A DNA stretch of 64,000 nucleotides from the NCBI GenBank assembly GCA_963796685.1, contig CAWCMR010000025.1:1856001-1920000 (forward strand), in the 5' to 3' direction. The DNA is from an uncultured delta proteobacterium (GTDB lineage: Bacteria; Myxococcota_A; Polyangia; Fen-1088). A program made the position numbers and the translations under genes. Shown one piece after another: positions 1 to 64,000 of the stretch. The notes under the pieces are model-generated. The model was not told where the DNA came from. It ran no database searches and saw only the letters and a list, made by a program, of their open reading frames with translations. Every line of letters starts with the position of its first letter. The stretch's first letter is position 1.

Positions 1-1191
1 TCGCTCAAGTTCAAGCTCTACAACCTGACTTCGGCAGACGCCGGTCACTTGCTCGCCGAAGGCGTGGTCGAGGAGATCGGGCGCGAGAAATCCAAGTTCA
101 CGTACAAGACCCACAAGTCGCCCAGTAAGGTCGTTCTGGAGGTGGTGGCCAAGGATCACACGCAGGCCGTGGCGGCGATGAAGGATGCGCTGCTGCACCC
201 GGAATATGGTCTGTTCAAGGACAAGATCCAGGTCGACGCCGTCGGCCACCGCGTGGTCCACGGCGGCGAGAAATTCTCGGCCTCGGCCCTGGTCACGCCC
301 GGCGTGCGCGCCGCCATCGAAGAGTGCATCGCCATCGCGCCCTTGCACAACCCCCCGAACCTGGCCGGCATCTCGGCCTGCGAAACCATTTTTCCCGGCT
401 TGCCGCAGGTCGCGGTGTTCGACACGGCTTTTCATCAGTCCATGCCGCCACACGTATTTCTCTACGGCTTGCCCTACGAGCAATACGACAAGTTTCACAT
501 CCGCAAGTACGGCTTCCACGGCACCTCGCACGAGTACGTCGCGCGTCGCTGCGCCGACCTGATGAAGAAGGACTTCGACAAGCTCCGCCTCATCACGTGC
601 CACATGGGCAACGGCTCCAGCATCACCGCGGTCAAGTACGGCAAGTCGTTCGACACCTCGATGGGGCTGACGCCGCTCGAAGGCGTGGTCATGGGCACGC
701 GCACAGGCGACATGGATCCCGCGGTGGTGCTCCACATCATGGAGAAGCAGAAGCTGTCGCCGCTGGAGATGAACGCGCTGCTCAACAGCAAGAGCGGAGT
801 GAAGGGCATCTCCGGCATCAGCAACGACATGCGGCAAATCATGGAGAAGGCCGACGAGGGCAACTACCGCGCGCAGCTCGCCCTCGATATTTTTGCCTAT
901 CGCATCGTGAAGTACATCGGCTCGTACGTGGCGGCCATGGGCGGCGCTGACGCCATCATCTTCACCGGCGGTATCGGCGAGAACTCCGTGGCCGTGCGCG
1001 CGAAGATCTTGGAACCGCTGGCCTTTCTCGGCGCAGAGCTCGATCCCGTGCGCAACGGATCGGACGCCAAGGAAAAGCTCATCACCAAGGACGGCTCGCG
1101 CATCGCGACCTGGGTCGTGCCCACCAACGAAGAGCTCATGATCGCCCAGAAGACGAAAACCATCGTCGAAGAGCAAGTCGGCGCTGGATAA
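1..1191 (+). CDS. ackA: acetate kinase (5' end outside window)
   Basis: SLKFKL at window start; GHRVVHGG, PLHNP, FDTAFH, YGFHGTSH, HMGNG, SMGLTPLEG, FTGGIGEN, PTNEE motifs. Confidence 0.97.
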   Translation, partial: SLKFKLYNLTSADAGHLLAEGVVEEIGREKSKFTYKTHKSPSKVVLEVVAKDHTQAVAAMKDALLHPEYGLFKDKIQVDAVGHRVVHGGEKFSASALVTPGVRAAIEECIAIAPLHNPPNLAGISACETIFPGLPQVAVFDTAFHQSMPPHVFLYGLPYEQYDKFHIRKYGFHGTSHEYVARRCADLMKKDFDKLRLITCHMGNGSSITAVKYGKSFDTSMGLTPLEGVVMGTRTGDMDPAVVLHIMEKQKLSPLEMNALLNSKSGVKGISGISNDMRQIMEKADEGNYRAQLALDIFAYRIVKYIGSYVAAMGGADAIIFTGGIGENSVAVRAKILEPLAFLGAELDPVRNGSDAKEKLITKDGSRIATWVVPTNEELMIAQKTKTIVEEQVGAG

Positions 1192-1256
1192 TCCGCGGTC
1201 CCCGGCGTAAATCTAGGCCCCGCCGGCAGCGATGGCGGCCTGAAAGGATTGCAGCC

Positions 1257-1997
1257 GTGGAACAGAAAGACATCGAGCAGACCCTGGTACTCATCAAGCC
1301 CGACGCCCTCAAGAACTCCTTGACCGGGTACGTGCTGTCGCAGCTTTCCGAGTTCCACACCGGCCTGCGTTTCGCGGCCACCAAGATCGTCCACGTCAGC
1401 GCCATGCTGGCGGGCGAGCACTACGCCGAGCATCGCGGAAAGTTCTTCTTCCCCTCCTTGCTCGACTACATCCAAGGCCGCCTGCACTATGCCAAGGAGC
1501 CGTGGAGGCGTCGGGTGATCGCCATCGTGTACCAGGGGCCCAAGGCGGTGACCCGTGTGCGCGAGCTGTGCGGTCCGACCAATCCACACAAGGCGCGGGA
1601 CGAGCGGCCGGGCTGCATTCGCTCTCTCGGCACGGTCGAGATTCTCAAGGACGCCGAGGGCAAGGTCCTGGGCGAGCGCATGGACAACCTCATCCACGCC
1701 TCGGCCAACCCTGCGGACGCCGAGCGCGAGATCAAGCTGTGGTTCAAGCCGGGCGACATCCCACCCGCCATGCACCCCTACCCGACCGAGTCGAGCAAGG
1801 CGCACTACTACTTCAAGGACGGCAAGCTCTTCGACACCTACGACACCGGCCGCGTGTGCGTGCTGGCGACCGGCGATCTGGGCTGGAAGTCGGACCTCGA
1901 GGCGCTCGGCCATCTCTTGCGCGGCGAGCCCTCGGCGGTTCCGGTGGAATCGGTGGTGGCCAAGTACCTCATCAACGAGCACCAGGAAGCCGAGTAG
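1257..1997 (+). CDS. ndk: nucleoside diphosphate kinase family protein with C-terminal extension
   Basis: EQTLVLIKPD, HYAEH.GK.FF, GPTNP, PGCIR, NLIHAS, AEREIKLWF motifs plus about 80 extra C-terminal aa. Confidence 0.85.
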   Translation: MEQKDIEQTLVLIKPDALKNSLTGYVLSQLSEFHTGLRFAATKIVHVSAMLAGEHYAEHRGKFFFPSLLDYIQGRLHYAKEPWRRRVIAIVYQGPKAVTRVRELCGPTNPHKARDERPGCIRSLGTVEILKDAEGKVLGERMDNLIHASANPADAEREIKLWFKPGDIPPAMHPYPTESSKAHYYFKDGKLFDTYDTGRVCVLATGDLGWKSDLEALGHLLRGEPSAVPVESVVAKYLINEHQEAE

Positions 1998-2011
1998 GGC
2001 GGCCCACCGGG

Positions 2012-3331
2012 ATGCCCGGATTCTTCACCACAGAGAGCACAGAGAGCACAGAGAGCGCAGAGGGTGCGGAGGCAGAAAGGGTTCGGAGCCCAGATCCGGA
2101 AACCATTTCTGCTCCGGCCTCTGTGTCCTCTGCGCTCTCTGTGGTGAAGGATCCGAATCCGCCGCGAGAGCCGCGCCCGGTTTGCCAGCGGTGCTTCCGA
2201 CCGTGCTCGGTCTGCTTTTGCGCCGATCTCAAGCCCATCGCCACCAAGACCCGGGTGGTGATCTTGCAACATCCTCGGGAGCGCGACGTCGGCATCGGTA
2301 CCGTGCGCCTGGCCCGCCTCGGGCTGGCCGGGGCCGAGCTTCGCCGCGACGTCGATTTCAGCGACGATCCGGTGGTGCGCCAAGTCCTGGCGTCCGGGAA
2401 TGCCTACCTGTTGTTTCCAGGGCCCCAGGCCATCGACGTCGAGACGGCGAGCTTTTCCACGCCCATCACCCTGGTGGTCCTCGACGGAACGTGGACGCAG
2501 GCGCAGAAACTGCTCAAGTCCAATCCCGGCCTGGCTGCGCTTCCGCGCCTGCGCCTTTCGCCGACGGCGCCCAGCCTGTACGGCCAGATCCGCCGCGAGC
2601 CCGCCGCCCACTGCGTGGCCACCATCGAGGCCATCGCCCACGTGCTCGGCCACTTGGAAAGCGACCCGGCACGCTTCGCCGAATTCCTACGCCCCATGGC
2701 GGCCATGGTCGAGCGCCAGCTCTACTTCGTCACCGAGGTCGCGAGCAACCGCCACCGGCGTTCCATCATCAAGCGCAAACCGCGCGACCCCATCCCGTCG
2801 GAGCTGCGTAACCGTCAGGCGGATGTCGTCTGCGTACAAGGCGAAGCCAATGCCTGGCCGCGCGCGCATCCCGACCGCAACCCACCCGAAACCGTGCACT
2901 GGCTGGCCAAGCGCCTTTCGACCGGCGAAGCGTTCGAGGCCGTGATCGCTCCGCGCCGTCGCTTGGCCCCTTCGACCTGTCATCATATCCGGCTCTCGCC
3001 CGAGATCCTGGCCGCGGGCGAATCCTGGGACGTCTTCCACGCGCGCTTCCGCGCCTTTCTTCGTCCGACCGACGTGCTCGCATGCTGGGGCCACTTCTCG
3101 CTCGCGACCCTGAGCGCCGACGGCTTCGGCCCCGACAACCCCCACATCGACGTGCGCCCCATCGCCAGCAAGGTGCTGGGCCATCGCACGGGCAAGGTCG
3201 AGGAGTGCTTGGCCAAGATGGAGCTTTCTTCGCCGTTGCCCTGGGCGGACGGCAGGGGCGGGGCGTGCCTGGCCGGCCTGTGCGCCGTGGTCGAAAGACT
3301 TTGTACGTGGCCGGCCAAACCTCCGGGATAA
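2012..3331 (+). CDS. DTW-domain tRNA aminocarboxypropyltransferase fused to a 3'-5' exonuclease-like domain (start uncertain, 2012 or about 2141)
   Basis: CxxC..CxC, LQHPRE, LLFPG, LDGTWTQA, R.EP...ATIEA motifs; C-terminal region resembles a DnaQ-like fold. Confidence 0.8.
   Translation: MPGFFTTESTESTESAEGAEAERVRSPDPETISAPASVSSALSVVKDPNPPREPRPVCQRCFRPCSVCFCADLKPIATKTRVVILQHPRERDVGIGTVRLARLGLAGAELRRDVDFSDDPVVRQVLASGNAYLLFPGPQAIDVETASFSTPITLVVLDGTWTQAQKLLKSNPGLAALPRLRLSPTAPSLYGQIRREPAAHCVATIEAIAHVLGHLESDPARFAEFLRPMAAMVERQLYFVTEVASNRHRRSIIKRKPRDPIPSELRNRQADVVCVQGEANAWPRAHPDRNPPETVHWLAKRLSTGEAFEAVIAPRRRLAPSTCHHIRLSPEILAAGESWDVFHARFRAFLRPTDVLACWGHFSLATLSADGFGPDNPHIDVRPIASKVLGHRTGKVEECLAKMELSSPLPWADGRGGACLAGLCAVVERLCTWPAKPPG
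2023..2149. repeat. palindromic CACAGAG-type interspersed repeat (reads TTESTESTE / LCVLCALCG)
   Basis: CTTCACCACAGAGAGC ... GCTCTCTGTGGTGAAG inverted ends with internal 9-bp tandem units. Confidence 0.8.
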
Positions 3332-3386
3332 GCCGCTCATGGCGGTACACCGCTCAAATTCGGCTATCATGAGGCCGAGGACTTCA

Positions 3387-4496
3387 ATGCGAGCGCGTGC
3401 CTCTCTCGAACCATACCTTCGTGGAATCGGACTGCGCCATGTGCTTGGGTTCGTGGTTCTCGCGGGCTGCTCGAATCCGCTTCGCACCGGAGAGTCTCGT
3501 ACCGGAGGCGCAATGGGGAGCGGTGGCGTGGCCAGCGCCGGCGGTGTGATGGGCTCCGGCACTATTGCCGGGGGAGGCGGCGTGATCGGCACGGGTGGCG
3601 GAGGCGGAGTGACAATCACGCTGACGACAAGCACCACCGTTCGCACGTTCTTCTGCGGTGACGGCGCTCTCAATCCAAACGAGCAGTGCGATGATGGAAA
3701 CACGGTGAGCGGCGACGGTTGCTCTCGGCTGTGTCAGATCGAAGCCTGCCACGCCTGTCCAGCCCCTGGGCAACCCTGTGTCCGCACCTGCCACTGCGGC
3801 GACGGAGTCCTGACCTCCGATGAGACCTGCGACGATGGGAATACCGTTGGCGGCGACGGTTGCTCCGATGACTGCCAGAGCATCGAGCCCGGCTGGTCTT
3901 GTCGCGTGCCGGGCAAGGCGTGCGCCCCCATCTGCGGCGACGGAACGATCGTGGGCAACGAAGAGTGCGACGACGGCAATACGGCGAATCGGGATGGTTG
4001 CTCCGTGGCGTGCCAGATCGAGCCCGGTTATCTCTGTCCGCAAGCCGGCCGCCCCTGCGCGCTGGTACCATGTTCGAGCCAGCAGGTCGACGCTGGCGTG
4101 TCCTGCGATGCCAGCAGACAGCTCCACTCCATCTGTGGCGACGGCATCGTCACGCCTGACGAGGCATGCGATTGCGGCGATGGTACCGTGGCCGTCCCTG
4201 CCACCTGCTTGGGGCCCAACGACGATTCTACCTACAACGGGTGCACGACGGCCTGCACGCTCGGTCCCTACTGTGGCGACGGCATCGTCAACGGCACCGA
4301 GACGTGCGACGTTGGCCCGGCCAACGGCAGCATCTGCGGCACGCCAGACAGTTGCAGCACCCATTGCACCAAGGCCCACTACTGCGGCGACGGTATCGTC
4401 GACACGGAATGCGACGAAACGTGCGACATGGGCACCCTCAATGGAAGTGTCGGCTCGCTGTGTGACGCGTTTTGCAGATACATCATCCTTCCTTGA
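3387..4496 (+). CDS. lipoprotein with Myxococcus cysteine-rich (DUF4215-type) repeats
   Basis: LAGC lipobox, Gly-rich linker, repeated CGDG...E.CDDGN...DGCS..C units; start uncertain. Confidence 0.85.
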   Translation: MRARASLEPYLRGIGLRHVLGFVVLAGCSNPLRTGESRTGGAMGSGGVASAGGVMGSGTIAGGGGVIGTGGGGGVTITLTTSTTVRTFFCGDGALNPNEQCDDGNTVSGDGCSRLCQIEACHACPAPGQPCVRTCHCGDGVLTSDETCDDGNTVGGDGCSDDCQSIEPGWSCRVPGKACAPICGDGTIVGNEECDDGNTANRDGCSVACQIEPGYLCPQAGRPCALVPCSSQQVDAGVSCDASRQLHSICGDGIVTPDEACDCGDGTVAVPATCLGPNDDSTYNGCTTACTLGPYCGDGIVNGTETCDVGPANGSICGTPDSCSTHCTKAHYCGDGIVDTECDETCDMGTLNGSVGSLCDAFCRYIILP

Positions 4497-4507
4497 CCAC
4501 GTCCCGG

Positions 4508-4665
4508 GGGGCCAGCGCACTCTCTCGCATGGCCGACCCCTCACCCGACGCGCTTCGCGCGTCGACCTCTCCCCGCTGCGCGGGGCGAGGTGTTGCGAGG
4601 TGAATCTTCAGAGCGCTCGCAAGCTCTCGATTCTGCGCAGCATTCAACCCGTTTGGCCGCCCTAG
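4508..4665. repeat. partial copy of the 12242-12493 MITE with internal REP-like palindrome
   Basis: near-identical to 12347-12493; ends in CTAG overlapping the stop codon of the next gene. Confidence 0.8.
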
Positions 4666-5699
4666 TCGCACGTGCCGGGATCGGCGATGCTGGTCTCCAC
4701 CGAAAAATCGGAGTCGATCACGTGTCGCTCGGCGAAGAACAAATGAAGGTCGTAGGTGTTGCCGGGAACGATGCCGAATTCCGCCTGGTGGTCGTCCAGG
4801 TACACTTCGCCCATCTTGGATTGGTGGCAGCCGCCCAAATCGATGGCCAAGTGCCGATTGACGAATACCCACAGGTCGTCGTCGCCCGTGAAACGAAACA
4901 CCTCGCCGCCCTGGTAGTGGAAGGTGAGCTTCGTCGCGAGCGTGAAGTCGAAGTCGTGATCGAAACCCTCGTCCCCGAATCCGCGCGGGTCGCCGTCGAG
5001 CGGGAAGAAGCCGATGCCGGTGAACGCGAAGAATCCCGGGTTGCTGGTCGACGCCTGCAAGGGTACATCGTAGGGAATCGTCACGTTCACGCCGGGCACG
5101 TCGTGGTACCACTGGGCGAACGTCTCGGGGTCGGTCACGGTCCGGGTACCTCCCGTGTGGGCATAGGTCGGCGTATCGTCGTCCCCGAGCAGCGGGAGGA
5201 CGATCCCAAGCTCGCTGGCATCGCCCGAAACGTCGCTGCGCTCGAAGTCCGGATGGGTGCGATGAAAATCGCGAAGCGTGGTGCGCAAGCGGGGCGATTT
5301 GGGGACAGGGGCATCGCACTCGGCCCATGCGCCGTCTTGGCAGACTCTCTTTCCCGGGCCGCAGACGCTGGCACAAGCCTCGCTTACGACCGGCACCACG
5401 CACGGCTGCCACAGGCCGGCGCTGCAGAGTTGACTGCCCTCACCGCACGTGTCGCTGCAGGCGCGCATGCTGCCCGATTGCGTGCACGCGTCTTTCGTCG
5501 GCAACAGGTGCGTGCGACCACCGCCACATGCGACCAGGCAGGTCAGCAACCAAACTACGCCAGCGACGAGCCAGCCCTGCCAAGCGGTCCGGCGTGGCCC
5601 AAGCAAGGGGATCACCCGACAGAGGATACTGCAATTCGCCTGCACCAGAGCAACTAGACCTGGCACGGAAGGCACGCTTGACACGCCAGGGCGACCCAT
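4662..5699 (-). CDS. fibro-slime (PA14-like) domain lipoprotein (true start probably internal)
   Basis: RDF...HPDFE, FAQWYHD, FFPLD, F.FTGDDDLWVFVN..LAIDLGG.H, LFFAERH. Confidence 0.9.
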   Translation of the reverse strand: MGRPGVSSVPSVPGLVALVQANCSILCRVIPLLGPRRTAWQGWLVAGVVWLLTCLVACGGGRTHLLPTKDACTQSGSMRACSDTCGEGSQLCSAGLWQPCVVPVVSEACASVCGPGKRVCQDGAWAECDAPVPKSPRLRTTLRDFHRTHPDFERSDVSGDASELGIVLPLLGDDDTPTYAHTGGTRTVTDPETFAQWYHDVPGVNVTIPYDVPLQASTSNPGFFAFTGIGFFPLDGDPRGFGDEGFDHDFDFTLATKLTFHYQGGEVFRFTGDDDLWVFVNRHLAIDLGGCHQSKMGEVYLDDHQAEFGIVPGNTYDLHLFFAERHVIDSDFSVETSIADPGTCD

Positions 5700-5726
5700 G
5701 GTTGATCTTAGCCAGGAGACGTGGCG

Positions 5727-6227
5727 ATGGCATTCATGGAGTCTGGCGTTCTTCGGGAACGAATTCGGCAGTGGGTTCTGGGCTCCTTTCCCAACGAGGG
5801 GCTCGAGAAGAAGACCGCGACCATCGACCGCGCTCTGCAGTTGGGGGACACCGGAAAATATCGTCTAGTCGAGCCAACCTGGGTCACGCAGATGCTCGCC
5901 AGCGATCCGCGCTCCGATCCGGGTCTCTATTCCGAGAACCAATACGACTGCGAGGATCTCGCGTTCGCCGCGCGGGTTGCAGTGGCCCATCGGCTTATCA
6001 CCCAACCGCCACCTGATGGCTACGGCCTCCCACCCGCCTTCGGGCTCTTCCTCACCGACCTTCATGTCTTGAATGTTGGCGCGGGCCCCGATGAGCGTCC
6101 CTACCTCTACGACGTTCGCACCAAGAAGATTCTCGTCGGAGCCCCGCTGGACGGGGCGTTTCTGGACGGCACGATCAGCAGCGGATGGCTCGATTCCGTG
6201 GAAAGGATTCGTTATGTGTTCATTTGA
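5727..6227 (+). CDS. hypothetical protein, MOA/agglutinin C-terminal-like putative cysteine protease
   Basis: YDCEDLAF motif followed by H.LN and a YD motif. Confidence 0.5.
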   Translation: MAFMESGVLRERIRQWVLGSFPNEGLEKKTATIDRALQLGDTGKYRLVEPTWVTQMLASDPRSDPGLYSENQYDCEDLAFAARVAVAHRLITQPPPDGYGLPPAFGLFLTDLHVLNVGAGPDERPYLYDVRTKKILVGAPLDGAFLDGTISSGWLDSVERIRYVFI

Positions 6228-6231
6228 GGGG

Positions 6232-7527
6232 ATGCGTACGTCATTGGTCCTGGTCGTGTTGGCGGGGATTGCGTCTGCGGCGTGCTCGCACACGACCGTG
6301 CGAGTCCGGCCCTACGAGGCCGGGGACACCGCGTGGACCAACCCTGGTGCCGTGTACTATTTGCCCAAGGCACTGCTGCAGACCGATTTCACCGTCAAGC
6401 TGACCCTTCGTCCGCCCTCGAGCTGCTCCGACGGCCCGGCCAACTGCACGAGGTTGGTATTGGCCGCCGCGGACGCCACCATCGAGCAGGCGAAGATCGA
6501 ACCCGTATCCATTCCCGACCCGGCTGCAGCATTCGTGGTTCGCTCGCCTGGCAGCTTCATGGTGAAGACCGCCTTCGCCGCGCAATTCAACGAAAAGGGC
6601 GAGCTGACCTCCGCGAAAGCCACTTCGTCCAATCAGGCCATCGAGCTCGCAACTTGGGGCCTCGAGACGATCGGCACTGTCGCAAAGGCCGTCGCGGCCG
6701 CGGGCCCGACCCCGGAGGCGGATCGGCGCAGCCTGCTGGCCAAGCGCCGTCTCGCCCTGGAGCAGGCGCTGACAAGCCTGGATGAGGGATTCATCAAGCT
6801 CGCCGAGGAAGGCGCCTCCACGGCAAGCACAAGCGCAGGGATGGACAAGATCGTGGCTTTGAGGAAGAAGATTCAAACCGAAATTGCCGCCATCGACGGC
6901 GAGCTCGTGAAGACGTTGAGCGTGCCCGTGACCTGCGTGCTGGATCCGTCGGCGAAGGACGCTTTCAGCATCTCCGAGTCCGGCGGCGACTGCCCGGCCT
7001 ACGCCGCTGTCCGAGAAGCCCTCACGGCGGCCGACGTGGAAGTGAAGTCACCCTTGCCCGGACTGACGGTCACACTCGATGGACTTGGCGGAAAGCACGC
7101 GGCGACCGGCGCGATGCAGGAGGTTCACGGGTTCGTGTATCGCGTTCCCGCGTGGTTCCGCGTGCAGGTGACGAGCGAGCACAAGTCGCAGGTGCAAAAG
7201 ATCCTCGCCATTCCCCAGCGTGGGCAACTGGCGGTGTTCGGGCTCGACGACGACGACCTGCGAGCCGGGAAGACTGTCGAGGTGAGCCTGCATCCGTCGC
7301 TCGGCATGCTGAGCGAGGTCAAGCTCAACGGCGAGCCGGTCGACCTGGACAGCGCGCGCAAGTTGGTCGGGTCTGCGACGAGCATGGCCACCCTCGGTGG
7401 CGACCTCGAGCTCGCTCGCCTGCAGCAGCAGACGGCTCTGGCCGAGGCCCAGGCGAAGTATCTTCAAGACATGGCCGACCTGGAAAAGGCGAGGAAGGCC
7501 CTGGCGAAGGCGCGCGCGCCCGAGTAG
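6232..7527 (+). CDS. hypothetical lipoprotein (DUF4831-like) with coiled coils
   Basis: signal peptide ending SAAC; YYLPK, PDP, GELTS and YRVP motifs. Confidence 0.6.
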   Translation: MRTSLVLVVLAGIASAACSHTTVRVRPYEAGDTAWTNPGAVYYLPKALLQTDFTVKLTLRPPSSCSDGPANCTRLVLAAADATIEQAKIEPVSIPDPAAAFVVRSPGSFMVKTAFAAQFNEKGELTSAKATSSNQAIELATWGLETIGTVAKAVAAAGPTPEADRRSLLAKRRLALEQALTSLDEGFIKLAEEGASTASTSAGMDKIVALRKKIQTEIAAIDGELVKTLSVPVTCVLDPSAKDAFSISESGGDCPAYAAVREALTAADVEVKSPLPGLTVTLDGLGGKHAATGAMQEVHGFVYRVPAWFRVQVTSEHKSQVQKILAIPQRGQLAVFGLDDDDLRAGKTVEVSLHPSLGMLSEVKLNGEPVDLDSARKLVGSATSMATLGGDLELARLQQQTALAEAQAKYLQDMADLEKARKALAKARAPE

Positions 7528-7571
7528 CGCGCTGTCGCTCGTGCCTCTTTCGGTTCTGACCCCGGCCCGTT

Positions 7572-8360
7572 TCACAGATGTCGTTCCTCGCCGACGGGAC
7601 GAGCGTTGGCGATTTGCCTCGTCAGCCAGGTCTTGGCCGTCGATACGGCGCCTTCGAGAGGCTGGCCGCGCGCCAGTCCGACGGCGATGGCAGTGGCCAG
7701 GGCGCAGCCGGTTCCACGCGGGCTCGGCCCCGCGATGCGCGGGCTCGAGAACAGGCTTTCCCCGGCTGGCGAGAGCAACACGTCGGTGGCGTCGCCTTCG
7801 AGGTGGCCGCCTTTGACCAGAATCGCGGCCACGCCGAGGGCACGCAGGTCGCGGGCCGCCGCCCGCGCCTCGGATTCACTGTGCACGGGCCGATCGAGCA
7901 GCCAAGACGCCTCGTCCAGGTTGGGCGTGAGCAGGGTCGCTCGGCGTGCCAAGGCCAGAATGCCTGATCGTTCCCCGTCGTAGAGGGAATAACCACCCGA
8001 TGTCCTCAGCACCGGATCGTAGACGACGGGCCCGGGATAGGACGAAAGCGCGGCCTCGATGGCTTGCGTCGTCGCCGCGCTGGCGACCATGCCGATTTTC
8101 ACCGCGCTGCCGGATGCGCCGGCCCTCGCCAGCGCACTGGCCAAGGCGGCGCCCACGCGCTCGGGGACCCGCGGTTCGATGGTGCAGGCTGCATGCGGCC
8201 CCTGCTCGGTCCAGGCGGTGCCGACCACCACGCCCAGGGCGGACAGGGCGGTTGCCGTGAGTAGATCTCGGGCCACGCCAGCGCCGGTTCCGGGATCGAG
8301 GCCGCCTACGAGGACGATTCTGGCGGGCAAATTGCTGTGGGTAGGGTATTGTAAGTCCAA
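7572..8360 (-). CDS. thiD: hydroxymethylpyrimidine/phosphomethylpyrimidine kinase
   Basis: G.DP.GAG...DL, VKIGM, VYDPV, TPNLDEA, VKGGH, RGTGC. Confidence 0.88.
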   Translation of the reverse strand: MDLQYPTHSNLPARIVLVGGLDPGTGAGVARDLLTATALSALGVVVGTAWTEQGPHAACTIEPRVPERVGAALASALARAGASGSAVKIGMVASAATTQAIEAALSSYPGPVVYDPVLRTSGGYSLYDGERSGILALARRATLLTPNLDEASWLLDRPVHSESEARAAARDLRALGVAAILVKGGHLEGDATDVLLSPAGESLFSSPRIAGPSPRGTGCALATAIAVGLARGQPLEGAVSTAKTWLTRQIANARPVGEERHL

Positions 8361-8527
8361 GTGCCACCTCGGTGTGTCGAATGCCTACGGGAACACTTGC
8401 ACAGGTAATGGACTCACGGGTAGTTTCACACCCGCAGCAAGCAAGGAAATCGAGGTGTTCCCAAGCATATCGACGCTATGGAAGGAGCGAAGCTGGGACA
8501 TTTCAGGATACAATCAATTGTGACGCC

Positions 8528-10312
8528 GTGGGAGTAGCGCTTCCGCAGCCGATACCATTCGGCAAGTACACGCTGTTTGAACGCATCGGGCGGGGAGGTA
8601 TGGCCGATGTGTTCAAGGCGCGCATCCAAGGCCCGGCGGGCTTCGAGCGAACCTTCGTCGTCAAGCGCATCTTGCCCCATCTGTCGGACGATCCGTCGTT
8701 CACCAAGATGTTCATCGACGAGGCCAAGATCGCGGCCAAGCTGTCGCACCCGAACATCGTCCAGGTGTTCGAGCTCGGCTCCGTCGACGACGAGTACTTC
8801 ATGTCCATGGAATACGTGCGTGGACACGATCTGGCCGAAACCATGCGCACGCTGTGGGCGCGCGTGGGGCCGCCGCGGCCCGAGCTGGTGGCGTACGTCG
8901 GCCGCGAAATGTGCAGGGCGCTGGCCTATGCGCACGAGTTCACCTCCGAGGACGGGCAAGTGCTCGGGATGATCCACCGCGACATCTCTCCGTCGAACGT
9001 GATGCTGTCCTACGACGGCGCGGTGAAGATCCTCGACTTCGGCATCGCCAAGGCGCTGGGCGGCGAGGCCGTCGAGGAAACCAAGAGTGGCACGCTCAAG
9101 GGCAAGTTCGCGTACATGGCGCCCGAGCAGACCGTCTCGAACGAGATCGATCGGCGCATCGACATCTTCGCCACCGGCATCGTCCTGCACGAGATCCTGA
9201 CTGGCCGTCGCTTGTTCAAGGGCGAGAACGACATGCAGACCATCGAGCGCGTGCGCACCTGCCAGGTGGCCCCGCCCTCGCTGTTCAATCCCCTGTGCCC
9301 GCCGGAGCTCGATCAGATCGTGCTGCAGGCGTTGGCCAGAAACCGCGACGAGCGCTACCAGTCGGCCTCGGAGATGGCCGATGCGCTCGACGACGTGGTC
9401 TACGCGTCTCGTTTTCAGGCCACCCATCTTTCGCAAACCATGCGCGGTCTGTTCCCGGCCGATGCGGGGGGCGACGGCCGCGCGCCCGGCTCGGCGCGGG
9501 CACCGCACATGATGACTGGCTCGGTGAGCCCGTCGCGATCCAACACCGGCGTCCCGCGCAGCGGATCGCAGGTGTCGCGACCCAACCCGACGGGGACCCG
9601 CTCGCCCACCGTGCCGCCCGTGGTGCCGCCGCCGCAGCCGATCACGTCGTCCTCGTACCGTGTGCCGCCCAGTCGCTCCAACATCGTCCCGCCGCCCACG
9701 ACGGCCGTGGGGTTTCTGATGCGGCCCTTGATCGGCTCGGTGCCCGGCTGGGTTGCCGTGGCCGTGCTCTTGCTGCTCGGGTTCGCGTTCGTGGGGGGGG
9801 CCATTTGGACGCTGCGGGGGCCGGCCGGCGGCGGCATGGCGGCGCAGAATTCGATCCCCAAGATTGTCCTGCTCGATCTCGCGTTCCAGTCGAGTCCCAT
9901 CGGCGCCGACGTCTACATCGTGGGCAGCAACGAATACCTCGGCCGCACGCCCTTCCGTCGCAAGGTCGAATACCGGGACGATCGCTCGACGTTCGTCGTC
10001 TTCCGCTTGGCGGGGTACATGGAGATGACCAGGGAGATAAGGCCGGACTTCTCGGGCGCGGTGACCTTGCAGGCCGCGGCACCTCCGCCAGCGCCAGCGC
10101 CCGCACCCGTGGCGCCCATCGTGGAGCCGACGGCAACCCGCGAGCACCAGCCTGCGGCCGTCAAACCCGATTCGTTCGACAAGCCCAAGACCACCAAGTC
10201 GCACGGCAGAAGCCACGTCAAGGCCAAGGGAAACACCAAGGATCAGCGCGATCCTTTCGATAGCCCTTCGGAGAGGACGCCCCCGGGGTTCAAGGCCTCC
10301 CCCTTTCACTAG
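8528..10312 (+). CDS. membrane Ser/Thr protein kinase with PEGA-like extracellular region
   Basis: IGRGGMA, VVKR, HRDISPSN, DFGIAK, YMAPEQ; TM segment; S.P.GA.V....LGRTP. Confidence 0.93.
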   Translation: MGVALPQPIPFGKYTLFERIGRGGMADVFKARIQGPAGFERTFVVKRILPHLSDDPSFTKMFIDEAKIAAKLSHPNIVQVFELGSVDDEYFMSMEYVRGHDLAETMRTLWARVGPPRPELVAYVGREMCRALAYAHEFTSEDGQVLGMIHRDISPSNVMLSYDGAVKILDFGIAKALGGEAVEETKSGTLKGKFAYMAPEQTVSNEIDRRIDIFATGIVLHEILTGRRLFKGENDMQTIERVRTCQVAPPSLFNPLCPPELDQIVLQALARNRDERYQSASEMADALDDVVYASRFQATHLSQTMRGLFPADAGGDGRAPGSARAPHMMTGSVSPSRSNTGVPRSGSQVSRPNPTGTRSPTVPPVVPPPQPITSSSYRVPPSRSNIVPPPTTAVGFLMRPLIGSVPGWVAVAVLLLLGFAFVGGAIWTLRGPAGGGMAAQNSIPKIVLLDLAFQSSPIGADVYIVGSNEYLGRTPFRRKVEYRDDRSTFVVFRLAGYMEMTREIRPDFSGAVTLQAAAPPPAPAPAPVAPIVEPTATREHQPAAVKPDSFDKPKTTKSHGRSHVKAKGNTKDQRDPFDSPSERTPPGFKASPFH

Positions 10313-10335
10313 CGAACAGGGCGGCGCTCGCGAAG

Positions 10336-11139
10336 ATGTTCAAAGGTCGTCGGGTCGCGGTGGTGGTTCCGGCCTTCAACGAGGCAGCCAAGATTGCGCG
10401 CACGCTGCGTTCGATTCCCGGTTTCGTCGACCACGTCATCGTCGTCGACGACGCCAGCACCGACGGCACCGGTCGCATCGCCCAGCGCAGCCAGCGCCGC
10501 GGGCTCGTCGTGATTCGGCACGAACGCAACCGGGGTGTGGGCGCGGCCATCGCCACCGGATACGCCGCCGCCTTCGAGGCGGGCGCGGAGATGGTGGGCG
10601 TGATGGCGGGCGACTCGCAGATGGATCCCGCCGATCTCATGGTGCTGATCGAGGCCGTTGTTTCGAGACGGGCGGACTACGCCAAGGGCAATCGTTTTGC
10701 ATGGCCAGGCGTGTATCGGGTGATGCCGACCTCGCGCATGATCGGCAACGTCGTGCTCTCGCACCTGACCCGATTGGCGTCGGGCTACCCGCGCATGTTC
10801 GATTCGCAGTGCGGATACACCGTGGCCAATCGCCGCGCGCTCTCCATCATCTTGTCGGGCGAGGTCTTTCCCCGCTACGGCTACCCCAACCACCTCCTGT
10901 GCCGACTGGGCAGCCACGGCGCACGGGTGGTCGATGTGCCGGTGCGCCCGGTGTACGGGGCCGATTGGCATTCGGGCATCCGCATTCCGCGCGTGGTGGT
11001 GCCGCTTCTTCGCCTGGTGTTGCGCGGCATCGGTGCGCGGTTCATGCGCGGGCTCCAGCGCATGGTGCTGGGTCAGCCGCGTGGAGAGCAGGCGGGCTAC
11101 GCTCGCTCCGTGGCCATGCCCGAACCGCCACCGACGTGA
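10336..11139 (+). CDS. glycosyltransferase family 2
   Basis: VVVPAFNE, VDDASTD, NRGVGAA, DSQCGY. Confidence 0.92.
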   Translation: MFKGRRVAVVVPAFNEAAKIARTLRSIPGFVDHVIVVDDASTDGTGRIAQRSQRRGLVVIRHERNRGVGAAIATGYAAAFEAGAEMVGVMAGDSQMDPADLMVLIEAVVSRRADYAKGNRFAWPGVYRVMPTSRMIGNVVLSHLTRLASGYPRMFDSQCGYTVANRRALSIILSGEVFPRYGYPNHLLCRLGSHGARVVDVPVRPVYGADWHSGIRIPRVVVPLLRLVLRGIGARFMRGLQRMVLGQPRGEQAGYARSVAMPEPPPT

Positions 11140-12245
11140 TTGGCGTTCTGACAACGTCGTACCCACGCTCGGCCGACGACGGCGCGGGGGGATTCGTGCG
11201 CCAGCGCGTGCGCGCCCTGCTCGCGCAGGGATATTCGGTCGAAGTCCTCGCGGCCGGCGCGCGTGATGGCGTCGCCGAAGATGACGGCCCGGTCACACGC
11301 ATCGCGGCCGGAGGTTTGTTCTACGAAGGCGGCGCACCCGAGGCGCTGGAAGCGCCGGCTCTTCTCTCCAAGCTGCTCGCGCTGGGGCAGGGCGCTCGCT
11401 TCTCGCTGGCGATGCTGCGCCACCTGGCCGAGCGAGGGCGTCGCTGGGAAGCGGTGGAAAGTCACTGGCTCGTGCCGTGCGGCCTGCTCGCGGCCGCGGC
11501 CTTGCCGAGGCTGCCCCATCGCGCGCACGTTCACGGCGGCGATCTCTTCTTGCTGGCGCGGCTGCCCTGGGGCGACAGCGCGGGGCGGGTCCTGTGTCGG
11601 CATCGACCCACGCTGGTGTTCGCCAGTGCCTCCCTGTGCGACGGGTTCTCGGCGCTTCTCGGCTGCGCCCCCGAGGCCCTGGGCGCGCGGTGCCTGGTCG
11701 AGCCGGCGCCCTTCGATGCCTCGCTCTTCCGGCAGCGGTCGCGGGAAGAGCGGCAACGCTTGCGCGCCGGCCTCGGGTTTCATCCACCCACGGTGCTTGC
11801 CGCCGGCCGGCTCGTGCCCATCAAGGGCTTCGACGTTCTCGTGGCGGCCATGGGGCGGATTCCGCTGGCGACGCGTCCCGCGCTCGTGATTGCCGGCGAG
11901 GGTCCGGAGAAGTCGCGCCTCGCGAAGCTGGCGCGCGAGGCCGGCGTGCACCTGCGGCTCACCGGGCTTCTCGGACAGCGGGCGCTCGCCGAGCACATGG
12001 CCGCCGCCGCTCTCTTCGTGCATCCCTGCCGGACCCTCGACAGCGGGCGCAGCGAGGGCATGCCGCTCGTGGTGCGCGAAGCACTGGCTTGCGGCCTGCC
12101 CGCAATCGCCTCGGCCAGCGGCGGGCTCGGCGAGCTGTGCGGCGCTCCAGGACTGACCCTGGTCGAGGCCGACGATGCGGGAAGCCTGGCGCGGGCCATC
12201 GAGCGCGTCCTACGAACCGGCCAGCACGAGGCAGGCGGGGACTAG
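11136..12245 (+). CDS. glycosyltransferase family 4
   Basis: TTSYPR, HWLVP, GRLVPIKG, EGMPLVVREALACG; GTGA overlap with upstream gene. Confidence 0.9.
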   Translation: MIGVLTTSYPRSADDGAGGFVRQRVRALLAQGYSVEVLAAGARDGVAEDDGPVTRIAAGGLFYEGGAPEALEAPALLSKLLALGQGARFSLAMLRHLAERGRRWEAVESHWLVPCGLLAAAALPRLPHRAHVHGGDLFLLARLPWGDSAGRVLCRHRPTLVFASASLCDGFSALLGCAPEALGARCLVEPAPFDASLFRQRSREERQRLRAGLGFHPPTVLAAGRLVPIKGFDVLVAAMGRIPLATRPALVIAGEGPEKSRLAKLAREAGVHLRLTGLLGQRALAEHMAAAALFVHPCRTLDSGRSEGMPLVVREALACGLPAIASASGGLGELCGAPGLTLVEADDAGSLARAIERVLRTGQHEAGGD

Positions 12246-12493
12246 AGCACCGAACGGGTTGAAAGTGCAGAGAATTCAAGAAGTTGCTACGCACGTGCCC
12301 CCTCCGATCCCCTCGCCCCGCGCAGCGGGGAGAGGGTTAGGGTGAGGGGCCAGCGCACCCTCTCGCATGGCCGAACCCCTCACCCGACGCGCTTCGCGCG
12401 TCGACCTCTCCCCGCTTCGCGGGGCGAGGTGAATTTTCCGAGCACTCGCAAGCTCTCGATTCTGCACAGCATTCAACCCGTTCGGTGCTCTAG
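12242..12493. mobile_element. MITE with 22-bp perfect terminal inverted repeats and internal REP-like hairpins
   Basis: CTAGAGCACCGAACGGGTTGAA ... TTCAACCCGTTCGGTGCTCTAG. Confidence 0.85.
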
Positions 12494-12543
12494 GCTCCCT
12501 GGCAGCGATCCCGGGCCGTTCACGCAGAGGAGATCATCGAAGA

Positions 12544-12903
12544 CTACCCGGAGTCATCGTCGTTGTTTTCCTTGGAGTACCAGTTCGCAAATTCGATTCC
12601 TCCACGAAGGATCTCCAGCATTTCGGGGCCCGCCTCGTCCTCGCTTATTACTCCGTTGGCAATCGCGGCAGCCACGGCCAATTCCACCGCACCACCCGTG
12701 TAGGTCGTGAAGAGTCGCCGATTCGGTCCTTGGTGAAACTGGTGAATCTTCTCGTCCAGGTCATGGGCGCCAATCGCGCCGCTTCGCCACCGCGCGAATT
12801 CCCCTTCGAGAGCCGTCAATTCCCGGGAAAGTTCCCGGTCATAGGCAATCCCCGCGAGCTCGCGGATACGTCGTCGCTGTGACTTCGTGAGGTCTCGTTT
12901 CAT
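12544..12903 (-). CDS. hypothetical protein (last cassette ORF)
   Basis: ORF begins just after the attC R' site at 12919. Confidence 0.75.
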   Translation of the reverse strand: MKRDLTKSQRRRIRELAGIAYDRELSRELTALEGEFARWRSGAIGAHDLDEKIHQFHQGPNRRLFTTYTGGAVELAVAAAIANGVISEDEAGPEMLEILRGGIEFANWYSKENNDDDSG

Positions 12904-12918
12904 GCAATGTCCTCGTCC

Positions 12919-13000
12919 GCCGAACACCTTGCCGTTCAGCAGCAAGCCCGCCGCCGAGTCGGCGCGAGGATTCTACACCATCTCTCGGCGGCGACCTTGC
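12919..13000 (-). other. partial attC (L'/R' half only)
   Basis: minus strand GCTGAACGGCAAGGTGTTCGGC; R''/L'' half deleted. Confidence 0.7.
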
Positions 13001-13002
13001 CT

Positions 13003-13185
13003 GCTGCCTCCTTCTTCAACAAATGCCGAGCAAGAGGGCTCCAGGGCTCCAACACTGACTACCTCATCTGCGCCGCGGCCGTGCAACGAGGATTCGCCAT
13101 CCTGACGAAGGATACAGACTTTGCGCGCTTCGCTCGGGTACTCCCGATCGAGCTGCACACCCCGCGCTCGTCGGTGACTGGCTAA
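13003..13185 (+). pseudogene. VapC/PIN toxin C-terminal fragment
   Basis: CRARGLQGSNTDYLICAAA...ILTKDTDF; N-terminal half absent. Confidence 0.8.
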
Positions 13186-13349
13186 CGCGTTGCCCTTACC
13201 CTTAAGCGGTGGGTGGCCGTCCGCGGCCGTGCATCCGCTTCAACGCCTTGTTCGGCGCCGGCCTGGCTGGGGCGCCACGGTGGGAGAGTCCGAAAAGTAC
13301 GCCGCCAAGCCGGCGCTGCGGGATTGCCTGCTGCAACGGCTTGTTAGCC
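13180..13349 (-). other. attC site 13180-13256 plus an extra R''/L'' half-site ending at 13349
   Basis: minus strand GGCTAACAAGCCGTTGCAGC ... GCCGAACAAGGCGTTGAAGC ... GCGTTAGCC. Confidence 0.8.
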
Positions 13350-13359
13350 GGCTACCAGG

Positions 13360-13380
13360 CTGCTAGCATAATGCTAGCAG
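13360..13380 (+). promoter_or_regulatory. palindromic operator overlapping a -10-like CATAAT of the TA operon
   Basis: CTGCTAGCAT-A-ATGCTAGCAG perfect inverted repeat ending 8 nt before the antitoxin ATG. Confidence 0.7.
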
Positions 13381-13387
13381 GCGAACC

Positions 13388-13615
13388 ATGGCAACTCTCA
13401 CGATTAGAAATGTCCCCGAGAAGGTCACAAAGTCTCTAAAGACTCTAGCCCGAAAGAACCATCGTTCGATGGAGCAGGAGGTGCGCGAGCTCATCAACGA
13501 ACACGTCGGTGAACGACTCTCTGTCCTAGACCAAATCGAAGCCGGATGGGTCAAGCAGACACGTCGTCCGACCGCTGCTGAGGTCGAAGGATGGATCGCC
13601 ACGGGGCGAGAATGA
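13388..13615 (+). CDS. FitA/Arc-like ribbon-helix-helix antitoxin
   Basis: MATLTIRNVPE...LK..A..NHRSMEQEVR. Confidence 0.9.
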   Translation: MATLTIRNVPEKVTKSLKTLARKNHRSMEQEVRELINEHVGERLSVLDQIEAGWVKQTRRPTAAEVEGWIATGRE

Positions 13616-14022
13616 AAGCGGTCGTCGATACGAACGTCCTCGCGTATTTCCTTTTGGGCACGCGATCATTCGTAGAGGAAGCCGGCCGCTTCTGGCACGC
13701 TCTCGATGGTGCCCTGGCGCCGGCGGTGTGGGAAGCGGAGTTGGCGAATGTCATTTGGATGGCCGTACGCTCCGAGGTCATTCCGGGCGAGGAGGGCAGG
13801 AAACGTCTCAGCCTCGCAGGGAAGATGGGAATCCAGTCCGTCCCGAGCAAGACTTTGTGGCACGGTGCTCTTGAGCGGGCGGTTCGCTCGGGGGTGGCGG
13901 TGTACGATACCCTGTTCGTCGAACTTGCCTGTCGCGAGAACCTCCCACTTGCAACCTTTGATGCGAAAGTGCTCGCGGCATTTCCCGAGATTGCCCTCCG
14001 CCCGAAGGTTCTCGCCCCGTAA
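13612..14022 (+). CDS. VapC family PIN toxin
   Basis: VVDTNV, E..N, YD..FV.LA, LATFD; ATGA overlap with antitoxin. Confidence 0.9.
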   Translation: MKAVVDTNVLAYFLLGTRSFVEEAGRFWHALDGALAPAVWEAELANVIWMAVRSEVIPGEEGRKRLSLAGKMGIQSVPSKTLWHGALERAVRSGVAVYDTLFVELACRENLPLATFDAKVLAAFPEIALRPKVLAP

Positions 14023-14036
14023 CAACTGAACCCCAG

Positions 14037-14144
14037 ACGGAGGTCGGTACTTTCAAGCGCTTCAGTCGGCCTAGCGAGCTGATGGGCTTCACCGGACTCG
14101 TGCCAAGCGAGCACTCCACCGGCCGACGCGAGGCCAAGGGAGGC
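14037..14144 (+). pseudogene. IS110-family transposase internal fragment
   Basis: translates TEVGTFKRFSRPSELMGFTGLVPSEHSTGRREAKGG, typical of the IS110 C-terminal (Transposase_20) domain. Confidence 0.8.
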
Positions 14145-14184
14145 ACCGGCAGGTCGGGGATCTGCCGGGACGATCGGAACACGG

Positions 14185-14370
14185 TCACCTCACAAACCGC
14201 TTCTTAACATCCTCATGCGACAGGCCCAGTCCCGCCTCTGACTGTTCCAGGCCGCGCTCGATCTTGGCCAAGAAGTACAGGCGCTCCATCGCGTCCTCCA
14301 CCGTCGCATCATCCGGTAGATGCTCGACGATCTCCATGATCTTCTGCTTCACGCTGGGGGAGGAACCCAT
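14185..14370 (-). CDS. orphan small antitoxin-like protein (family usually upstream of RelE/ParE)
   Basis: LPDDATVEDAMERLYFLAKIERGL......SHEDVKKRF. Confidence 0.7.
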   Translation of the reverse strand: MGSSPSVKQKIMEIVEHLPDDATVEDAMERLYFLAKIERGLEQSEAGLGLSHEDVKKRFVR

Positions 14371-14421
14371 GTCTGAAAGATAGCATACGGCCGGAACTCG
14401 TGCCGCGATGGCTGCTCGTCC

Positions 14422-14545
14422 GCCCAACGCCCAGCTCAGTCTGGACCTGGGATAGCTGCGGGCCCGCCGCACTCGCCGTCCCCTCGATGATACTACGATG
14501 TCCCTGGCGGCGGGACCGTCAGTCAGCTTCATCGGCTTGTTCGAC
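14422..14545 (-). other. attC site
   Basis: minus strand GTCGAACAAGCCGATGAAGCTGAC ... GACTGAGCTGGGCGTTGGGC. Confidence 0.8.
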
Positions 14546-14824
14546 GGCGGACGCTCGCAACAATTCTTGCTACCAGGAGTCCAGCAGCGAGCGCCGCGAG
14601 AAGGAGGCTGGCTACGAAGCAAACACCCCAGCGTCGGCGTGCCAAGTTGCGCGCATCGCGGCCACGCAATCCGGATCGGCTTTTCGGCTTCTGCAAACGT
14701 GCGCCTGTAGGACAAGAGGAGCGATCCCAATGCCGAAGAGAAGGTAGCCGACTCCCAAAGCCACGACCGCCGCCGTAAAGAACAGGGGCCACAGTGTTGC
14801 GGTCTTTGTCATCGGTATCGCCAA
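14529..14824 (-). CDS. small two-TM membrane protein cassette, apparently frameshifted
   Basis: hydrophobic segments lie in two overlapping frames (14612-14824 and 14529-14792) between two attC sites. Confidence 0.45.
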
Positions 14825-14839
14825 GATGGTTCCCCGTCT

Positions 14840-14904
14840 GTCGAACGCCTTGCCGTTAACGCGCGGGCGCGCAAGCGCCCGTCGCGTTCAACGCCTTGTT
14901 CGAC
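14840..14904 (-). other. attC site
   Basis: minus strand GTCGAACAAGGCGTTGAACGCG ... GCGTTAACGGCAAGGCGTTCGAC. Confidence 0.9.
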
Positions 14905-15383
14905 GGTGCCTCGCCTCCTTGAATCAGACTTTGCCTTCCTATTGGACTCAAGCCGTCGTTGTAGATGTTGACGGCATCATATATGTGGCTCAGCCCCGTG
15001 GCACCCACGACGGCTCCGCCTGTGAGCGACGCGAAGCCCGTGATAGCAAGGGCGGCGGATATGTCTCTGTGCCCACCGTTACCACTTGGGTTCACGGCAA
15101 TCGCGGTCGCCAGAGACGCCAGTGCTACTGCGGTCAAGATTGCCCAGATCCTCGATCGCTGAACGAAGACCCGCGCATGATCCTCAGCAACTGGGTTGCC
15201 TGTAACGGCGCGGATCGGATCACTCGACAGCCCGCTCGCACCGTATCTTTGGCCGTCTTTGTAGAGGGAGATTCCAGGACCGTCCAAGACGAAGCTGACT
15301 CGTCCCGAATCTTGAGGACGATAGCTCGTGGCGCATCCCGCGAAGAGCAATCCGATGCTGACGACAACAGCTGCCAATTTCAT
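14856..15383 (-). CDS. hypothetical lipoprotein with two TM helices (cassette; reads into attC)
   Basis: MKLAAVVVSIGLLFAGC lipobox; two hydrophobic segments; DAVNIYND motif. Confidence 0.75.
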   Translation of the reverse strand: MKLAAVVVSIGLLFAGCATSYRPQDSGRVSFVLDGPGISLYKDGQRYGASGLSSDPIRAVTGNPVAEDHARVFVQRSRIWAILTAVALASLATAIAVNPSGNGGHRDISAALAITGFASLTGGAVVGATGLSHIYDAVNIYNDGLSPIGRQSLIQGGEAPSNKALNATGACAPAR

Positions 15384-15416
15384 GGAACCTTTGCACTCCC
15401 CTAAAGAATTGCATCC

Positions 15417-15487
15417 GTCGAACGCCTTGCCGTTCAGCTGCGAGCGGCCGTCCACGGCCGATCGACAGCTTCAACGGCATGTTAGGC
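15417..15487 (-). other. attC site
   Basis: minus strand GCCTAACATGCCGTTGAAGCTG ... CAGCTGAACGGCAAGGCGTTCGAC. Confidence 0.92.
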
Positions 15488-15715
15488 CGCGTCCCGCATA
15501 GCTCGGGCTACCGGTCGCGGAAGCGCGAGCGGCACGAAAAACTTCTCCGGGTAGAGATAGTCTTCACCGGACTCGTCCACAACCCGCACCAGACCGCGCG
15601 CCGCTGCGGTACGATCCGCCACACGCTCGTAGAGTCGGCGCACCAGGAGCGAAGCAGGATAACCATCGTTCCTGACACAAAGTACGTAGCTCTTCGTTGA
15701 CCTTGTCTTCTTCAT
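15482..15715 (-). CDS. small hypothetical protein (second gene of a TA-like pair)
   Basis: CVRNDGYPASL...RVVDESGEDYLYP; stop codon lies in the attC R'' box. Confidence 0.8.
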   Translation of the reverse strand: MKKTRSTKSYVLCVRNDGYPASLLVRRLYERVADRTAAARGLVRVVDESGEDYLYPEKFFVPLALPRPVARAMRDAA

Positions 15716-15954
15716 CGCAACACACCAAGCAGGCGCTTGATCTTGAACTCTTTCCGGCCGACGCCGTGACTTTCGTACCAGTGTACCTCAGCGGGCGATG
15801 TCGTTCCATCCGGCAGTCGAACGACGGCTATGCCCTTCATCTTTCGCCAACGCCCGCGACCGTAGACCTTCTGAAGTCTCGCGGTTTCGCGGATTTTCCC
15901 GCCGACGGCGATCACCTCCTCGCCGGCAATCTGGCCGACGATCTCGAAGGCCAT
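15712..15954 (-). CDS. small basic hypothetical protein (first gene of a TA-like pair)
   Basis: YG.GRWRK.KG...EVHWYE.HGVG..EFKIK; 4-bp overlap with the downstream gene. Confidence 0.8.
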   Translation of the reverse strand: MAFEIVGQIAGEEVIAVGGKIRETARLQKVYGRGRWRKMKGIAVVRLPDGTTSPAEVHWYESHGVGRKEFKIKRLLGVLR

Positions 15955-16768
15955 GGGGCTCAACCTCAAAGAGAAGAGCAGCGGCACCATGCACGGCCAG
16001 ATCAAGATCACCAAACGTGGTCCGTCCCGGGTGCGCCAGCTCCTGTGGCTCGCCATTTTCCGTTGGATTCAGAAGGATCCCATCGCCAACGCCTGGTACC
16101 AACGTAAAAAGCAGCGCGACGGTGGCCGAGCCTCGCGGGCCGCGGTCGCGCTGATGCGCAAGCTGGCCAAGGGCCTCTTCCACGTCGCTCGTGGCGTCAT
16201 CTTCGACAGCAGCAAGCTCTTCGACACCCGTCGTTTGCAGGTGGCGACGTAGCCATGGTGGTCTTCGGCCGATCCATGTTGAACATTCTCGATTTCCGAG
16301 GAGTGACCTTCAGTTGCAGCGTATCTCTGCCTCGTGCAAGAGCGCCATCAGTCTCGAGGCACCCCGCGGACCTTTGACCTGACCTGCCCATATGGTCAGA
16401 CCCGATTACAGGAAAGGAGCAACCAACCCCAGTCAACGAATGCTTTGAACGTGTGAGATCTCCGACGGGTGACCTTCTGTTGAAGCTCATCTCTGCCTTG
16501 CGCAAGAGCGGCGTCCATTTCGAGGCACCCTGAGGATCTTCGACCTGACTCAATCTCCGTTGCCAGCTGACTCGGTGCCGTGACCTGCGGACATCCTACT
16601 GGAGCGTTTCGCTTACCCTGGCCGATTGCCTCCGGATCTCTCACCCGCTCAACCCGACCCGCGCAGGTGTTTCCTATTGCCGCTTTCTCTTCTCGCGGAA
16701 CGGATCTCGTGTGCCCTCAGCAGCCCGATCACTCCCTGTTCTTTTTGCTTGCACTCCGTACGAGCGAG
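15947..16768 (+). mobile_element. IS110-family element remnant (transposase C-terminus plus about 515-bp 3' non-coding end) inserted in an attC
   Basis: KAMGLNLKEKSSG...ITKRG..RVRQLL...A.VALMRKL (to 16252); right end abuts the attC half-site CGCTGCAACGGCTTGTTCGGC. Confidence 0.85.
16279..16549 (+). ncRNA. putative bridge/seek RNA with two tandem 105-bp target-loop-like modules (16279-16383, 16445-16549)
   Basis: 82/105 identity by manual alignment; conserved stems, variable loop segments matching attC. Confidence 0.6.
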
Positions 16769-16789
16769 CGCTGCAACGGCTTGTTCGGC
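16769..16789 (-). other. attC half-site (R''/L''), disrupted by the IS110 element
   Basis: minus strand GCCGAACAAGCCGTTGCAGCG. Confidence 0.85.
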
Positions 16790-16800
16790 GGCTCTCACCT

Positions 16801-17232
16801 TCACGGAACCAATTCCAGGGCCTGGGACAGGCGAGGACCAATTCGGATAGCACCAAGGTCGCGCCTATCGGTCGTCAAAACTCGATAGACGCGCCGTCGT
16901 TCAGCCACTGCAGCTACGGTGCCATCAACCAAACCGAGGTTGAGTCCCGCAAATCTTGCATCCAGTTCCATGGATCTCGCGATGTCGGACGGAAGAGGTA
17001 TTTCATACTCGTATCGTGTTCCTGGATCGAAGATGTCCGCGACCAGCCTTCTCATGGCTGCGCGGTTGTCTCTGAGAAAGTAGTCAACCTCGGCGAGAAC
17101 GAGCCCCGGCACGATTACCGAACTTGCTGACGCTAGCGCCTCCTCGTACTCCGGAAAGCTTGGCGCGCCATCTCGGCCGCAAGCTAGCGCGCGAAGGAGT
17201 CCACCGGTGTCTGCGACAAGCGCTGATCTCAA
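16801..17232 (-). CDS. VapC family PIN toxin
   Basis: ADTGGL, VLAEVDY, LGLVDGTVAAVAE, LTTDRRD. Confidence 0.9.
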   Translation of the reverse strand: MRSALVADTGGLLRALACGRDGAPSFPEYEEALASASSVIVPGLVLAEVDYFLRDNRAAMRRLVADIFDPGTRYEYEIPLPSDIARSMELDARFAGLNLGLVDGTVAAVAERRRVYRVLTTDRRDLGAIRIGPRLSQALELVP

Positions 17233-17456
17233 TCCTTGAGATCCTTGAAAAGTAGGGACTCATCGCCAAGTTTGCTGTCGGTCGATTCGAACAGACTGGT
17301 CGTGGGGGGCCGGCGGCCCGAGTAGTACCGCGAGGCCACAACGCGCAACCCCTTTCGGATAAGCTCCGAAGCCGAATGCCCCGCAGCACGAGCCTTCTTC
17401 AAAGCTCGGATGTCATCCTCTTCCAGTCGGACCGTGGTTGAAGTGAGACGCGCCAT
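17229..17456 (-). CDS. ribbon-helix-helix (CopG-like) antitoxin
   Basis: TTVRLEE...S.SELIR; overlaps the toxin start. Confidence 0.85.
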   Translation of the reverse strand: MARLTSTTVRLEEDDIRALKKARAAGHSASELIRKGLRVVASRYYSGRRPPTTSLFESTDSKLGDESLLFKDLKD

Positions 17457-17517
17457 ACACTCACCATACATCGCAAAGACAGGCTGCGGCAACGGTTTCT
17501 CGTAGCCGCAACAGTCC

Positions 17518-17622
17518 GCCCAACGCTTTGCCGTTAAGCGGCGAGCCCGCCGCACGAGCGGTTCGCTGATGTTACTCCGATTTCCCTGCGGCGGGATCGT
17601 CCGCTGCAACGGCTTGTTCGGC
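17518..17622 (-). other. attC site
   Basis: minus strand GCCGAACAAGCCGTTGCAGCGGACG ... CCGCTTAACGGCAAAGCGTTGGGC. Confidence 0.92.
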
Positions 17623-17698
17623 AGCAGCCACGACTCGAGAGAGAGGTTTGTGCCAGCATCAGACTGGACTCGGCCATTTCTCAGAGTATCGTGTTTCA

Positions 17699-18919
17699 GT
17701 GGTAACATCTCCCCGATTTGTCCTCGCAGAACCTGACTCCTTCCTTCACTGGCTGGCGTCCGGCGAATCCGATCTGTCCCTCGATGCCGTTGATGTCATG
17801 GAGGTATGGGCTTTGGTTGGGCTAGCCACCCTCGCCAGGAGAGGAAATGTCACCCCGATACAACTGGATACGAGTGGTGGAAAACCTGCCACCCGGTTTG
17901 CAAAGGCCCTCGGCATTGATAGCGTAATCGAGGGTAAGGTAGCTGCGGGGCCGGTGGAGGAAGGCCGTACGGTAAGGCTCACCAATATCCAAGGGTTTCC
18001 TGGTCGCTCCCCGTACGAGGTTGCAGGCGAGATCGCCAAACTCGCGATACCAGATGACACCGATGACACGCATCACACGATCTACTACGTGCTTGCCGAA
18101 CTCCTGCGGAATGTTGTGCAGCACAGCTACGATAAGCTCGGTGGTATCGTAGCAGCTCAACTCATGTCTGCAGGGCGCGGTGGTTACGACCGGGACACCG
18201 TACAGGTGGCTGTCGCAGACGCCGGGATCGGCATACCTGAGAGTCTGCGCCACTTCCATCCCAAGTACGATGACGCTGCTGCTGCGCTCGTTCGTGCACT
18301 TGACCCACACGTTTCCGGAAAATTCGAACCGGGCCTGTCTGGGACTGAGGAGAATGCTGGACTGGGGCTTTTCTTTATTGCGGAGATGGCAAAGCAGGCG
18401 GCCGGCCGCTTGTTGATCGCGACGCGAGGCGCACGTCTGTTACTTGAGGGGGCCAGATCAGGTCAGCCGCAGCGTCTCGACGTAAAACCAGTTGGGTTCT
18501 CCGGAACATTGGTGGCGTTTGAGCTTCCGGATCGCGGCGTTGGGAGCAACCACGATCTGCTTCAAAAGATCAACGAATTGGCTCGACAGCGCACTCCCAA
18601 ACGCGTCACCGAGCACTGGTTAAGGTACGAGGCGGTCCCCAAAGGCGTGCAGCGATTCCTTGTCTCCATTGCAGCAGAAGACACAACTGCCGCGCGATCA
18701 TACTCAGAAGGACAATTGGAACCGCGGCTAGTAGAACGGGAGTCAGTTGCCCTCGATTTTGCGAACCTGTCGATTTGCACGCAGAGTTTCCTTCACGCCT
18801 TGTTGTATGAAGCTCTCCGACTTGCCTGGGCGAAGCGAGTGCCGATTTACGTGATGAATGTGAGACCAGCAGTGCGGAGCAGCCTTGATCTTTTGGAAAG
18901 CTACGCTCTGGGCGGTTGA
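17699..18919 (+). CDS. GHKL (HATPase) domain protein with C-terminal STAS-like (DUF4325-type) domain; inverted cassette
   Basis: ELLRNVVQHS, DAGIGI, NAGLGLF, FSGT boxes; LDF.......SFLHAL. Confidence 0.82.
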   Translation: MVTSPRFVLAEPDSFLHWLASGESDLSLDAVDVMEVWALVGLATLARRGNVTPIQLDTSGGKPATRFAKALGIDSVIEGKVAAGPVEEGRTVRLTNIQGFPGRSPYEVAGEIAKLAIPDDTDDTHHTIYYVLAELLRNVVQHSYDKLGGIVAAQLMSAGRGGYDRDTVQVAVADAGIGIPESLRHFHPKYDDAAAALVRALDPHVSGKFEPGLSGTEENAGLGLFFIAEMAKQAAGRLLIATRGARLLLEGARSGQPQRLDVKPVGFSGTLVAFELPDRGVGSNHDLLQKINELARQRTPKRVTEHWLRYEAVPKGVQRFLVSIAAEDTTAARSYSEGQLEPRLVERESVALDFANLSICTQSFLHALLYEALRLAWAKRVPIYVMNVRPAVRSSLDLLESYALGG

Positions 18920-18960
18920 ACTCAAACGGCCACCAGCGCACGACCGGAACAGTTGTGTCT

Positions 18961-19065
18961 GCCGAACGCCTTGCCGTTAAGCGGTCTGGGCGCCGCCAAG
19001 CCGACGCCGCGATTCTACGCCGATGCCGCTGCGGCGACCAGATCCACTGCAACGGCTTGTTCGGC
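18961..19065 (-). other. attC site
   Basis: minus strand GCCGAACAAGCCGTTGCAGTGG ... CCGCTTAACGGCAAGGCGTTCGGC. Confidence 0.92.
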
Positions 19066-19237
19066 GGCGGCCGCTACTTTGGCAATCCTGGCAGGACGGA
19101 GCGCCAATCAACCTCCGCGAATCGACAGACATACGCGAAGCCCATCGATCCCATGGCTGGGAATCGCTGTGAGACTGTTGCAGAGGTCTTCTGAATACAG
19201 GAGGCGCCACGCCCGGCAAACGCCTTCGACTCCCGCG

Positions 19238-20305
19238 CTAGGGTGAGATCCGTCCGATCTTGTTGCCAGCGCATTCCGTGAACCAGAGATTTCCGTCCGG
19301 CCCGCCTACGATTGCAACCGGCTCGCTGCCCGGACTTGGCAACGGAAATTCGGTCACGGTGCCAGCGGGGGAGATTCGCCCTATCTTGTTGCCTTGGGAC
19401 TCCACAAACCAGACATTGCCGTCGGAGCCCGCCGTGATTCCGTTCGGGTAGCTGGACGTGGTCGGAATATCGAATTCGGTTATGGTCCCGCTGATCGTGA
19501 TGCGACCAATCTTGTTGGTCGAAGATTCGGTGAACCAAAGGTTGCCATCAGCACCGGTTGCGATGTGCGCGGGGCCAGAGAGAGGGGAGGGAACAGGAAA
19601 TTCATGGATATCCCCACCTGGAGTCATCTGTCCAATCCGGTTTGCGGCGTACTCAGCGAACCAGATATTGCTATCAGTATCGCAAGCAATTCCGCTCGGC
19701 CCGCCAGTAAGCCCGTCTGCCAGGCTGGGGATCCGAAATTCGTTGATCGTACCCGCAAGAGCGCCGGTCGGCGTAATCGAGGCTAGGTTCTTGGCCCAGC
19801 TCTCGGTGAACCAAAGACCTCCGCTTGGGCAACTAACGATTTCATCCGGTTGGCTCCTCGGAGTGGCGATTGGAAATTCGGTGACTGTCCCCGTGGGAGT
19901 AATACGACCTATCGCATCTCCGCCGAGGACACTATAGGGTGCCCACAAACTGCCTCGCTCGGTAAACCAGAGATTGCCGTCTCCCCCGGCTGCGATTGCA
20001 GTAGGCGCGCTACCGGGAGAGAGCGAGAACTCGCTCACACCTCCGACAAGCGTGATCCGTCCGATCTTGTCACTACTGAACTCGGTGAACCACAGAGCGC
20101 CATCCGGCCCGGCGGCGATTCCGGAGGGGCAAGTCGCCGCGGTGAGGACGGGAAACTCTGCAATCGATCCCGCGGCGCGCCAGCTGTCTCCGCCAGCGCT
20201 GTCGATAGCCGCTCCGTCTGCTGGCATCGGACCTGAGTCAGAACCGCAGGCCGCGAGGGTAGTCGAAAGGAGAATGAGCGCAAACGCACGAGGCTTGAGA
20301 AGCAC
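19238..20305 (-). CDS. Vgb (virginiamycin B lyase)-family beta-propeller lipoprotein (cassette)
   Basis: LAAC lipobox; seven P.GI..GPDG.LWFTE...KIGRI repeats. Confidence 0.88.
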   Translation of the reverse strand: MLLKPRAFALILLSTTLAACGSDSGPMPADGAAIDSAGGDSWRAAGSIAEFPVLTAATCPSGIAAGPDGALWFTEFSSDKIGRITLVGGVSEFSLSPGSAPTAIAAGGDGNLWFTERGSLWAPYSVLGGDAIGRITPTGTVTEFPIATPRSQPDEIVSCPSGGLWFTESWAKNLASITPTGALAGTINEFRIPSLADGLTGGPSGIACDTDSNIWFAEYAANRIGQMTPGGDIHEFPVPSPLSGPAHIATGADGNLWFTESSTNKIGRITISGTITEFDIPTTSSYPNGITAGSDGNVWFVESQGNKIGRISPAGTVTEFPLPSPGSEPVAIVGGPDGNLWFTECAGNKIGRISP

Positions 20306-20458
20306 ATCAGGATCTTACTCGCTTGCCGGCAAAGGGGCAATAGCTCGCAGCGGAGATCGCAGCGGAGACCGGGGTGTGACAGCCACCACGCGCTGGCCGC
20401 AATACCACACCGTATTGCTCCCGCTGGTGAAGCGAGGTTTCCTGAGTGGATTTCGTCC

Positions 20459-20565
20459 GCCGAACGCCTTGCCCTTCAGACTGCAAGCCCGCCGCCGAGC
20501 CCGGCCGTTCGATGATACTGCGATTTCCCTGCGGCGGGATCGTCAGGTGCAACGGCTTGTTGGGC
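20459..20565 (-). other. attC site
   Basis: minus strand GCCCAACAAGCCGTTGCACCTGACG ... GTCTGAAGGGCAAGGCGTTCGGC. Confidence 0.9.
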
Positions 20566-20580
20566 AGCCCTTCAGCCGCA

Positions 20581-20616
20581 CGACGTCTTGACGTCATAAC
20601 GTTTCTGCGCCATGAT
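20581..20616 (+). promoter_or_regulatory. sigma70-like promoter with GACGTC operator repeats for the RelE TA operon
   Basis: TTGACG-17-CATGAT; two GACGTC palindromes at the -35; ATG 7 nt after the -10. Confidence 0.65.
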
Positions 20617-20623
20617 TCCACTC

Positions 20624-20854
20624 ATGGCCCTGGCAAAGCGCGCAACTGTCTACCTTGAACCCGACCTGCACCGCGCCCTTCGAATGAAGGCCGCGGAGAC
20701 AGACCACACGGTTTCCGACCTGGTGAACGACGCTGTCCGGCAGCAGATGTCGGAAGATGCGGACGACCTTGAGGCATTCCGAGCACGGGCGAAAGAGGCC
20801 ACGTTGCCCTTCGAGACGCTGGTTCGGGACCTGAAGCGTCGTGGCAAGCTATAG
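20624..20854 (+). CDS. CopG/RHH antitoxin
   Basis: KRATVYLEPDLHRALRMKAA....SDLVNDAVR; acidic C-terminus. Confidence 0.88.
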   Translation: MALAKRATVYLEPDLHRALRMKAAETDHTVSDLVNDAVRQQMSEDADDLEAFRARAKEATLPFETLVRDLKRRGKL

Positions 20855-21098
20855 GATCGAGGTCAAGAGGTCCGCCTCCAAGGAGATCGCCGACCTCCCC
20901 AAGGCGGAATGCCAACGCGTGGTCGCGCGGATCCAAGCACTTGGGGACGAGCCGCGCGCGCATGGCTGCGAGAAACTGACCGGCGACGACAAGTATCGCG
21001 TTCGGCAGGGTAACTACCGGATCCTTTACGAAATCGACGACGAATCCAGGGTGATCACCATCGTGAAGGTCGGGAATCGCAAAGAGGTCTATCGCTGA
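20841..21098 (+). CDS. relE: RelE/ParE family toxin
   Basis: Y.I.....A.KE, KL.G...YRVRQGNYRILYEID, KVGNRKEVYR. Confidence 0.92.
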   Translation: MASYRIEVKRSASKEIADLPKAECQRVVARIQALGDEPRAHGCEKLTGDDKYRVRQGNYRILYEIDDESRVITIVKVGNRKEVYR

Positions 21099-21110
21099 CC
21101 GAGCGGGTCT

Positions 21111-21184
21111 GCCCAACGCTATGGCGTTCACCTGCGGGCGGGCGCCGCAGGCGACCGACCGTCAGGTGCAACGCCTTGTTGGCC
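21111..21184 (-). other. attC site (first cassette)
   Basis: minus strand GGCCAACAAGGCGTTGCACCTG ... CAGGTGAACGCCATAGCGTTGGGC. Confidence 0.92.
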
Positions 21185-21291
21185 GGCCAGCGCCGCGAAG
21201 AACCAGTTTCCGGAAATCCCTTCTGCTGGCGCCAGTAGTCCATTTCTGCGCGGTTTCGGGAGCGATGAGTCCATTGATGTGCAACCGTCGC

Positions 21292-21945
21292 TCATAGATG
21301 GGGTGCCACCAACTCCATCAAGAGAAGCACGACTGTGCCAAGTCCTGCGAGAAACACAATGTACAACTCCCAAACCAGGAATTCTCGAATGAGTGCTTTC
21401 CCCCTGCAAAGACGCCAGGCTACCGCAACCACGATGGCCAGTAAGGTCGTCCCGCCCCAGAATAGAAGAGCGATTGACTGCATGTTGGCGATCCCCTTGT
21501 GGCTCAGCGTTTGATAGAGATACGCACCATAAAGGAGTCCGACGGCGAGTGCCACCGCCAGGACCTTCGCCATGAGAGATGCGAGAATCTCCTCGATCGC
21601 ATGATGGCCCTCGCGAATGAGGTGTGAACCCGCTTCCTTGATAGAACGCTGTCCCTCGTGGATAAGGTGGTCACCGGCGTTCTTGGCCTCCACGACGCTG
21701 GTCGAGATCGCCTGCTCTGTCCGCTCAATGCTTCGACGCACGTGTTGCTCGAACTCTTCGCCAGTTTCCGAAGCTGCGCTCCTGAGCTTCTCAGTCATCC
21801 TGCCAACCGATTCCTCAGCGGGTTCCAATACTGCCTGGGTACTCCCGCGTAGAAACCTCGCAAAGAAACCCCTTGCGACTTTGGGCGTGTCTAACTTCCC
21901 AGCCACCGGGCCCGGGCCGCTCGGGGGCGTAGTATCTTTAGCCAA
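21292..21945 (-). CDS. hypothetical membrane protein (helical N-terminus, three C-terminal TM)
   Basis: 217-aa ORF overlapping the stop of the reconstructed upstream gene. Confidence 0.7.
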   Translation of the reverse strand: MAKDTTPPSGPGPVAGKLDTPKVARGFFARFLRGSTQAVLEPAEESVGRMTEKLRSAASETGEEFEQHVRRSIERTEQAISTSVVEAKNAGDHLIHEGQRSIKEAGSHLIREGHHAIEEILASLMAKVLAVALAVGLLYGAYLYQTLSHKGIANMQSIALLFWGGTTLLAIVVAVAWRLCRGKALIREFLVWELYIVFLAGLGTVVLLLMELVAPHL

Positions 21946-22074
21946 AGTGATCTCCCATGGAGCCAGCGCTCGGGTCCAACGATGTCGCTCGGACCGGGCG
22001 CCACGGCGCCGGTACCAATGCGACCATTTGTCCGTATAGAATGCCAGGGAGATCTGGCGGCACCAAGCTTATGC

Positions 22075-23485
22075 GGCTCTCCTGACATCTTCGTAAGGGG
22101 AGATCTCGTAGGTGCGACGCACGTCGTCGACGGAGATGTGGGCGGCATGAGTTTCGGGTGAGGTGGAGACGAAGTGCGCACGGGCACCTGGGGTATCGTG
22201 TGGCTTGTCTAGAACCCACAAGCCCAGGAGCCCATGCGCGCAACCACCCTATTCCGAAACCTACTCCAATTTCCACATACCCGTGTCCTGGCGGTCGAAT
22301 TCGATCTGCTTGGCATATTGGTGCACGTGGCGCCAACGACGACCGTTCCCTACTGCTCAGGCTGCGGATGTCGGGTCCATGACGTGTTCGATGCTCGGGC
22401 TCGGAACTGGCGGCATCTGGACGCGTGCGGGATGGAGGTTCTTCTGCGCTACACCCTGCGCAGGGTTGACTGTCCTCGGTGCGGCGTGGTCATCGAGATG
22501 GTCCCTTGGGCCGAGCCGAAGGTCGGCTTCACGCGTGACTTCGAGGACCATGTGGCCTATCTGGCCCAACAAGCAAGCCAGACGATGGTGGCCGAAACCA
22601 TGCGCATCGCGTGGCGCACCGTCGGCGCCATCATCCAGCGGGTGGTGCCGCGGCACCGAGATCCTAGCCTTCTCCTCGAGGACCTCGAACACATCGGCGT
22701 CGACGAGTTGTCGTACCGGCGGCACCATGAGTACGTCACCGTCGTTGTCGACCACGTCTCGCAGCGGGTCGTCTGGGCACACGAGGGCAAGAACGCTGCG
22801 ACGCTCGGCTGCTTCTTCGACGCTCTCGGCCCGGAACGAACCAGCAAGCTCAAGACCGTCACCATCGACATGTCCGCGGCCTACATCGACGCGGTCACCT
22901 CGAGAGCGCCACAAGCGCAGATCGTCTTCGACCGCTTCCACGTTCAGAGACTCGTGCAGGAAGCACTCGACGAGCTCCGGCGTGCGGAGGTCCGACTCCT
23001 GGAGGACACCGACGAACGCGGGCAACTGAAGAAGACCAAGTACCTTCTGCTCAAGAATCCGTGGAACCTATCCAGGGCCGAGTCTGAGAGGCTTTCGACC
23101 CTCCCGAAGACCAATGCCCGACTCTATCGCGGCTACCTGCTCAAGATCGCCATCTGCGACATCCTCGGTCGTCGCCAGGTCAACGTCGTCAAACAGAAGC
23201 TCGAAGAATGGATCAGTTGGGCCAGGCGATCCAGACTACCTTCCTTCAAGAAGGTCGCCGCGACCATCAAGAAATACCTGGACGGCATCGTGGCCATTGT
23301 CGCCACAGGGCTCAATAACGGAAGAACCGAGGGCCTTAATGGCAAGATCAGGGTCATCACCCGCAGGGCCTATGGCTTCCACAACGCTCAAGCCCTCATT
23401 GGCTTCATCTTCCTCTGCTGCTCAGGCGTTGTCCTTCATCCCGTCTTCAAGGTGCCCGCGCTTCCATGAAGATGTCAGGAGAGCC
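22075..23485 (+). mobile_element. ISL3 family insertion sequence
   Basis: TIRs GGCTCTCCTGACATCTTC / GAAGATGTCAGGAGAGCC; 8-bp TSD GCTTATGC at 22067 and 23486. Confidence 0.97.
22234..23469 (+). CDS. ISL3 family transposase
   Basis: zinc finger, IGVDE, IDMS, DRFH, EGLNGKIR..RRAYGF. Confidence 0.96.
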   Translation: MRATTLFRNLLQFPHTRVLAVEFDLLGILVHVAPTTTVPYCSGCGCRVHDVFDARARNWRHLDACGMEVLLRYTLRRVDCPRCGVVIEMVPWAEPKVGFTRDFEDHVAYLAQQASQTMVAETMRIAWRTVGAIIQRVVPRHRDPSLLLEDLEHIGVDELSYRRHHEYVTVVVDHVSQRVVWAHEGKNAATLGCFFDALGPERTSKLKTVTIDMSAAYIDAVTSRAPQAQIVFDRFHVQRLVQEALDELRRAEVRLLEDTDERGQLKKTKYLLLKNPWNLSRAESERLSTLPKTNARLYRGYLLKIAICDILGRRQVNVVKQKLEEWISWARRSRLPSFKKVAATIKKYLDGIVAIVATGLNNGRTEGLNGKIRVITRRAYGFHNAQALIGFIFLCCSGVVLHPVFKVPALP

Positions 23486-24495
23486 GCTTATGCCTCCCAC
23501 CTGTACCAAGATGTCGGTCTTCCGTCGATCCAACTGGGTCAAGAGCTCAGCAGACTGATGCCGGATCTTCTCAAGGACATTCTTCTCGGAAGTGTGTGCC
23601 ATGTCGAGTAGCAGATCTAGGACCGAGGGTGCCTCTCCTTTGGGTGGAGGGGCCTTCGGCCCCAGCACCTGAGCAAAGAATCCAGCCATATCATCAAGCG
23701 GACTGGCGCCAAAACGCGAGCTGACTATTTCGTCGATTCTGAGCTTGAGGACGTTCTCGAGCTGTTCCTTTGTCGAAGGCTCTTCATGCATAGGACAGGA
23801 CGGGGCCGAGAAGGCCGATGCGAGCCAGCCAAGAACGGTGCCACCGCCTGCTGTCAGACGCTCGTAGTCTGTGGGGTAACGGTTGCGGGCCACGTTACCC
23901 GTTGACTGAATGCAATCCTGCAAAGGTACTGGCACGCGTTCTTCGATCGACTTGCGCAGATTTCTTGTCTGAGATTCAACAAAGTGGTTTGCGTGCTCCA
24001 AGAGCTTTGGCCAGGCTTGTTGTTCGAGAAAGGTCTTGGCACAGCCGTCCATGTCAAAACTCCGGGCAAGAAAGCTCGACGCTGCGACCCAGGCATCGAT
24101 CTCTGCGGCCAGGCTGCTCCGGAAAGCCATCGCCTCATCCCTGACTTTCCTTTCGAGGACACCGATGAACGTGTCAACGATACTCGCTGCATCATCACCA
24201 TACTCCTTGGCCCGCGCTTCGATCCCTTTGGCAAGCACGGAAACGAACGCGCCTACATCTGCAACAACATGGCTCCGGCTAACCGCCGCGTCGCGCGGGC
24301 TTGGGGCGGCTAGGTTCGACTCAGCCTTGTCCAGCGCCTGCTGGCTCAGCCGAGAGGCCAAAAGTAGTGCCAGGACGCTAACGAGTCCGACGAGCACGAC
24401 TACAATCCAGCTCACGCCTTGTCCCTTCGCCTGCGTATCGCATTCTCCCCCGCAGGTTCGTCAGTATTCCAGCAGAAAGTGTTCATGAGAAAGGT

Positions 24496-24520
24496 CCGGC
24501 CAACTAGTATTATGCAACTC
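24496..24520 (-). other. attI site
   Basis: minus strand GTTGCATAATACTA-GTTGGCCGG; the core is the exact complement of CCGGCCAAC at the R'' of the first cassette attC (21178-21186). Confidence 0.8.
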
Positions 24521-24675
24521 TAGCCCCCGTGTCCTGGTCAGTCTATCGCCCTAAGACGAGCGCTCAAATGTCCTGAGAATCCCTGGGGTTGCTGGGGCTG
24601 GAGACCGGCAAGCGGGGAATAGACTGCAAGGGGAGCCACCTCCCTGCTTCTTTTCGCTGCCGGGTTCGGTCCTTC

Positions 24676-25271
24676 TCACGTGTGGACCAGATCGCCCAGC
24701 CACTCCAGCTCGCGCCCGAGGACTGGTACAGGAACAACAGCGCGGCGAGCGCCTGGTTTTGCGTGGATGCGTCATCGACGGGTGGTTCAAAAATCCCTGT
24801 GTCGCTTGTGGCCCGAAAATCCCGGGCAGGGGCCGCCCTGCGGCCCATACCTGCCCTCATCACGGGCAAGCCCTGCAAATCAAGGGGCGCCAGAGGCGCC
24901 GAGCGAAGCGAGCTTGCCCTTGATTAGCAGGGCGGCCGTGATTTCGGAGCCACCGACAAGGAATTTCCGAGCCACCGCCAGTGAAGGGATGCGCTGACCT
25001 TCCCGTCGACGGCGAGGCTGGACAGAAAGGCGCCGACTTCGACGCCCCCCATTTGGTCGGGATGGCGCTTGCCGTGAAACACGACGTAGCGCCTGACCCA
25101 ACCCACATAGGCCCGTACGGTGCGCGGGCTGTAGTGCCGGGCGCGCAACCCGGTGCGCACGCGGTCGAGCAAGCGCGGCGGACTGGCCGAAATCTGGCCG
25201 GCATGTCCGGATTCCGGCCGCGAAAGTGGAATGATCTTGGCACCTCGGCCGAAGTCTGGATCGTTGGGCAC
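24676..25271 (-). pseudogene. intI: integron integrase pseudogene (N-terminal domain only; MITE insertion, frameshift, no catalytic domain)
   Basis: PRLLDRVR..LRARHYSPRT..AYVGWVRRYVVFHGKRHP..MG..EV.AFLS.LA....VSAS | TQNQALAALLFLY, then shifted VLGRELEWLGDLV. Confidence 0.92.
24772..24986. mobile_element. 215-bp non-autonomous element (IS21-like MITE) inside intI
   Basis: flanked by the direct repeat GGATGCG (24765-24771, 24987-24993); two GTGGYYCRRAAAT-like motifs at each end in inverted orientation. Confidence 0.75.
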
Positions 25272-25354
25272 GGGCCATCGAGTGCGTCCTGCCCATCGGC
25301 CAGCACGGGGCGAGCGGCGGGGAGGCCGGCCCGCCCGTGCCGTTGGAGGTGGAG

Positions 25355-25753
25355 CTAGGCCGCCTTGGGGTCGGCGTTGCCGTACACGTATTCGGACGAA
25401 CCGAAGCCCAGGATCGGGAAGAAGATGATGCCCAGGAAGATCAGCCCAGCGGCGAATCCGCCGCTCTTGCCGAAGGACTTGGCGAGCTCGATGTAAAGAA
25501 GGATGAGGAAGATGAAGTTGACCACGGGAATGAGGAACATCACGATCCACCACAGCGGCTTGTGCGCGATCTGCAAGAGCACGACGAGGTTGTAGATGGG
25601 AATGATCGCGGCCCATCCCGGCTTGCCGGCCTTGGTGTAGACCTTCCAGAGGGAAGCTATCATCAGGATCCCGACCGCCAGCGCAAAGATCATGGTCCCA
25701 ACCGGTAGCCCACCAGCGTGCGACTGCATCTCCGATAGGTTTGCTCGTTCCAT
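25355..25753 (-). CDS. DUF5684 family membrane protein
   Basis: WKVYTKAGKPGWAAIIPIYN, LAKSFGKS.GF. Confidence 0.9.
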   Translation of the reverse strand: MERANLSEMQSHAGGLPVGTMIFALAVGILMIASLWKVYTKAGKPGWAAIIPIYNLVVLLQIAHKPLWWIVMFLIPVVNFIFLILLYIELAKSFGKSGGFAAGLIFLGIIFFPILGFGSSEYVYGNADPKAA

Positions 25754-25991
25754 TGTCGTGACCTCCTTGGAAGTAACCGAAGTACTGCTTGGACTGCCAC
25801 TTCAGGACGCGGCCCCATGCCGCGCCTGGTAGTCGAGTATCGGGCGAATCCGTCCGTACACAAGCCCAATCGGGTTGGCGTTCCCAGCTCAGAGTCGCCG
25901 CGGCCGGTGCGAAATGGCACGCCGGCAAGTTGAAATGTCGCGCAGAGGATGAGACACTGCGTCTAACACCGGTATCAAACGGAGGTTATTC

Positions 25992-26249
25992 ATGCGCAGC
26001 TTTCCTAGACCCGCTTGCCTTGGCTTGTTCGTAGCAACCCTCGTCGCTTTTCCAGCGGCCCGTGGATTGGCTCAGCAGCCCGAATACCCGCCGCCAGCCC
26101 AGCCGGCCTACGCTCCTGCGCCGGGATACTACGCGCCTCCGCCAGGGTACTATCCTCCACCCACGGTCGCGGCAGAGGCACGCAACCCAGATTTGCTCCA
26201 CGATGTCCGGCGGGTCCGAGATCTGCGACAGCAGCCCTTCCGGAAGTGA
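25992..26249 (+). CDS. short secreted Pro/Tyr-rich ORF, probably truncated
   Basis: GGAGG RBS, signal peptide, PPPGYY repeats, then no domain. Confidence 0.45.
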   Translation: MRSFPRPACLGLFVATLVAFPAARGLAQQPEYPPPAQPAYAPAPGYYAPPPGYYPPPTVAAEARNPDLLHDVRRVRDLRQQPFRK

Positions 26250-26387
26250 CCTGAAGACTCTATCGATCGTTGGGACGTTGTTCTTCTAGAGAGATGCGTT
26301 GCTGGCGCACGAGCGGGGCGATGCGTGTCGAACCGCGGCGAGTCGATTCTCGCGTTTCGCGGCGCTTCTGCTAGGCTGGTGCTGCCG

Positions 26388-26954
26388 ATGGCTGGGAAGA
26401 ATCACGCGCCCGAGCTTTCCGTGATCGTGGCCGTGCGCGATGTCGAGGACTCGATCGGCCGCGACGTGCGCGGTCTGGCGGCGCACCTGCGCGAGCGCGG
26501 GTTTGCTTTCGAGATCCTGGCGGTCAGCGACGGTTCTTGCGACACCAGCCTGACCTTGCTGCGCCTTCTGTGCGCGGAGATTCCCGAATTGTCCGTGCTC
26601 GGCCTCGCGCGCAGCGGACGCGCCTTTCGCCGCGCTGTCGCGCATGCACGGGGTGACGCCGTGCTGCTCTGGGAAGCCGATCGCGACGTGGCCTTTCCGC
26701 ATGCGGTGCTCGGCTGGGCTCGCGCTCGACTGGCGAAGAAGGCCGGTGTCGTCGTGCGTGGTCGTTTCGTCTTGGCCAACCGCATGTCCGCGCTTCCCGT
26801 CCTGCTCGCGACCAGCGGGCGCTGGGATGACTACGAGGCGCGTTTCGAGCGCCAGGCCGCCGAGATGGGGCTGGATCTCGAAATCGTGGGTCAGCGGCCC
26901 CGGCGAAGAAGTCGTCGGCTTTGGGCGCCGGTTCTGCGCATCCTGTCGGTGTGA
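26388..26954 (+). CDS. glycosyltransferase family 2-like protein (degenerate)
   Basis: ELSVIVAVRD.E, FEILAVSDGSCD.S. Confidence 0.7.
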   Translation: MAGKNHAPELSVIVAVRDVEDSIGRDVRGLAAHLRERGFAFEILAVSDGSCDTSLTLLRLLCAEIPELSVLGLARSGRAFRRAVAHARGDAVLLWEADRDVAFPHAVLGWARARLAKKAGVVVRGRFVLANRMSALPVLLATSGRWDDYEARFERQAAEMGLDLEIVGQRPRRRSRRLWAPVLRILSV

Positions 26955-26987
26955 TAGCGGACAAACCCTGCTAGATTTGGTTCCACA

Positions 26988-28025
26988 ATGTCCATCGCTA
27001 TCGCCATCTTGGGTCTTGCCCTTCTCATCGTGCTGCACGAGTCGGGGCACTTTCTTGCCGCGCGCCTGTGTGGCATGCGCGTCGAACGCTTCTCCATCGG
27101 CTTCGGCAATGCCTTGGTCTCCTTCAAGCGTGGCGACACGATCTACCAGATCGCGCCCATTCCCTTGGGCGGCTTCGTGCAGGTCACGGGCATGAACCCG
27201 CAAGAGGACTTCGACCACGACGATCCGTACGTCTACCCCAACCGGCCGCGTTGGATGCGCTTTCTCGTGCTGGTTGCCGGGCCCGCGGCCAATTACCTGA
27301 CCGCCATCGTGATCGGCTTCGTCGTGCTTTTGGCGTACGGACAATACACGGGCACCACCACGGTGGACGAGATCGTGCCGGGCAGCGCCGCGCAGGCGGT
27401 GGGCCTTCAGCCGGGTGACGTGGTGGCCGGCGTGGGCGGCAAGGATGTGACCAATCCCGCCGACGTGACCCATGTGGTGCGCTCGTCGGACGGTGCCGCC
27501 ATCGAGCTGAAGATCGTGCGCAAGGGCTCGCCGGTCATCATGCAGATCACGCCGCGCAAGGATTCGGCGAGCGGGGTCTACATGATTGGCGTGCGCTTCG
27601 GCCAAACGCGCGCGCGTGGCCCCTTCCTCGATGCCGTCAAGGAAGCGGTGGTCATGCCCATCGCGCTTTCGGGGGTGCTGCTCAAGAACATCTGGGATCT
27701 CATCACGCGCAAGATCCAAGGCGGACTGACCGGGCCGCTCGGCATCGCGAAGGAGATGGCTGGCGCGGCCAGGCAAGGCCTGCTCAAGTTCTTGGAGATC
27801 CTCATCCTGATCTCGGTCGCGCTCGGGGTGTTCAATCTGCTGCCGCTGCCCGGGCTCGACGGCGGCCGCATCTTCTTCGTGGGCATCAACGCCATCCGTC
27901 GCCGGGACATGAATCCGAACATCGAGACCAAGATTCACATGGTCGGGATCATGGTCCTGCTCATGCTGCTGGTCGTGGTAACCTTCAACGACATCAAGGG
28001 CATCTTCTTCAAGAAGATGGGGTAG
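26988..28025 (+). CDS. rseP: RseP-like M50 intramembrane zinc metalloprotease with PDZ
   Basis: HESGH, FSIGFG, PLGGFV, AGPAAN, PDZ, NLLPLPGLDGG. Confidence 0.93.
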   Translation: MSIAIAILGLALLIVLHESGHFLAARLCGMRVERFSIGFGNALVSFKRGDTIYQIAPIPLGGFVQVTGMNPQEDFDHDDPYVYPNRPRWMRFLVLVAGPAANYLTAIVIGFVVLLAYGQYTGTTTVDEIVPGSAAQAVGLQPGDVVAGVGGKDVTNPADVTHVVRSSDGAAIELKIVRKGSPVIMQITPRKDSASGVYMIGVRFGQTRARGPFLDAVKEAVVMPIALSGVLLKNIWDLITRKIQGGLTGPLGIAKEMAGAARQGLLKFLEILILISVALGVFNLLPLPGLDGGRIFFVGINAIRRRDMNPNIETKIHMVGIMVLLMLLVVVTFNDIKGIFFKKMG

Positions 28026-28029
28026 CGTC

Positions 28030-28950
28030 TTGCCGAAGGCACCCAGCCGGATCCACCGGGGACTGGTTGGCGAGCGCGCCTTGGTCGGCGAGCCGTATCT
28101 GGCCGACGCGGGGCTGCGGCGCGAGTACGCCAGCGAGATTGCGCCTCGCACGGTTGCGGCGCTGGAATCGATCCTTTCCGGGGTGGTCCTGCCCGTGCCG
28201 CGCCGGGTGCTCGATTTCGGGGCCGGCACCGGCGCCACCAGCGAGGTCGTTCGCGCACGCTGGCCCGACGCCGAGATCGTGGCCGTGGACAAGGTCGCCG
28301 GTCCCGGCATCGTGCGCGCCGATGTCACCCGAGCGTTGCGGCCACCCACGGTGCAGGGCCGCTTCGATCTCATCGTGGCCGCGCACCTGCTCAACGAGCT
28401 GGCGCTCGACCCGGACGGTCGCGCACGTCTGGTGCTGGGCTGGTGCCGCGAGCTCCTGGAAGAGAGCGGTACCTGCGTCCTCGTCGAACCCGCGCTGCGC
28501 GAAACCTCTCGCGCGCTGCTGGCCGTGCGCGACCGTTTGCTCGCGGCCGGACTCTTCGTGGCGGCGCCATGCCTGTTTCAGGGTCCGTGTCCCGCGCTGA
28601 CTCGCGAACGGGATTTCTGTCACGCCAGCGCCGGTGTCATCGCGCAGGGGCGCTCGCGCGTGGACTTCAGCTACCTCGTGCTGCACAGGCAAGGCACCCC
28701 GTGCGCGGATCTTTCGCGCTTCCGCATCGTGAGCGATCCCATGAAGGACAAGGGGCGCTTGCGTTTCCACGCCTGCGGTCCGTCCGGGCGTTTGCTCGTC
28801 ACGCGCCTCGACCGTGATCGCTCGCCCACGAACCAGCGGTTCGACCGGATCGAGCGCGGCCACGTCGTCGAGATTCGCGGCGCGAGGAGCCAGGCCGACG
28901 GGCTTCGTTGCGGGCGTGACAGCGAGATCGCTTGCGTGTGGCCAGCTTAG
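28030..28950 (+). CDS. Rsm22-like SAM-dependent methyltransferase
   Basis: VLDFGAGTG, LNEL, VEPA.RE, APC....CP, FSYLVL. Confidence 0.82.
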   Translation: MPKAPSRIHRGLVGERALVGEPYLADAGLRREYASEIAPRTVAALESILSGVVLPVPRRVLDFGAGTGATSEVVRARWPDAEIVAVDKVAGPGIVRADVTRALRPPTVQGRFDLIVAAHLLNELALDPDGRARLVLGWCRELLEESGTCVLVEPALRETSRALLAVRDRLLAAGLFVAAPCLFQGPCPALTRERDFCHASAGVIAQGRSRVDFSYLVLHRQGTPCADLSRFRIVSDPMKDKGRLRFHACGPSGRLLVTRLDRDRSPTNQRFDRIERGHVVEIRGARSQADGLRCGRDSEIACVWPA

Positions 28951-29067
28951 TCGCGTTGGCGAAGGAGGGCTATGCCCGCCGGAGCCAGAGCGCGGGAAGG
29001 CATGGAAACCCTCTCAGTACCGCCGCCGGGGCGAAGGCCCGGATCCTTCGGTCATGAAACGTGGCAG

Positions 29068-29133
29068 CCCCTCACCCGCCTCGCTGCGCTCGGCGACCTC
29101 TCCCCGCTTCGCTCCGCTACGCGGGGCGAGGTG
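29068..29133 (+). repeat. REP-like palindromic repeat
   Basis: CCCCTCACCCG...GACCTCTCCCCGC...GCGGGGCGAGGTG shared with about 4537, 12376 and 39679. Confidence 0.8.
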
Positions 29134-29260
29134 TTTCAGGTCAGGGGTTCCATATCAGCGTCGGGGCCGGCATTGCCTGCGCACGTTCGTCCTGGCGGCC
29201 GCGAAGATGTATTGACGGTCCTTTCGACGCGTGAGCCCTTACTGTCTCTAGGGGGACATC

Positions 29261-30442
29261 ATGAGGACACGTCCATCGTTCTGTTCACTCGCGTCACTGC
29301 TGCTCTTCGCCCTACCGGCCGCATGCAGTAACTCGAAAGGGACCGGCCAGGGGACTGGTGGTGCTCCGGGAAACGGCGGCATCAACGACGGCAAGGGTGG
29401 GACCACGTCGAGCGGCGGCGCGGTCGGCAGCGGCGGCACGACGGCGAGTACCGGCGGTGGCTCTCCTGGGTCGGGCGGCGTGCTTGAAAGCGGTGGAACA
29501 ACGTCGAGCGGCGGCGTGGCGGGCGGCGGCTCGACGGCCTCCGGCGGCGCGACGGGCAGGGGTGGCGCGACGGGGGCCGGCGGCGCGATCACCGACGCAG
29601 GGCCGGCCGTGAGCAGCACGGGCTGTGGCGCGGCCTTGCCGGCAGCCTGCAACAACACGACGACGGGACCCTGCACCCTCGACGTCAACGGCAAAACCCG
29701 GCAGTACTTCGTGGTTCTGCCCACCGGCTATGACAACAGCAAGCCGGCGCCGGTCGTGTTCACCTACCACGGCCGGGGTGGCACGGCATCCTCGCTGCTG
29801 CCGACCGGATCGCCGTATGGCGGCGGCTACGCGCTTTATGGCGTTCAGCCCGGACTACCGAACGCGATCTACGTCGTCCCCCAGGGGCTCGATTCCGGAT
29901 CGGACTCCGGCACGGACTACGGTTGGCCCAACACCGGCGGCCAGGACATCAACTTCGTCAAGGCCATGATCGCCTGGTTGGAAACCAGTCTGTGTGTCGA
30001 CAAGGCCCGCTACTTCTCCGACGGCATGAGCTACGGCGGCATGATGTCCGAGACCATCGCGTGCCAGATGCCCGACGTCTTCCGCGCCATCGGCTCGATG
30101 TCCGGCAGCCTGTTCGGCAGCACCCGCTCGTGCGTCGCCAAGCCCATCGCGGCATGGATTACCCACGGGGATGCGGACACCACGGTCCCGATCTCGGGGG
30201 ACCAGACCGCACGCGACCTGATCGTCGCCGATAACGGCTGCGATGCGACGAACACGGGGACGATGGATCTCGTCGACACGGCCCGCATCGGCGATGCTTC
30301 AGCGACCAACGTGACCTGCACCGTGTACAACCAGTGTACGGCGGGCAACTACCCGGTAATCTGGTGTCCGGTCGCTGGTGAGGGTCACGCCATTCCCAGC
30401 TTCGCCGGCTCCGAGATCGCCAAGTTTTTCGCGCAGTTCTAG
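29261..30442 (+). CDS. lipoprotein alpha/beta hydrolase (CE1/LpqC-like esterase) with Gly-rich linker
   Basis: lipobox; R.Y.V.LP..YD, YHG.GG, GMSYGG nucleophile, HG.AD..VP, GEGH. Confidence 0.85.
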   Translation: MRTRPSFCSLASLLLFALPAACSNSKGTGQGTGGAPGNGGINDGKGGTTSSGGAVGSGGTTASTGGGSPGSGGVLESGGTTSSGGVAGGGSTASGGATGRGGATGAGGAITDAGPAVSSTGCGAALPAACNNTTTGPCTLDVNGKTRQYFVVLPTGYDNSKPAPVVFTYHGRGGTASSLLPTGSPYGGGYALYGVQPGLPNAIYVVPQGLDSGSDSGTDYGWPNTGGQDINFVKAMIAWLETSLCVDKARYFSDGMSYGGMMSETIACQMPDVFRAIGSMSGSLFGSTRSCVAKPIAAWITHGDADTTVPISGDQTARDLIVADNGCDATNTGTMDLVDTARIGDASATNVTCTVYNQCTAGNYPVIWCPVAGEGHAIPSFAGSEIAKFFAQF

Positions 30443-30604
30443 GAGGCTGGTGTTACATGGCGGACCGAGCTCTGGCGGAGCGAGGAGCCCCGACCGCGAG
30501 GCGCGAGGAGGGCGAATACTGGACGTATTCAACCGACGAGCAACGAAGCGGGCGGGGCCCGCAGCCCGCCAAGCGACGGGAGCCGTTTGACACCAGCCTC
30601 CTAG
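30439..30604. mobile_element. MITE with 15-bp terminal inverted repeats
   Basis: CTAGGAGGCTGGTGT ... ACACCAGCCTCCTAG; first CTAG overlaps a TAG stop. Confidence 0.8.
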
Positions 30605-30683
30605 TCTCGCACCGATTACCCGAGCGACATGTCGGTCTCGTCCGGCCTCGGTGGACCGGGCATGGTACGATGGCGAGCCCGCA

Positions 30684-30950
30684 ATGGAGCTCTTCGAATT
30701 GGTCGGCTACTTCGCCGCGACCGCGACGACGGTCTCGTTCATCCCTCAGGCAATCAAGGTCATGAGAACGCGTGACACCCAGAGCATCTCGCTTTGGATG
30801 TATGTCCTCTTCTCGTTCGGGGTGACCATGTGGCTGGTGTACGGGATCTTGCTCAACGCGCGCCCGATCATCCTCGCCAACTCCATCACCCTCCTCTTTG
30901 CCGTCGTCATTCTGCTCTACAAATTGGCGGAGAAGAAACCCGCTGAGTGA
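30684..30950 (+). CDS. SemiSWEET (PQ-loop) transporter
   Basis: TT.SFIPQ..K..RTRDT..IS..MY, WLVYG, PIILAN. Confidence 0.92.
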   Translation: MELFELVGYFAATATTVSFIPQAIKVMRTRDTQSISLWMYVLFSFGVTMWLVYGILLNARPIILANSITLLFAVVILLYKLAEKKPAE

Positions 30951-30996
30951 CGCCAGCCGCGTCTTGGAACGCGGACCTGCGGCTCTTCGATGGCCG

Positions 30997-32108
30997 CTAG
31001 ATTTGCGTCTTGAGCGCGCGGCGTGCGGCACGACGCTCGACGGCCAGGTCGATGAGGCGACTGACCAGCATTTGGATGGGAACGCCCGAGGCTTCCCACA
31101 TCTTGGGATACATGGAGATGGCGGTGAAACCGGGAATGGTGTTGACCTCGTTGACGAAAAAGTCACCGCTGTCCTTGTCGAGGAAGAAATCCACGCGCGA
31201 CATGCCCGCGAGCTCCAAGGCCCGGAACGTTTCGACAGCCAGGGCGCGCACCCGTGCCAGGGCGTCGGGCGGAAGGTCGGCCGGGATCTTGGCGTCCGCG
31301 CCGTCGACGTCGACGTACTTCGCGTCGTAGGAATAGAAGCCGTCCTTGTGGTGCACGACGATCTCGGCGGGCATGGAGGCCACGGGCTCGTCGTTGCCGA
31401 GCACGGCGCACTCAATCTCGCGCGCGTTCACCGCGGCCTCGACCAGCACCTTGGTGTCGAAGGCCAAGGCCGCGCGCAAGGCAGGCTCGAGCCGGCGGCG
31501 CGCTTGACCTTGCTGACGCCTACCGATGAGCCGGCATTGGCGGGCTTCACGAAGGCGGGGAAACCCAGCTCGCCTGCCAGGGCCAGGCAGCGGGCGGCAT
31601 CCTGCTTCATGGCGTGGGCGGTGACCACGCGCCAGGGCACCACGGGAATTCCGGCCTGCTCGAGCAGGCGCTTGGACACGTCCTTGTCCATGCCGATGGC
31701 CGAGCCTAGGGGGCCCGGCCCGACGTAGGCGATGTCGGCCAGCTCCAGCAGCCCCTGCACCGTTCCGTCTTCGCCGTAGGTGCCGTGCAGAACCGGAAAG
31801 ACCACGTCGTCGCTGGCCAGGAGTGGCCGCGCATCGCCAGCCTTCTCCATGGTCTTGTCTTCCGGGTGCACGGGCACGGTCACCTCGCGTCCCGCCGCCG
31901 TCAACTTGAGCATGCGCGGGTCGCCCGCGGCCTCGAGCAGGGTCTTTTCGGGTTCGATGCGCCAGTGCCCATGCTTGTCGATGCCGACCAGCATGGGCTC
32001 GAAGCGGCTACGGTCGAGGGCCAGAAAGACGTTGCGCGCCGAGAGCAGGGAGACCTCGTGCTCCGCCGAGCGGCCGCCGAAAAGAATGATCACGCGTGTT
32101 CTTTTCAC
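30997..32108 (-). CDS. ddl: D-alanine--D-alanine ligase (1-bp frameshift near 31492)
   Basis: FGGRSAEHEVS, HGTYGEDG, KPANAGSSVGV | REIECAVLGN, RVDFF, NEVNTIPGFT. Confidence 0.93.
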
Positions 32109-32127
32109 GTTTGCTTCCTTTGTGTGC

Positions 32128-34227
32128 TCATCGCCCTTCGCCTGCTGTCGCCGAAATTCCGAGCTCTTCGAACAGGAACGAAAGCTCGTCGGTGTACTGC
32201 TCCACGATCTTGGCCATGGGCTTGCCCACGCCATGCCCGGCCTTGCCCTCGATGCGCAGGAGGATGGGCGCCTTGCCCGAGGTGGCGGCCTGCAGGCGCG
32301 CGGCGAATTTGCGCGCGTGCATGGGATCCACGCGGGTGTCGGATTCGGCCGAAAAGATCAGGGTCGCGGGATAGGCGGTCCCATCCTTCACGTGGTGATA
32401 GGGGGAATAGGCATAGAGGAAGGGAAACTGCTCCGGGTTTTCGGCCGAGCCGTACTCGGGGATCCACAAGCGCGCGATCTGCAGCAGGTGGTAGCGAACC
32501 ATGTCGGTAAGCGGCACGCCGCACACGGCGGCCTTGAACAGATCCGGATGCTGGACGATGGTCGCCGCCACCAGCAGGCCACCGTTGGAACGGCCCGAGA
32601 TGGCCAGGCGACTGGAGGAGGTGATCTTCTCGCGAATCAGGTACTCGGCGGCGGCGGCGAAATCGTCGAAGACGTTTTGCTTGCGTTCCAGCATGCCGGC
32701 CCGGTGCCAGGCCTCGCCGTACTCGCCCCCACCGCGCAGGTTGGCCACCGCGTACACGCCGCCACGTTCGATGAACGGCCCCACCCACGCGGCGAACCCC
32801 GGGGTCAGGCTTACGTTGAAGCCGCCATAGCCATAAAGCAGCGTCGGGTTGTTTCCGTCGTGCGCGAGGTTCTTCTTGTGCACGAGGAACATGGGCACGC
32901 GCGTCCCGTCCTTCGACGGGTAGCGCACCTGCTCGACGGTGAAGGGGGTGGTGTCGATGGGCGCGGTCAGCTCCTGCCACAGGTCAGTTTTGCCCGTGCT
33001 CACATCGTGGCGCAGCACCTTGGTCGGGGTCAGGAACGAGGTGAAGGGAAGGTAGACCTCGCGCCGATCGTGACGGGCATGGATGGACGAAACCGAGCCC
33101 AGCCCGGGCAGCGCGATGTCGCGCAAGAGCTTGCCCCCGTTTGAGAAGACGCGCACGCGTGAGGACGCGTCCTGGAGGTAGAGCGCGACCAGCTTGCCGC
33201 CAGCGGCGGCCACGGATTCCAGGATGTCCTCGCCCTCGGGAATCACCAGTTTCCAGTGCTCGCGCTCGGGCTTTCGCGGATCGATCTGCCACAGCTGGTA
33301 GCGAGGCGCGCCTTCGTTGGCGACGACCAGCAGCCGGTCGTCGAGCACCTCGACCAGGTTGAAGATGGCGCTCCTGCCCGTGACCACCGGAATCGGCCCC
33401 TCGTGCGTGCGCGTGTCGAACAGGAAGATCTCGCTGTTGCTCCACCCCTCCGAAACTTCCACGGCCAGCCAGCGCCCGTCGGGCGACAGGTCCAGGTTCG
33501 GCCACGACGAAAAGCCGAGCCCTTCGCCGAAGATCCTCGGATCCGCGGCGGGATCGGTACCGAGGCGGTGCAGGTAGACCTGCCGATGGTAGTGCTCTTC
33601 GCCCGCCGGCACCGAGCCCGGCGTCGGGTAGCGTGTGTAGTAAAACCCGTCGCCCGCGGGCAGCCAGGCTAGCGAGCAGGCGCGCGCATAGGGGATGGTG
33701 TCTTCGCGGTCGCGGCCGGTGAGGACGTCGCGCACGCGCAGGGTCGAATTCTCGTCGCCGCTCGATGAAACGCCGTAGGCGAGCAGCGCGCCGTCTTCCG
33801 ACGGGTACCACCAGTCGAGGGACTGGGTTCCGTCGGCGGCAAGTTGGTTCACGTCGAGAAGGACGCGATCCTTGCCGCGCGTGCCCTCGCGCACGTAGAG
33901 CACGGGCTGGTTCTGCTTGCCTGCGCGCCGGGTGTGGAAGAGCCGCACCGTCTTGCCCTTGCCGCGTACCTCGGGTGCGCCCAGGCTGCCGGTTTCCTGC
34001 CAGCGCCACAGTCGCTCTTCCAGCCACGTGCGGCCTGGCACGGCGTCCAGGCGCTCACGCATGCGTCGATTCTGCTCTGCGGTCCAGGCCTTGACCTCGG
34101 CCGACTCGCCGTTTTCCAGCCAGCGATAGGGATCGCGCACCGCCACCCCGTGGATATTCTCGACCACGTTCTCGGTGCGCGTCGGTGCGGCAGCGACAAG
34201 CAGGGTGAAAGCCATGATGGTAAGCAA
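32128..34227 (-). CDS. prolyl oligopeptidase (S9A)
   Basis: DPYRWLE, YGYGGF, RGGGEYG, GRSNGG, DTRV, AGHG. Confidence 0.95.
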   Translation of the reverse strand: MLTIMAFTLLVAAAPTRTENVVENIHGVAVRDPYRWLENGESAEVKAWTAEQNRRMRERLDAVPGRTWLEERLWRWQETGSLGAPEVRGKGKTVRLFHTRRAGKQNQPVLYVREGTRGKDRVLLDVNQLAADGTQSLDWWYPSEDGALLAYGVSSSGDENSTLRVRDVLTGRDREDTIPYARACSLAWLPAGDGFYYTRYPTPGSVPAGEEHYHRQVYLHRLGTDPAADPRIFGEGLGFSSWPNLDLSPDGRWLAVEVSEGWSNSEIFLFDTRTHEGPIPVVTGRSAIFNLVEVLDDRLLVVANEGAPRYQLWQIDPRKPEREHWKLVIPEGEDILESVAAAGGKLVALYLQDASSRVRVFSNGGKLLRDIALPGLGSVSSIHARHDRREVYLPFTSFLTPTKVLRHDVSTGKTDLWQELTAPIDTTPFTVEQVRYPSKDGTRVPMFLVHKKNLAHDGNNPTLLYGYGGFNVSLTPGFAAWVGPFIERGGVYAVANLRGGGEYGEAWHRAGMLERKQNVFDDFAAAAEYLIREKITSSSRLAISGRSNGGLLVAATIVQHPDLFKAAVCGVPLTDMVRYHLLQIARLWIPEYGSAENPEQFPFLYAYSPYHHVKDGTAYPATLIFSAESDTRVDPMHARKFAARLQAATSGKAPILLRIEGKAGHGVGKPMAKIVEQYTDELSFLFEELGISATAGEGR

Positions 34228-34233
34228 TTCCTA

Positions 34234-35595
34234 TCACGCCCTCCCGGCCATGAGACGTTTTACGATGGGCGTGAGCGCCAGCAGCGCCGTCCCCGCGACG
34301 AAGGTAGAGACCACGAACATCAGGAAGAAGTCGGCCTGCCCGCCGAGCAGGTGGAAGACCTGCCCCTTTTCGACCTCCTCGACCGCGCCGGCGATGAAGC
34401 CGGCCAGCAGATCCGAGATGAACATGGAGAAGAACCAGGCCCCCATGGCCAGGGAGGCGAAGCGCGCGGGCGCGAGCTTGGTGACCATGGACAGTCCTAT
34501 GGGCGACAGGCACAGCTCGCCGCAGGTGTGCAGCACGTAGGTGACGATGAGCCAAAGGGGGCTCACGCGAACGCCGGTGTCGGAGATGCGCGCGCCCACG
34601 ACCAGCACGATGAACCCCGAACCGAGGAGGAACAGGCCGAGGGCGAAGCGCACCGGCGTGCTCGGCGCGCGCCTGCGTGCCTCGAGGGTCGTCCACAACC
34701 AGGCAAAGACCGGCGCCAGCAGGATCACCGAGATCGAGTTCACCGATTGAAAGTAGGGCGCCAGAAGATTGAAGCCGAGGAACATGCGCCGGGTGCGCTC
34801 CTCGGCGAAGAAGGTCATGGACGATCCCGCCTGCTCGAAGGCCATCCAGAAGAAGATGTTGAAGAAGGCCAGCACGGCGATGGCGGCGATGCCCTTCTTC
34901 TCGAGGGCCGTGAGCGGCTCCTTGGCCGTGCTCGTCTGCTTGGTCTGATGGGCTCGCTTGGCGGGAACATCGCCGATGGTGCCGAGAAAGCGCCGCTTGA
35001 GCAGCAGGTACACAATCAAGCCGAGCACCATGCCGAAGCCGGCGGCGGAAAAACCGACGTGCCAGTTGAAGGCATCGGCCAGCTTGGGGCAGACGATCTG
35101 GCCCATCGACGCGCCCAGGTTGATGCCCATGTAGAAGATGGTGAAGGCGGCGTCGCGGCGGCGATCCTTTTCGCTGTAGAGCTGACCCACCATGGTCGAG
35201 ATGTTCGACTTGAAGAACCCCGTGCCGAGGATGATGAGCGCCAGCCCGAGGAAGAAGGTTGGCTTGGCGGGCACGGCCAGGCAGAAGTGGCCGGAAGCGA
35301 TGATGATGCCGCCGATGATGATCGAACGATGGGTGCCGATGAGGCGATCGGCCAGATAGCCGCCGAGCAGCGGCGTGAGATACACCAGGCCCTGGTACCA
35401 GCCATAGAGGTGGCTCGCCTGCTCCTTGCTCCAGCCGAAGCCGCCCGCGCTGCTGATGAGAAACAGGGTCAGGAAGGCGCGCATGCCGTAGAACGAAAAA
35501 CGCTCCCACATCTCGACGCTGAAAAGCAGGAACAGGCCGGGCGGCTGCTTGGCTTGGCCCGCGTCCGGGCTGGCTGGCGCCACGTCGTGGTTCAT
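34234..35595 (-). CDS. POT family peptide MFS transporter
   Basis: EMWERFSFYGM, FYMGINLG, GELCLSPIGLS. Confidence 0.95.
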   Translation of the reverse strand: MNHDVAPASPDAGQAKQPPGLFLLFSVEMWERFSFYGMRAFLTLFLISSAGGFGWSKEQASHLYGWYQGLVYLTPLLGGYLADRLIGTHRSIIIGGIIIASGHFCLAVPAKPTFFLGLALIILGTGFFKSNISTMVGQLYSEKDRRRDAAFTIFYMGINLGASMGQIVCPKLADAFNWHVGFSAAGFGMVLGLIVYLLLKRRFLGTIGDVPAKRAHQTKQTSTAKEPLTALEKKGIAAIAVLAFFNIFFWMAFEQAGSSMTFFAEERTRRMFLGFNLLAPYFQSVNSISVILLAPVFAWLWTTLEARRRAPSTPVRFALGLFLLGSGFIVLVVGARISDTGVRVSPLWLIVTYVLHTCGELCLSPIGLSMVTKLAPARFASLAMGAWFFSMFISDLLAGFIAGAVEEVEKGQVFHLLGGQADFFLMFVVSTFVAGTALLALTPIVKRLMAGRA

Positions 35596-35708
35596 CGCCT
35601 CGACTCTGCTCCCGTCATGCACGCTTGCCACCACGCCCTGGCCTTGGCGTGGAAGGGAGAATCGGCATCGTAAGCGTAAAGCAGGAGATTGATGTCGGGG
35701 ACAATCAT
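35592..35708 (-). pseudogene. truncated VapC toxin (38 aa N-terminus)
   Basis: MIVPDINLLLYA....PFH..A..WW, then stops at the transporter start. Confidence 0.8.
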
Positions 35709-35977
35709 CCACCCGCCCTGCGACGGCTCTTGGCAAGGATGCCATCCACCTCCAGGTCGTCGGCCAGCTTGTTGAGGCCGGTTGGAGCGATGCCGGGACG
35801 CAAGCTCATAGGGCGAGCCTCGATGACAAAGCGCGGGCGGCGGCTTGACGCCGGCTTGGTGCCAAGCCCCGAGCGGATGGCGTCGTTGAGCGTCTCCTTG
35901 AAGGACTTGTGGCGGCTGTGCATGGCGGTGCGCAGAAGCCGTTCCGCGTCCTTGTCCAAGGTTACCGTCGTTCGCAT
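35705..35977 (-). CDS. VapB-type antitoxin
   Basis: MRTTVTLD.D......SFKETLNDAIR.GL. Confidence 0.88.
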   Translation of the reverse strand: MRTTVTLDKDAERLLRTAMHSRHKSFKETLNDAIRSGLGTKPASSRRPRFVIEARPMSLRPGIAPTGLNKLADDLEVDGILAKSRRRAGG

Positions 35978-35979
35978 GG

Positions 35980-36011
35980 TGACAGCATGATGCGCGCAAG
36001 GATGCTGTCAA
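35980..36011 (-). promoter_or_regulatory. vapBC promoter/operator
   Basis: TTGACA-16-CATGCT, 6 nt before the ATG; inverted repeat TGACAGCAT/ATGCTGTCA. Confidence 0.65.
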
Positions 36012-36060
36012 GATGACAGCAGACGCTGGGCGCAGGATAGGTACCCGCGCGGCAGCCGCT

Positions 36061-36945
36061 TCACATCGCGCAGGTTCCGGGCGAGTCGGCCATGATGCAG
36101 AGGGCGGTGCACCCGCACACGCGCGCCCCGCGACACGTCGGCCTGGACGACGGACAATCCGAATCACGCCAGCACCTGGCCTGCCCGAGATCCGCCTTCG
36201 CCTTGCACGACCCCTCTTTTGCCGGATCTTGGGCCGTGCACGTGGAGCCCACGCACTCCTCGCCAGTTCCGCAGTCCTCGTCGAGGTAGCAGCAGGCGCT
36301 ACTGGCGCTGGGGAGTGGGCACTGCCTGCCTCCGTCGGCCCCTTGCGTTCCGCCTGTTCCTGTGGAGCCGCCCGTGCCGGTCTCGCCGCCGGTCGCAATC
36401 GTTCCGCCCGTGCTGATCGCACCACCGGTCTCGATCGCGCCCCCGGTCGCGGTCGTGCCGCCCAGGCTGCTCGCTCCGCCGGTTGCCGCTATCCCACCCG
36501 TGCCGATCGTCCCCCCTGTCGCAGGCAACCCGCTGTTTCCGCCTGTGGCGTTTCCGCCGGTTCCCATCCGGCCTCCGGTTCCGCCGACCATCGTGCCGCC
36601 GGTCCCCGGTCCGCCACCCGTTCCCAGGGTGCCCGTGCCACCTGTTCCAATCGTCGTCGTTCCTCCGGTCCCAGCTCGTCCACCTGTACCGCTGTTACCT
36701 CCGGTCCCTGGCACCCCGCCTGTCGCTGTTGCTCCTCCGGTTGCGCTTGCTCCATCAGGGCCGGGCGCACCACCGGTTTGGGTCGGTCGATCCCTGGCCA
36801 CGGCATCCCCTGGGGCTGTCGGTGCTGTCGCCGCGTCATCCTGTGGGCCTCCGAGCCCGCTCTTGTCCGTGCTGCATCGGGTTGAGAGCGCGGAAACCGC
36901 GAGCAAGGCGGCAATCCGACAGATGCCCAGGGTACCTTTGGTCAT
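36061..36945 (-). CDS. secreted/lipoprotein with TGG-repeat linker and Cys-rich C-terminus
   Basis: GGAG RBS, signal peptide with Cys, TGG repeats, C-terminal Cys cluster. Confidence 0.75.
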   Translation of the reverse strand: MTKGTLGICRIAALLAVSALSTRCSTDKSGLGGPQDDAATAPTAPGDAVARDRPTQTGGAPGPDGASATGGATATGGVPGTGGNSGTGGRAGTGGTTTIGTGGTGTLGTGGGPGTGGTMVGGTGGRMGTGGNATGGNSGLPATGGTIGTGGIAATGGASSLGGTTATGGAIETGGAISTGGTIATGGETGTGGSTGTGGTQGADGGRQCPLPSASSACCYLDEDCGTGEECVGSTCTAQDPAKEGSCKAKADLGQARCWRDSDCPSSRPTCRGARVCGCTALCIMADSPGTCAM

Positions 36946-37204
36946 GTCTCCTCCGGTAATGATGAATACACACTCGTAAGGGGATCGAGAACGGCCCAAT
37001 TGGGCAAGGCAACTACCCTCTCCATGGTCGTCGCATGGGTAGCACACTCGCCTTCAGTGACCCCCATGACCGGACATTTCCCACAAAACCCGCTATGAAT
37101 GTTTTGGAGAAGGAACTATTCTCCGCCCGGATCCCCTCTCAGCCCCGCGGGGAGGACGGGTAGGAGGACGGCAGAACCCAATCTTCCAGGAGCACCCCAC
37201 CAAG

Positions 37205-39646
37205 ATGAACCCCTTTGGCCATTTTGACGACAGCAAGCGCGAGTATGTAATCACCAGGCCTGACACGCCGCTGCCATGGCTCAACTACCTCGGGCAGGAC
37301 GAGTTTTTCGGACTCTGCACCAACACGGCGGGGGGATACACCTTCTGGAAGGACGCCAAGCTGCGGCGGCTCACGCGTTACCGCTACAACAATGTCCCAT
37401 ACGACTTGGGTGGCCGCTACATCTATGTGAACGACGGCGGCTCGGTGTGGAACCCGGGCTGGAAGCCGATCAAGGCCACCCTTGACAGCTACGAGTGCCG
37501 CCACGGGCTCGGCTATACGCGCATCATCGGGCAAAAGGACGGCTTGGAAGTCGAAATGCTGTTCTTCGTGCCGCCCGGCGAGAACCTGGAGCTGTGGAAG
37601 GTCACGGTTCGCAACAAGTCGAAGGTGGCCAAGCAGCCCAAGATTTTCACCTTCCAGGAGTTCTGCCTGTTCGATGCGGCCAACGACATGAACAACCTGC
37701 AACGCACCTACTCGATCGGCGAGGTCGAGATCGAGGGCAGCGCGATTTACCACAAGACGGAATACCGCGAGCGTCGCGATCACTACACGTTGTTCGCGTG
37801 CACGCGCCCCGTGGACGGCTTCGACACCAGCCGCGATGCCTTCGTCGGCATTCACGAGGGCCTGCACGATCCCAAGGTTCCGTTCGCCGGCAAGTGCACG
37901 GGCAGCAAGGCCTTCGGCTGGAACCCCATCGGCGCACACCAGATCGACTTGAACCTGGCACCCGGTCAGGAAGAGACCTTCTCGTTCATCCTGGCCTATG
38001 TCGAACAGGGCAGCGAGCCTAAGTACGACAAGGTCTACGTGATGAACAAGAAGGTGGGCAAGGCCATCGTCGCCAAGTACGGCAAGCCCGGCGCCGTCGA
38101 CGCCGCCTTTGCCAAGCTGGGCACGGTGTGGGGCGACCTGCTGTCGAACTTCCAGGCGCGAAGCCCGGATCCGCACGCCAACCGCATGCTCAACGTGTGG
38201 AACCAGTACCAGTGCATGGCCACCTTCAACATGAGTCGGTCGGCCAGCATGTACGAGACCGGCATCGGCCGCGGCATGGGCTTCCGTGACAGCAACCAGG
38301 ATCTGCTCGGCTTCGTGCACATGATCCCGTCGCGCGCCCGCGAGCGCATTCTCGATATCGCCGCGACCCAACTTTCCGACGGAACCTGCTTCCACCAGTA
38401 CCAGCCGCTGACCAAGAAGGGCAACGCAGAGATCGGCGGCGACTTCTACGACGACCACCTGTGGCTCATCCTGTCGACCTGCCAATACATCAAGGAGACC
38501 GGCGACCTCGGCATCCTGCAGGCGCCGTGCAGCTACGCCGACAAACCGGACGCCAAGACGGATCTCTTGCACCACCTGGAAGTCAGCATCGCGTACACGC
38601 TGAAGAAGCGCGGCCCGCACGGGCTGCCGCTGATCGGCCACGCCGACTGGAACGACTGCCTGAATCTGAACTGCTTCTCCACCGAGCCCAACGAGAGCTT
38701 CCAGTGCGCGGGTGACGTGAAGGGCAGCAACGCCGAGAGCGTGATGATCGCCGGCCTGTTCCTGTACGCCAGCCGCGAGATGGCGGCGCTGTACGACTTC
38801 ATGGGCAAGGGCGCGGACGCGAAACGCATGCGCGCCGGTTACGACGACATGCTCAACGTCATCGAGACCCACGCCTGGGACGGCGAATGGTACCGCCGCG
38901 CCTACGCCGCCGACGGCACGCCGGTGGGCAGCAAAGAGAACCCCGAGGGCAAGATCTTCATCGAGAGCCAGGGCTGGTGCGTGCTCGGCGGTGCCGGGCA
39001 GAACAACGGCCGCGCCAAGCAAGCCATGGAGAGCGTACACAAGCACCTCTTCACCAAGAACGGCGTGGTCTTGCAGCAGCCGCCCTATTCCACGTATCAC
39101 GTCGAGCTCGGCGAAGTGACCAGCTATCCGCCGGGCGTGAAGGAAAACGCCGGCATCTTCTGCCACAACAACACGTGGATCAATCTCGGCTGGTGTTTGC
39201 TCGGCGACGGCGACCGCGCCCTCGAGTACTACCTGTCCATCTGCCCGTCGGCCAAGGAAGACCAGATTGAGACCTACCGCAGCGAACCCTACGTCTACGC
39301 GCAGATGATCGCCGGCAAGGACGCCGTGTGCTTCGGCGAGGCCAAGAACAGCTGGCTCACCGGTACTGCGGCCTGGACCTTCGTCAGCGTCGCCGAGGGC
39401 CTGCTCGGCATCAAGGCCGACTACAGGGGCCTGAGCATCAATCCGTGCATTCCCAAGGCCTGGAAGGGCTTCACCGCCACCCGCAAGTTCCGCGGCGTCG
39501 AATACCAGATCGAGGTCAAGAACCCCGGCGGTATCTGCAAAGGCGTGAAGAAGGTCACCGTCGACGGCAAGTCAGTCGCCGGCAACGTGATCCCCTTCGA
39601 GGCCGGCAAGAAGGTGGTCAAGGTAGAGATCACCCTCGAGGCGTAG
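37205..39646 (+). CDS. GH94 glycosyl phosphorylase (cellobiose/chitobiose phosphorylase-like)
   Basis: PDTPLPWLNYLG, GRGMGFRDSNQD, ADWND, ENAGIFCHNN, NSWLTGTA. Confidence 0.95.
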   Translation: MNPFGHFDDSKREYVITRPDTPLPWLNYLGQDEFFGLCTNTAGGYTFWKDAKLRRLTRYRYNNVPYDLGGRYIYVNDGGSVWNPGWKPIKATLDSYECRHGLGYTRIIGQKDGLEVEMLFFVPPGENLELWKVTVRNKSKVAKQPKIFTFQEFCLFDAANDMNNLQRTYSIGEVEIEGSAIYHKTEYRERRDHYTLFACTRPVDGFDTSRDAFVGIHEGLHDPKVPFAGKCTGSKAFGWNPIGAHQIDLNLAPGQEETFSFILAYVEQGSEPKYDKVYVMNKKVGKAIVAKYGKPGAVDAAFAKLGTVWGDLLSNFQARSPDPHANRMLNVWNQYQCMATFNMSRSASMYETGIGRGMGFRDSNQDLLGFVHMIPSRARERILDIAATQLSDGTCFHQYQPLTKKGNAEIGGDFYDDHLWLILSTCQYIKETGDLGILQAPCSYADKPDAKTDLLHHLEVSIAYTLKKRGPHGLPLIGHADWNDCLNLNCFSTEPNESFQCAGDVKGSNAESVMIAGLFLYASREMAALYDFMGKGADAKRMRAGYDDMLNVIETHAWDGEWYRRAYAADGTPVGSKENPEGKIFIESQGWCVLGGAGQNNGRAKQAMESVHKHLFTKNGVVLQQPPYSTYHVELGEVTSYPPGVKENAGIFCHNNTWINLGWCLLGDGDRALEYYLSICPSAKEDQIETYRSEPYVYAQMIAGKDAVCFGEAKNSWLTGTAAWTFVSVAEGLLGIKADYRGLSINPCIPKAWKGFTATRKFRGVEYQIEVKNPGGICKGVKKVTVDGKSVAGNVIPFEAGKKVVKVEITLEA

Positions 39647-39678
39647 GACGCTGGAGGGCGCAGAGGCGCCACTTCCAG

Positions 39679-39735
39679 CCTCGCCCCGCGTCCGCGCGGG
39701 GAGAGGCCGCTGCGCGGAGCGCAGCGGGTGAGGGG
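39679..39735 (-). repeat. REP-like palindromic repeat
   Basis: reverse copy of the 29068 repeat family. Confidence 0.75.
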
Positions 39736-39929
39736 CGACGGTCAGTCGGTGTACTCGTTCCATCGCATCATCTGCAGGAGCCTGGTCGTGACCCTCGCGT
39801 GCACGTTGGGGTAACGTTTGGCCATGAATCGGGCGACTACCTCGGCGTCGTCCGGCAATGTGAACTGCGAGGACGAGCTATGTGCCATGCGAAGCTGCTG
39901 GAGTCCGATCATGTTAGTCTGGATTTTCC

Positions 39930-40640
39930 ATGTTGCTGGACAGCGTTCAGGCGATTCGCTTCGTGGCCGAGCGGCTGGACGCGCTCGCTGAACGGGTGGT
40001 CTTTCTCGGGGGAGCGACCCTCGGCATCTTCATCACCGAGCCCGGCGCGGCCCCTCCGAGGCCGACGAAGGACGTCGATCTCATCGTGGAAATCACGATG
40101 CAGGAATACCTCGACAACAGTTTCCGCTCCCAGTTGCTGAGTCGAGGTTTTCGAGAAGTTACCGACGAACGAGTGATCTGCCGCTGGGAAATAGAAGGCA
40201 CGAAGGTGGACATCATGCCCGCCACGGCCACAATTTTCGGCTTTAGCAATCGCTGGTATCCGACGGCGGTTGCCCAGGCACAACGCTACCAGTTTCCCGA
40301 CGGACCGAGTATTCGACTGATATCCCCGGCTTGCTTTCTGGCGACCAAGCTCGAGGCCTTTGCCAATCGTGGCCAAGGCGATTTCTTCGGCAGTCACGAT
40401 CTCGAAGACGTCATCTCTGTCATTGATGGGCGCCCCACCATAGTCGAGGAGGTCGCGTCGGCGACACCTGAGATCCGGGACTACCTCGGCAGGGAGATCG
40501 CGCGACTCCTGACCAACGAGGCGTTCCTTGAGTCGCTTCCTGGCCAACTACGCGGTGACAGCGCGAGCCAAGCGCGTCTTCCAGGACTGAGAGCCCGGCT
40601 TCACAGGATCGCCCGCATGACTCCTCCGGTAGCGATATAG
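39930..40640 (+). CDS. AbiEii-like nucleotidyltransferase
   Basis: VFLGGA, RPTKDVD, VDIMP, FLATKLEAF..RG, SHDLED. Confidence 0.8.
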   Translation: MLLDSVQAIRFVAERLDALAERVVFLGGATLGIFITEPGAAPPRPTKDVDLIVEITMQEYLDNSFRSQLLSRGFREVTDERVICRWEIEGTKVDIMPATATIFGFSNRWYPTAVAQAQRYQFPDGPSIRLISPACFLATKLEAFANRGQGDFFGSHDLEDVISVIDGRPTIVEEVASATPEIRDYLGREIARLLTNEAFLESLPGQLRGDSASQARLPGLRARLHRIARMTPPVAI

Positions 40641-40671
40641 TTTTGCATTTCGCGAAACGCGAAACTATAAT
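40640..40671 (+). promoter_or_regulatory. sigma70 promoter with palindromic operator; likely leaderless transcript
   Basis: TTGCAT(40643)-17-TATAAT(40666), 6 nt before the ATG; TTTCGCGAAA palindrome in the spacer. Confidence 0.75.
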
Positions 40672-40677
40672 AAATCC

Positions 40678-43600
40678 ATGTCGATGCGGCCACAGGATGT
40701 TGTCGTCGCGGTGAAGCTCGCACTTGTCTCGCCGCAGGCCCGACCAACCTACCCTGAATTGGCTGCTGCGCTCGAGATGAGCCTTTCAGAGGTCCACGGC
40801 GCCGTAAAACGCGCCACAGCCGCTGGTCTCGTCGATGCCAACCGACGGGCGAATCGCGTCGCTCTGCTGGATTTTCTCGTTCAAGGTCTGAAGAGTGCGT
40901 TCGTTCCCGAGCGCGGCCCGCTTACGCGCGGCATGCCCACAGCGCATGGAGCCCCGCCGCTCGACCAACTCGTCGGCCTCGGAGCCGAGCCGCCTCCCGT
41001 GTGGCCGGATCCCGACGGCACGGTACGGGGCGAGTCGTTCGCACCGCTCTACCGTTCGGTTCCGAAGGCGGCCAAGAAAGATCCCAGGCTTTATGGAGCG
41101 CTCTGCCTCGTTGATGCGCTTCGCGGTGGACGGCCGCGCGACCGCGCGCTCGCCGAGGAACACCTTCGTAAGCTGCTTGTCCCTGCAGGCGCGGCTGGGA
41201 CGCCATCCGCAAAACAGTTTTCGCTGGATGATCCCCGCCGAAGACGAATCATCAATGGACTCGCCAAAGTCGGTGGCCCCGAAGATTACTACCGTTCCGC
41301 TCTCGAGATTCTTGCCACGCAGCCGCAGCTTCCGGCGGCAAGTCATCTAGTAGCTCACTTGGCTCGCGAGATCGAAAGCTCGCTCCGGCAGATACTAAAC
41401 GGGATGGATGGGATCGTGTCCGGTAGTGGACATGGGGCCGATCGGTCCTCACAAAGCGAGAAACACCGCGAATCAATCCAGGCTGCGTTGTCCGCGTTCG
41501 GAATACCGATGGATGGCCCGATAGCGCACGCGTGGTTTGCGCTCATCACGAAGAAGAAGAATCAGCGCCCCCTACACGCCCGAGCCCATCGCAACGAGCT
41601 GGCACCGCCACGTCCCATCGATGTGGGCTTTCTTCAGTTTTGGGAGACCTTTGAATTCGAGTTTCTCGATCCAGTTCTGAATGCGTTGGATGAAAGATTC
41701 CTCATCGTCTTTCAGCGGCTGGACGATATGCTGGCAAATCCGGCTCCAACCAAGAAAGACGCACAAAGGCTACGGGGAAGCATCCCCCAAGATCCCATCG
41801 CCCTATCCTACTTCTTCGGCAGGCTGAGCGGACCGGCTTGGATCAAGCCACTTGAGAAGGCCGAATTCTTTGCGAGGCCGCCCGATCCCATCCGACGTCC
41901 AGACAGCGTGGAGTATCCTGGCTGGCCCGCGCTTCACTATCTCTGCCAGATGGCTGCGGTGAACCCCCGCGACGTGGCTCGTATCGCGCTGGCCGTTCCG
42001 AAAACGGAAAATATCTCCGTATGCGCGTCTCTTGCCGGGATCGCCCGGTCGTTGCCCGGAAAGCTGGCGGAGCCTTTCGCTGAGCGGGTCGACGACTGGT
42101 TGGATATCGATGCAAGCCACTCCATGGCGTACCCGCTGGAAGACAATGTCGTCGGTCTCTTCGAGAAGCTCGCGGGTGAAGGCTGCGAACCGGCCGCGCT
42201 TCGCGTGCTTGCCGCTCTGTTGCGTCCCGCTCCATCGCCGGAAGATGAAGATCATGGCCCTTCCCGATGGAATCCGGAAGCTCGACTACCTTACCGGGAT
42301 CTAGATCGAACGATGGAAAGGCTCTTGCCGACCATCCACAAGTTGGGAGAACCCGCCCTTGCCGTACTTGCCGAGTTGCTGGGTCAGACCCTTGCCATGA
42401 TTCATCGGAACGGCAGCGACGCGTGGGTGGACTATTCGTGGAACTGGAGAAAAGTGATCGATGAACATGGGGAGAATCACAACGGCGACCTCCGCGCTCA
42501 TCTTGTGTCCGCGATTCGAGACTCGGCGATCCGGCTGGTTGAATCGAACCCATCACGTCTATCGGACCTCGTTACGTCGTTTGAAAAGCGACGCTGGGTG
42601 TTCTTCCGCCGTCTTGTGCTTTTTCTCCTGCAGCGGTTCCAGACTGTTGCTCCCGATGTTGCGATCCCACGGATTCTCAACCGATCGTATTTCGACCTGT
42701 CGGGGCCCGAGTACGCGCGGCTGCTGCGGGCTTGCTTCAAGACACTCAGCGAGGAACAGCAAGGAACCATCCTTTCCTGGATTCGACGGCGGCCCCAAGT
42801 TGCCGGATGCTCCAGACGCCTATGCCGATACCTGGAGACTGGAATGGCTTGCCACCATCGCAGAGCTCTTGCCCAAGGACTGGCGGCAAAGATACGAGTC
42901 GCTCAAGGCCAAGTATCCGGATGTGCCCGCCGCGGACGCCGAGCCTTCCATTCCCCGGCTCTTCGTCGGGCCGACTTCTCCATTCCGAGACGAAGAGCTT
43001 CGCCCAGATGCCGCCCACCCAGGTGGTCGACACCATCGCGTCGTGGAAGCCACCTTCCGAATTCGGCAGTCCGGAGCCGGAGGGGCTGTCACGTACCCTC
43101 GAGAGGGTGGTAGGGCAGAAACCCGAGAGCTACGCGGCGGCTGCCGAGGATCTCAAGCGTCTTCAGCCAATCTACATCCCCGGCGCTCTCCGCGGTTTCG
43201 GGGCGGCTGTCAAGGCCGGACGGCCTTTCGATTGGAAGCCGGTCGTCGTTCTTTGCGCTTGGGCCACGTCCCACCCACGCAAGCTCTCTAACCCGAAGGG
43301 ACCCCCTTTCGATGACGATGCCCACTGGGGCAATGCGCGCTTCGCCGCCCTTTGGCTTCTGTCGGACGCCATGAATTCAGATGGAGTGCCGATCCCGATC
43401 GAGATTCACAACGTCGTCTGGGCCGCGATCGCACCAACGCTCGACGATCCGAACGGTGTGGAGGCAGAAGGCGAGTCAAACGACACGATGTCCCTCGCAC
43501 TCAACCGCGTGCGAGCGGTGGCGGTTCGCGCAGCCATAGACTATGCCCGTTGGCTTGCTGGAAAGAGTGCCTCAAAGGGTCTCCCCGACGAGGTTCGCCA

Positions 43601-44483
43601 AGCGCTGGAGGCGAAGGTCAGGGAACGCTCCACTTCGGTTCGCGCTGCTCTCGTAGATCGGATACATGCACTCGCGTACCTGGACGATGCTTGGTGCGAA
43701 TCGTATGTCAGGCAGCTGTTCCAGCCCGACGAGCAAGGGCGTGACATCGCGTGGGAGACCTATTTGAAATACGAGAGGCTCCTCACTCTGGACGTCTTCC
43801 ACATGCTGCGTTGGCGCTACCTTATCGCGATCGACGAACTGAGAAGCGACGCCAGCCTCGACAAACGCGGTCAGGAATTGGCTGAGGCCATCGGGAACCA
43901 TCTTGCACGTCTCTATTGGCACGGCCAGATCGCCTTCAATGAGCGGGACAAGCTGCTCGACAAGTTTCTTTCCAATGCCCCCGCCTCCGTGACCGGGAAG
44001 TTCATCAAAGACATCGGCCGGTGGCTCCACACCGATGGTCCGCCAAAAGCGGATGTCCTCGTTCGTCTGAAGGCCCTTTGGGCCAGACGCTTCACAATCG
44101 GGCGCCCAGAAGAATTGGCAACATTCAGCTGGTGGTTCTCGTCCGGGTGTTTCGACGAAAGTTGGTCCATCGACAACTTCCTCGCCGCCCTCCGGACCCT
44201 CGACACTCCCGCCGCCGGCTTCTTTCCACCGAAGTTCGCTCCGAAGGACGTCGAGCGACTAGCGGAGCTCGCGCCACGGCACCTCGCCAAGGTTGTCTCG
44301 TGCTTGGATCTGATCGTGAAAGCCCATCAAAACCAAGGTGCCATCTTCAGTCTTCGCATTCCCGCGAGAACCATCCTCGCTGCCGCACGGACCTCCGACG
44401 ACAACGAGGTGAGGAAAGTTGCGGAGACGACCATCAACCGCCTGGCCAGGAAGGGCTATCTTGAATTCAGGGATCTCTTGTGA
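40678..44483 (+). CDS. AbiEi-like HTH protein fused to an approx. 1100-aa helical domain (two frameshifts, near 42783 and 43000)
   Basis: N-terminus MRPQDVVVAVKL...LA..L.MS.SEVH...RGMPTAH...LVDALRGGR.R; coding continues across three overlapping ORFs. Confidence 0.7.
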
Positions 44484-44513
44484 GCATCGCCCCGAGGACG
44501 CGATCAGGATTCG

Positions 44514-45470
44514 CTAGTTCCCGAATTCGACCTTGGTCAGGCACAGCTTGTCGACGGTGGCGGCCGTCGCGGTCGAGGTCACCTGCACGCTCACCTTGTC
44601 GATGTTGGGCACATCGGCGTCGGTCAGGTCGTCGCCGCTGCTGTCCCAGCACTTGTTGTTGAAGCTCGTGAGGGGAATGGCGGTGCCTGAGGTCAAGGGG
44701 GCACAGTAGCTCGTGCCATCGCCGTCACCGCTCCGGTGGAGCAGGGCGCGCAGGCCGGTCGACGGACTACCGGTCACGGTGAAGGTGATGGTCTTGTACC
44801 CGTGGTCGCCCATTGCCGCGTTGGGATCCTTGGCATTCACGCCGATCTGGACGCCCCAGTTGCTGGAGTATTCTGAATCCGTCGGCGTGTCGGACAAGGC
44901 CGGAACCGTGCCCGACATGCAAAGGGCATCGGACTGGTTCCAGTTCGTGGCGGTCAGGCAGGCCGCGTCGCTGGTGATGGCGGCCTTGCTGGTGTCGCAG
45001 GTCGGGTCGGTGATGGTGTCGGCGGAGCCGAGCGCAACCCAGCCCCAGCCGGTCATCGCCCCGGCGGCCTGGCCGTTGCAGAACGCGACGGCGTTGTCGG
45101 CGGGGGAGACGCCGCACGTGTTGCTTCCGCTCCCACCGGCCCCGGCATTGCTTGACGAACCGCCTGTGGAGCTGCCGCCGTTGCCCTGCGAGCCGCCCGA
45201 ATCGCCGTTGCCCCCGGTGTCCTGGTTGCCACCGGAGGAAGAGTCGCCACCCGATCCGGAAACTCCGCCGGAGCTGGGGTCGCCGCCGGAACCATCGTTG
45301 CCGCCTGTCTCGTTCGAGCCGCTCTGTCCGCCGGAGGCGTTGTCGCCACCGCTGCCGCCGTTGCCGTTGCTTCCGCCCGAGGGCTCGTTGCCCGGCGTAC
45401 TCCTCGGAGCCGGGCTACATGCGAACACGAGCAACATCGAAGCAAACAAGGATAGGGCGGACCATTTCAT
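44514..45470 (-). CDS. lipoprotein with Gly/Ser linker and putative carbohydrate-binding domain
   Basis: VFAC lipobox, SGG repeats, Cys/Trp-containing beta-rich C-terminus. Confidence 0.75.
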   Translation of the reverse strand: MKWSALSLFASMLLVFACSPAPRSTPGNEPSGGSNGNGGSGGDNASGGQSGSNETGGNDGSGGDPSSGGVSGSGGDSSSGGNQDTGGNGDSGGSQGNGGSSTGGSSSNAGAGGSGSNTCGVSPADNAVAFCNGQAAGAMTGWGWVALGSADTITDPTCDTSKAAITSDAACLTATNWNQSDALCMSGTVPALSDTPTDSEYSSNWGVQIGVNAKDPNAAMGDHGYKTITFTVTGSPSTGLRALLHRSGDGDGTSYCAPLTSGTAIPLTSFNNKCWDSSGDDLTDADVPNIDKVSVQVTSTATAATVDKLCLTKVEFGN

Positions 45471-45560
45471 GTGAGAACCTCTGTTGCAGCAAGGCGATAG
45501 CGATTGAATTCGGCGGCATTCCTACCCCAACCGCGCGCCAGGATCTACGGCCTTGGTGCC

Positions 45561-46721
45561 CTAGGGTTTTTCCAGCTGCGCCGCCGGCAGGGCACGATTG
45601 AAGAACTCCACATCGCGCATGCAACCGGCGAAGTAGTATTGCCCATTCTGGCGAGTCGCGAGCGATGTCGTGCCGGTGGTCATGGGACCGAACGTCAGGT
45701 TGGCCGAGTCTTCGAGCACGGCGTTGACATACAGGCTGGCGGTCTGGCCATCGTAGGTCACGGCCACCCAGTACCACTGGTCGGGTGCATGGATAGCCGT
45801 GGCGTCCTCGATCGTCGTCAGGGTGTTGCCCCAGTACAAGACCACGGCGGCATGCCAGTTACCGGAGGCATCGGAGCTCATCTGCATGACCAGGCGCGGG
45901 GTGTTGTTGGCGGAGCCTCCGATATGGAGGAACCGAGGCTGTGAAGCCCCCGCGAGCGCGGGATAGAGAAGCGCTTGGATGGTGAACCTCTGCATGCCCT
46001 GGATGGGGTTGTTGTCGAGCAGCAGTCCGTCCCGGGCGCCGTCGAAGCACACGGCTGTCCCCGCATCCATGGGGGTGACGGTGGGCGATCCCATGACCGT
46101 GGGGGTGAAGCCACCGATGCTGGTGGTGCTGTCGACGACCCAGTTGGTGGTGGGCTGGGGCCCGAGGTCGGGCGGGGGTAAATCGGGCGTAGGCAAGTCC
46201 GGCCCTGGCACATCCGCAAGGAGATCAGGGCCCTCATCTGCCGGCGCCGCATCGGGTTGCGGCAAATCGGAGGGTGCCGTATCGAGGGACGGCACATAGG
46301 GACCGTCCGCCGAGAGAGCACCAGGGCCATCGCTTACCATCGGCGCGTCGCCGGGCGAGGTCTGGGCGTCGAAGGCAGTCGGCGTATCGGCGGATATTCG
46401 GGAGTCGGCGAGAAGCAAGTCCGGGTTTGCTTGCCCACCCTCGGGGGAGCCCCAATCTGGGCCGGCGTCCTGTGCGACCACGGCCGTCGCCTGGTCGATG
46501 CCGCCGTCTGCGATAGCAGGCGGCTCGGACCTCGCTTCCGCAGACTCCGCGTCGAGCTTTGCCGCTGGCGTGGTATCGGGCGCCCGTTGGGGACCATCCG
46601 CGGCGCCATCGCCCAGGTTGCCAAGTCCGCTACCGCTGACGCCGCAGCCGGCGGTCGGCAGGATCAGCGGGACAAGGCAGCCGAGTGCGAGCGCGGGCAG
46701 AAAATACTTCATCTGCGTCAT
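45561..46721 (-). CDS. secreted protein with Asp/Pro/Ala linker and LamG/concanavalin A-like domain
   Basis: FDG..DGL, FTI, WYWVAVTYDG....LYVN, FNRAL. Confidence 0.8.
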   Translation of the reverse strand: MTQMKYFLPALALGCLVPLILPTAGCGVSGSGLGNLGDGAADGPQRAPDTTPAAKLDAESAEARSEPPAIADGGIDQATAVVAQDAGPDWGSPEGGQANPDLLLADSRISADTPTAFDAQTSPGDAPMVSDGPGALSADGPYVPSLDTAPSDLPQPDAAPADEGPDLLADVPGPDLPTPDLPPPDLGPQPTTNWVVDSTTSIGGFTPTVMGSPTVTPMDAGTAVCFDGARDGLLLDNNPIQGMQRFTIQALLYPALAGASQPRFLHIGGSANNTPRLVMQMSSDASGNWHAAVVLYWGNTLTTIEDATAIHAPDQWYWVAVTYDGQTASLYVNAVLEDSANLTFGPMTTGTTSLATRQNGQYYFAGCMRDVEFFNRALPAAQLEKP

Positions 46722-46983
46722 CCGCAGAGAGGATCGCACAGTCGCGCATGCGCGACAAGGCTCGAACCGGCGCCGTAATCCCGCGACAAGCTCAGCGACG
46801 TCGGGAGGCGTCGGGCTAAAGGCCCAAGCCTCTCGCCTGGCAGGGCGACGAAAGGTGGTCGTGACAATAGACGTCACCGTGACCGTGGCCCGCTTGCGCG
46901 GACGGGTCCATGTGCTAGGGCACTGTCATGCCGCCATGCCTTCCATCCATGGATAGGCTGGGGCCGAGAGAGGAGACTCGACC

Positions 46984-47712
46984 ATGAACTGGCCAGGTTC
47001 ACAGTATTTCCCCCATACCCCGGGTTACTTGCTGCTCTTCGCGTTGATCCTGGCAGCGCTGATGCTGCTCCTCCGCTTCGTCCTGCTGGACTACGCTCTG
47101 CTCGGCCTGGGGGTCAGTCGCCGAAGCGCGGTCCTCCTGCTCTGGGCCTCGCTCGTCGGTAGCAGCATCAACATCCCCGTGGCACGGATGCCGGCCGAGC
47201 ATCTCGAACAGGATACGACGGTGGACTTCTTCGGCATGACCTACGTCGTTCCTCACATCGTGGAGCGCGGTCGCACGATCATCGCCGTGAACGTCGGCGG
47301 CGCCGTCATCCCCACGCTGCTCTCGATCTATTTCGTGGCCCGTTTCGGCCTGCCGCTCGGCATGCTGCTCGCGATTGCCATCGTGACCTGGGTGGTTCAC
47401 GCCATCGCCTACCCGGTCGCAGGCGTGGGCATCACCATGCCGCCCTTCGTGGCGGCGCTGGTGTCGGCCGGAGCAGCCTTGCTGCTCGATCGGCCGAGGG
47501 CGCCGCGCACCGCCTTCGTGGCGGGGACCATGGGAACGTTGATTGGCGCGGATCTGCTGAACCTGGGTAAGCTGAACACGATGGGTGCCCCCATTGCGTC
47601 CATCGGTGGCGCGGGCACCTTCGATGGCGTGTTCGTCACCGGAATCACGGCCGTCCTGCTCACGGGCATTTCCTACGTGGGTCGGGGAAAGCAGCCCTGG
47701 ACAACCGAGTAG
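46984..47712 (+). CDS. DUF1614 family membrane protein
   Basis: GS.INIP, IAVNVGGAVIP, GTLIGADLLNL, SIGGAGTFDGVF. Confidence 0.92.
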   Translation: MNWPGSQYFPHTPGYLLLFALILAALMLLLRFVLLDYALLGLGVSRRSAVLLLWASLVGSSINIPVARMPAEHLEQDTTVDFFGMTYVVPHIVERGRTIIAVNVGGAVIPTLLSIYFVARFGLPLGMLLAIAIVTWVVHAIAYPVAGVGITMPPFVAALVSAGAALLLDRPRAPRTAFVAGTMGTLIGADLLNLGKLNTMGAPIASIGGAGTFDGVFVTGITAVLLTGISYVGRGKQPWTTE

Positions 47713-47731
47713 GCCGCGTGGCGCTGCCGAT

Positions 47732-49255
47732 TTAGAGCCGGCCCTCGCTTTTCAAGTAGCTCGAGAAGTCTGGGCTCGAGACGGACAGGGGTGGAAGCCA
47801 GGTGCCCAGGGCTTGCCTTTTCCACCAATTGCCTTGCGGGTTCCCAGGCGGGGCGAACTGGTAGCGATAGAGCACGGCCCGGATGTAGCGGGGCGGCCTT
47901 TGCGGAAAGGGGTTCGGTCCGAGAAGACTCAGCGCACCGGGATCGTTGTGCAGCAGCTTCCACACGAGGTCAAGGGTCCAGGGATAGTCGTCCGGCGTGG
48001 ACATGGCCGCGAACCACATCTGCCAGTCCAGCCGTGGCTGGTAGGGTGCGACTTGCGGAGGCCGGCGATCCAGCGCCGCGGGCAAGGCCCGGTAGGGGTA
48101 GGCCTTCCACACCGCGCTCGCGTCGGGCTCGGCCGCCTCGGTGCCCTCGAACACGACGTTCATCCGCTCCTTGCCCACCCATCCGAAGGCACCGTAGGTG
48201 TTGACCAGATCCAGCGGAATGAAGGACGTGTTCATGATCTGGCCTGGCGAAATGAGGTTGAGCACGGGCTCGACACTGAGGATCCCCACCAGCACCGCCA
48301 GCACCCGTGCCGTCACCTCCAGGGGCCGGCTTTCGCGCGCGTTGGCGGCGGCGGTCGTGGCGCGAGCCACCAGCGCGCTTGGCATGATCTTGGTCCACAG
48401 GCTGTCGTCGAAACAAGCCAGCGCCGGTACGATGGTCAACCAATTGAGGAAGGAAAGATTCCCGCTGAGGATGAGCGTGCATTGGAACAGCACGATGATC
48501 ACGCCGGCGCCATGCCGGGCGATGCGGGGTGCGAAGGCGAACCAGGGCGCGATCAGCTCGGCGAGAAACGTGAAGAGCACCCCCGCCTTCAAGATCCAAT
48601 GCGGCAGGAAGTGAAACCAACGGCTCAAGGGGTTGGGGATGGGCTGGGTCTCGAAGTGGTAGAAAAGCGCGGTCAGATCGCGCCAGACCTCATCGCCGCG
48701 CAGCTTGATCAGCGCCGAGCCCAGCATGATGCGAAAGATGAGCCAGCGAAAGAGCCAGATCACCAACCGTGGCGGCGCGCGTTTGGGGAAAGGGCGACCA
48801 TCGAGCAGGGGACACAGGAAGATGGCGAGGAAACCGGTTTCGAGCAATTGGATCTCCCAGCCGTACCCGTACCAATCCTGGCCCACGTGGACGAACGACA
48901 TGTACATCGCCCAGAGCACTGCCATGAGGATGGCGTTGGCGTAGCCGGCGGCCACCAGGCAGGCGAGAACGAAGCCGACCCAGGCTGCTCCTCGCAACAT
49001 CGAATCCGAGGACGATAGCCAGAAGAGCGAGGGCAGCTCGAAGAAGGCGGCGAGCCGGGAGCCGTATAGCCGTTGGACGTGGCCGAGGAACGAATCCACC
49101 GGCAACAGTCCATGCGCGCCGACGAGAGGAACGATTTGCTCGGCGGCGACGAGGAAGGCCACCGCATACACCAAACCCAGCAAGCGCAAGATGGCGAACC
49201 GCGCCAGCCAGTAGCTATCCTTGCGCTGCGATGGAGACGGGATGCCTTCCGCCAT
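47732..49255 (-). CDS. lipase maturation factor family protein
   Basis: GWEIQLLETGF, HFETQPIPNP, SGNLSFLN, NTYGAF, PYQPRLDWQMWFAA. Confidence 0.93.
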   Translation of the reverse strand: MAEGIPSPSQRKDSYWLARFAILRLLGLVYAVAFLVAAEQIVPLVGAHGLLPVDSFLGHVQRLYGSRLAAFFELPSLFWLSSSDSMLRGAAWVGFVLACLVAAGYANAILMAVLWAMYMSFVHVGQDWYGYGWEIQLLETGFLAIFLCPLLDGRPFPKRAPPRLVIWLFRWLIFRIMLGSALIKLRGDEVWRDLTALFYHFETQPIPNPLSRWFHFLPHWILKAGVLFTFLAELIAPWFAFAPRIARHGAGVIIVLFQCTLILSGNLSFLNWLTIVPALACFDDSLWTKIMPSALVARATTAAANARESRPLEVTARVLAVLVGILSVEPVLNLISPGQIMNTSFIPLDLVNTYGAFGWVGKERMNVVFEGTEAAEPDASAVWKAYPYRALPAALDRRPPQVAPYQPRLDWQMWFAAMSTPDDYPWTLDLVWKLLHNDPGALSLLGPNPFPQRPPRYIRAVLYRYQFAPPGNPQGNWWKRQALGTWLPPLSVSSPDFSSYLKSEGRL

Positions 49256-49276
49256 TGGGGCACCTTGATGGAGCCT

Positions 49277-50351
49277 CTAACCTGCCGCGTCGACGCGGAG
49301 CCCTGTCCTGCGAGGCCCAGGGAGAAGCCGGCCGGCATCTGCCCAAGGCCTCGGCTGCGGCCCATTCCTGGCAAAGGCGGCGAGCACGTCGAGCACGGTA
49401 GCGAGTGCACCCTGGGATGACGGATACGAAAGATAGATGGGCTGCCACTCGGTGGGACGAAACTTGGCCTTGAAGTGGCGAAGTCCGTCAAAGTTGTACA
49501 GAAAGGCCATTCGTTTGCGAGCGACACGCAACAGCAGGGGAACATCGCCCGAGAGCGGGGCAAGACCGAGCGTGAGCCATGCACAGCCTTGCTTGCTCGC
49601 CCAGCGCATGACGGCATCCACGAGAAGCTCGACCGTGCCGTTCGGTGCGGACGGTGCCCGCACCATGTGCTCGATGAACCAACCGCGTCGCTGGGGCACC
49701 GGGATGACGTAGACCAGCCCGACCAGGTGTCCTTCGTGTTCGGCCAGAAAACACTGTCGTTGCTCGGGAAACCGATGCGGCTCCACGCGCACCAGGAATC
49801 CCATGGGTGGCATCCGTCGGGTCGCAAGCCACCGGCCCACGAGCTCGTCGGTGGCGGCCCCCAGGTCGCCGCTATGCGCGCATGTGCCGTCGACGAGATG
49901 GCGAACCCGCACTCCCTTGGCCCACGTGCGGCGCAGTCTGTTCGCGCAGCCGCGCATGTCGTTCGAGCGTGTGGTCCCAATCGCGCGGATCCCAGACTGG
50001 CTGCTCGCCGATAGGCAGAGCCACGAGGGCATCGGAGGTTGCGCGCACGAACCGTTCTTCGCTGCCGAAGAAGCAGCAGCGTCGGCCCGCTTGTTGGGCC
50101 GCCTTCATGAACGCGCTGGCGAGCCCAGGCAAATTCTCGTCGGCCGCGATGGGCGGTCCGGCCGCTACCCATGCCGACCCTGTATCGACATACGCAACGC
50201 AGCCGTCGTCTCGAAATAGATACTGGTATCCTTCGCCCAGGGTCTGGAATGCCGTCGCATTCCAGCCGTGTCGCAAGACAAGCTCGAGTACCCTTCGGCG
50301 TCCATCGTCCATGCATGCGGATGCCATGTCCATGCTCCTGAAGCATGCCAC
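49277..50351 (-). CDS. DUF2156/aminoacyl-phosphatidylglycerol synthase C-terminal-like protein (frameshift near 49937)
   Basis: HGWNATAFQ, AAGPP, IGEQP.W | APNGT, LGLAPL, YNFDGL..FKAKF.P..W.PIY. Confidence 0.85.
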
Positions 50352-50389
50352 ACGTTCGCGACCGGCTCAGGCGAAGGCGCCGCTGGGGG

Positions 50390-50872
50390 TCACCTCCCGC
50401 TGCCCTCGCGAGCGGACGCGGCCACATGTCCTTCGACTCCGCGTGCGATGGGAGAGTGCTGGCACCTCACCCAGGCTTGCTGGCCGTCGCCATAGCTCTC
50501 CCTCTTCCAGATGGGAACGCTCGCCTTCACCTCGTCGATGATGAACGAGCAGGCGGCGAACGCCGCACCTCTGTGGGCCGCGGCGGCCCAGACCTTCACG
50601 GCCGTCTCTCCGATCTCCAGCGTTCCGATGCGATGCACGCAGGCGGCGGCCAACAACCCGAATCGGGCGACGGCATCGAGCACGATGCGCGTGCCTTCGC
50701 GCTCGGCAAGCTTCTCGTAGGCCGTGTATTCCAAACGGAGAACGGGCTTGCCCTCGTTGTTGTCGCGCACGATTCCCTCGAAGCAAACCGTCGCCCCGGC
50801 AGTGGTCGGAAGGGCAAACGGCGGCGTGGCCGGCGGTGGATCCAGGGATAGGACGAAGGATGATTCTGCCAT
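50390..50872 (-). CDS. moaE: molybdopterin synthase catalytic subunit
   Basis: GA...FEG.VR..N.G, HRIG.L, HR..AF, VPIWKRE. Confidence 0.93.
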   Translation of the reverse strand: MAESSFVLSLDPPPATPPFALPTTAGATVCFEGIVRDNNEGKPVLRLEYTAYEKLAEREGTRIVLDAVARFGLLAAACVHRIGTLEIGETAVKVWAAAAHRGAAFAACSFIIDEVKASVPIWKRESYGDGQQAWVRCQHSPIARGVEGHVAASAREGSGR

Positions 50873-50882
50873 GGCTCTTTCG

Positions 50883-51128
50883 TCAGCCACCGGCGACGGG
50901 CGGCACGAAAACGACCACGTCACCCTCGGCCAGGGGGCGGTCCCAGTCGCAGAACTGGTCGTTGACGGCTGGCCGAACATGTTCTTCGCCCAGCGAGAGT
51001 CCGTGCAAATGGACGAGGTCGCGATAGAGCTGCCGCAGGTCGCGGCTTTCGATGCGAAGGGTTTCTTTCGCCAATCCTCGCTGCTCGCGCAAGATGGCGT
51101 AGTAGCTCACGCAAATGTTCATGGACAT
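50883..51128 (-). CDS. moaD: molybdopterin synthase sulfur carrier
   Basis: YYAILRE..G, AVND, C-terminal PPVAGG. Confidence 0.93.
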   Translation of the reverse strand: MSMNICVSYYAILREQRGLAKETLRIESRDLRQLYRDLVHLHGLSLGEEHVRPAVNDQFCDWDRPLAEGDVVVFVPPVAGG

Positions 51129-51138
51129 CCTCCAGCAG

Positions 51139-52392
51139 TCACGGCCATGGAAAGAATCGTAGGGGGGCTCCCTCGGGCAAGTCGCCGTCCCCCGGTGAAA
51201 GCTCGGCAATTCCGTCGGAAGGGACCAGCCCGGCGAAGTTGCCCGAGCCCTTGCCCTTGCGAATCCTCAGCGCCGAGCTTCCGTCAGGGCGAGATGCGAC
51301 CAAGGCAGGCAGAAGCAGGGCGTATGCGGACTGCCTCTCGGCGCGGCTTCGCAGCGGCAGCGAGAGACTTCCGGCAAGAGGCTCGCCGGCCGCGTGCGGC
51401 TCGCCCCACGTACGCAGTCTCGGCAGCACATAGCGGAGAAAGCATACGAGCGAGGACACGGGATTGCCCGGCAAAGCGAAGATGACCCCGCCGTGTGGCG
51501 AAGCGCCGAACCACATGGGTTTGCCGGGTTTGTGCGCGACCCCGTGGAAGACACGCGTGCAGCCCAAGGACAGCAGCGTGGGTGGAACGAGATCCTTGCT
51601 TCCCTTCGAGACGCCGCCGCTGAGCAGCAGCACGTCGCTCTCGGCGAGGGCCTTGGCCAAGACGCCACGCATGGATTCTTCTCTATCCGGCACGTGCAGG
51701 GCTTCCGCGACAGGAAAACCGGCGCGTCGCAGGCAGGCTTGCAGTGCCACCATGTTCGACCTGCGGATTTGATACGGCAACGGCGTCGCCTGGATGTCGA
51801 CCAGCTCGTCCCCGGTTCCGATCAAGATCACGCGTGGGAAGGGAACCACGGGAACGCCAGCACAACCGACAGTGGCCAAGATGTGAATGTGGGGCGTGCC
51901 AATCCGCGTGCCGGACGGGATCAGGAGATCGCCCTTGCGGTAGTCGCTGGCGCGGGGGTGGACGTTCATTCCGTGCACAAGTCGGGTGCCCGCGCGCAGA
52001 CGCCAATGGGTGCCGTCCCTGTCGGACTCGAGGCTCTCCCAGGGCACGACTGCGTTCCAAGGTCCGGGCAGCGCGGCGCCGGTCATGACCTCGATGACGC
52101 CACCCGATTCCGACCGAGCAAGTCCCTCGGGTTTCGCCACGCCGGCGGGCAGTCTGCCCTCGATGCTGAAGTCTGCGCGTGCAACCGCGCTGTCCCTCGC
52201 ATGGTCGAGAACCAGGGCGACACCGTCCATGGCGACGCGGTCGAAGGGCGGCTGATCGTTGTCGGCGAAGATGTCGCGAGCCAGGACGCGACCGATGGAC
52301 GCGGCCAGGGAGGTTTCCTCGCAGGCCCTCGGCGTCTCCCGATTGGCCAGGGTCTCGTCGATCAGCCGGTCAGCTTCCAGGGTGGAGATCAT
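51139..52392 (-). CDS. moeA: molybdopterin molybdotransferase
   Basis: PPFDR.AMDG, MTGA, TGDEL, SGGVS.G..D, KPGKP, LPGNPVS. Confidence 0.95.
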   Translation of the reverse strand: MISTLEADRLIDETLANRETPRACEETSLAASIGRVLARDIFADNDQPPFDRVAMDGVALVLDHARDSAVARADFSIEGRLPAGVAKPEGLARSESGGVIEVMTGAALPGPWNAVVPWESLESDRDGTHWRLRAGTRLVHGMNVHPRASDYRKGDLLIPSGTRIGTPHIHILATVGCAGVPVVPFPRVILIGTGDELVDIQATPLPYQIRRSNMVALQACLRRAGFPVAEALHVPDREESMRGVLAKALAESDVLLLSGGVSKGSKDLVPPTLLSLGCTRVFHGVAHKPGKPMWFGASPHGGVIFALPGNPVSSLVCFLRYVLPRLRTWGEPHAAGEPLAGSLSLPLRSRAERQSAYALLLPALVASRPDGSSALRIRKGKGSGNFAGLVPSDGIAELSPGDGDLPEGAPLRFFPWP

Positions 52393-53557
52393 CGCGAATC
52401 CTGTGGAAGTCGGTCGGGTCGTTGCCGTTGTCGAGGATGGTTGGCGAGGGCGGATCCAGGAGAGTCACCGGTGAGTTGATGAGGCATTTGCGAGGGCAGG
52501 CGTAGCCCATGCCGAGAAACTGCAACAGGCGAGGGTAGGATTTGGGCTCCCAGATGGCGCACAGAGGCTCAGGAAATCCATCGTGGCCGATGAACGCCGT
52601 GGCGAAGCGGTACGGGTTGCGTCCGGCGAGCAAGCGCTCGAGGACCGCCCCGTCCACCCGCGGCAGATCGCAGGCCAGGACCAGCCAGGCGTGACCGGCC
52701 CCCTCGTCGCTCGCCAAGGCGCTCAAGATGCCGCCGGTCGGCCCCATTTCCAGAAAGCGGTCGAAGAGCATCGGGTGGTTGCGACGCGCGGATTCGCCAC
52801 CCTGGTCCGGCCGGCAAGAAACCCACGCCTCGGAGCAGTACCGCGAAAGCAGGCGGAAGCCCTGTTCGATCTGCGTACACCCGTGATAGTCGAGGAGCGC
52901 CTTGTCCCGCCCCATTCGGGTGGAGTGTCCACCGGTCAGAACGAGGCCGCGCAACGGAGCTTGCCGGCTCGACCAGAATTGGCGAACGAAGTCCGCGATG
53001 GACGAGATGTCGTCGCGGTCGAACCACGGCGTCTCGCCGAATCGTCGTCGCGCGACGGTCCGGGCGGCGGTCTCCTCGGGACTGTGTGCACGCCAAGGAT
53101 GGACCATGGCCAGCGGCGGGCTGGCGAGCCATGCCGGGTCGTCCAGAATCGACAGATTCTCGTCGAGGACCATGATGCGAGGCAGGTCGCTCGACTTGTA
53201 GCCTTCGACCAGCAACGCGTCGGCGGCGAGCAGGGCGTAGGGCACCATCGGCTCGCTATCGCCGTGGGCGTCGAGCCGGGCAAATCCGCCGTCGCCGGTG
53301 ATGACGATGGTTTGTGCTCCGGCGTTGTGCAGGCGATCGGTATCTTTCCCTGGATGATCCATGGAGAACTTGTGGGCATCGTGTTTCAGGTAGGCCAGGC
53401 GCAGATCCTTGGCGAGGTGGCCGGCCAGTCCCTCCAGCAACGTGGTCTTGCCGCTGTTCTTGTAACCGCAGACGGCGACTTCGAAGGGATTGAATCGCCA
53501 GGTTCGACGAACCTTGGCCGAGGCATGCTCGTTGTGCTCAGGGCCGTGCATAGTCAT
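52370..53557 (-). CDS. MobB-MobA fusion (molybdenum cofactor guanylyltransferase)
   Basis: GYKNSGKTT, KHDAH, VEGYK, then LTGGHSTRMGRDK, ACDLP, EPLCAIW. Confidence 0.9.
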   Translation of the reverse strand: MTMHGPEHNEHASAKVRRTWRFNPFEVAVCGYKNSGKTTLLEGLAGHLAKDLRLAYLKHDAHKFSMDHPGKDTDRLHNAGAQTIVITGDGGFARLDAHGDSEPMVPYALLAADALLVEGYKSSDLPRIMVLDENLSILDDPAWLASPPLAMVHPWRAHSPEETAARTVARRRFGETPWFDRDDISSIADFVRQFWSSRQAPLRGLVLTGGHSTRMGRDKALLDYHGCTQIEQGFRLLSRYCSEAWVSCRPDQGGESARRNHPMLFDRFLEMGPTGGILSALASDEGAGHAWLVLACDLPRVDGAVLERLLAGRNPYRFATAFIGHDGFPEPLCAIWEPKSYPRLLQFLGMGYACPRKCLINSPVTLLDPPSPTILDNGNDPTDFHRIRDDLHPGS

Positions 53558-54044
53558 GGTTGCCGCCGGACTTGGACAGAAGAAACAGCGAGCGGATTTC
53601 GATGGCATGGGACAGGGCCTTGCACATGTCGTAGACCGTCAGCGCCGCCACGCTGGCCGCGGTCAAGGCCTCCATCTCGACCCCGGTGCGATGGGTGGCC
53701 CGGCAATCGCTGATGATCTCCACAACGCCCGCTCCGGCCGCGCGAAGATGGACCGCCACCTCGTCGAGCGGCAAGGGATGGCAAAGCGGGATAAGCTCGT
53801 GGGTGCGCTTGGCGGCCATGATGCCGGCCAGGCTGGCGGTGTGAAACACGGAGCCCTTGGGACCGAGCACGTCCTGCGTGTCTGACGCGCGATCCAAGCC
53901 GAGCCGAGCCGCCACGTCGGCGGGAAACCAGACCTCCGCGCGAGCCCGCGCCGTTCTTCGCGTCGCGGTCTTGTCTGAAACATCGACCATCCGGGCTCGA
54001 CCGTTCGGGTCGACGTGGCTGAGCACAAGGGGTTCGCCTGTCAA
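53538..54044 (-). CDS. moaC: cyclic pyranopterin monophosphate synthase
   Basis: LSHVD...MVDVS.K, LIPLCHP, TGVEMEAL, YDMCKA, KSGG. Confidence 0.95.
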   Translation of the reverse strand: MTGEPLVLSHVDPNGRARMVDVSDKTATRRTARARAEVWFPADVAARLGLDRASDTQDVLGPKGSVFHTASLAGIMAAKRTHELIPLCHPLPLDEVAVHLRAAGAGVVEIISDCRATHRTGVEMEALTAASVAALTVYDMCKALSHAIEIRSLFLLSKSGGNHDYARP

Positions 54045-54045
54045 T

Positions 54046-55095
54046 TCAACCTCCGATGTAGAACATTTCGATCTTATCTTGCGCCACGGTGTGGGTTCGT
54101 TCGACGGAATATTGGTCGGCGCGCTTCGACCACAGATGGACAAGCGCCGCACGGACCGCGCTTGGTCCGCCGCTGTCTCTCAGCAGAGAGCGGATGTCGG
54201 TTCCCTGCTTGGAAAAGAGGCAGGTGTAAAGCCTTCCGTCGGCGGAGAGGCGAAGCCGGCTGCAATCGCCGCAGAACGGCTGCGTGATGCTGGCGATGAA
54301 TCCGATCTCGCCCGAACCATCGGCGTAGCGGTAGCGTTTGGCCGTTTCTCCACGATAGGCCCGATCGAAAGGTTCCAGCGCGGTGACCTGGCGCAGCCGC
54401 GCGAGGATCTCGGCGCTGGGAACCACGTCCGCCCTTCGCCAACCATTGCGGGTGCCAACGTCCATGTATTCGATGAAGCGCACGATGGTGTCGGGCTGGT
54501 GAAAGTAGCTCGCCATGGCTTCGACCTCGTCGTCGTTGGTGCCGCGGATGACCACCATGTTGATCTTCAACGGGTTGAACCCCGCGCGCCGGGCGGCGGC
54601 GATGCCGGCCAAGACCTTGTCGAGCTGATGCCCGCGGCCGCTCATGGACGCGAATCGGTCGGGCATGAGGGTGTCGAGACTGATGGTCAGCCGGTCGAGC
54701 CCGGCTTCCCGCAGTTGCTCGGCGAGCGGCGCGAGCAGGAGGCCGTTGGTGATGAGGTTGACCTCGATCTCGGGAGCCGCCTCGCGCAACATCTGGATGA
54801 GCCTGGCCAAGAAGGGCCTGGTCAGCGGCTCACCCCCGGTGAGCTTGACCTTGCGCACCCCGAGCCCGGCGAGGATCTGCACGAGCGTGGCGATCTCCTC
54901 GAAGGTCAGCAGCTTGTCCGACGGCAGGAAGGCATACCCTGGCCCGAACGCTTCCTTGGGCATGCAGTAGGTGCAGCGCAGATTGCAATGGTCGGTCAGC
55001 GAGATGCGTATGTCGCGCAAGGGGCGATTCCGCGCGTCCAGCAACGCGGGCGCGGATTCCGGCGTCGGCGGTCGTCGCCTCAGTTGCGTGATCAC
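54046..55095 (-). CDS. moaA: GTP 3',8-cyclase
   Basis: RISLTDHCNLRCTYCMP, TGGEP, FCGDCSRLRL, CLF, MFYIGG. Confidence 0.96.
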   Translation of the reverse strand: MITQLRRRPPTPESAPALLDARNRPLRDIRISLTDHCNLRCTYCMPKEAFGPGYAFLPSDKLLTFEEIATLVQILAGLGVRKVKLTGGEPLTRPFLARLIQMLREAAPEIEVNLITNGLLLAPLAEQLREAGLDRLTISLDTLMPDRFASMSGRGHQLDKVLAGIAAARRAGFNPLKINMVVIRGTNDDEVEAMASYFHQPDTIVRFIEYMDVGTRNGWRRADVVPSAEILARLRQVTALEPFDRAYRGETAKRYRYADGSGEIGFIASITQPFCGDCSRLRLSADGRLYTCLFSKQGTDIRSLLRDSGGPSAVRAALVHLWSKRADQYSVERTHTVAQDKIEMFYIGG

Positions 55096-58000
55096 GACAC
55101 GTTCTCCAGGGCACCGTGGCGAGGGATCGGCTTTTCCATGCGCGCCTTGAGCAAGGATGCGATCTCCGGGCGGCAGCTTCCACAACCCGTGCCGGCGCCG
55201 GTCGCATCCATTACCTTCTGCATCGTCGACGCGCCTCCTTCGCAGGCCTGGTGCAGGCTGCCCTCGTCCACGGACGTGCAACTGCAAACGATCTTGCCCC
55301 CGCCACGCGATGAAGCCGCCGCGCCCGTCCTCAACAGGGTTGCTCGCCGGGCGCCGAGCTCTTCGCCGCTGCGGATCAGGTCACGCAACGGCACGAAATC
55401 CGCGCTGTCGCCCACCAAGAGAGCGCCCACCAGGCGGTCGCCGCGAATCACGCACTTCTTGTAGATGCGGGCGGTGCGGTCCAGGAAGACGATCTCCTCG
55501 AAGCTCAAGTCGTCGGCGGGCGGCCTGGACACGCCCAGGCTGACGACCGAAAGACCGGCCACCTTCACGATGTTCTGGGCCATGGAGCCGCTGTAGACCG
55601 CCTGGGCGTCCCCGGCCAGCGCAGCCGCCGCGACCCGCGCTTGTTCTTCGGCCGCGGCGGTAACGCCGTACAGCTTGCCATCGACCTCGGCGACCTCGCC
55701 CAACGCGAGAATGTCGGGATCGCTCGACCGCATGGCTTCGTCGACCACGACGCCGCGGTTGACCATGAGGCCGCACGCGCTCGCCAGCTCGACATTGGGC
55801 ACCGTTCCCATGGCATAAATCAGGGTCACGTCGCGCAGGCACTCGCCTGAAGCGAGGAACACCTCGTCGATCCAGGTTTCCCCCTTCCACATGACCACCT
55901 GGTCCAGGAAGTGAATCCTGATGTCACGGTCGAGTAGCTCGTCGCGAAGGATCTCGGCGGCGACTTCATCGAGCTGCTTGTTCATCAGCTGGGCCGAGCG
56001 CTGGATGATGTGGACGGGAAGCCCCTTGTTTCGCAGCGCCGTCCCGAGCTCGATTCCGATCAATCCGCCGCCCACGATGACCACGGTTCGGCCGGTTGCC
56101 GCCGATTGCAGAATTTCCCGTGCGTCCGCGTAGCTTCGCAGTGCGTGCAGGCCGCGTTGGTTGCGCGGGGTGCCCTTGGGCCATGCTGCCCGGCTGCCCG
56201 TGGCCAGCACGAGCACGTCGTAGTCGTGCCACATCCCTCGTGCATCGAGGACACGCTTGCTCGCGCGCGCCACTTCGACGACGGCCCGCTGGCTGAAGAC
56301 CTGCACGCCGAGAGATTCCAATTCGTCCCGGCTCGACACGACCAGGGATTGCCAATCGACCTCGCTTTCGACGACCCCTGGCAGGCGAACGCGGTCGTAG
56401 AACGGCACTTCTTCCTTGCTGAACACCGCAATTTCATCCTCCCCATTGTCCTGCCGGTAGGCACGCAGGAAGGCCAAGGCGGCGGCACCCGCCCCGACCA
56501 CCAGGATCTTCCGTTTGGGGGTGCGCAGTCGTTCCACCTCGACCGCGGTGAATTTCAGGTCCGGCTCTTTGGAGACGGGATCCCAACGCGCCTCGGTGAG
56601 GTTGTTCGCGCGCACGGCATCGTCATCGAGAACACGGCCCCAGTGCATGGGGAGAAACACCACCCCCGGCTTGAGGTCCTCGACCAAGCGCGCCCGGATG
56701 CGCACCTCGCCGTGCCCGCCGCGCACGACCACGACCTTTCCGTCGACGATGCCGCGGGCCTTGGCGTCCTGCGGGTGGATGTCGAGGCGGGACTGCGGCT
56801 CGTGGCTGCGCAGCTTGGCCACCTTCCCGGTCCGGGTCATGGTGTGCCATTGATCGCGAATCCGCCCGGTGGTGAGAATGAGGGGGAACGCAGGTCCCGG
56901 CGGTACGGAAGTATTCCCGTCGGGGACCGCGTGGAGCTTGGCGCGTCCATTGGGGCGAAGGAATTTCCCGTCGGTGAACAAGCGAGGTGTGCCCGGATGG
57001 CCGGCGTGAGGGACGGGCCACTGCATGGAGCCTTCCGATTGCAGGCGGCGGTAGTCGAGCCCGCTGATGTCGATGGACGTGCCTTGCGTCAGCGCCGCGT
57101 GCTCGCGGTAGACGTCCGCCATGCTTCGGTAGTCGAAGTGCTTGCGCCAACCCATCTTGCGCGCGAAGCGGAGCAAGATCTCTGCGTCGGGAAGGGCTTC
57201 TCCGGGCGGCTCGACGGCGGGCGATAGATAGGTGATCCGCCGCTCGGAGTTGGTCATGGTTCCCTCCTTTTCCAACCATCCGGCCGCCGGAAGCACCACG
57301 TCGGCGAAGCGCAAGGTGTCGGAACGGCTCGAAATGTCCTGGACGATCACCAATTCCGCGTTTGCCAAGGCGCGCTCGGCTTTCGCCGAATCGGGCCAGC
57401 TTACGAGGGGATTGGTGCAAATCACCCACAATACCTTCAGGCGTCCCTCGCAAAGCGCATCCATCATCTCGCCCGCGGTGAGACCCGGTGATTCCGGGAC
57501 ACTGGGCACGCCCCAGAAGCGCGCAATCTCTTCGCGGTGGGCGGGGTTCTTCAGGTCGCGGTGGGCGCTCATCAGGTTTGCCATCCCGCCCACCTCCCTG
57601 CCGCCCATGGCGTTCGGCTGTCCGGTCAGGCTGAACGGGCCGTGGCCCGGTTTGCCGATCTTTCCCGTCATCAGATGCAGATTGATCAAGGCGAGATTCT
57701 TGTTCACCCCGATGGTGCTCTGGTTGAGCCCCATGGCCCACAGCGAGACGAAGCCCTTGGACGCTCCTATCCACTCGGCCGCGGTTTCGATGGCCAAGGC
57801 TTCAACGCGGCAAAGGTCGGCCGCCTCGGCCAGGGTGCGTTCAAAAGCCTTGGCACGAAGCTCGTCGAAACCCTCGGTGTGGTCGCGCACGAACGCGTCG
57901 TCGACACGGCCTTTCTCGATGAGCCTGCGCGCAATGGCGTGAAAGAGGACAATGTCCGTTCCCGGCTGGATCTGAAGATGCAGATCCGCCATGGCCGCGC

Positions 58001-58655
58001 TTTGCGTGCGTCGCGGGTCGACGACGATCATGCGCGCGGATTTGGGCTCGCGCTGCAGGCGCTCTTCGATGCGGCGAAAGAGAATGGGATGGCACCAAGC
58101 CGGGTTGGCCCCGGCCACGAAGAAGAGGTCGGCGATGTCCAAATCCTCATAGCATCCGGGAACACTGTCTTCTCCCAGGGCTTGCCGATAGCCGACCACC
58201 GCCGAGCTCATGCACAGGCGTGAATTGGTGTCGATGTTGTTGGTGCCGAGAAAGCCCTTCGCGATCTTGTTGGCCAGGTAGTACTCCTCGGTCAGGCACT
58301 GCCCCGACACATAGAGCGCCACCGCGTCCGGACCGTGCTTGTCTCGCGTCGTCCGGAATACCGTGGCCACCCGCTCAAGCGCCTCATCCCAGCCAACCCG
58401 TCGGCGCGGCAGGGTTCGCCCATCGCGCAGCTCGGGATAGAGAAGACGGTCAGAGCGGTCGTAAACCGTGTGGTGCAGGTTGAGGCCCTTGGCGCACAGC
58501 TTGCCCTGGTTGACCGGATGGTCTGGATCCCCGGTGAGAGAGAGTGAACCGGTCCGATTTTGGTGGATGAGGACGCCACAACCGACACCGCAGTAGCAAC
58601 AGGTCGTTCGATAGGTCGTGGTGGTCGTGGTGATACCCCTTCGGCGCTCAGGAAT
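55092..58655 (-). CDS. assimilatory nitrate reductase (NasA/NarB-like) fused to an NADH/FAD oxidoreductase and a BFD-like [2Fe-2S] domain; no canonical start codon
   Basis: frame extends upstream of 58370 through TTCCYCGVGCG...LCAKG; NSRLCM, GQPNAMGGRE, TGR.RDQWHTMTRTG; GGGLIG.E; CSC...AGTGCGSC. Confidence 0.92.
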   Translation of the reverse strand: MPERRRGITTTTTTYRTTCCYCGVGCGVLIHQNRTGSLSLTGDPDHPVNQGKLCAKGLNLHHTVYDRSDRLLYPELRDGRTLPRRRVGWDEALERVATVFRTTRDKHGPDAVALYVSGQCLTEEYYLANKIAKGFLGTNNIDTNSRLCMSSAVVGYRQALGEDSVPGCYEDLDIADLFFVAGANPAWCHPILFRRIEERLQREPKSARMIVVDPRRTQSAAMADLHLQIQPGTDIVLFHAIARRLIEKGRVDDAFVRDHTEGFDELRAKAFERTLAEAADLCRVEALAIETAAEWIGASKGFVSLWAMGLNQSTIGVNKNLALINLHLMTGKIGKPGHGPFSLTGQPNAMGGREVGGMANLMSAHRDLKNPAHREEIARFWGVPSVPESPGLTAGEMMDALCEGRLKVLWVICTNPLVSWPDSAKAERALANAELVIVQDISSRSDTLRFADVVLPAAGWLEKEGTMTNSERRITYLSPAVEPPGEALPDAEILLRFARKMGWRKHFDYRSMADVYREHAALTQGTSIDISGLDYRRLQSEGSMQWPVPHAGHPGTPRLFTDGKFLRPNGRAKLHAVPDGNTSVPPGPAFPLILTTGRIRDQWHTMTRTGKVAKLRSHEPQSRLDIHPQDAKARGIVDGKVVVVRGGHGEVRIRARLVEDLKPGVVFLPMHWGRVLDDDAVRANNLTEARWDPVSKEPDLKFTAVEVERLRTPKRKILVVGAGAAALAFLRAYRQDNGEDEIAVFSKEEVPFYDRVRLPGVVESEVDWQSLVVSSRDELESLGVQVFSQRAVVEVARASKRVLDARGMWHDYDVLVLATGSRAAWPKGTPRNQRGLHALRSYADAREILQSAATGRTVVIVGGGLIGIELGTALRNKGLPVHIIQRSAQLMNKQLDEVAAEILRDELLDRDIRIHFLDQVVMWKGETWIDEVFLASGECLRDVTLIYAMGTVPNVELASACGLMVNRGVVVDEAMRSSDPDILALGEVAEVDGKLYGVTAAAEEQARVAAAALAGDAQAVYSGSMAQNIVKVAGLSVVSLGVSRPPADDLSFEEIVFLDRTARIYKKCVIRGDRLVGALLVGDSADFVPLRDLIRSGEELGARRATLLRTGAAASSRGGGKIVCSCTSVDEGSLHQACEGGASTMQKVMDATGAGTGCGSCRPEIASLLKARMEKPIPRHGALENVS

Positions 58656-58803
58656 GCAGAGGATTCTCCTCGATGGATAGCAAACGGATGTCCCATCTTC
58701 TACTAAATCATACCGCCGCGGTCCGGCTTGTGCCCAAGATTAGCCGCGGCGAAACGGTAGCGAAACCTTTGCCGTGGTAGGTGGCTTGGGTCGCCAGGAA
58801 ATC

Positions 58804-59196
58804 ATGAATTGCGGAGGAGCGCCCATGCCGGATCTTACCCACGGCTGCCAGACCTGTTACGGCACCGGCGAAATCGTCACCGAACATGGGGCCGTGAGTT
58901 GTCCTGACTGCTATGGCGATGGAAGGCCGGCGAACAGCGGAAACAAGCTCGAGTGGCGGCTGCGCGAGATCGAGCGAACCTATCGCGCGTCCCACCAAGA
59001 GTGCCTGTCCGATGTGATGTGGCTGGCCCACGAGCTTCGCCAAGCCCGAGACGCCCTGGTCCTGATCCTCACCCGATGTCAGGACGCCGATGATGACGAT
59101 GACATGGCCAAGTACGTGCGCAACCGCGCCATGGAGGCGCTGGGACTTTACCATCGGACTCCCGCACCCGTGCTTAGCCCGCCGGAGAAGGCATGA
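58804..59196 (+). CDS. small hypothetical protein with two CxxCxGxG zinc-finger motifs
   Basis: CQTCYGTG...CPDCYGDG; ATGA overlap with nirB. Confidence 0.75.
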   Translation: MNCGGAPMPDLTHGCQTCYGTGEIVTEHGAVSCPDCYGDGRPANSGNKLEWRLREIERTYRASHQECLSDVMWLAHELRQARDALVLILTRCQDADDDDDMAKYVRNRAMEALGLYHRTPAPVLSPPEKA

Positions 59197-62063
59197 GTTC
59201 TGGATCGCTGCTCGTCATCGGAAACGGGATGGTGGGCCATCGCTTTTGCGAGAAAGTCATCGAATACGACCGTTCGCGCCGCCTTCGCATCACAGTTCTG
59301 GGCGAGGAGCCGCGACCGGCGTACGACAGGGTTCATCTCACGGACTTCTTCAAGGACCGTTCGGCCGATGGTCTGATGCTCGGGACCAAGGAATGGTACG
59401 CAGAGCGTGGCATCCAGCTTCACGTCGGGACGCAGGTCGCGGACATCGATCGGACCGGTTGCGAAGTCACGACGGCACATGGACAACGGCATTCCTACGA
59501 TTGGCTCGTGCTCGCCACGGGGTCGGCGCCCTTCGTTCCCCCGGTGCCCGGGATCGACAAGCAAGGCGTCTATGTCTACCGCACCATCGAGGATCTCGAA
59601 GCCATCTTGGCGAGGACCTCGATGTGCCGCAGCGCTGCCGTGATCGGCGGCGGGCTCTTGGGGCTGGAGGCGGCCAGGGCGGTGAAGGATTGCGGGTTGC
59701 AAACCCATGTCGTCGAGGTGGCAACGCGCCTCATGCCGCGCCAGCTTGACAGCGCCGCCTCGGCCTTGCTGGAACAGTCCATTCGCGACCTCGGTGTAAC
59801 GGTACACATCGACAAGCGGATTGCCCGCTTCACGGGCGAGGAGTCGGTCACCGGGGTGGAGCTTTCCGACGGCGAGGTCCTCGCGGTGGACATGGTCATC
59901 GTTTCAGCCGGCATCCGGCCGCGCGACGAGCTGGCGAGAAAGGCGGCCATCGCAGTCGGGCCGCGCGGCGGGGTGGTCGTGGACGACCAATTGTGCACGA
60001 GCGACCGGCGCATCTTCGCCATCGGCGAAGTCGCTCTTCATCAGGGGATGATCTATGGCCTCGTGGCGCCGGGCTACGAAATGGCGGATGTGCTGGCCAA
60101 GTCGCTCACCGGTGAATCGGCGGCCTTCACGGGGGGCGACCTGTCCGCCAAGCTCAAGCTCATGGGCATGGACGTCGCGTCGTTCGGTGATCCATTCGTG
60201 ACGTCACCGGGCGTTCGCGTGCTCTCCTTCGAAGACCAGATAAGGCGCACCTACAAGAAGCTCGTCGTCGATGTCGAAAGCAAGCATCTGCTCGGGGGCA
60301 TCTTGGTCGGCGACGCGAGGGACTATGGTCGGTTGCAATACCTGACACGCTCCCGTACGGCGCTCTCCGACGGATTCGATGAATTGGGGATGACGCCCGG
60401 ATTGACCGCGGCCCAGTCGTTCGTCCTGCCCGACGAAGCGCAGGTCTGCTCGTGCAACAACGTCTCGGCCGGGCACCTACGCGCGTGCGTCCGCGACGCG
60501 GATTGTGTCAGCGTGGATTTGTTGAAGAAGCAAACGCGCGCGGGCACGGGATGCGGCGGATGCTTACCCGTGGTTGGTGACCTGCTGGCGGCCCAACTCA
60601 AGGCCTTGGGCAAGGCCGTCCGGCCCCGCTTGTGCGAGCACTTCGCGCTGACGCGCCAGGATCTGTTCCAAATCATCGCCGTCAAACGCATCCGCACCTT
60701 CGACCAGCTCATTCGCGAGTATGGCCAAGGAAACGGTTGCGAGGTGTGCAAGCCCACGGTGGCGTCGATCCTGGCCAGCCTGTTCAACGAGCCCATACTC
60801 AAGGAAGAACACCGAACGCTGCAAGACACCAACGACCGGTTCTTGGCCAATGTGCAAAGAAACGGAACCTACTCGGTGATTCCTCGAGTCCCGGGCGGGG
60901 AGATTACACCCAAGAAGCTCGTCGTTCTGGGCCAGGTCGCCAGCAAGTACGGGCTCTATAGCAAGATCACCGGCGGCCAAAGGGTGGATCTGCTCGGCGC
61001 CAACCTCGAGGATTTGCCCAGCATTTGGGAGGAACTGGTGGCCGCCGGCTTCGAGAGCGGGCACGCCTACGGCAAGGCCCTGCGCACCGTCAAGAGCTGC
61101 GTCGGGACGACGTGGTGTCGCTTTGGTGTGCAGGACTCCACCGCCATGGCCATACGGCTCGAGCAACGCTACAAGGGCATCCGTTCGCCCCACAAGTTGA
61201 AGAGTGCCGTGAGTGGATGCATTCGAGAATGCGCCGAGGCCCAAGGCAAGGACTTTGGCCTCATCGCCACCGAAAAGGGCTGGAACATCTTCGTCTGCGG
61301 AAACGGTGGCGCGCATCCGCGCCACGCGGATTTACTGGTCAAGGATGTCGACGCGGAGACCGCCGTTCGCTATCTCGACCGCTTCATCATGTTCTACATC
61401 CGCACGGCGGACCGACTTACCCGCACTTCGGTTTGGCTCGAGAAGATGGAGGGTGGCATCGAGCGTCTGCGCGAAATCATCGTTGACGACGCCCTCGGGA
61501 TTGCTTCGGAATTGGAACGCGATCTGCAATACCTCGTCGATACCTACGAGTGCGAATGGGCAGGGGTTCTCTCCAGCCCAGAACGCCGGGCGCAGTTTCA
61601 GCGCTACGCCCGAGCGACGTCGACACCGGTGGAGAAGCCATCCGAGAAGAGCCGCAGATGGGTTCCGATGGCCAAGGTTTCCGAGGTGCCGAAGAACGGT
61701 GGAATCGCCGCCCGCTACGGAGAAACAGAGATTGCCATCTTCAACTTCGCCGCGCGCGGGGAATGGTTCGCAAGCGAGAACCTCTGTCCCCACAAACGAC
61801 AGATGGTCCTGGCGCGTGGGATCCTCGGTGACGCCGCCGGCTTGCCCAAGGTCGCATGTCCATTGCACAAGAACACCTTCGATCTGCGCAGTGGCGCGTG
61901 TCTAAACGGTGATTTGGCCGCAATTGCGACGTTCTCGGTGAAGATCGAAGGTGACGACGTGCTTGTGGAGCTGCCACCGGCCGAGGAATTACGGGCCATC
62001 GCGGTCCGGACCGAGCCGCAAAGGAATGCGCCGATTCACGCCGTGCAGCCGTTGATCCAGTAG
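59193..62063 (+). CDS. nirB: NADH-dependent nitrite reductase, NirB fused to the NirD Rieske domain
   Basis: GNGMVG, GGGLLGLE, two BFD motifs, CVG..WC, SGC.RECAE; C-terminal CPH...CPLH. Confidence 0.95.
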   Translation: MSSGSLLVIGNGMVGHRFCEKVIEYDRSRRLRITVLGEEPRPAYDRVHLTDFFKDRSADGLMLGTKEWYAERGIQLHVGTQVADIDRTGCEVTTAHGQRHSYDWLVLATGSAPFVPPVPGIDKQGVYVYRTIEDLEAILARTSMCRSAAVIGGGLLGLEAARAVKDCGLQTHVVEVATRLMPRQLDSAASALLEQSIRDLGVTVHIDKRIARFTGEESVTGVELSDGEVLAVDMVIVSAGIRPRDELARKAAIAVGPRGGVVVDDQLCTSDRRIFAIGEVALHQGMIYGLVAPGYEMADVLAKSLTGESAAFTGGDLSAKLKLMGMDVASFGDPFVTSPGVRVLSFEDQIRRTYKKLVVDVESKHLLGGILVGDARDYGRLQYLTRSRTALSDGFDELGMTPGLTAAQSFVLPDEAQVCSCNNVSAGHLRACVRDADCVSVDLLKKQTRAGTGCGGCLPVVGDLLAAQLKALGKAVRPRLCEHFALTRQDLFQIIAVKRIRTFDQLIREYGQGNGCEVCKPTVASILASLFNEPILKEEHRTLQDTNDRFLANVQRNGTYSVIPRVPGGEITPKKLVVLGQVASKYGLYSKITGGQRVDLLGANLEDLPSIWEELVAAGFESGHAYGKALRTVKSCVGTTWCRFGVQDSTAMAIRLEQRYKGIRSPHKLKSAVSGCIRECAEAQGKDFGLIATEKGWNIFVCGNGGAHPRHADLLVKDVDAETAVRYLDRFIMFYIRTADRLTRTSVWLEKMEGGIERLREIIVDDALGIASELERDLQYLVDTYECEWAGVLSSPERRAQFQRYARATSTPVEKPSEKSRRWVPMAKVSEVPKNGGIAARYGETEIAIFNFAARGEWFASENLCPHKRQMVLARGILGDAAGLPKVACPLHKNTFDLRSGACLNGDLAAIATFSVKIEGDDVLVELPPAEELRAIAVRTEPQRNAPIHAVQPLIQ

Positions 62064-62096
62064 TCGGAGCCTAGCCAATGATTGGAGTATTCGAAC

Positions 62097-63542
62097 ATGT
62101 CAACCATGATTCAAGAAGAACGCCTCGATTTGCGGGATGACCTCAAGTCGGTCTCACCCTATACCATCGAGCATTGGGAACCCGAGGACGATACCTTCTG
62201 GAATTCGACTGGGAGGAGGGTCGCAACGCGGAACCTGATATGCTCCATCTTCGTCGAGTTCCTGGGCTTCTCGGTGTGGCAGGTGTGGAGTGCCGTGGCC
62301 GCCCAGCTGCCCAGTATCGGCTACGCATTCACGGTCAATCAGCTGTTTTGGCTGGCGGCGTTGCCCGGTCTTTCCGGAGCAACGTTACGCATCCCGTATG
62401 GCCTTGCCGTATCCATATTCGGCGGTCGGAATTGGACGTTGGTCAGCGCCGCGCTGCTGTTGATCCCGGCGACGGGGTTGGCCTTCGCCGTGCAAAACGC
62501 GGATACCCCGTACTGGCTCTTCCTGTTCTTGGCCCTCGTCACAGGTTTCGGCGGGGGCAATTTTGCTTCGAGCATGGCGAATATCCAGTTCTTCTACCCG
62601 CAAAAGAGAAAGGGACTGGCGCTTGGCCTGAACGCGGCGGGCGGAAACGTCGGCGTCTCCGTGGTTCAATTCGTCGTTCCCTTGGTCATTGCCGGTTCGA
62701 TCTTCGGCTCCCTTGGCGGCGGCCCGGAGACCGCGCACATCAAGGGGGTGGAGAAGAGTCTGTACCTGCAGAACGCAGCCCTGATCTGGATCCCGTTCAT
62801 CTTGGTGGCGATCATCACCTCGTGGTTCTTCATGAATAACCTGCGCGTGGCCAAAGCGTCACTGAGGGAGCAATTGCCCATTCTCAAGAACAAGCACAAC
62901 TGGATCATGAGTTGGCTCTACCTTGGCACCTTCGGCTCGTTCATCGGGTATTCGGCAGGGTTTCCGCTGCTCATCAGGTCCCAATTTCCGGGCGTGAACC
63001 CATTGCAGTATGCGTTTCTCGGTCCCCTGGTCGGCTCCGTCGTTCGTCCCGTGGGAGGATGGTTGGCCGACAAGATAGGAGGCGCTGTCGTCACCTTCTG
63101 GAATTTCGCGGGGATGTCCGTCGCCCTTTCCGGCGTCATCTATTTCGTCGCGCACAAGACCGAGCCCGGCGCATTTACCGGCTTCTTCGTGATGTTCCTG
63201 ATCCTCTTCGTCGGCTCGGGAATCGGGAACGGCTCGACGTTTCGCATGATTCCGATCATCTTCCGGACGCTCAAGCTGCGCTCCCATGAAGGGGTGGTGG
63301 AAGGTTCGGGTGCCTATCAGGCCGCCATCAAGCTGGCCAACAAGGAATCATCCACCATCATCGGGTTCGTCTCGGCCATGGCTGCTTACGGAGCGTTCTT
63401 CGTCCCCAAGAGCTATGGAACCTCCATCACCCTGACAGGCAGTCCCGTGCTCGCGCTTGCCACGTTCCTCGCGTTCTACATCAGTTGTCTCTACATCACC
63501 TGGTCGTACTATTCGCGCAAGGGGGCCAAGATACCCTGCTGA
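62097..63542 (+). CDS. narK: NarK family nitrate/nitrite MFS transporter
   Basis: WEPED..FW, GGGNFASSM, FGSFIG.S, GIGNGSTF. Confidence 0.95.
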   Translation: MSTMIQEERLDLRDDLKSVSPYTIEHWEPEDDTFWNSTGRRVATRNLICSIFVEFLGFSVWQVWSAVAAQLPSIGYAFTVNQLFWLAALPGLSGATLRIPYGLAVSIFGGRNWTLVSAALLLIPATGLAFAVQNADTPYWLFLFLALVTGFGGGNFASSMANIQFFYPQKRKGLALGLNAAGGNVGVSVVQFVVPLVIAGSIFGSLGGGPETAHIKGVEKSLYLQNAALIWIPFILVAIITSWFFMNNLRVAKASLREQLPILKNKHNWIMSWLYLGTFGSFIGYSAGFPLLIRSQFPGVNPLQYAFLGPLVGSVVRPVGGWLADKIGGAVVTFWNFAGMSVALSGVIYFVAHKTEPGAFTGFFVMFLILFVGSGIGNGSTFRMIPIIFRTLKLRSHEGVVEGSGAYQAAIKLANKESSTIIGFVSAMAAYGAFFVPKSYGTSITLTGSPVLALATFLAFYISCLYITWSYYSRKGAKIPC

Positions 63543-63575
63543 CCGTGGCGCAGCCGCTTCGCCGGTGGACATCGA

Positions 63576-64000
63576 CTATTCAGTCATGCGCCAGGCGCGC
63601 ATCCCGCCGCGCAGGCTGGTGGCCCGGCGAAAGTCGTAGCGCTCGCGCAAGATGGCCACGGCGGCAAGGCTGCGCACGCCTGCGGCACAGTAGACGACGG
63701 TAGGACTGTCGGCGCGCCATCCCGCAAGCAGTTGTTCCGTCGAAGCCTGTTCCAAGGCGGCCAAGGGAATGTGAAGGGACGGCTGGATCGCGTCCGCTTC
63801 CCGCTCCCAGTCCTCGCGTACGTCGAGAAGCTGGACGGAGCCTGCTTCGAGCAAGGACCGCAACTCGGTGGAGTCGATCTCCCAAGGCTCGCTCGGGCAG
63901 GCTGCAGGCTTCGCGTCGACTGGAAGCTCGAGGATGGGCCGGCTCTTGGGATCCGCGGCCAAGCGCAGGGTTTGCACATGCATGGTCAGCGCGTTCCACA
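63576..64000 (-). CDS. rhodanese domain, probably the C-terminus of MoeB/MoeZ (5' end outside window)
   Basis: LLDVRE..E, HIPL, VVYCAAGVRS, SLRGG..AW; upstream L..DP..I linker; Moco gene context. Confidence 0.75.
   Translation of the reverse strand, partial: WNALTMHVQTLRLAADPKSRPILELPVDAKPAACPSEPWEIDSTELRSLLEAGSVQLLDVREDWEREADAIQPSLHIPLAALEQASTEQLLAGWRADSPTVVYCAAGVRSLAAVAILRERYDFRRATSLRGGMRAWRMTE

Follow-up and report, generated by a model that had tools for sequence, protein, structure and literature searches.

We found that positions 15946-16764 of the window (the 64,000-nucleotide stretch of bacterial DNA analysed here) hold the 3′ portion of an IS110-family element that has inserted into an attC. 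This is probably the remnant of an attC-targeting insertion sequence whose 3′ region encodes a bridge/seek RNA with a duplicated target-binding loop (TBL) and one donor-binding loop. The earlier note on this DNA had proposed two tandem target loops, both used as guides for different attC variants. The tandem arrangement held up, with a separate donor loop, one to three units per element among relatives and two paralogue clades of units, whereas the use of both loops fared less well, with 3 of 27 insertions favouring the last unit.

The truncated element and its attC insertion site

The ORF of the transposase remnant has a match to Pfam PF02371 (Transposase IS116/IS110/IS902; E 2.2e-07) that covers the C-terminal half of the domain, in agreement with the IS110-family C-terminus noticed before, and PF02371 sequence is all that the window element keeps of the transposase. 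The left part of the element had been described as deleted and is indeed gone, including the left end and about 320 codons, and similarity to a full-length copy begins at about 15946. Because the left end and an intact transposase are both missing, we conclude that the window copy is a 5′-truncated, dead and immobile remnant. The non-coding region that follows is 512 bp long and can be aligned across relatives from the transposase stop to the right end, for which the family consensus is ..C[CG][GT]TACGAG; in the window it finishes at 16764 (...CCGTACGAG). The features are collected in Table 1.

An attC-targeting element and an attC half-site at 16769-16777 had been recognized previously, and the right half of the interrupted attC is laid out like the intact attC sites in the window array. 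The element does not, however, end exactly at the half-site as had been thought, with four additional bases standing between them. This CGAG is found neither in the full-length copy nor in most relatives, and in this form it occurs in none of the other right ends; an 8-nt repeat at locus L026 is similar in kind. At all loci with both junctions, insertion was between ..GTC and NGCT[G/T]CAAC of attC without target duplication, and the exceptions to a precise junction are additional bases on the right side (4 nt in the window, 8 nt in L026 and 10 nt in L007).

A search of the same genome for full-length copies, as the earlier note had advised, returned L002, which has 95% DNA identity over bases 1-839 of the 843 in the query, retains the two-unit layout intact and is located inside an attC. 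Removal of AGTCAGCT...CCGTACGAG from the L002 insertion site leaves normal attC geometry when compared with intact attC of the window. The full-length transposase (P0001) is 422 aa long and has both domains of the IS110 family, the N-terminal DEDD/RuvC-like domain (PF01548, DEDD_Tnp_IS110; E 2.9e-09) and the C-terminal Transposase_20 domain (PF02371; E 4.7e-15). The best tblastn identity to plasmid-borne IS110-family transposases was below 30%; ISKpn4, ISPst6 and relatives are presumably among those on plasmids in PLSDB. In L002 the best inverted repeat (15 of 18 positions) joins left-end bases 20-37 with 16733-16750, with 19 nt between it and the left tip and 14 nt on the right side; L008, L009, L056 and L069 have a weaker or a different repeat. 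A search of the window's own genome with the nhmmer unit model found no TBL units beyond four in two elements.

Table 1. Features of the element remnant and its insertion site, in window coordinates; RNA features are predictions.
Feature	Position	Strand	Details
3′ remnant of IS110-family transposase gene	15946-16252	+	last 99 codons; ORF 15953-16252
3′ non-coding region, putative guide RNA	16253-16764	+	two candidate target-binding loops, donor-binding loop and right end
TBL1	16291-16374	+	outer stem GTGACCT/AGGCAC, 5′ guide, inner hairpin 16325-16342, 3′ guide; from nhmmer unit model, stem pairing and conservation profile
TBL1 5′ guide GTTGCAGCG	16313-16321	+	9/9 complement of flank CGCTGCAAC at 16769-16777
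TBL1 3′ guide CGCCATC-AG-TC	16343-16353	+	left target, core, element's first bases (handshake-like)
TBL2, paralogue of TBL1	16457-16540	+	from nhmmer; last-unit clade in unit tree
TBL2 5′ guide GTTGAAGCT	16479-16487	+	complement AGCTTCAAC at 15467-15475, in neighbouring attC
TBL2 3′ guide CGGCGTCCATTTC	16509-16521	+	
Donor-binding loop	16563-16611	+	5′ guide CCAGCTGACTCG 16563-16574; hairpin 16575-16594; 3′ guide CCTACTGGAGCGTTTCG 16595-16611
Right end	16733-16764	+	subterminal inverted repeat 16733-16750, then terminal extension finishing ..CCGTACGAG
Additional CGAG between right end and target	16765-16768	+	copy of the right end's last 4 nt
Right half of interrupted attC	16769-16789	+	core and right target CGCTGCAAC, then GGCTT, GTTCGGC (R′ box)

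Target-binding loops and their guides

The two 105-bp direct repeats reported earlier, 16279-16383 and 16445-16549, were confirmed at 82 of 105 identical positions (78%). Judged from the sequence, both show the full anatomy of a target-binding loop, with two guides that would address opposite strands of the two target halves, as in the target loops of bridge and seek RNAs. The 5′ segment of the first copy is, as had been stated, the exact reverse complement of the insertion flank, and would pair with the top strand of the core and right target. The 5′ segment of the second copy had been matched to two places; the match to the neighbouring attC stands, but there is no GTTGAAGC at 13180, and the complement, GCTTCAAC, lies at 13237-13244. 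The reading of the 3′ segments as complements of GATGGCG and GACGCCG had to be given up. They instead have the sense of the left flank (..CCGTC or ..CCATC) followed by the core and the element's first bases, and therefore would pair with the bottom strand; in full-length relatives this segment is identical to the left flank ..CCGTC followed by AG and then by TC from the left end. Unit 2 of the window has CA at the core position, where relatives have [A/T/C]G.

Support for the fold is comparative and does not come from single-sequence folding, which for 16253-16600 was no better than shuffles (z 0.36). When the structure drawn by eye in the earlier note was entered by hand and examined on 78 distinct units, its outer stem and inner hairpin were pairable in 95.4% of cells, compared with 31-53% when the partners were slid by 1-3 columns. 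RNAalifold on the same 78 units recovered the outer stem only, and Rfam at gathering thresholds gave no match in the window. The proposed check for covariation in these stems turned up almost none (three pairs with double changes, versus 1.6 in shuffles), because the stems barely vary. The U:G pairs in the stems agree with the + strand.

We compared 55 complete non-coding regions of relatives from many assemblies and found one TBL unit in 18, two in 36 and three in 1; the single-unit elements have one target-type unit and a donor loop. In a tree of units the first and last units fall into separate clades, each with near-invariant stems and variable guides. Stem entropy was 0.10 bits in first units and 0.04 bits in 27 last units, and hairpin-loop entropy was 0.82 and 0.68, respectively. 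By this sequence comparison the two units are paralogues of long standing, and stems have been conserved in both lineages.

In 34 non-redundant insertions, 273 of 306 guide positions of the best unit matched the element's own flank, against 253.9 ± 3.8 for shuffled flanks, and none of 20,000 shuffles reached the observed value. For the 27 non-redundant insertions of multi-unit elements, the first-unit guide follows the flank (214 matches versus 195.4 ± 3.5; 0 of 20,000 shuffles). The last-unit guide showed no association with the flank in the same 27 insertions (191 versus 191.9, with 13,916 of 20,000 shuffles as high), a test that is low in power because this guide is nearly invariant. Insertion by insertion, the last unit fit the flank worse than the first in 19 cases, equally in 5 and better in 3, namely L024 (9/9 versus 7/9), L029 (8/9 versus 5/9) and L075 (8/9 versus 7/9). 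Rare guide variants were also compared with their flanks: unit 1 of L008, CGCTGCAAT, matches its own flank at 9/9 positions, AGCTTCATC of L055 and L057 matches (T/C)GCTTCATC at 8/9, and TGCTTCAAC of L081 matches at 9/9. In genome G036, which has a two-unit element, all five insertions of this element fit the right-target hexamer of unit 1, TTCAAC (one flank being TTCATC), and none of the five fits CACAAC of unit 2. One-base mismatches do occur, as in L010 with TTCAAC guides at a TGCAAC site, and the few unit-2-type insertions could thus reflect mismatch tolerance by unit 1.

It has to be considered whether unit 2 guides insertion at all. It could be a conserved non-guiding RNA module, such as a decoy, a duplicate in slow decay or a scaffold on which the RNP is assembled or processed, with the upstream unit alone selecting targets; we regard this as rather unlikely. 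No part of the region is as conserved as the stems of the last unit, while nearby spacers vary, which argues against decay, and in single-unit relatives the unit at the last-unit position is the working target loop. The missing association between last-unit guides and flanks would suit a non-guiding module, as would the five G036 insertions that disregard unit 2, the handshake bases of many last units, which are TT as opposed to the TC of the left end, and the CA in unit 2 of the window, but this module would leave the better fit of the last unit at L024, L029 and L075 to be accounted for. The unit 2 loop moreover retains a plausible attC target, NGCTTCAAC, present in host arrays; attC targets of this type occur in the window's genome as AGCTTCAAC (three times), AGCTTCATC (four times) and CGCTTCAAC (four times).

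The donor-binding loop and the core

The donor loop, which the earlier note could not identify, is present downstream of the second repeat. Reverse-complemented, its 5′ guide reads as the final G of the right end, the core AG and the left-end TCAGCT, and its 3′ guide equals the right end, the core and the first target bases; the guides are thus complementary to the joined ends, as is characteristic of donor loops in bridge and seek RNAs. They covary with the left and right ends of the element in at least five divergent lineages, and the hairpin between them has compensatory changes in 4 of 7 pairs and 0 broken pairs among 36 sequences. Set against the right junction, the 3′ guide GGAG-CG-TTTC goes with CGAG-CG, GGAG-AG-TTTC with CGAG-AG (L013, L050 and L051), GTAAG-TG-CTTC with ACAAG-TG-CTTC (L063, L065, L081 and L086), CAAA-TG with ACAAA-TG (L069) and CAAG-AG-GTTC with ACAAG-AG-GTTC (L072). 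In L069 and L061 the 5′ guide tracks a change of the left end from TCAGCT to TCGGCT.

We had first suspected unit 2 itself of being the donor-binding loop, since its guide is identical in the window and L002, and the earlier note had named this as one way in which its proposal might fail. The RNA would then be an ordinary two-loop bridge RNA with similar target and donor loops, which now appears very improbable. Its 5′ guide is nearly invariant across many elements, as expected of a donor guide, but the guides of unit 2 show no match to the circle junction, in which right end ..CCGTACGAG meets left end AGTCAGCT, and the single-unit elements have their one target-type unit alongside a counterpart of 16563-16611. 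The sequence GTTGAAG is present in the left end of L002 (bases 16-22, same sense); however, relatives have GTTGCAA, GTTAAGA or GTTGAGT there and the motif does not follow unit 2, and unit 2 as its reader was likewise rejected. We conclude that repeat 2 is not the donor loop, because the guides of the separate loop downstream covary with the element ends. That the repeat is a meaningless accident of one decaying copy, as the truncated and immobile state of the window copy might suggest, can be dismissed almost outright, as the two-unit layout is found in intact L002 and in most of the complete non-coding regions, and the units form two paralogue clades.

At the core dinucleotide the second base, G, is nearly fixed and the first varies, with AG at the left junction and CG, AG, TG or GG at the right; one flank has GC (L023). 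Donor and target often have different first bases (AG and CG, respectively). Within a target loop the core is not the same in the two guides, which agrees with the inconsistency between 5′ and 3′ segments that had been remarked on. Cores of TC, CG or AG counted within the element were tried and dropped, as they fit L056, L069, L081 and the guides poorly. The definition that fits these takes the first two bases of the right flank as corresponding to the first two of the left end, NG, and under it the first base is still mismatched in most copies.

Four metatranscriptome libraries contain contigs of relatives (80-95% identity) that reach from unit 1 into unit 2 (X15 record 5) or from unit 2 into the donor loop (X17 record 17), although these contigs could be DNA carry-over and are weak evidence for transcription. 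A promoter scan of 15800-16900 found no sigma-70-like promoter.

A proposed model and its relation to known systems

In the model that we favour, TBL1, TBL2 and the donor-binding loop would be modules of one RNA. The 5′ strand of a target loop would pair with the top strand of the core and right target ([A/C/T]G + CT[G/T]CAAC) and the 3′ strand with the left target (..CCGTC) and the core on their bottom strand, with two more bases that, once strands are exchanged, match the start of the element. The donor loop would read the circle junction likewise (right end ..ACGAG, core AG, left end TCAGCT). The target loop may have undergone a single duplication, ancestral to the 80-95% transposase clade, which retained both copies. 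The upstream copy would then have diversified, mostly to TGCAAC-type attC, and would account for most insertions observed, and the donor-proximal copy would mostly still be of the TTCAAC type. The model presumes that the RNA is produced and bound by the transposase, that its loops act as independent modules by analogy with IS621, and that the second TBL serves as a working alternative guide.

A broader version, which we put forward tentatively and at somewhat less than even chance, is that all tandem loops are live guides. Each element would then have one to three target specificities and one shared donor loop; a diverging loop copy would supply a new specificity while the older loop retains the ancestral site. 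Because loop-bound recombinase dimers pair freely in IS621-type systems, two target loops of different specificity could synapse two attC sites, and such synapsis could rearrange cassettes without the integron integrase. CRISPR arrays, in which tandem guides of differing specificity lie between constant structured repeats, offer an analogy only: here there is no spacer acquisition, and whole stem-loops, three at most, would be duplicated and diverged for recombination and not for cleavage.

In the portions of the IS621 reports compared here (Durrant et al. 2024, PMC11208160; PMC11208158), the IS110-group bridge RNA system shares with this element a recombinase of DEDD plus Tnp domains, a single RNA in which each internal loop uses its two strands to pair with opposite strands of the left and right halves of target or donor, a 2-nt core with one nearly fixed base, and handshake bases beside the guide that match the partner DNA after exchange. 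Loops as separate modules, which we infer here, are a further likeness; IS621 recombination is supported by separate TBL and DBL molecules (Hiraizumi et al. 2024, PMC11208158), and split bridge RNAs are described as functional in human cells (bioRxiv 10.1101/2025.05.14.653916). In contrast to IS621 as set out in those portions, the RNA of this element lies 3′ of the gene and not 5′, the guide order is reversed with the top-strand guide 5′, the core is NG and not CT, the family has one to three target loops and not one, the transposase is 422 aa and the target is an attC site (PMC11208160; PMC11208158).

Guide order and RNA position are instead those described for IS1111-type seekRNAs, in which the top-strand match precedes the bottom-strand match in the 5′ to 3′ direction (Siddiquee et al. 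2024, PMC11187229). According to the sections of that paper drawn on here, the attC-targeting elements ISKpn4, ISPst6 and ISPa25 also have a non-coding region after tnp as well as subterminal inverted repeats, and they insert without duplicating the target, at a single position and in a single orientation in one attC arm (PMC11187229). The long 3′ non-coding region (512 bp here) and the guide order thus agree with the IS1111 group, but the 11-13 bp inverted repeats with extensions of 7 bp on the left and 3 bp on the right given in these sections were not found, the repeat here lying 19 and 14 nt from the tips. Compared by description, the transposases of that group are 330-350 aa, shorter than the one here, and ISKpn4, ISPst6 and ISPa25 have one target-match pair per RNA where this element has a duplicated target loop (PMC11187229). 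Group IIC-attC introns, in the account consulted (PMC3001079), are likewise mobile and home to integron-cassette attC through RNA-DNA pairing, yet they are self-splicing ribozymes with a reverse transcriptase, unlike a DEDD recombinase with a predicted guide RNA.

In the cited parts of these papers, the bridge and seek RNAs described so far have one target loop and one donor loop (PMC11208160; PMC11208158; PMC11187229). Our literature searches turned up no natural bridge RNA described with tandem or multiple target loops; the published long seekRNA folds of ISKpn4, ISPst6 and ISPa25 could bear on extra loops. A natural lineage in which the number of target loops varies would make these loops evolutionary modules, and their duplication suggests a route by which target choice may be changed or widened with the old target kept. 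For engineering, it may offer a natural scaffold for guide arrays on a single transcript. For integron biology, this would be a new and abundant attC-homing element of soil and peat Myxococcota-type genomes, one that interrupts attC sites and leaves footprints there. Two further right-end-like matches in the window's genome are such short footprints and not elements.

Remnant, full-length copy and attC array

In the window copy the transposase gene survives as a 3′ remnant, which corresponds to the C-terminal half of PF02371 in Pfam (Transposase IS116/IS110/IS902), and no credible gene was found in the 512 bp 3′ of this ORF. The non-coding stretch reaches its conserved end at ..CCGTACGAG (16764) and is followed by CGAG and then by CGCTGCAACGGCTTGTTCGGC, an attC right arm like the other arms of the same array. 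The earlier note had the non-coding DNA ending exactly at an attC half-site; the arm is there, but CGAG intervenes. The 105-nt direct repeat that it described (82 of 105 positions) is real, at 78% identity. An Rfam search of the window gave no match, and a single-sequence fold of the window's non-coding region was not better than shuffles.

A search for full-length copies, as the note had proposed, recovered a 95%-identical element, L002, in the same genome, encoding a 422-aa transposase with PF01548 and PF02371. It lies inside an attC, ...GCGCCCGTC / AGTCAGCTAAAGG ... CCGTACGAG / CGCTTCAACGGCTTGTTAGCC (slashes mark junctions). In aligned relatives, left-end conservation begins at AGTCAGCT (eight relatives) and right-end conservation stops at ..TACGAG. 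Removing L002 in silico restores the attC arm lengths of an intact neighbour, and thus there is no target duplication. By eye, joining its ends would put the right-end sequence TTGCAC 17 nt 5′ of the left-end sequence TAAAGG; junction promoters are reported for this family, and this pair could be one.

Compared with L002, the window copy has no element sequence left of ~15946, in agreement with the note's view that its left part is deleted. At its breakpoint, 9 bases (GAAGGCCAT) coincide with the first three codons of a cassette ORF on the minus strand (MAFEIVGQ...), which suggests truncation by a deletion at a 9-bp microhomology. Neither that ORF nor its partner has a Pfam match. We conclude that the copy in the window is a dead remnant and that its family is active both in this genome and in relatives. 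The window carries ten attC right arms on the plus strand, among cassette ORFs that are mostly on the minus strand. PF00589 (tyrosine recombinase/integrase) has no match in the 64-kb window, the nearest on the contig being >50 kb away, and the region resembles an attC cluster that has no integrase close by.

Features of the window (approximate positions marked ~)
Feature	Position	Strand	Remark
attC cluster	13224-21152		span of the ten right arms
attC right arm with putative footprint	14513-14545
Partner ORF	15482-15715	-
Cassette ORF	~15715-15954	-
Truncation junction	15946-15954		GAAGGCCAT
Transposase 3′ remnant ORF	15953-16252	+	PF02371, C-terminal half
Direct repeat, copy 1	16279-16383
Spacer hairpin	16371-16412		CTGACC ... 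GGTCAG
Direct repeat, copy 2	16445-16549
Donor loop	16563-16611		CCAGCTGACTCG - hairpin - CCTACTGGAGCGTTTCG; 3′ of last unit
Extra bases at right junction	16765-16768		CGAG
PIN-domain gene	16801-17232	-

Two target loops and a donor loop

Loci with related elements (L-numbers) were drawn from one scan of species-representative genomes (17 loci), one scan of metagenome contigs (80 loci) and a search of 89 same-order genomes, of which 10, the window's own included, gave matches and 15 further stretches. A unit profile (nhmmer) found the repeat unit in 69 loci. Complete non-coding regions were available for 55 of these, including two duplicates of the same contigs (L115 = L007, L116 = L013), and held one unit in 18 cases, two in 36 and three in one (L008).

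In each unit an outer stem (GGGTGACCTT / GAGGCACCC) encloses an inner hairpin (CTCTGC / GCAAGAG), both with a bulged A; one loop strand lies on the 5′ side of the hairpin and one on its 3′ side. Among 78 distinct units, 95.4% of stem cells were pairable, compared with 31-53% when partners were slid. Stem covariation over the same units was not significant because the stems hardly vary, with column entropies of 0.10 bits (26 first units) and 0.04 bits (27 last units), while the hairpin loops are variable (0.82 and 0.68, respectively) and the guides intermediate.

Loop bases 4-12, reverse-complemented, give a 9-mer that resembles the right flank. This 9-mer matches its own flank at 9/9 positions in the window, L009, L012, L018, L027, L031, L038, L042, L048, L056, L081 and L087, as does the rare CGCTGCAAT of L008, and at 8/9 in L055 and L057 (AGCTTCATC against (T/C)GCTTCATC). 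Across 34 non-redundant insertions, the best-unit guide agreed with the flank at 273 of 306 positions, a score that none of 20,000 flank shuffles reached (253.9 +/- 3.8). The 3′ loop strand has the sequence of the left flank (CGCCGTC or a variant of it), followed by AG, TG or CG as a dinucleotide and by TC, the next left-end bases. The top-strand guide lies 5′ of the bottom-strand guide, as is reported for IS1111-type seekRNAs (PMC11187229).

The note rightly remarked that the two strands of one loop disagree in the core. The dinucleotides that open the right flank and the left end behave as core (CG/CG in L056, TG/TG in L069); L081 has TG at the right junction and in both guides and, by eye, at the left end. 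G is nearly constant at the second position; at the first, the left side usually has A and the right side C, A, T or G. The IS621 core likewise has one base nearly fixed and one loose (PMC11208158).

The first donor-loop segment, reverse-complemented (CGAGTCAGCTGG), contains G + AG + TCAGCT, which is the right end's last base joined to the left end, and the second resembles the right end followed by a dinucleotide and by target-like bases. Both segments change along with the element ends in divergent relatives: the 3′ guide follows the right junction as tabulated, and the 5′ guide tracks a left end TCGGCT (instead of TCAGCT) in L069 and L061, with a G:U pair kept in L062. The donor-loop hairpin carries compensatory changes in 4/7 pairs and 0 broken pairs (36 sequences). 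The alternative raised by the note, that the second unit is just the donor loop, is ruled out by this separate third structure, its co-changing segments and its covarying hairpin. There is good support for an architecture with two target loops and one donor loop.

Right junctions and donor 3′ guides (slashes set off the core)
Loci	Right junction	Donor 3′ guide
Typical loci	ACGAG/CG	GGAG-CG-TTTC
L013, L050, L051	ACGAG/AG	GGAG-AG-TTTC
L056	ACGAG/CG/CT	GCGAG-CG-CT
L063, L065, L081, L086	ACAAG/TG/CTTC	GTAAG-TG-CTTC
L069	ACAAA/TG	CAAA-TG
L072	ACAAG/AG/GTTC	CAAG-AG-GTTC

In L075, L078, L083 and L091 the donor-loop region is broken after CCGTTGCAAGCT by ~80 nt of unrelated GC-rich palindromic sequence, and in L083 and L091 the transposase gene is interrupted too. 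Close relatives retain the spacer hairpin between the units, and L007 has another hairpin in its place; as a signal between the loops, it could direct processing or termination. Contigs from relatives, 80-95% similar to this region, occur in four metatranscriptome libraries, each of a different study; one covers 16324-16515 (unit 1 to unit 2) and another 16453-16642 (unit 2 to donor loop). These contigs, which give neither strand nor ends and could reflect DNA carry-over, weakly hint that the non-coding region is transcribed in relatives.

Origin and possible use of the second target loop

In a midpoint-rooted tree of 78 units (87 columns), first and last units of two-unit elements form separate groups, and the single units of L013, L050 and L051 group with last units. 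The separate groups and the conserved stems point to what would be one old duplication, with both copies under constraint. All ten loci whose transposases are 54-69% identical have a single unit (L056, L061, L062, L063, L065, L069, L072, L073, L081, L086); L087, listed at 58% for a partial match, has two. Most first units are TGCAAC-type and last units almost always TTCAAC-type.

The note had read the tandem loops as a multiplexed guide. Three insertions fit the last unit better than the first: L024 (flank AGCTTCAAC, 9/9 against 7/9), L029 (flank AGCTTCATC, 8/9 against 5/9) and L075 (8/9 against 7/9). For unit 2 of the window, the adjacent attC also offers an exact target (15467), and both site classes occur in this genome (CGCTGCAAC 19, AGCTTCAAC 3, AGCTTCATC 4 and CGCTTCAAC 4, among 153 loosely defined attC-like sites). 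However, over 27 non-redundant multi-unit insertions the first unit fitted better in 19 and the last in 3, with 5 ties. The first-unit guide was strongly associated with the flank (214 against 195.4 +/- 3.5; 0/20,000 shuffles), whereas the last-unit guide showed no association (191 against 191.9; 13,916/20,000 shuffles), in a test of low power because that guide is nearly invariant. In genome G036, five insertions of one element all have TTCA[AT]C flanks that fit unit 1 (CGATTCAAC) and not unit 2 (AGCCACAAC); scored by eye, the first unit was better in 3, tied in 2 and the last in 0. With evidence on both sides, we regard active multiplexing by the second loop as possible.

In the IS621 synaptic complex, target and donor loops are supplied by different RNA molecules, and loops provided separately support recombination (PMC11208158); split loops also function in human cells (bioRxiv 10.1101/2025.05.14.653916). 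Any one of several target loops could thus pair up with a single donor loop. For excision, too, this RNA is used and the flanks must match (PMC13626964, PMC11187229), so an extra target loop would also widen the range of sites an element can leave.

Family placement and probable excision footprints

By its domains the element is in the IS110 family. It shares 3′ RNA, guide order and a subterminal inverted repeat with the IS1111 group but departs from that group in three ways: its repeat is set 19/14 nt in from the tips (7/3 in the group), its protein has 422 aa, and no plasmid-borne IS110-family protein was >30% identical to this transposase. We file it as a putative separate attC-homing lineage that would work like an IS1111-type seekRNA element. 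L015-L021, from Methylococcales and Nitrosomonas assemblies, have transposases 37-42% identical to this one.

One attC right arm of the window reads CCGTC-AGTC-AG-CTTCATC, with AGTC, the left end's first 4 bases, between left target and core; it looks like a footprint left when the element was excised imprecisely, at the left end's second AG. Elsewhere, two attC sites in genome G000 have only the last 8-10 bases of the right end and no upstream element, on contig C11 at ~85042-85086 (CCCGTC-TGCCTACGAG-CG-CTGCAAC) and on contig C10 at ~13729 of the minus strand (..ATCTACGAG-AG-CTTCATC), and these are probably excision footprints. Short right-end-only matches are also present in relatives L112 and L114. 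The CGAG at the window's right junction repeats the last 4 nt of the right end, L026 has an extra CGTACGAG between right end and target that repeats the last 8 nt, and L007/L115 carry the 10-bp TCCGACCGTC at both sides of the element; such extra bases may stem from re-insertion beside footprints.
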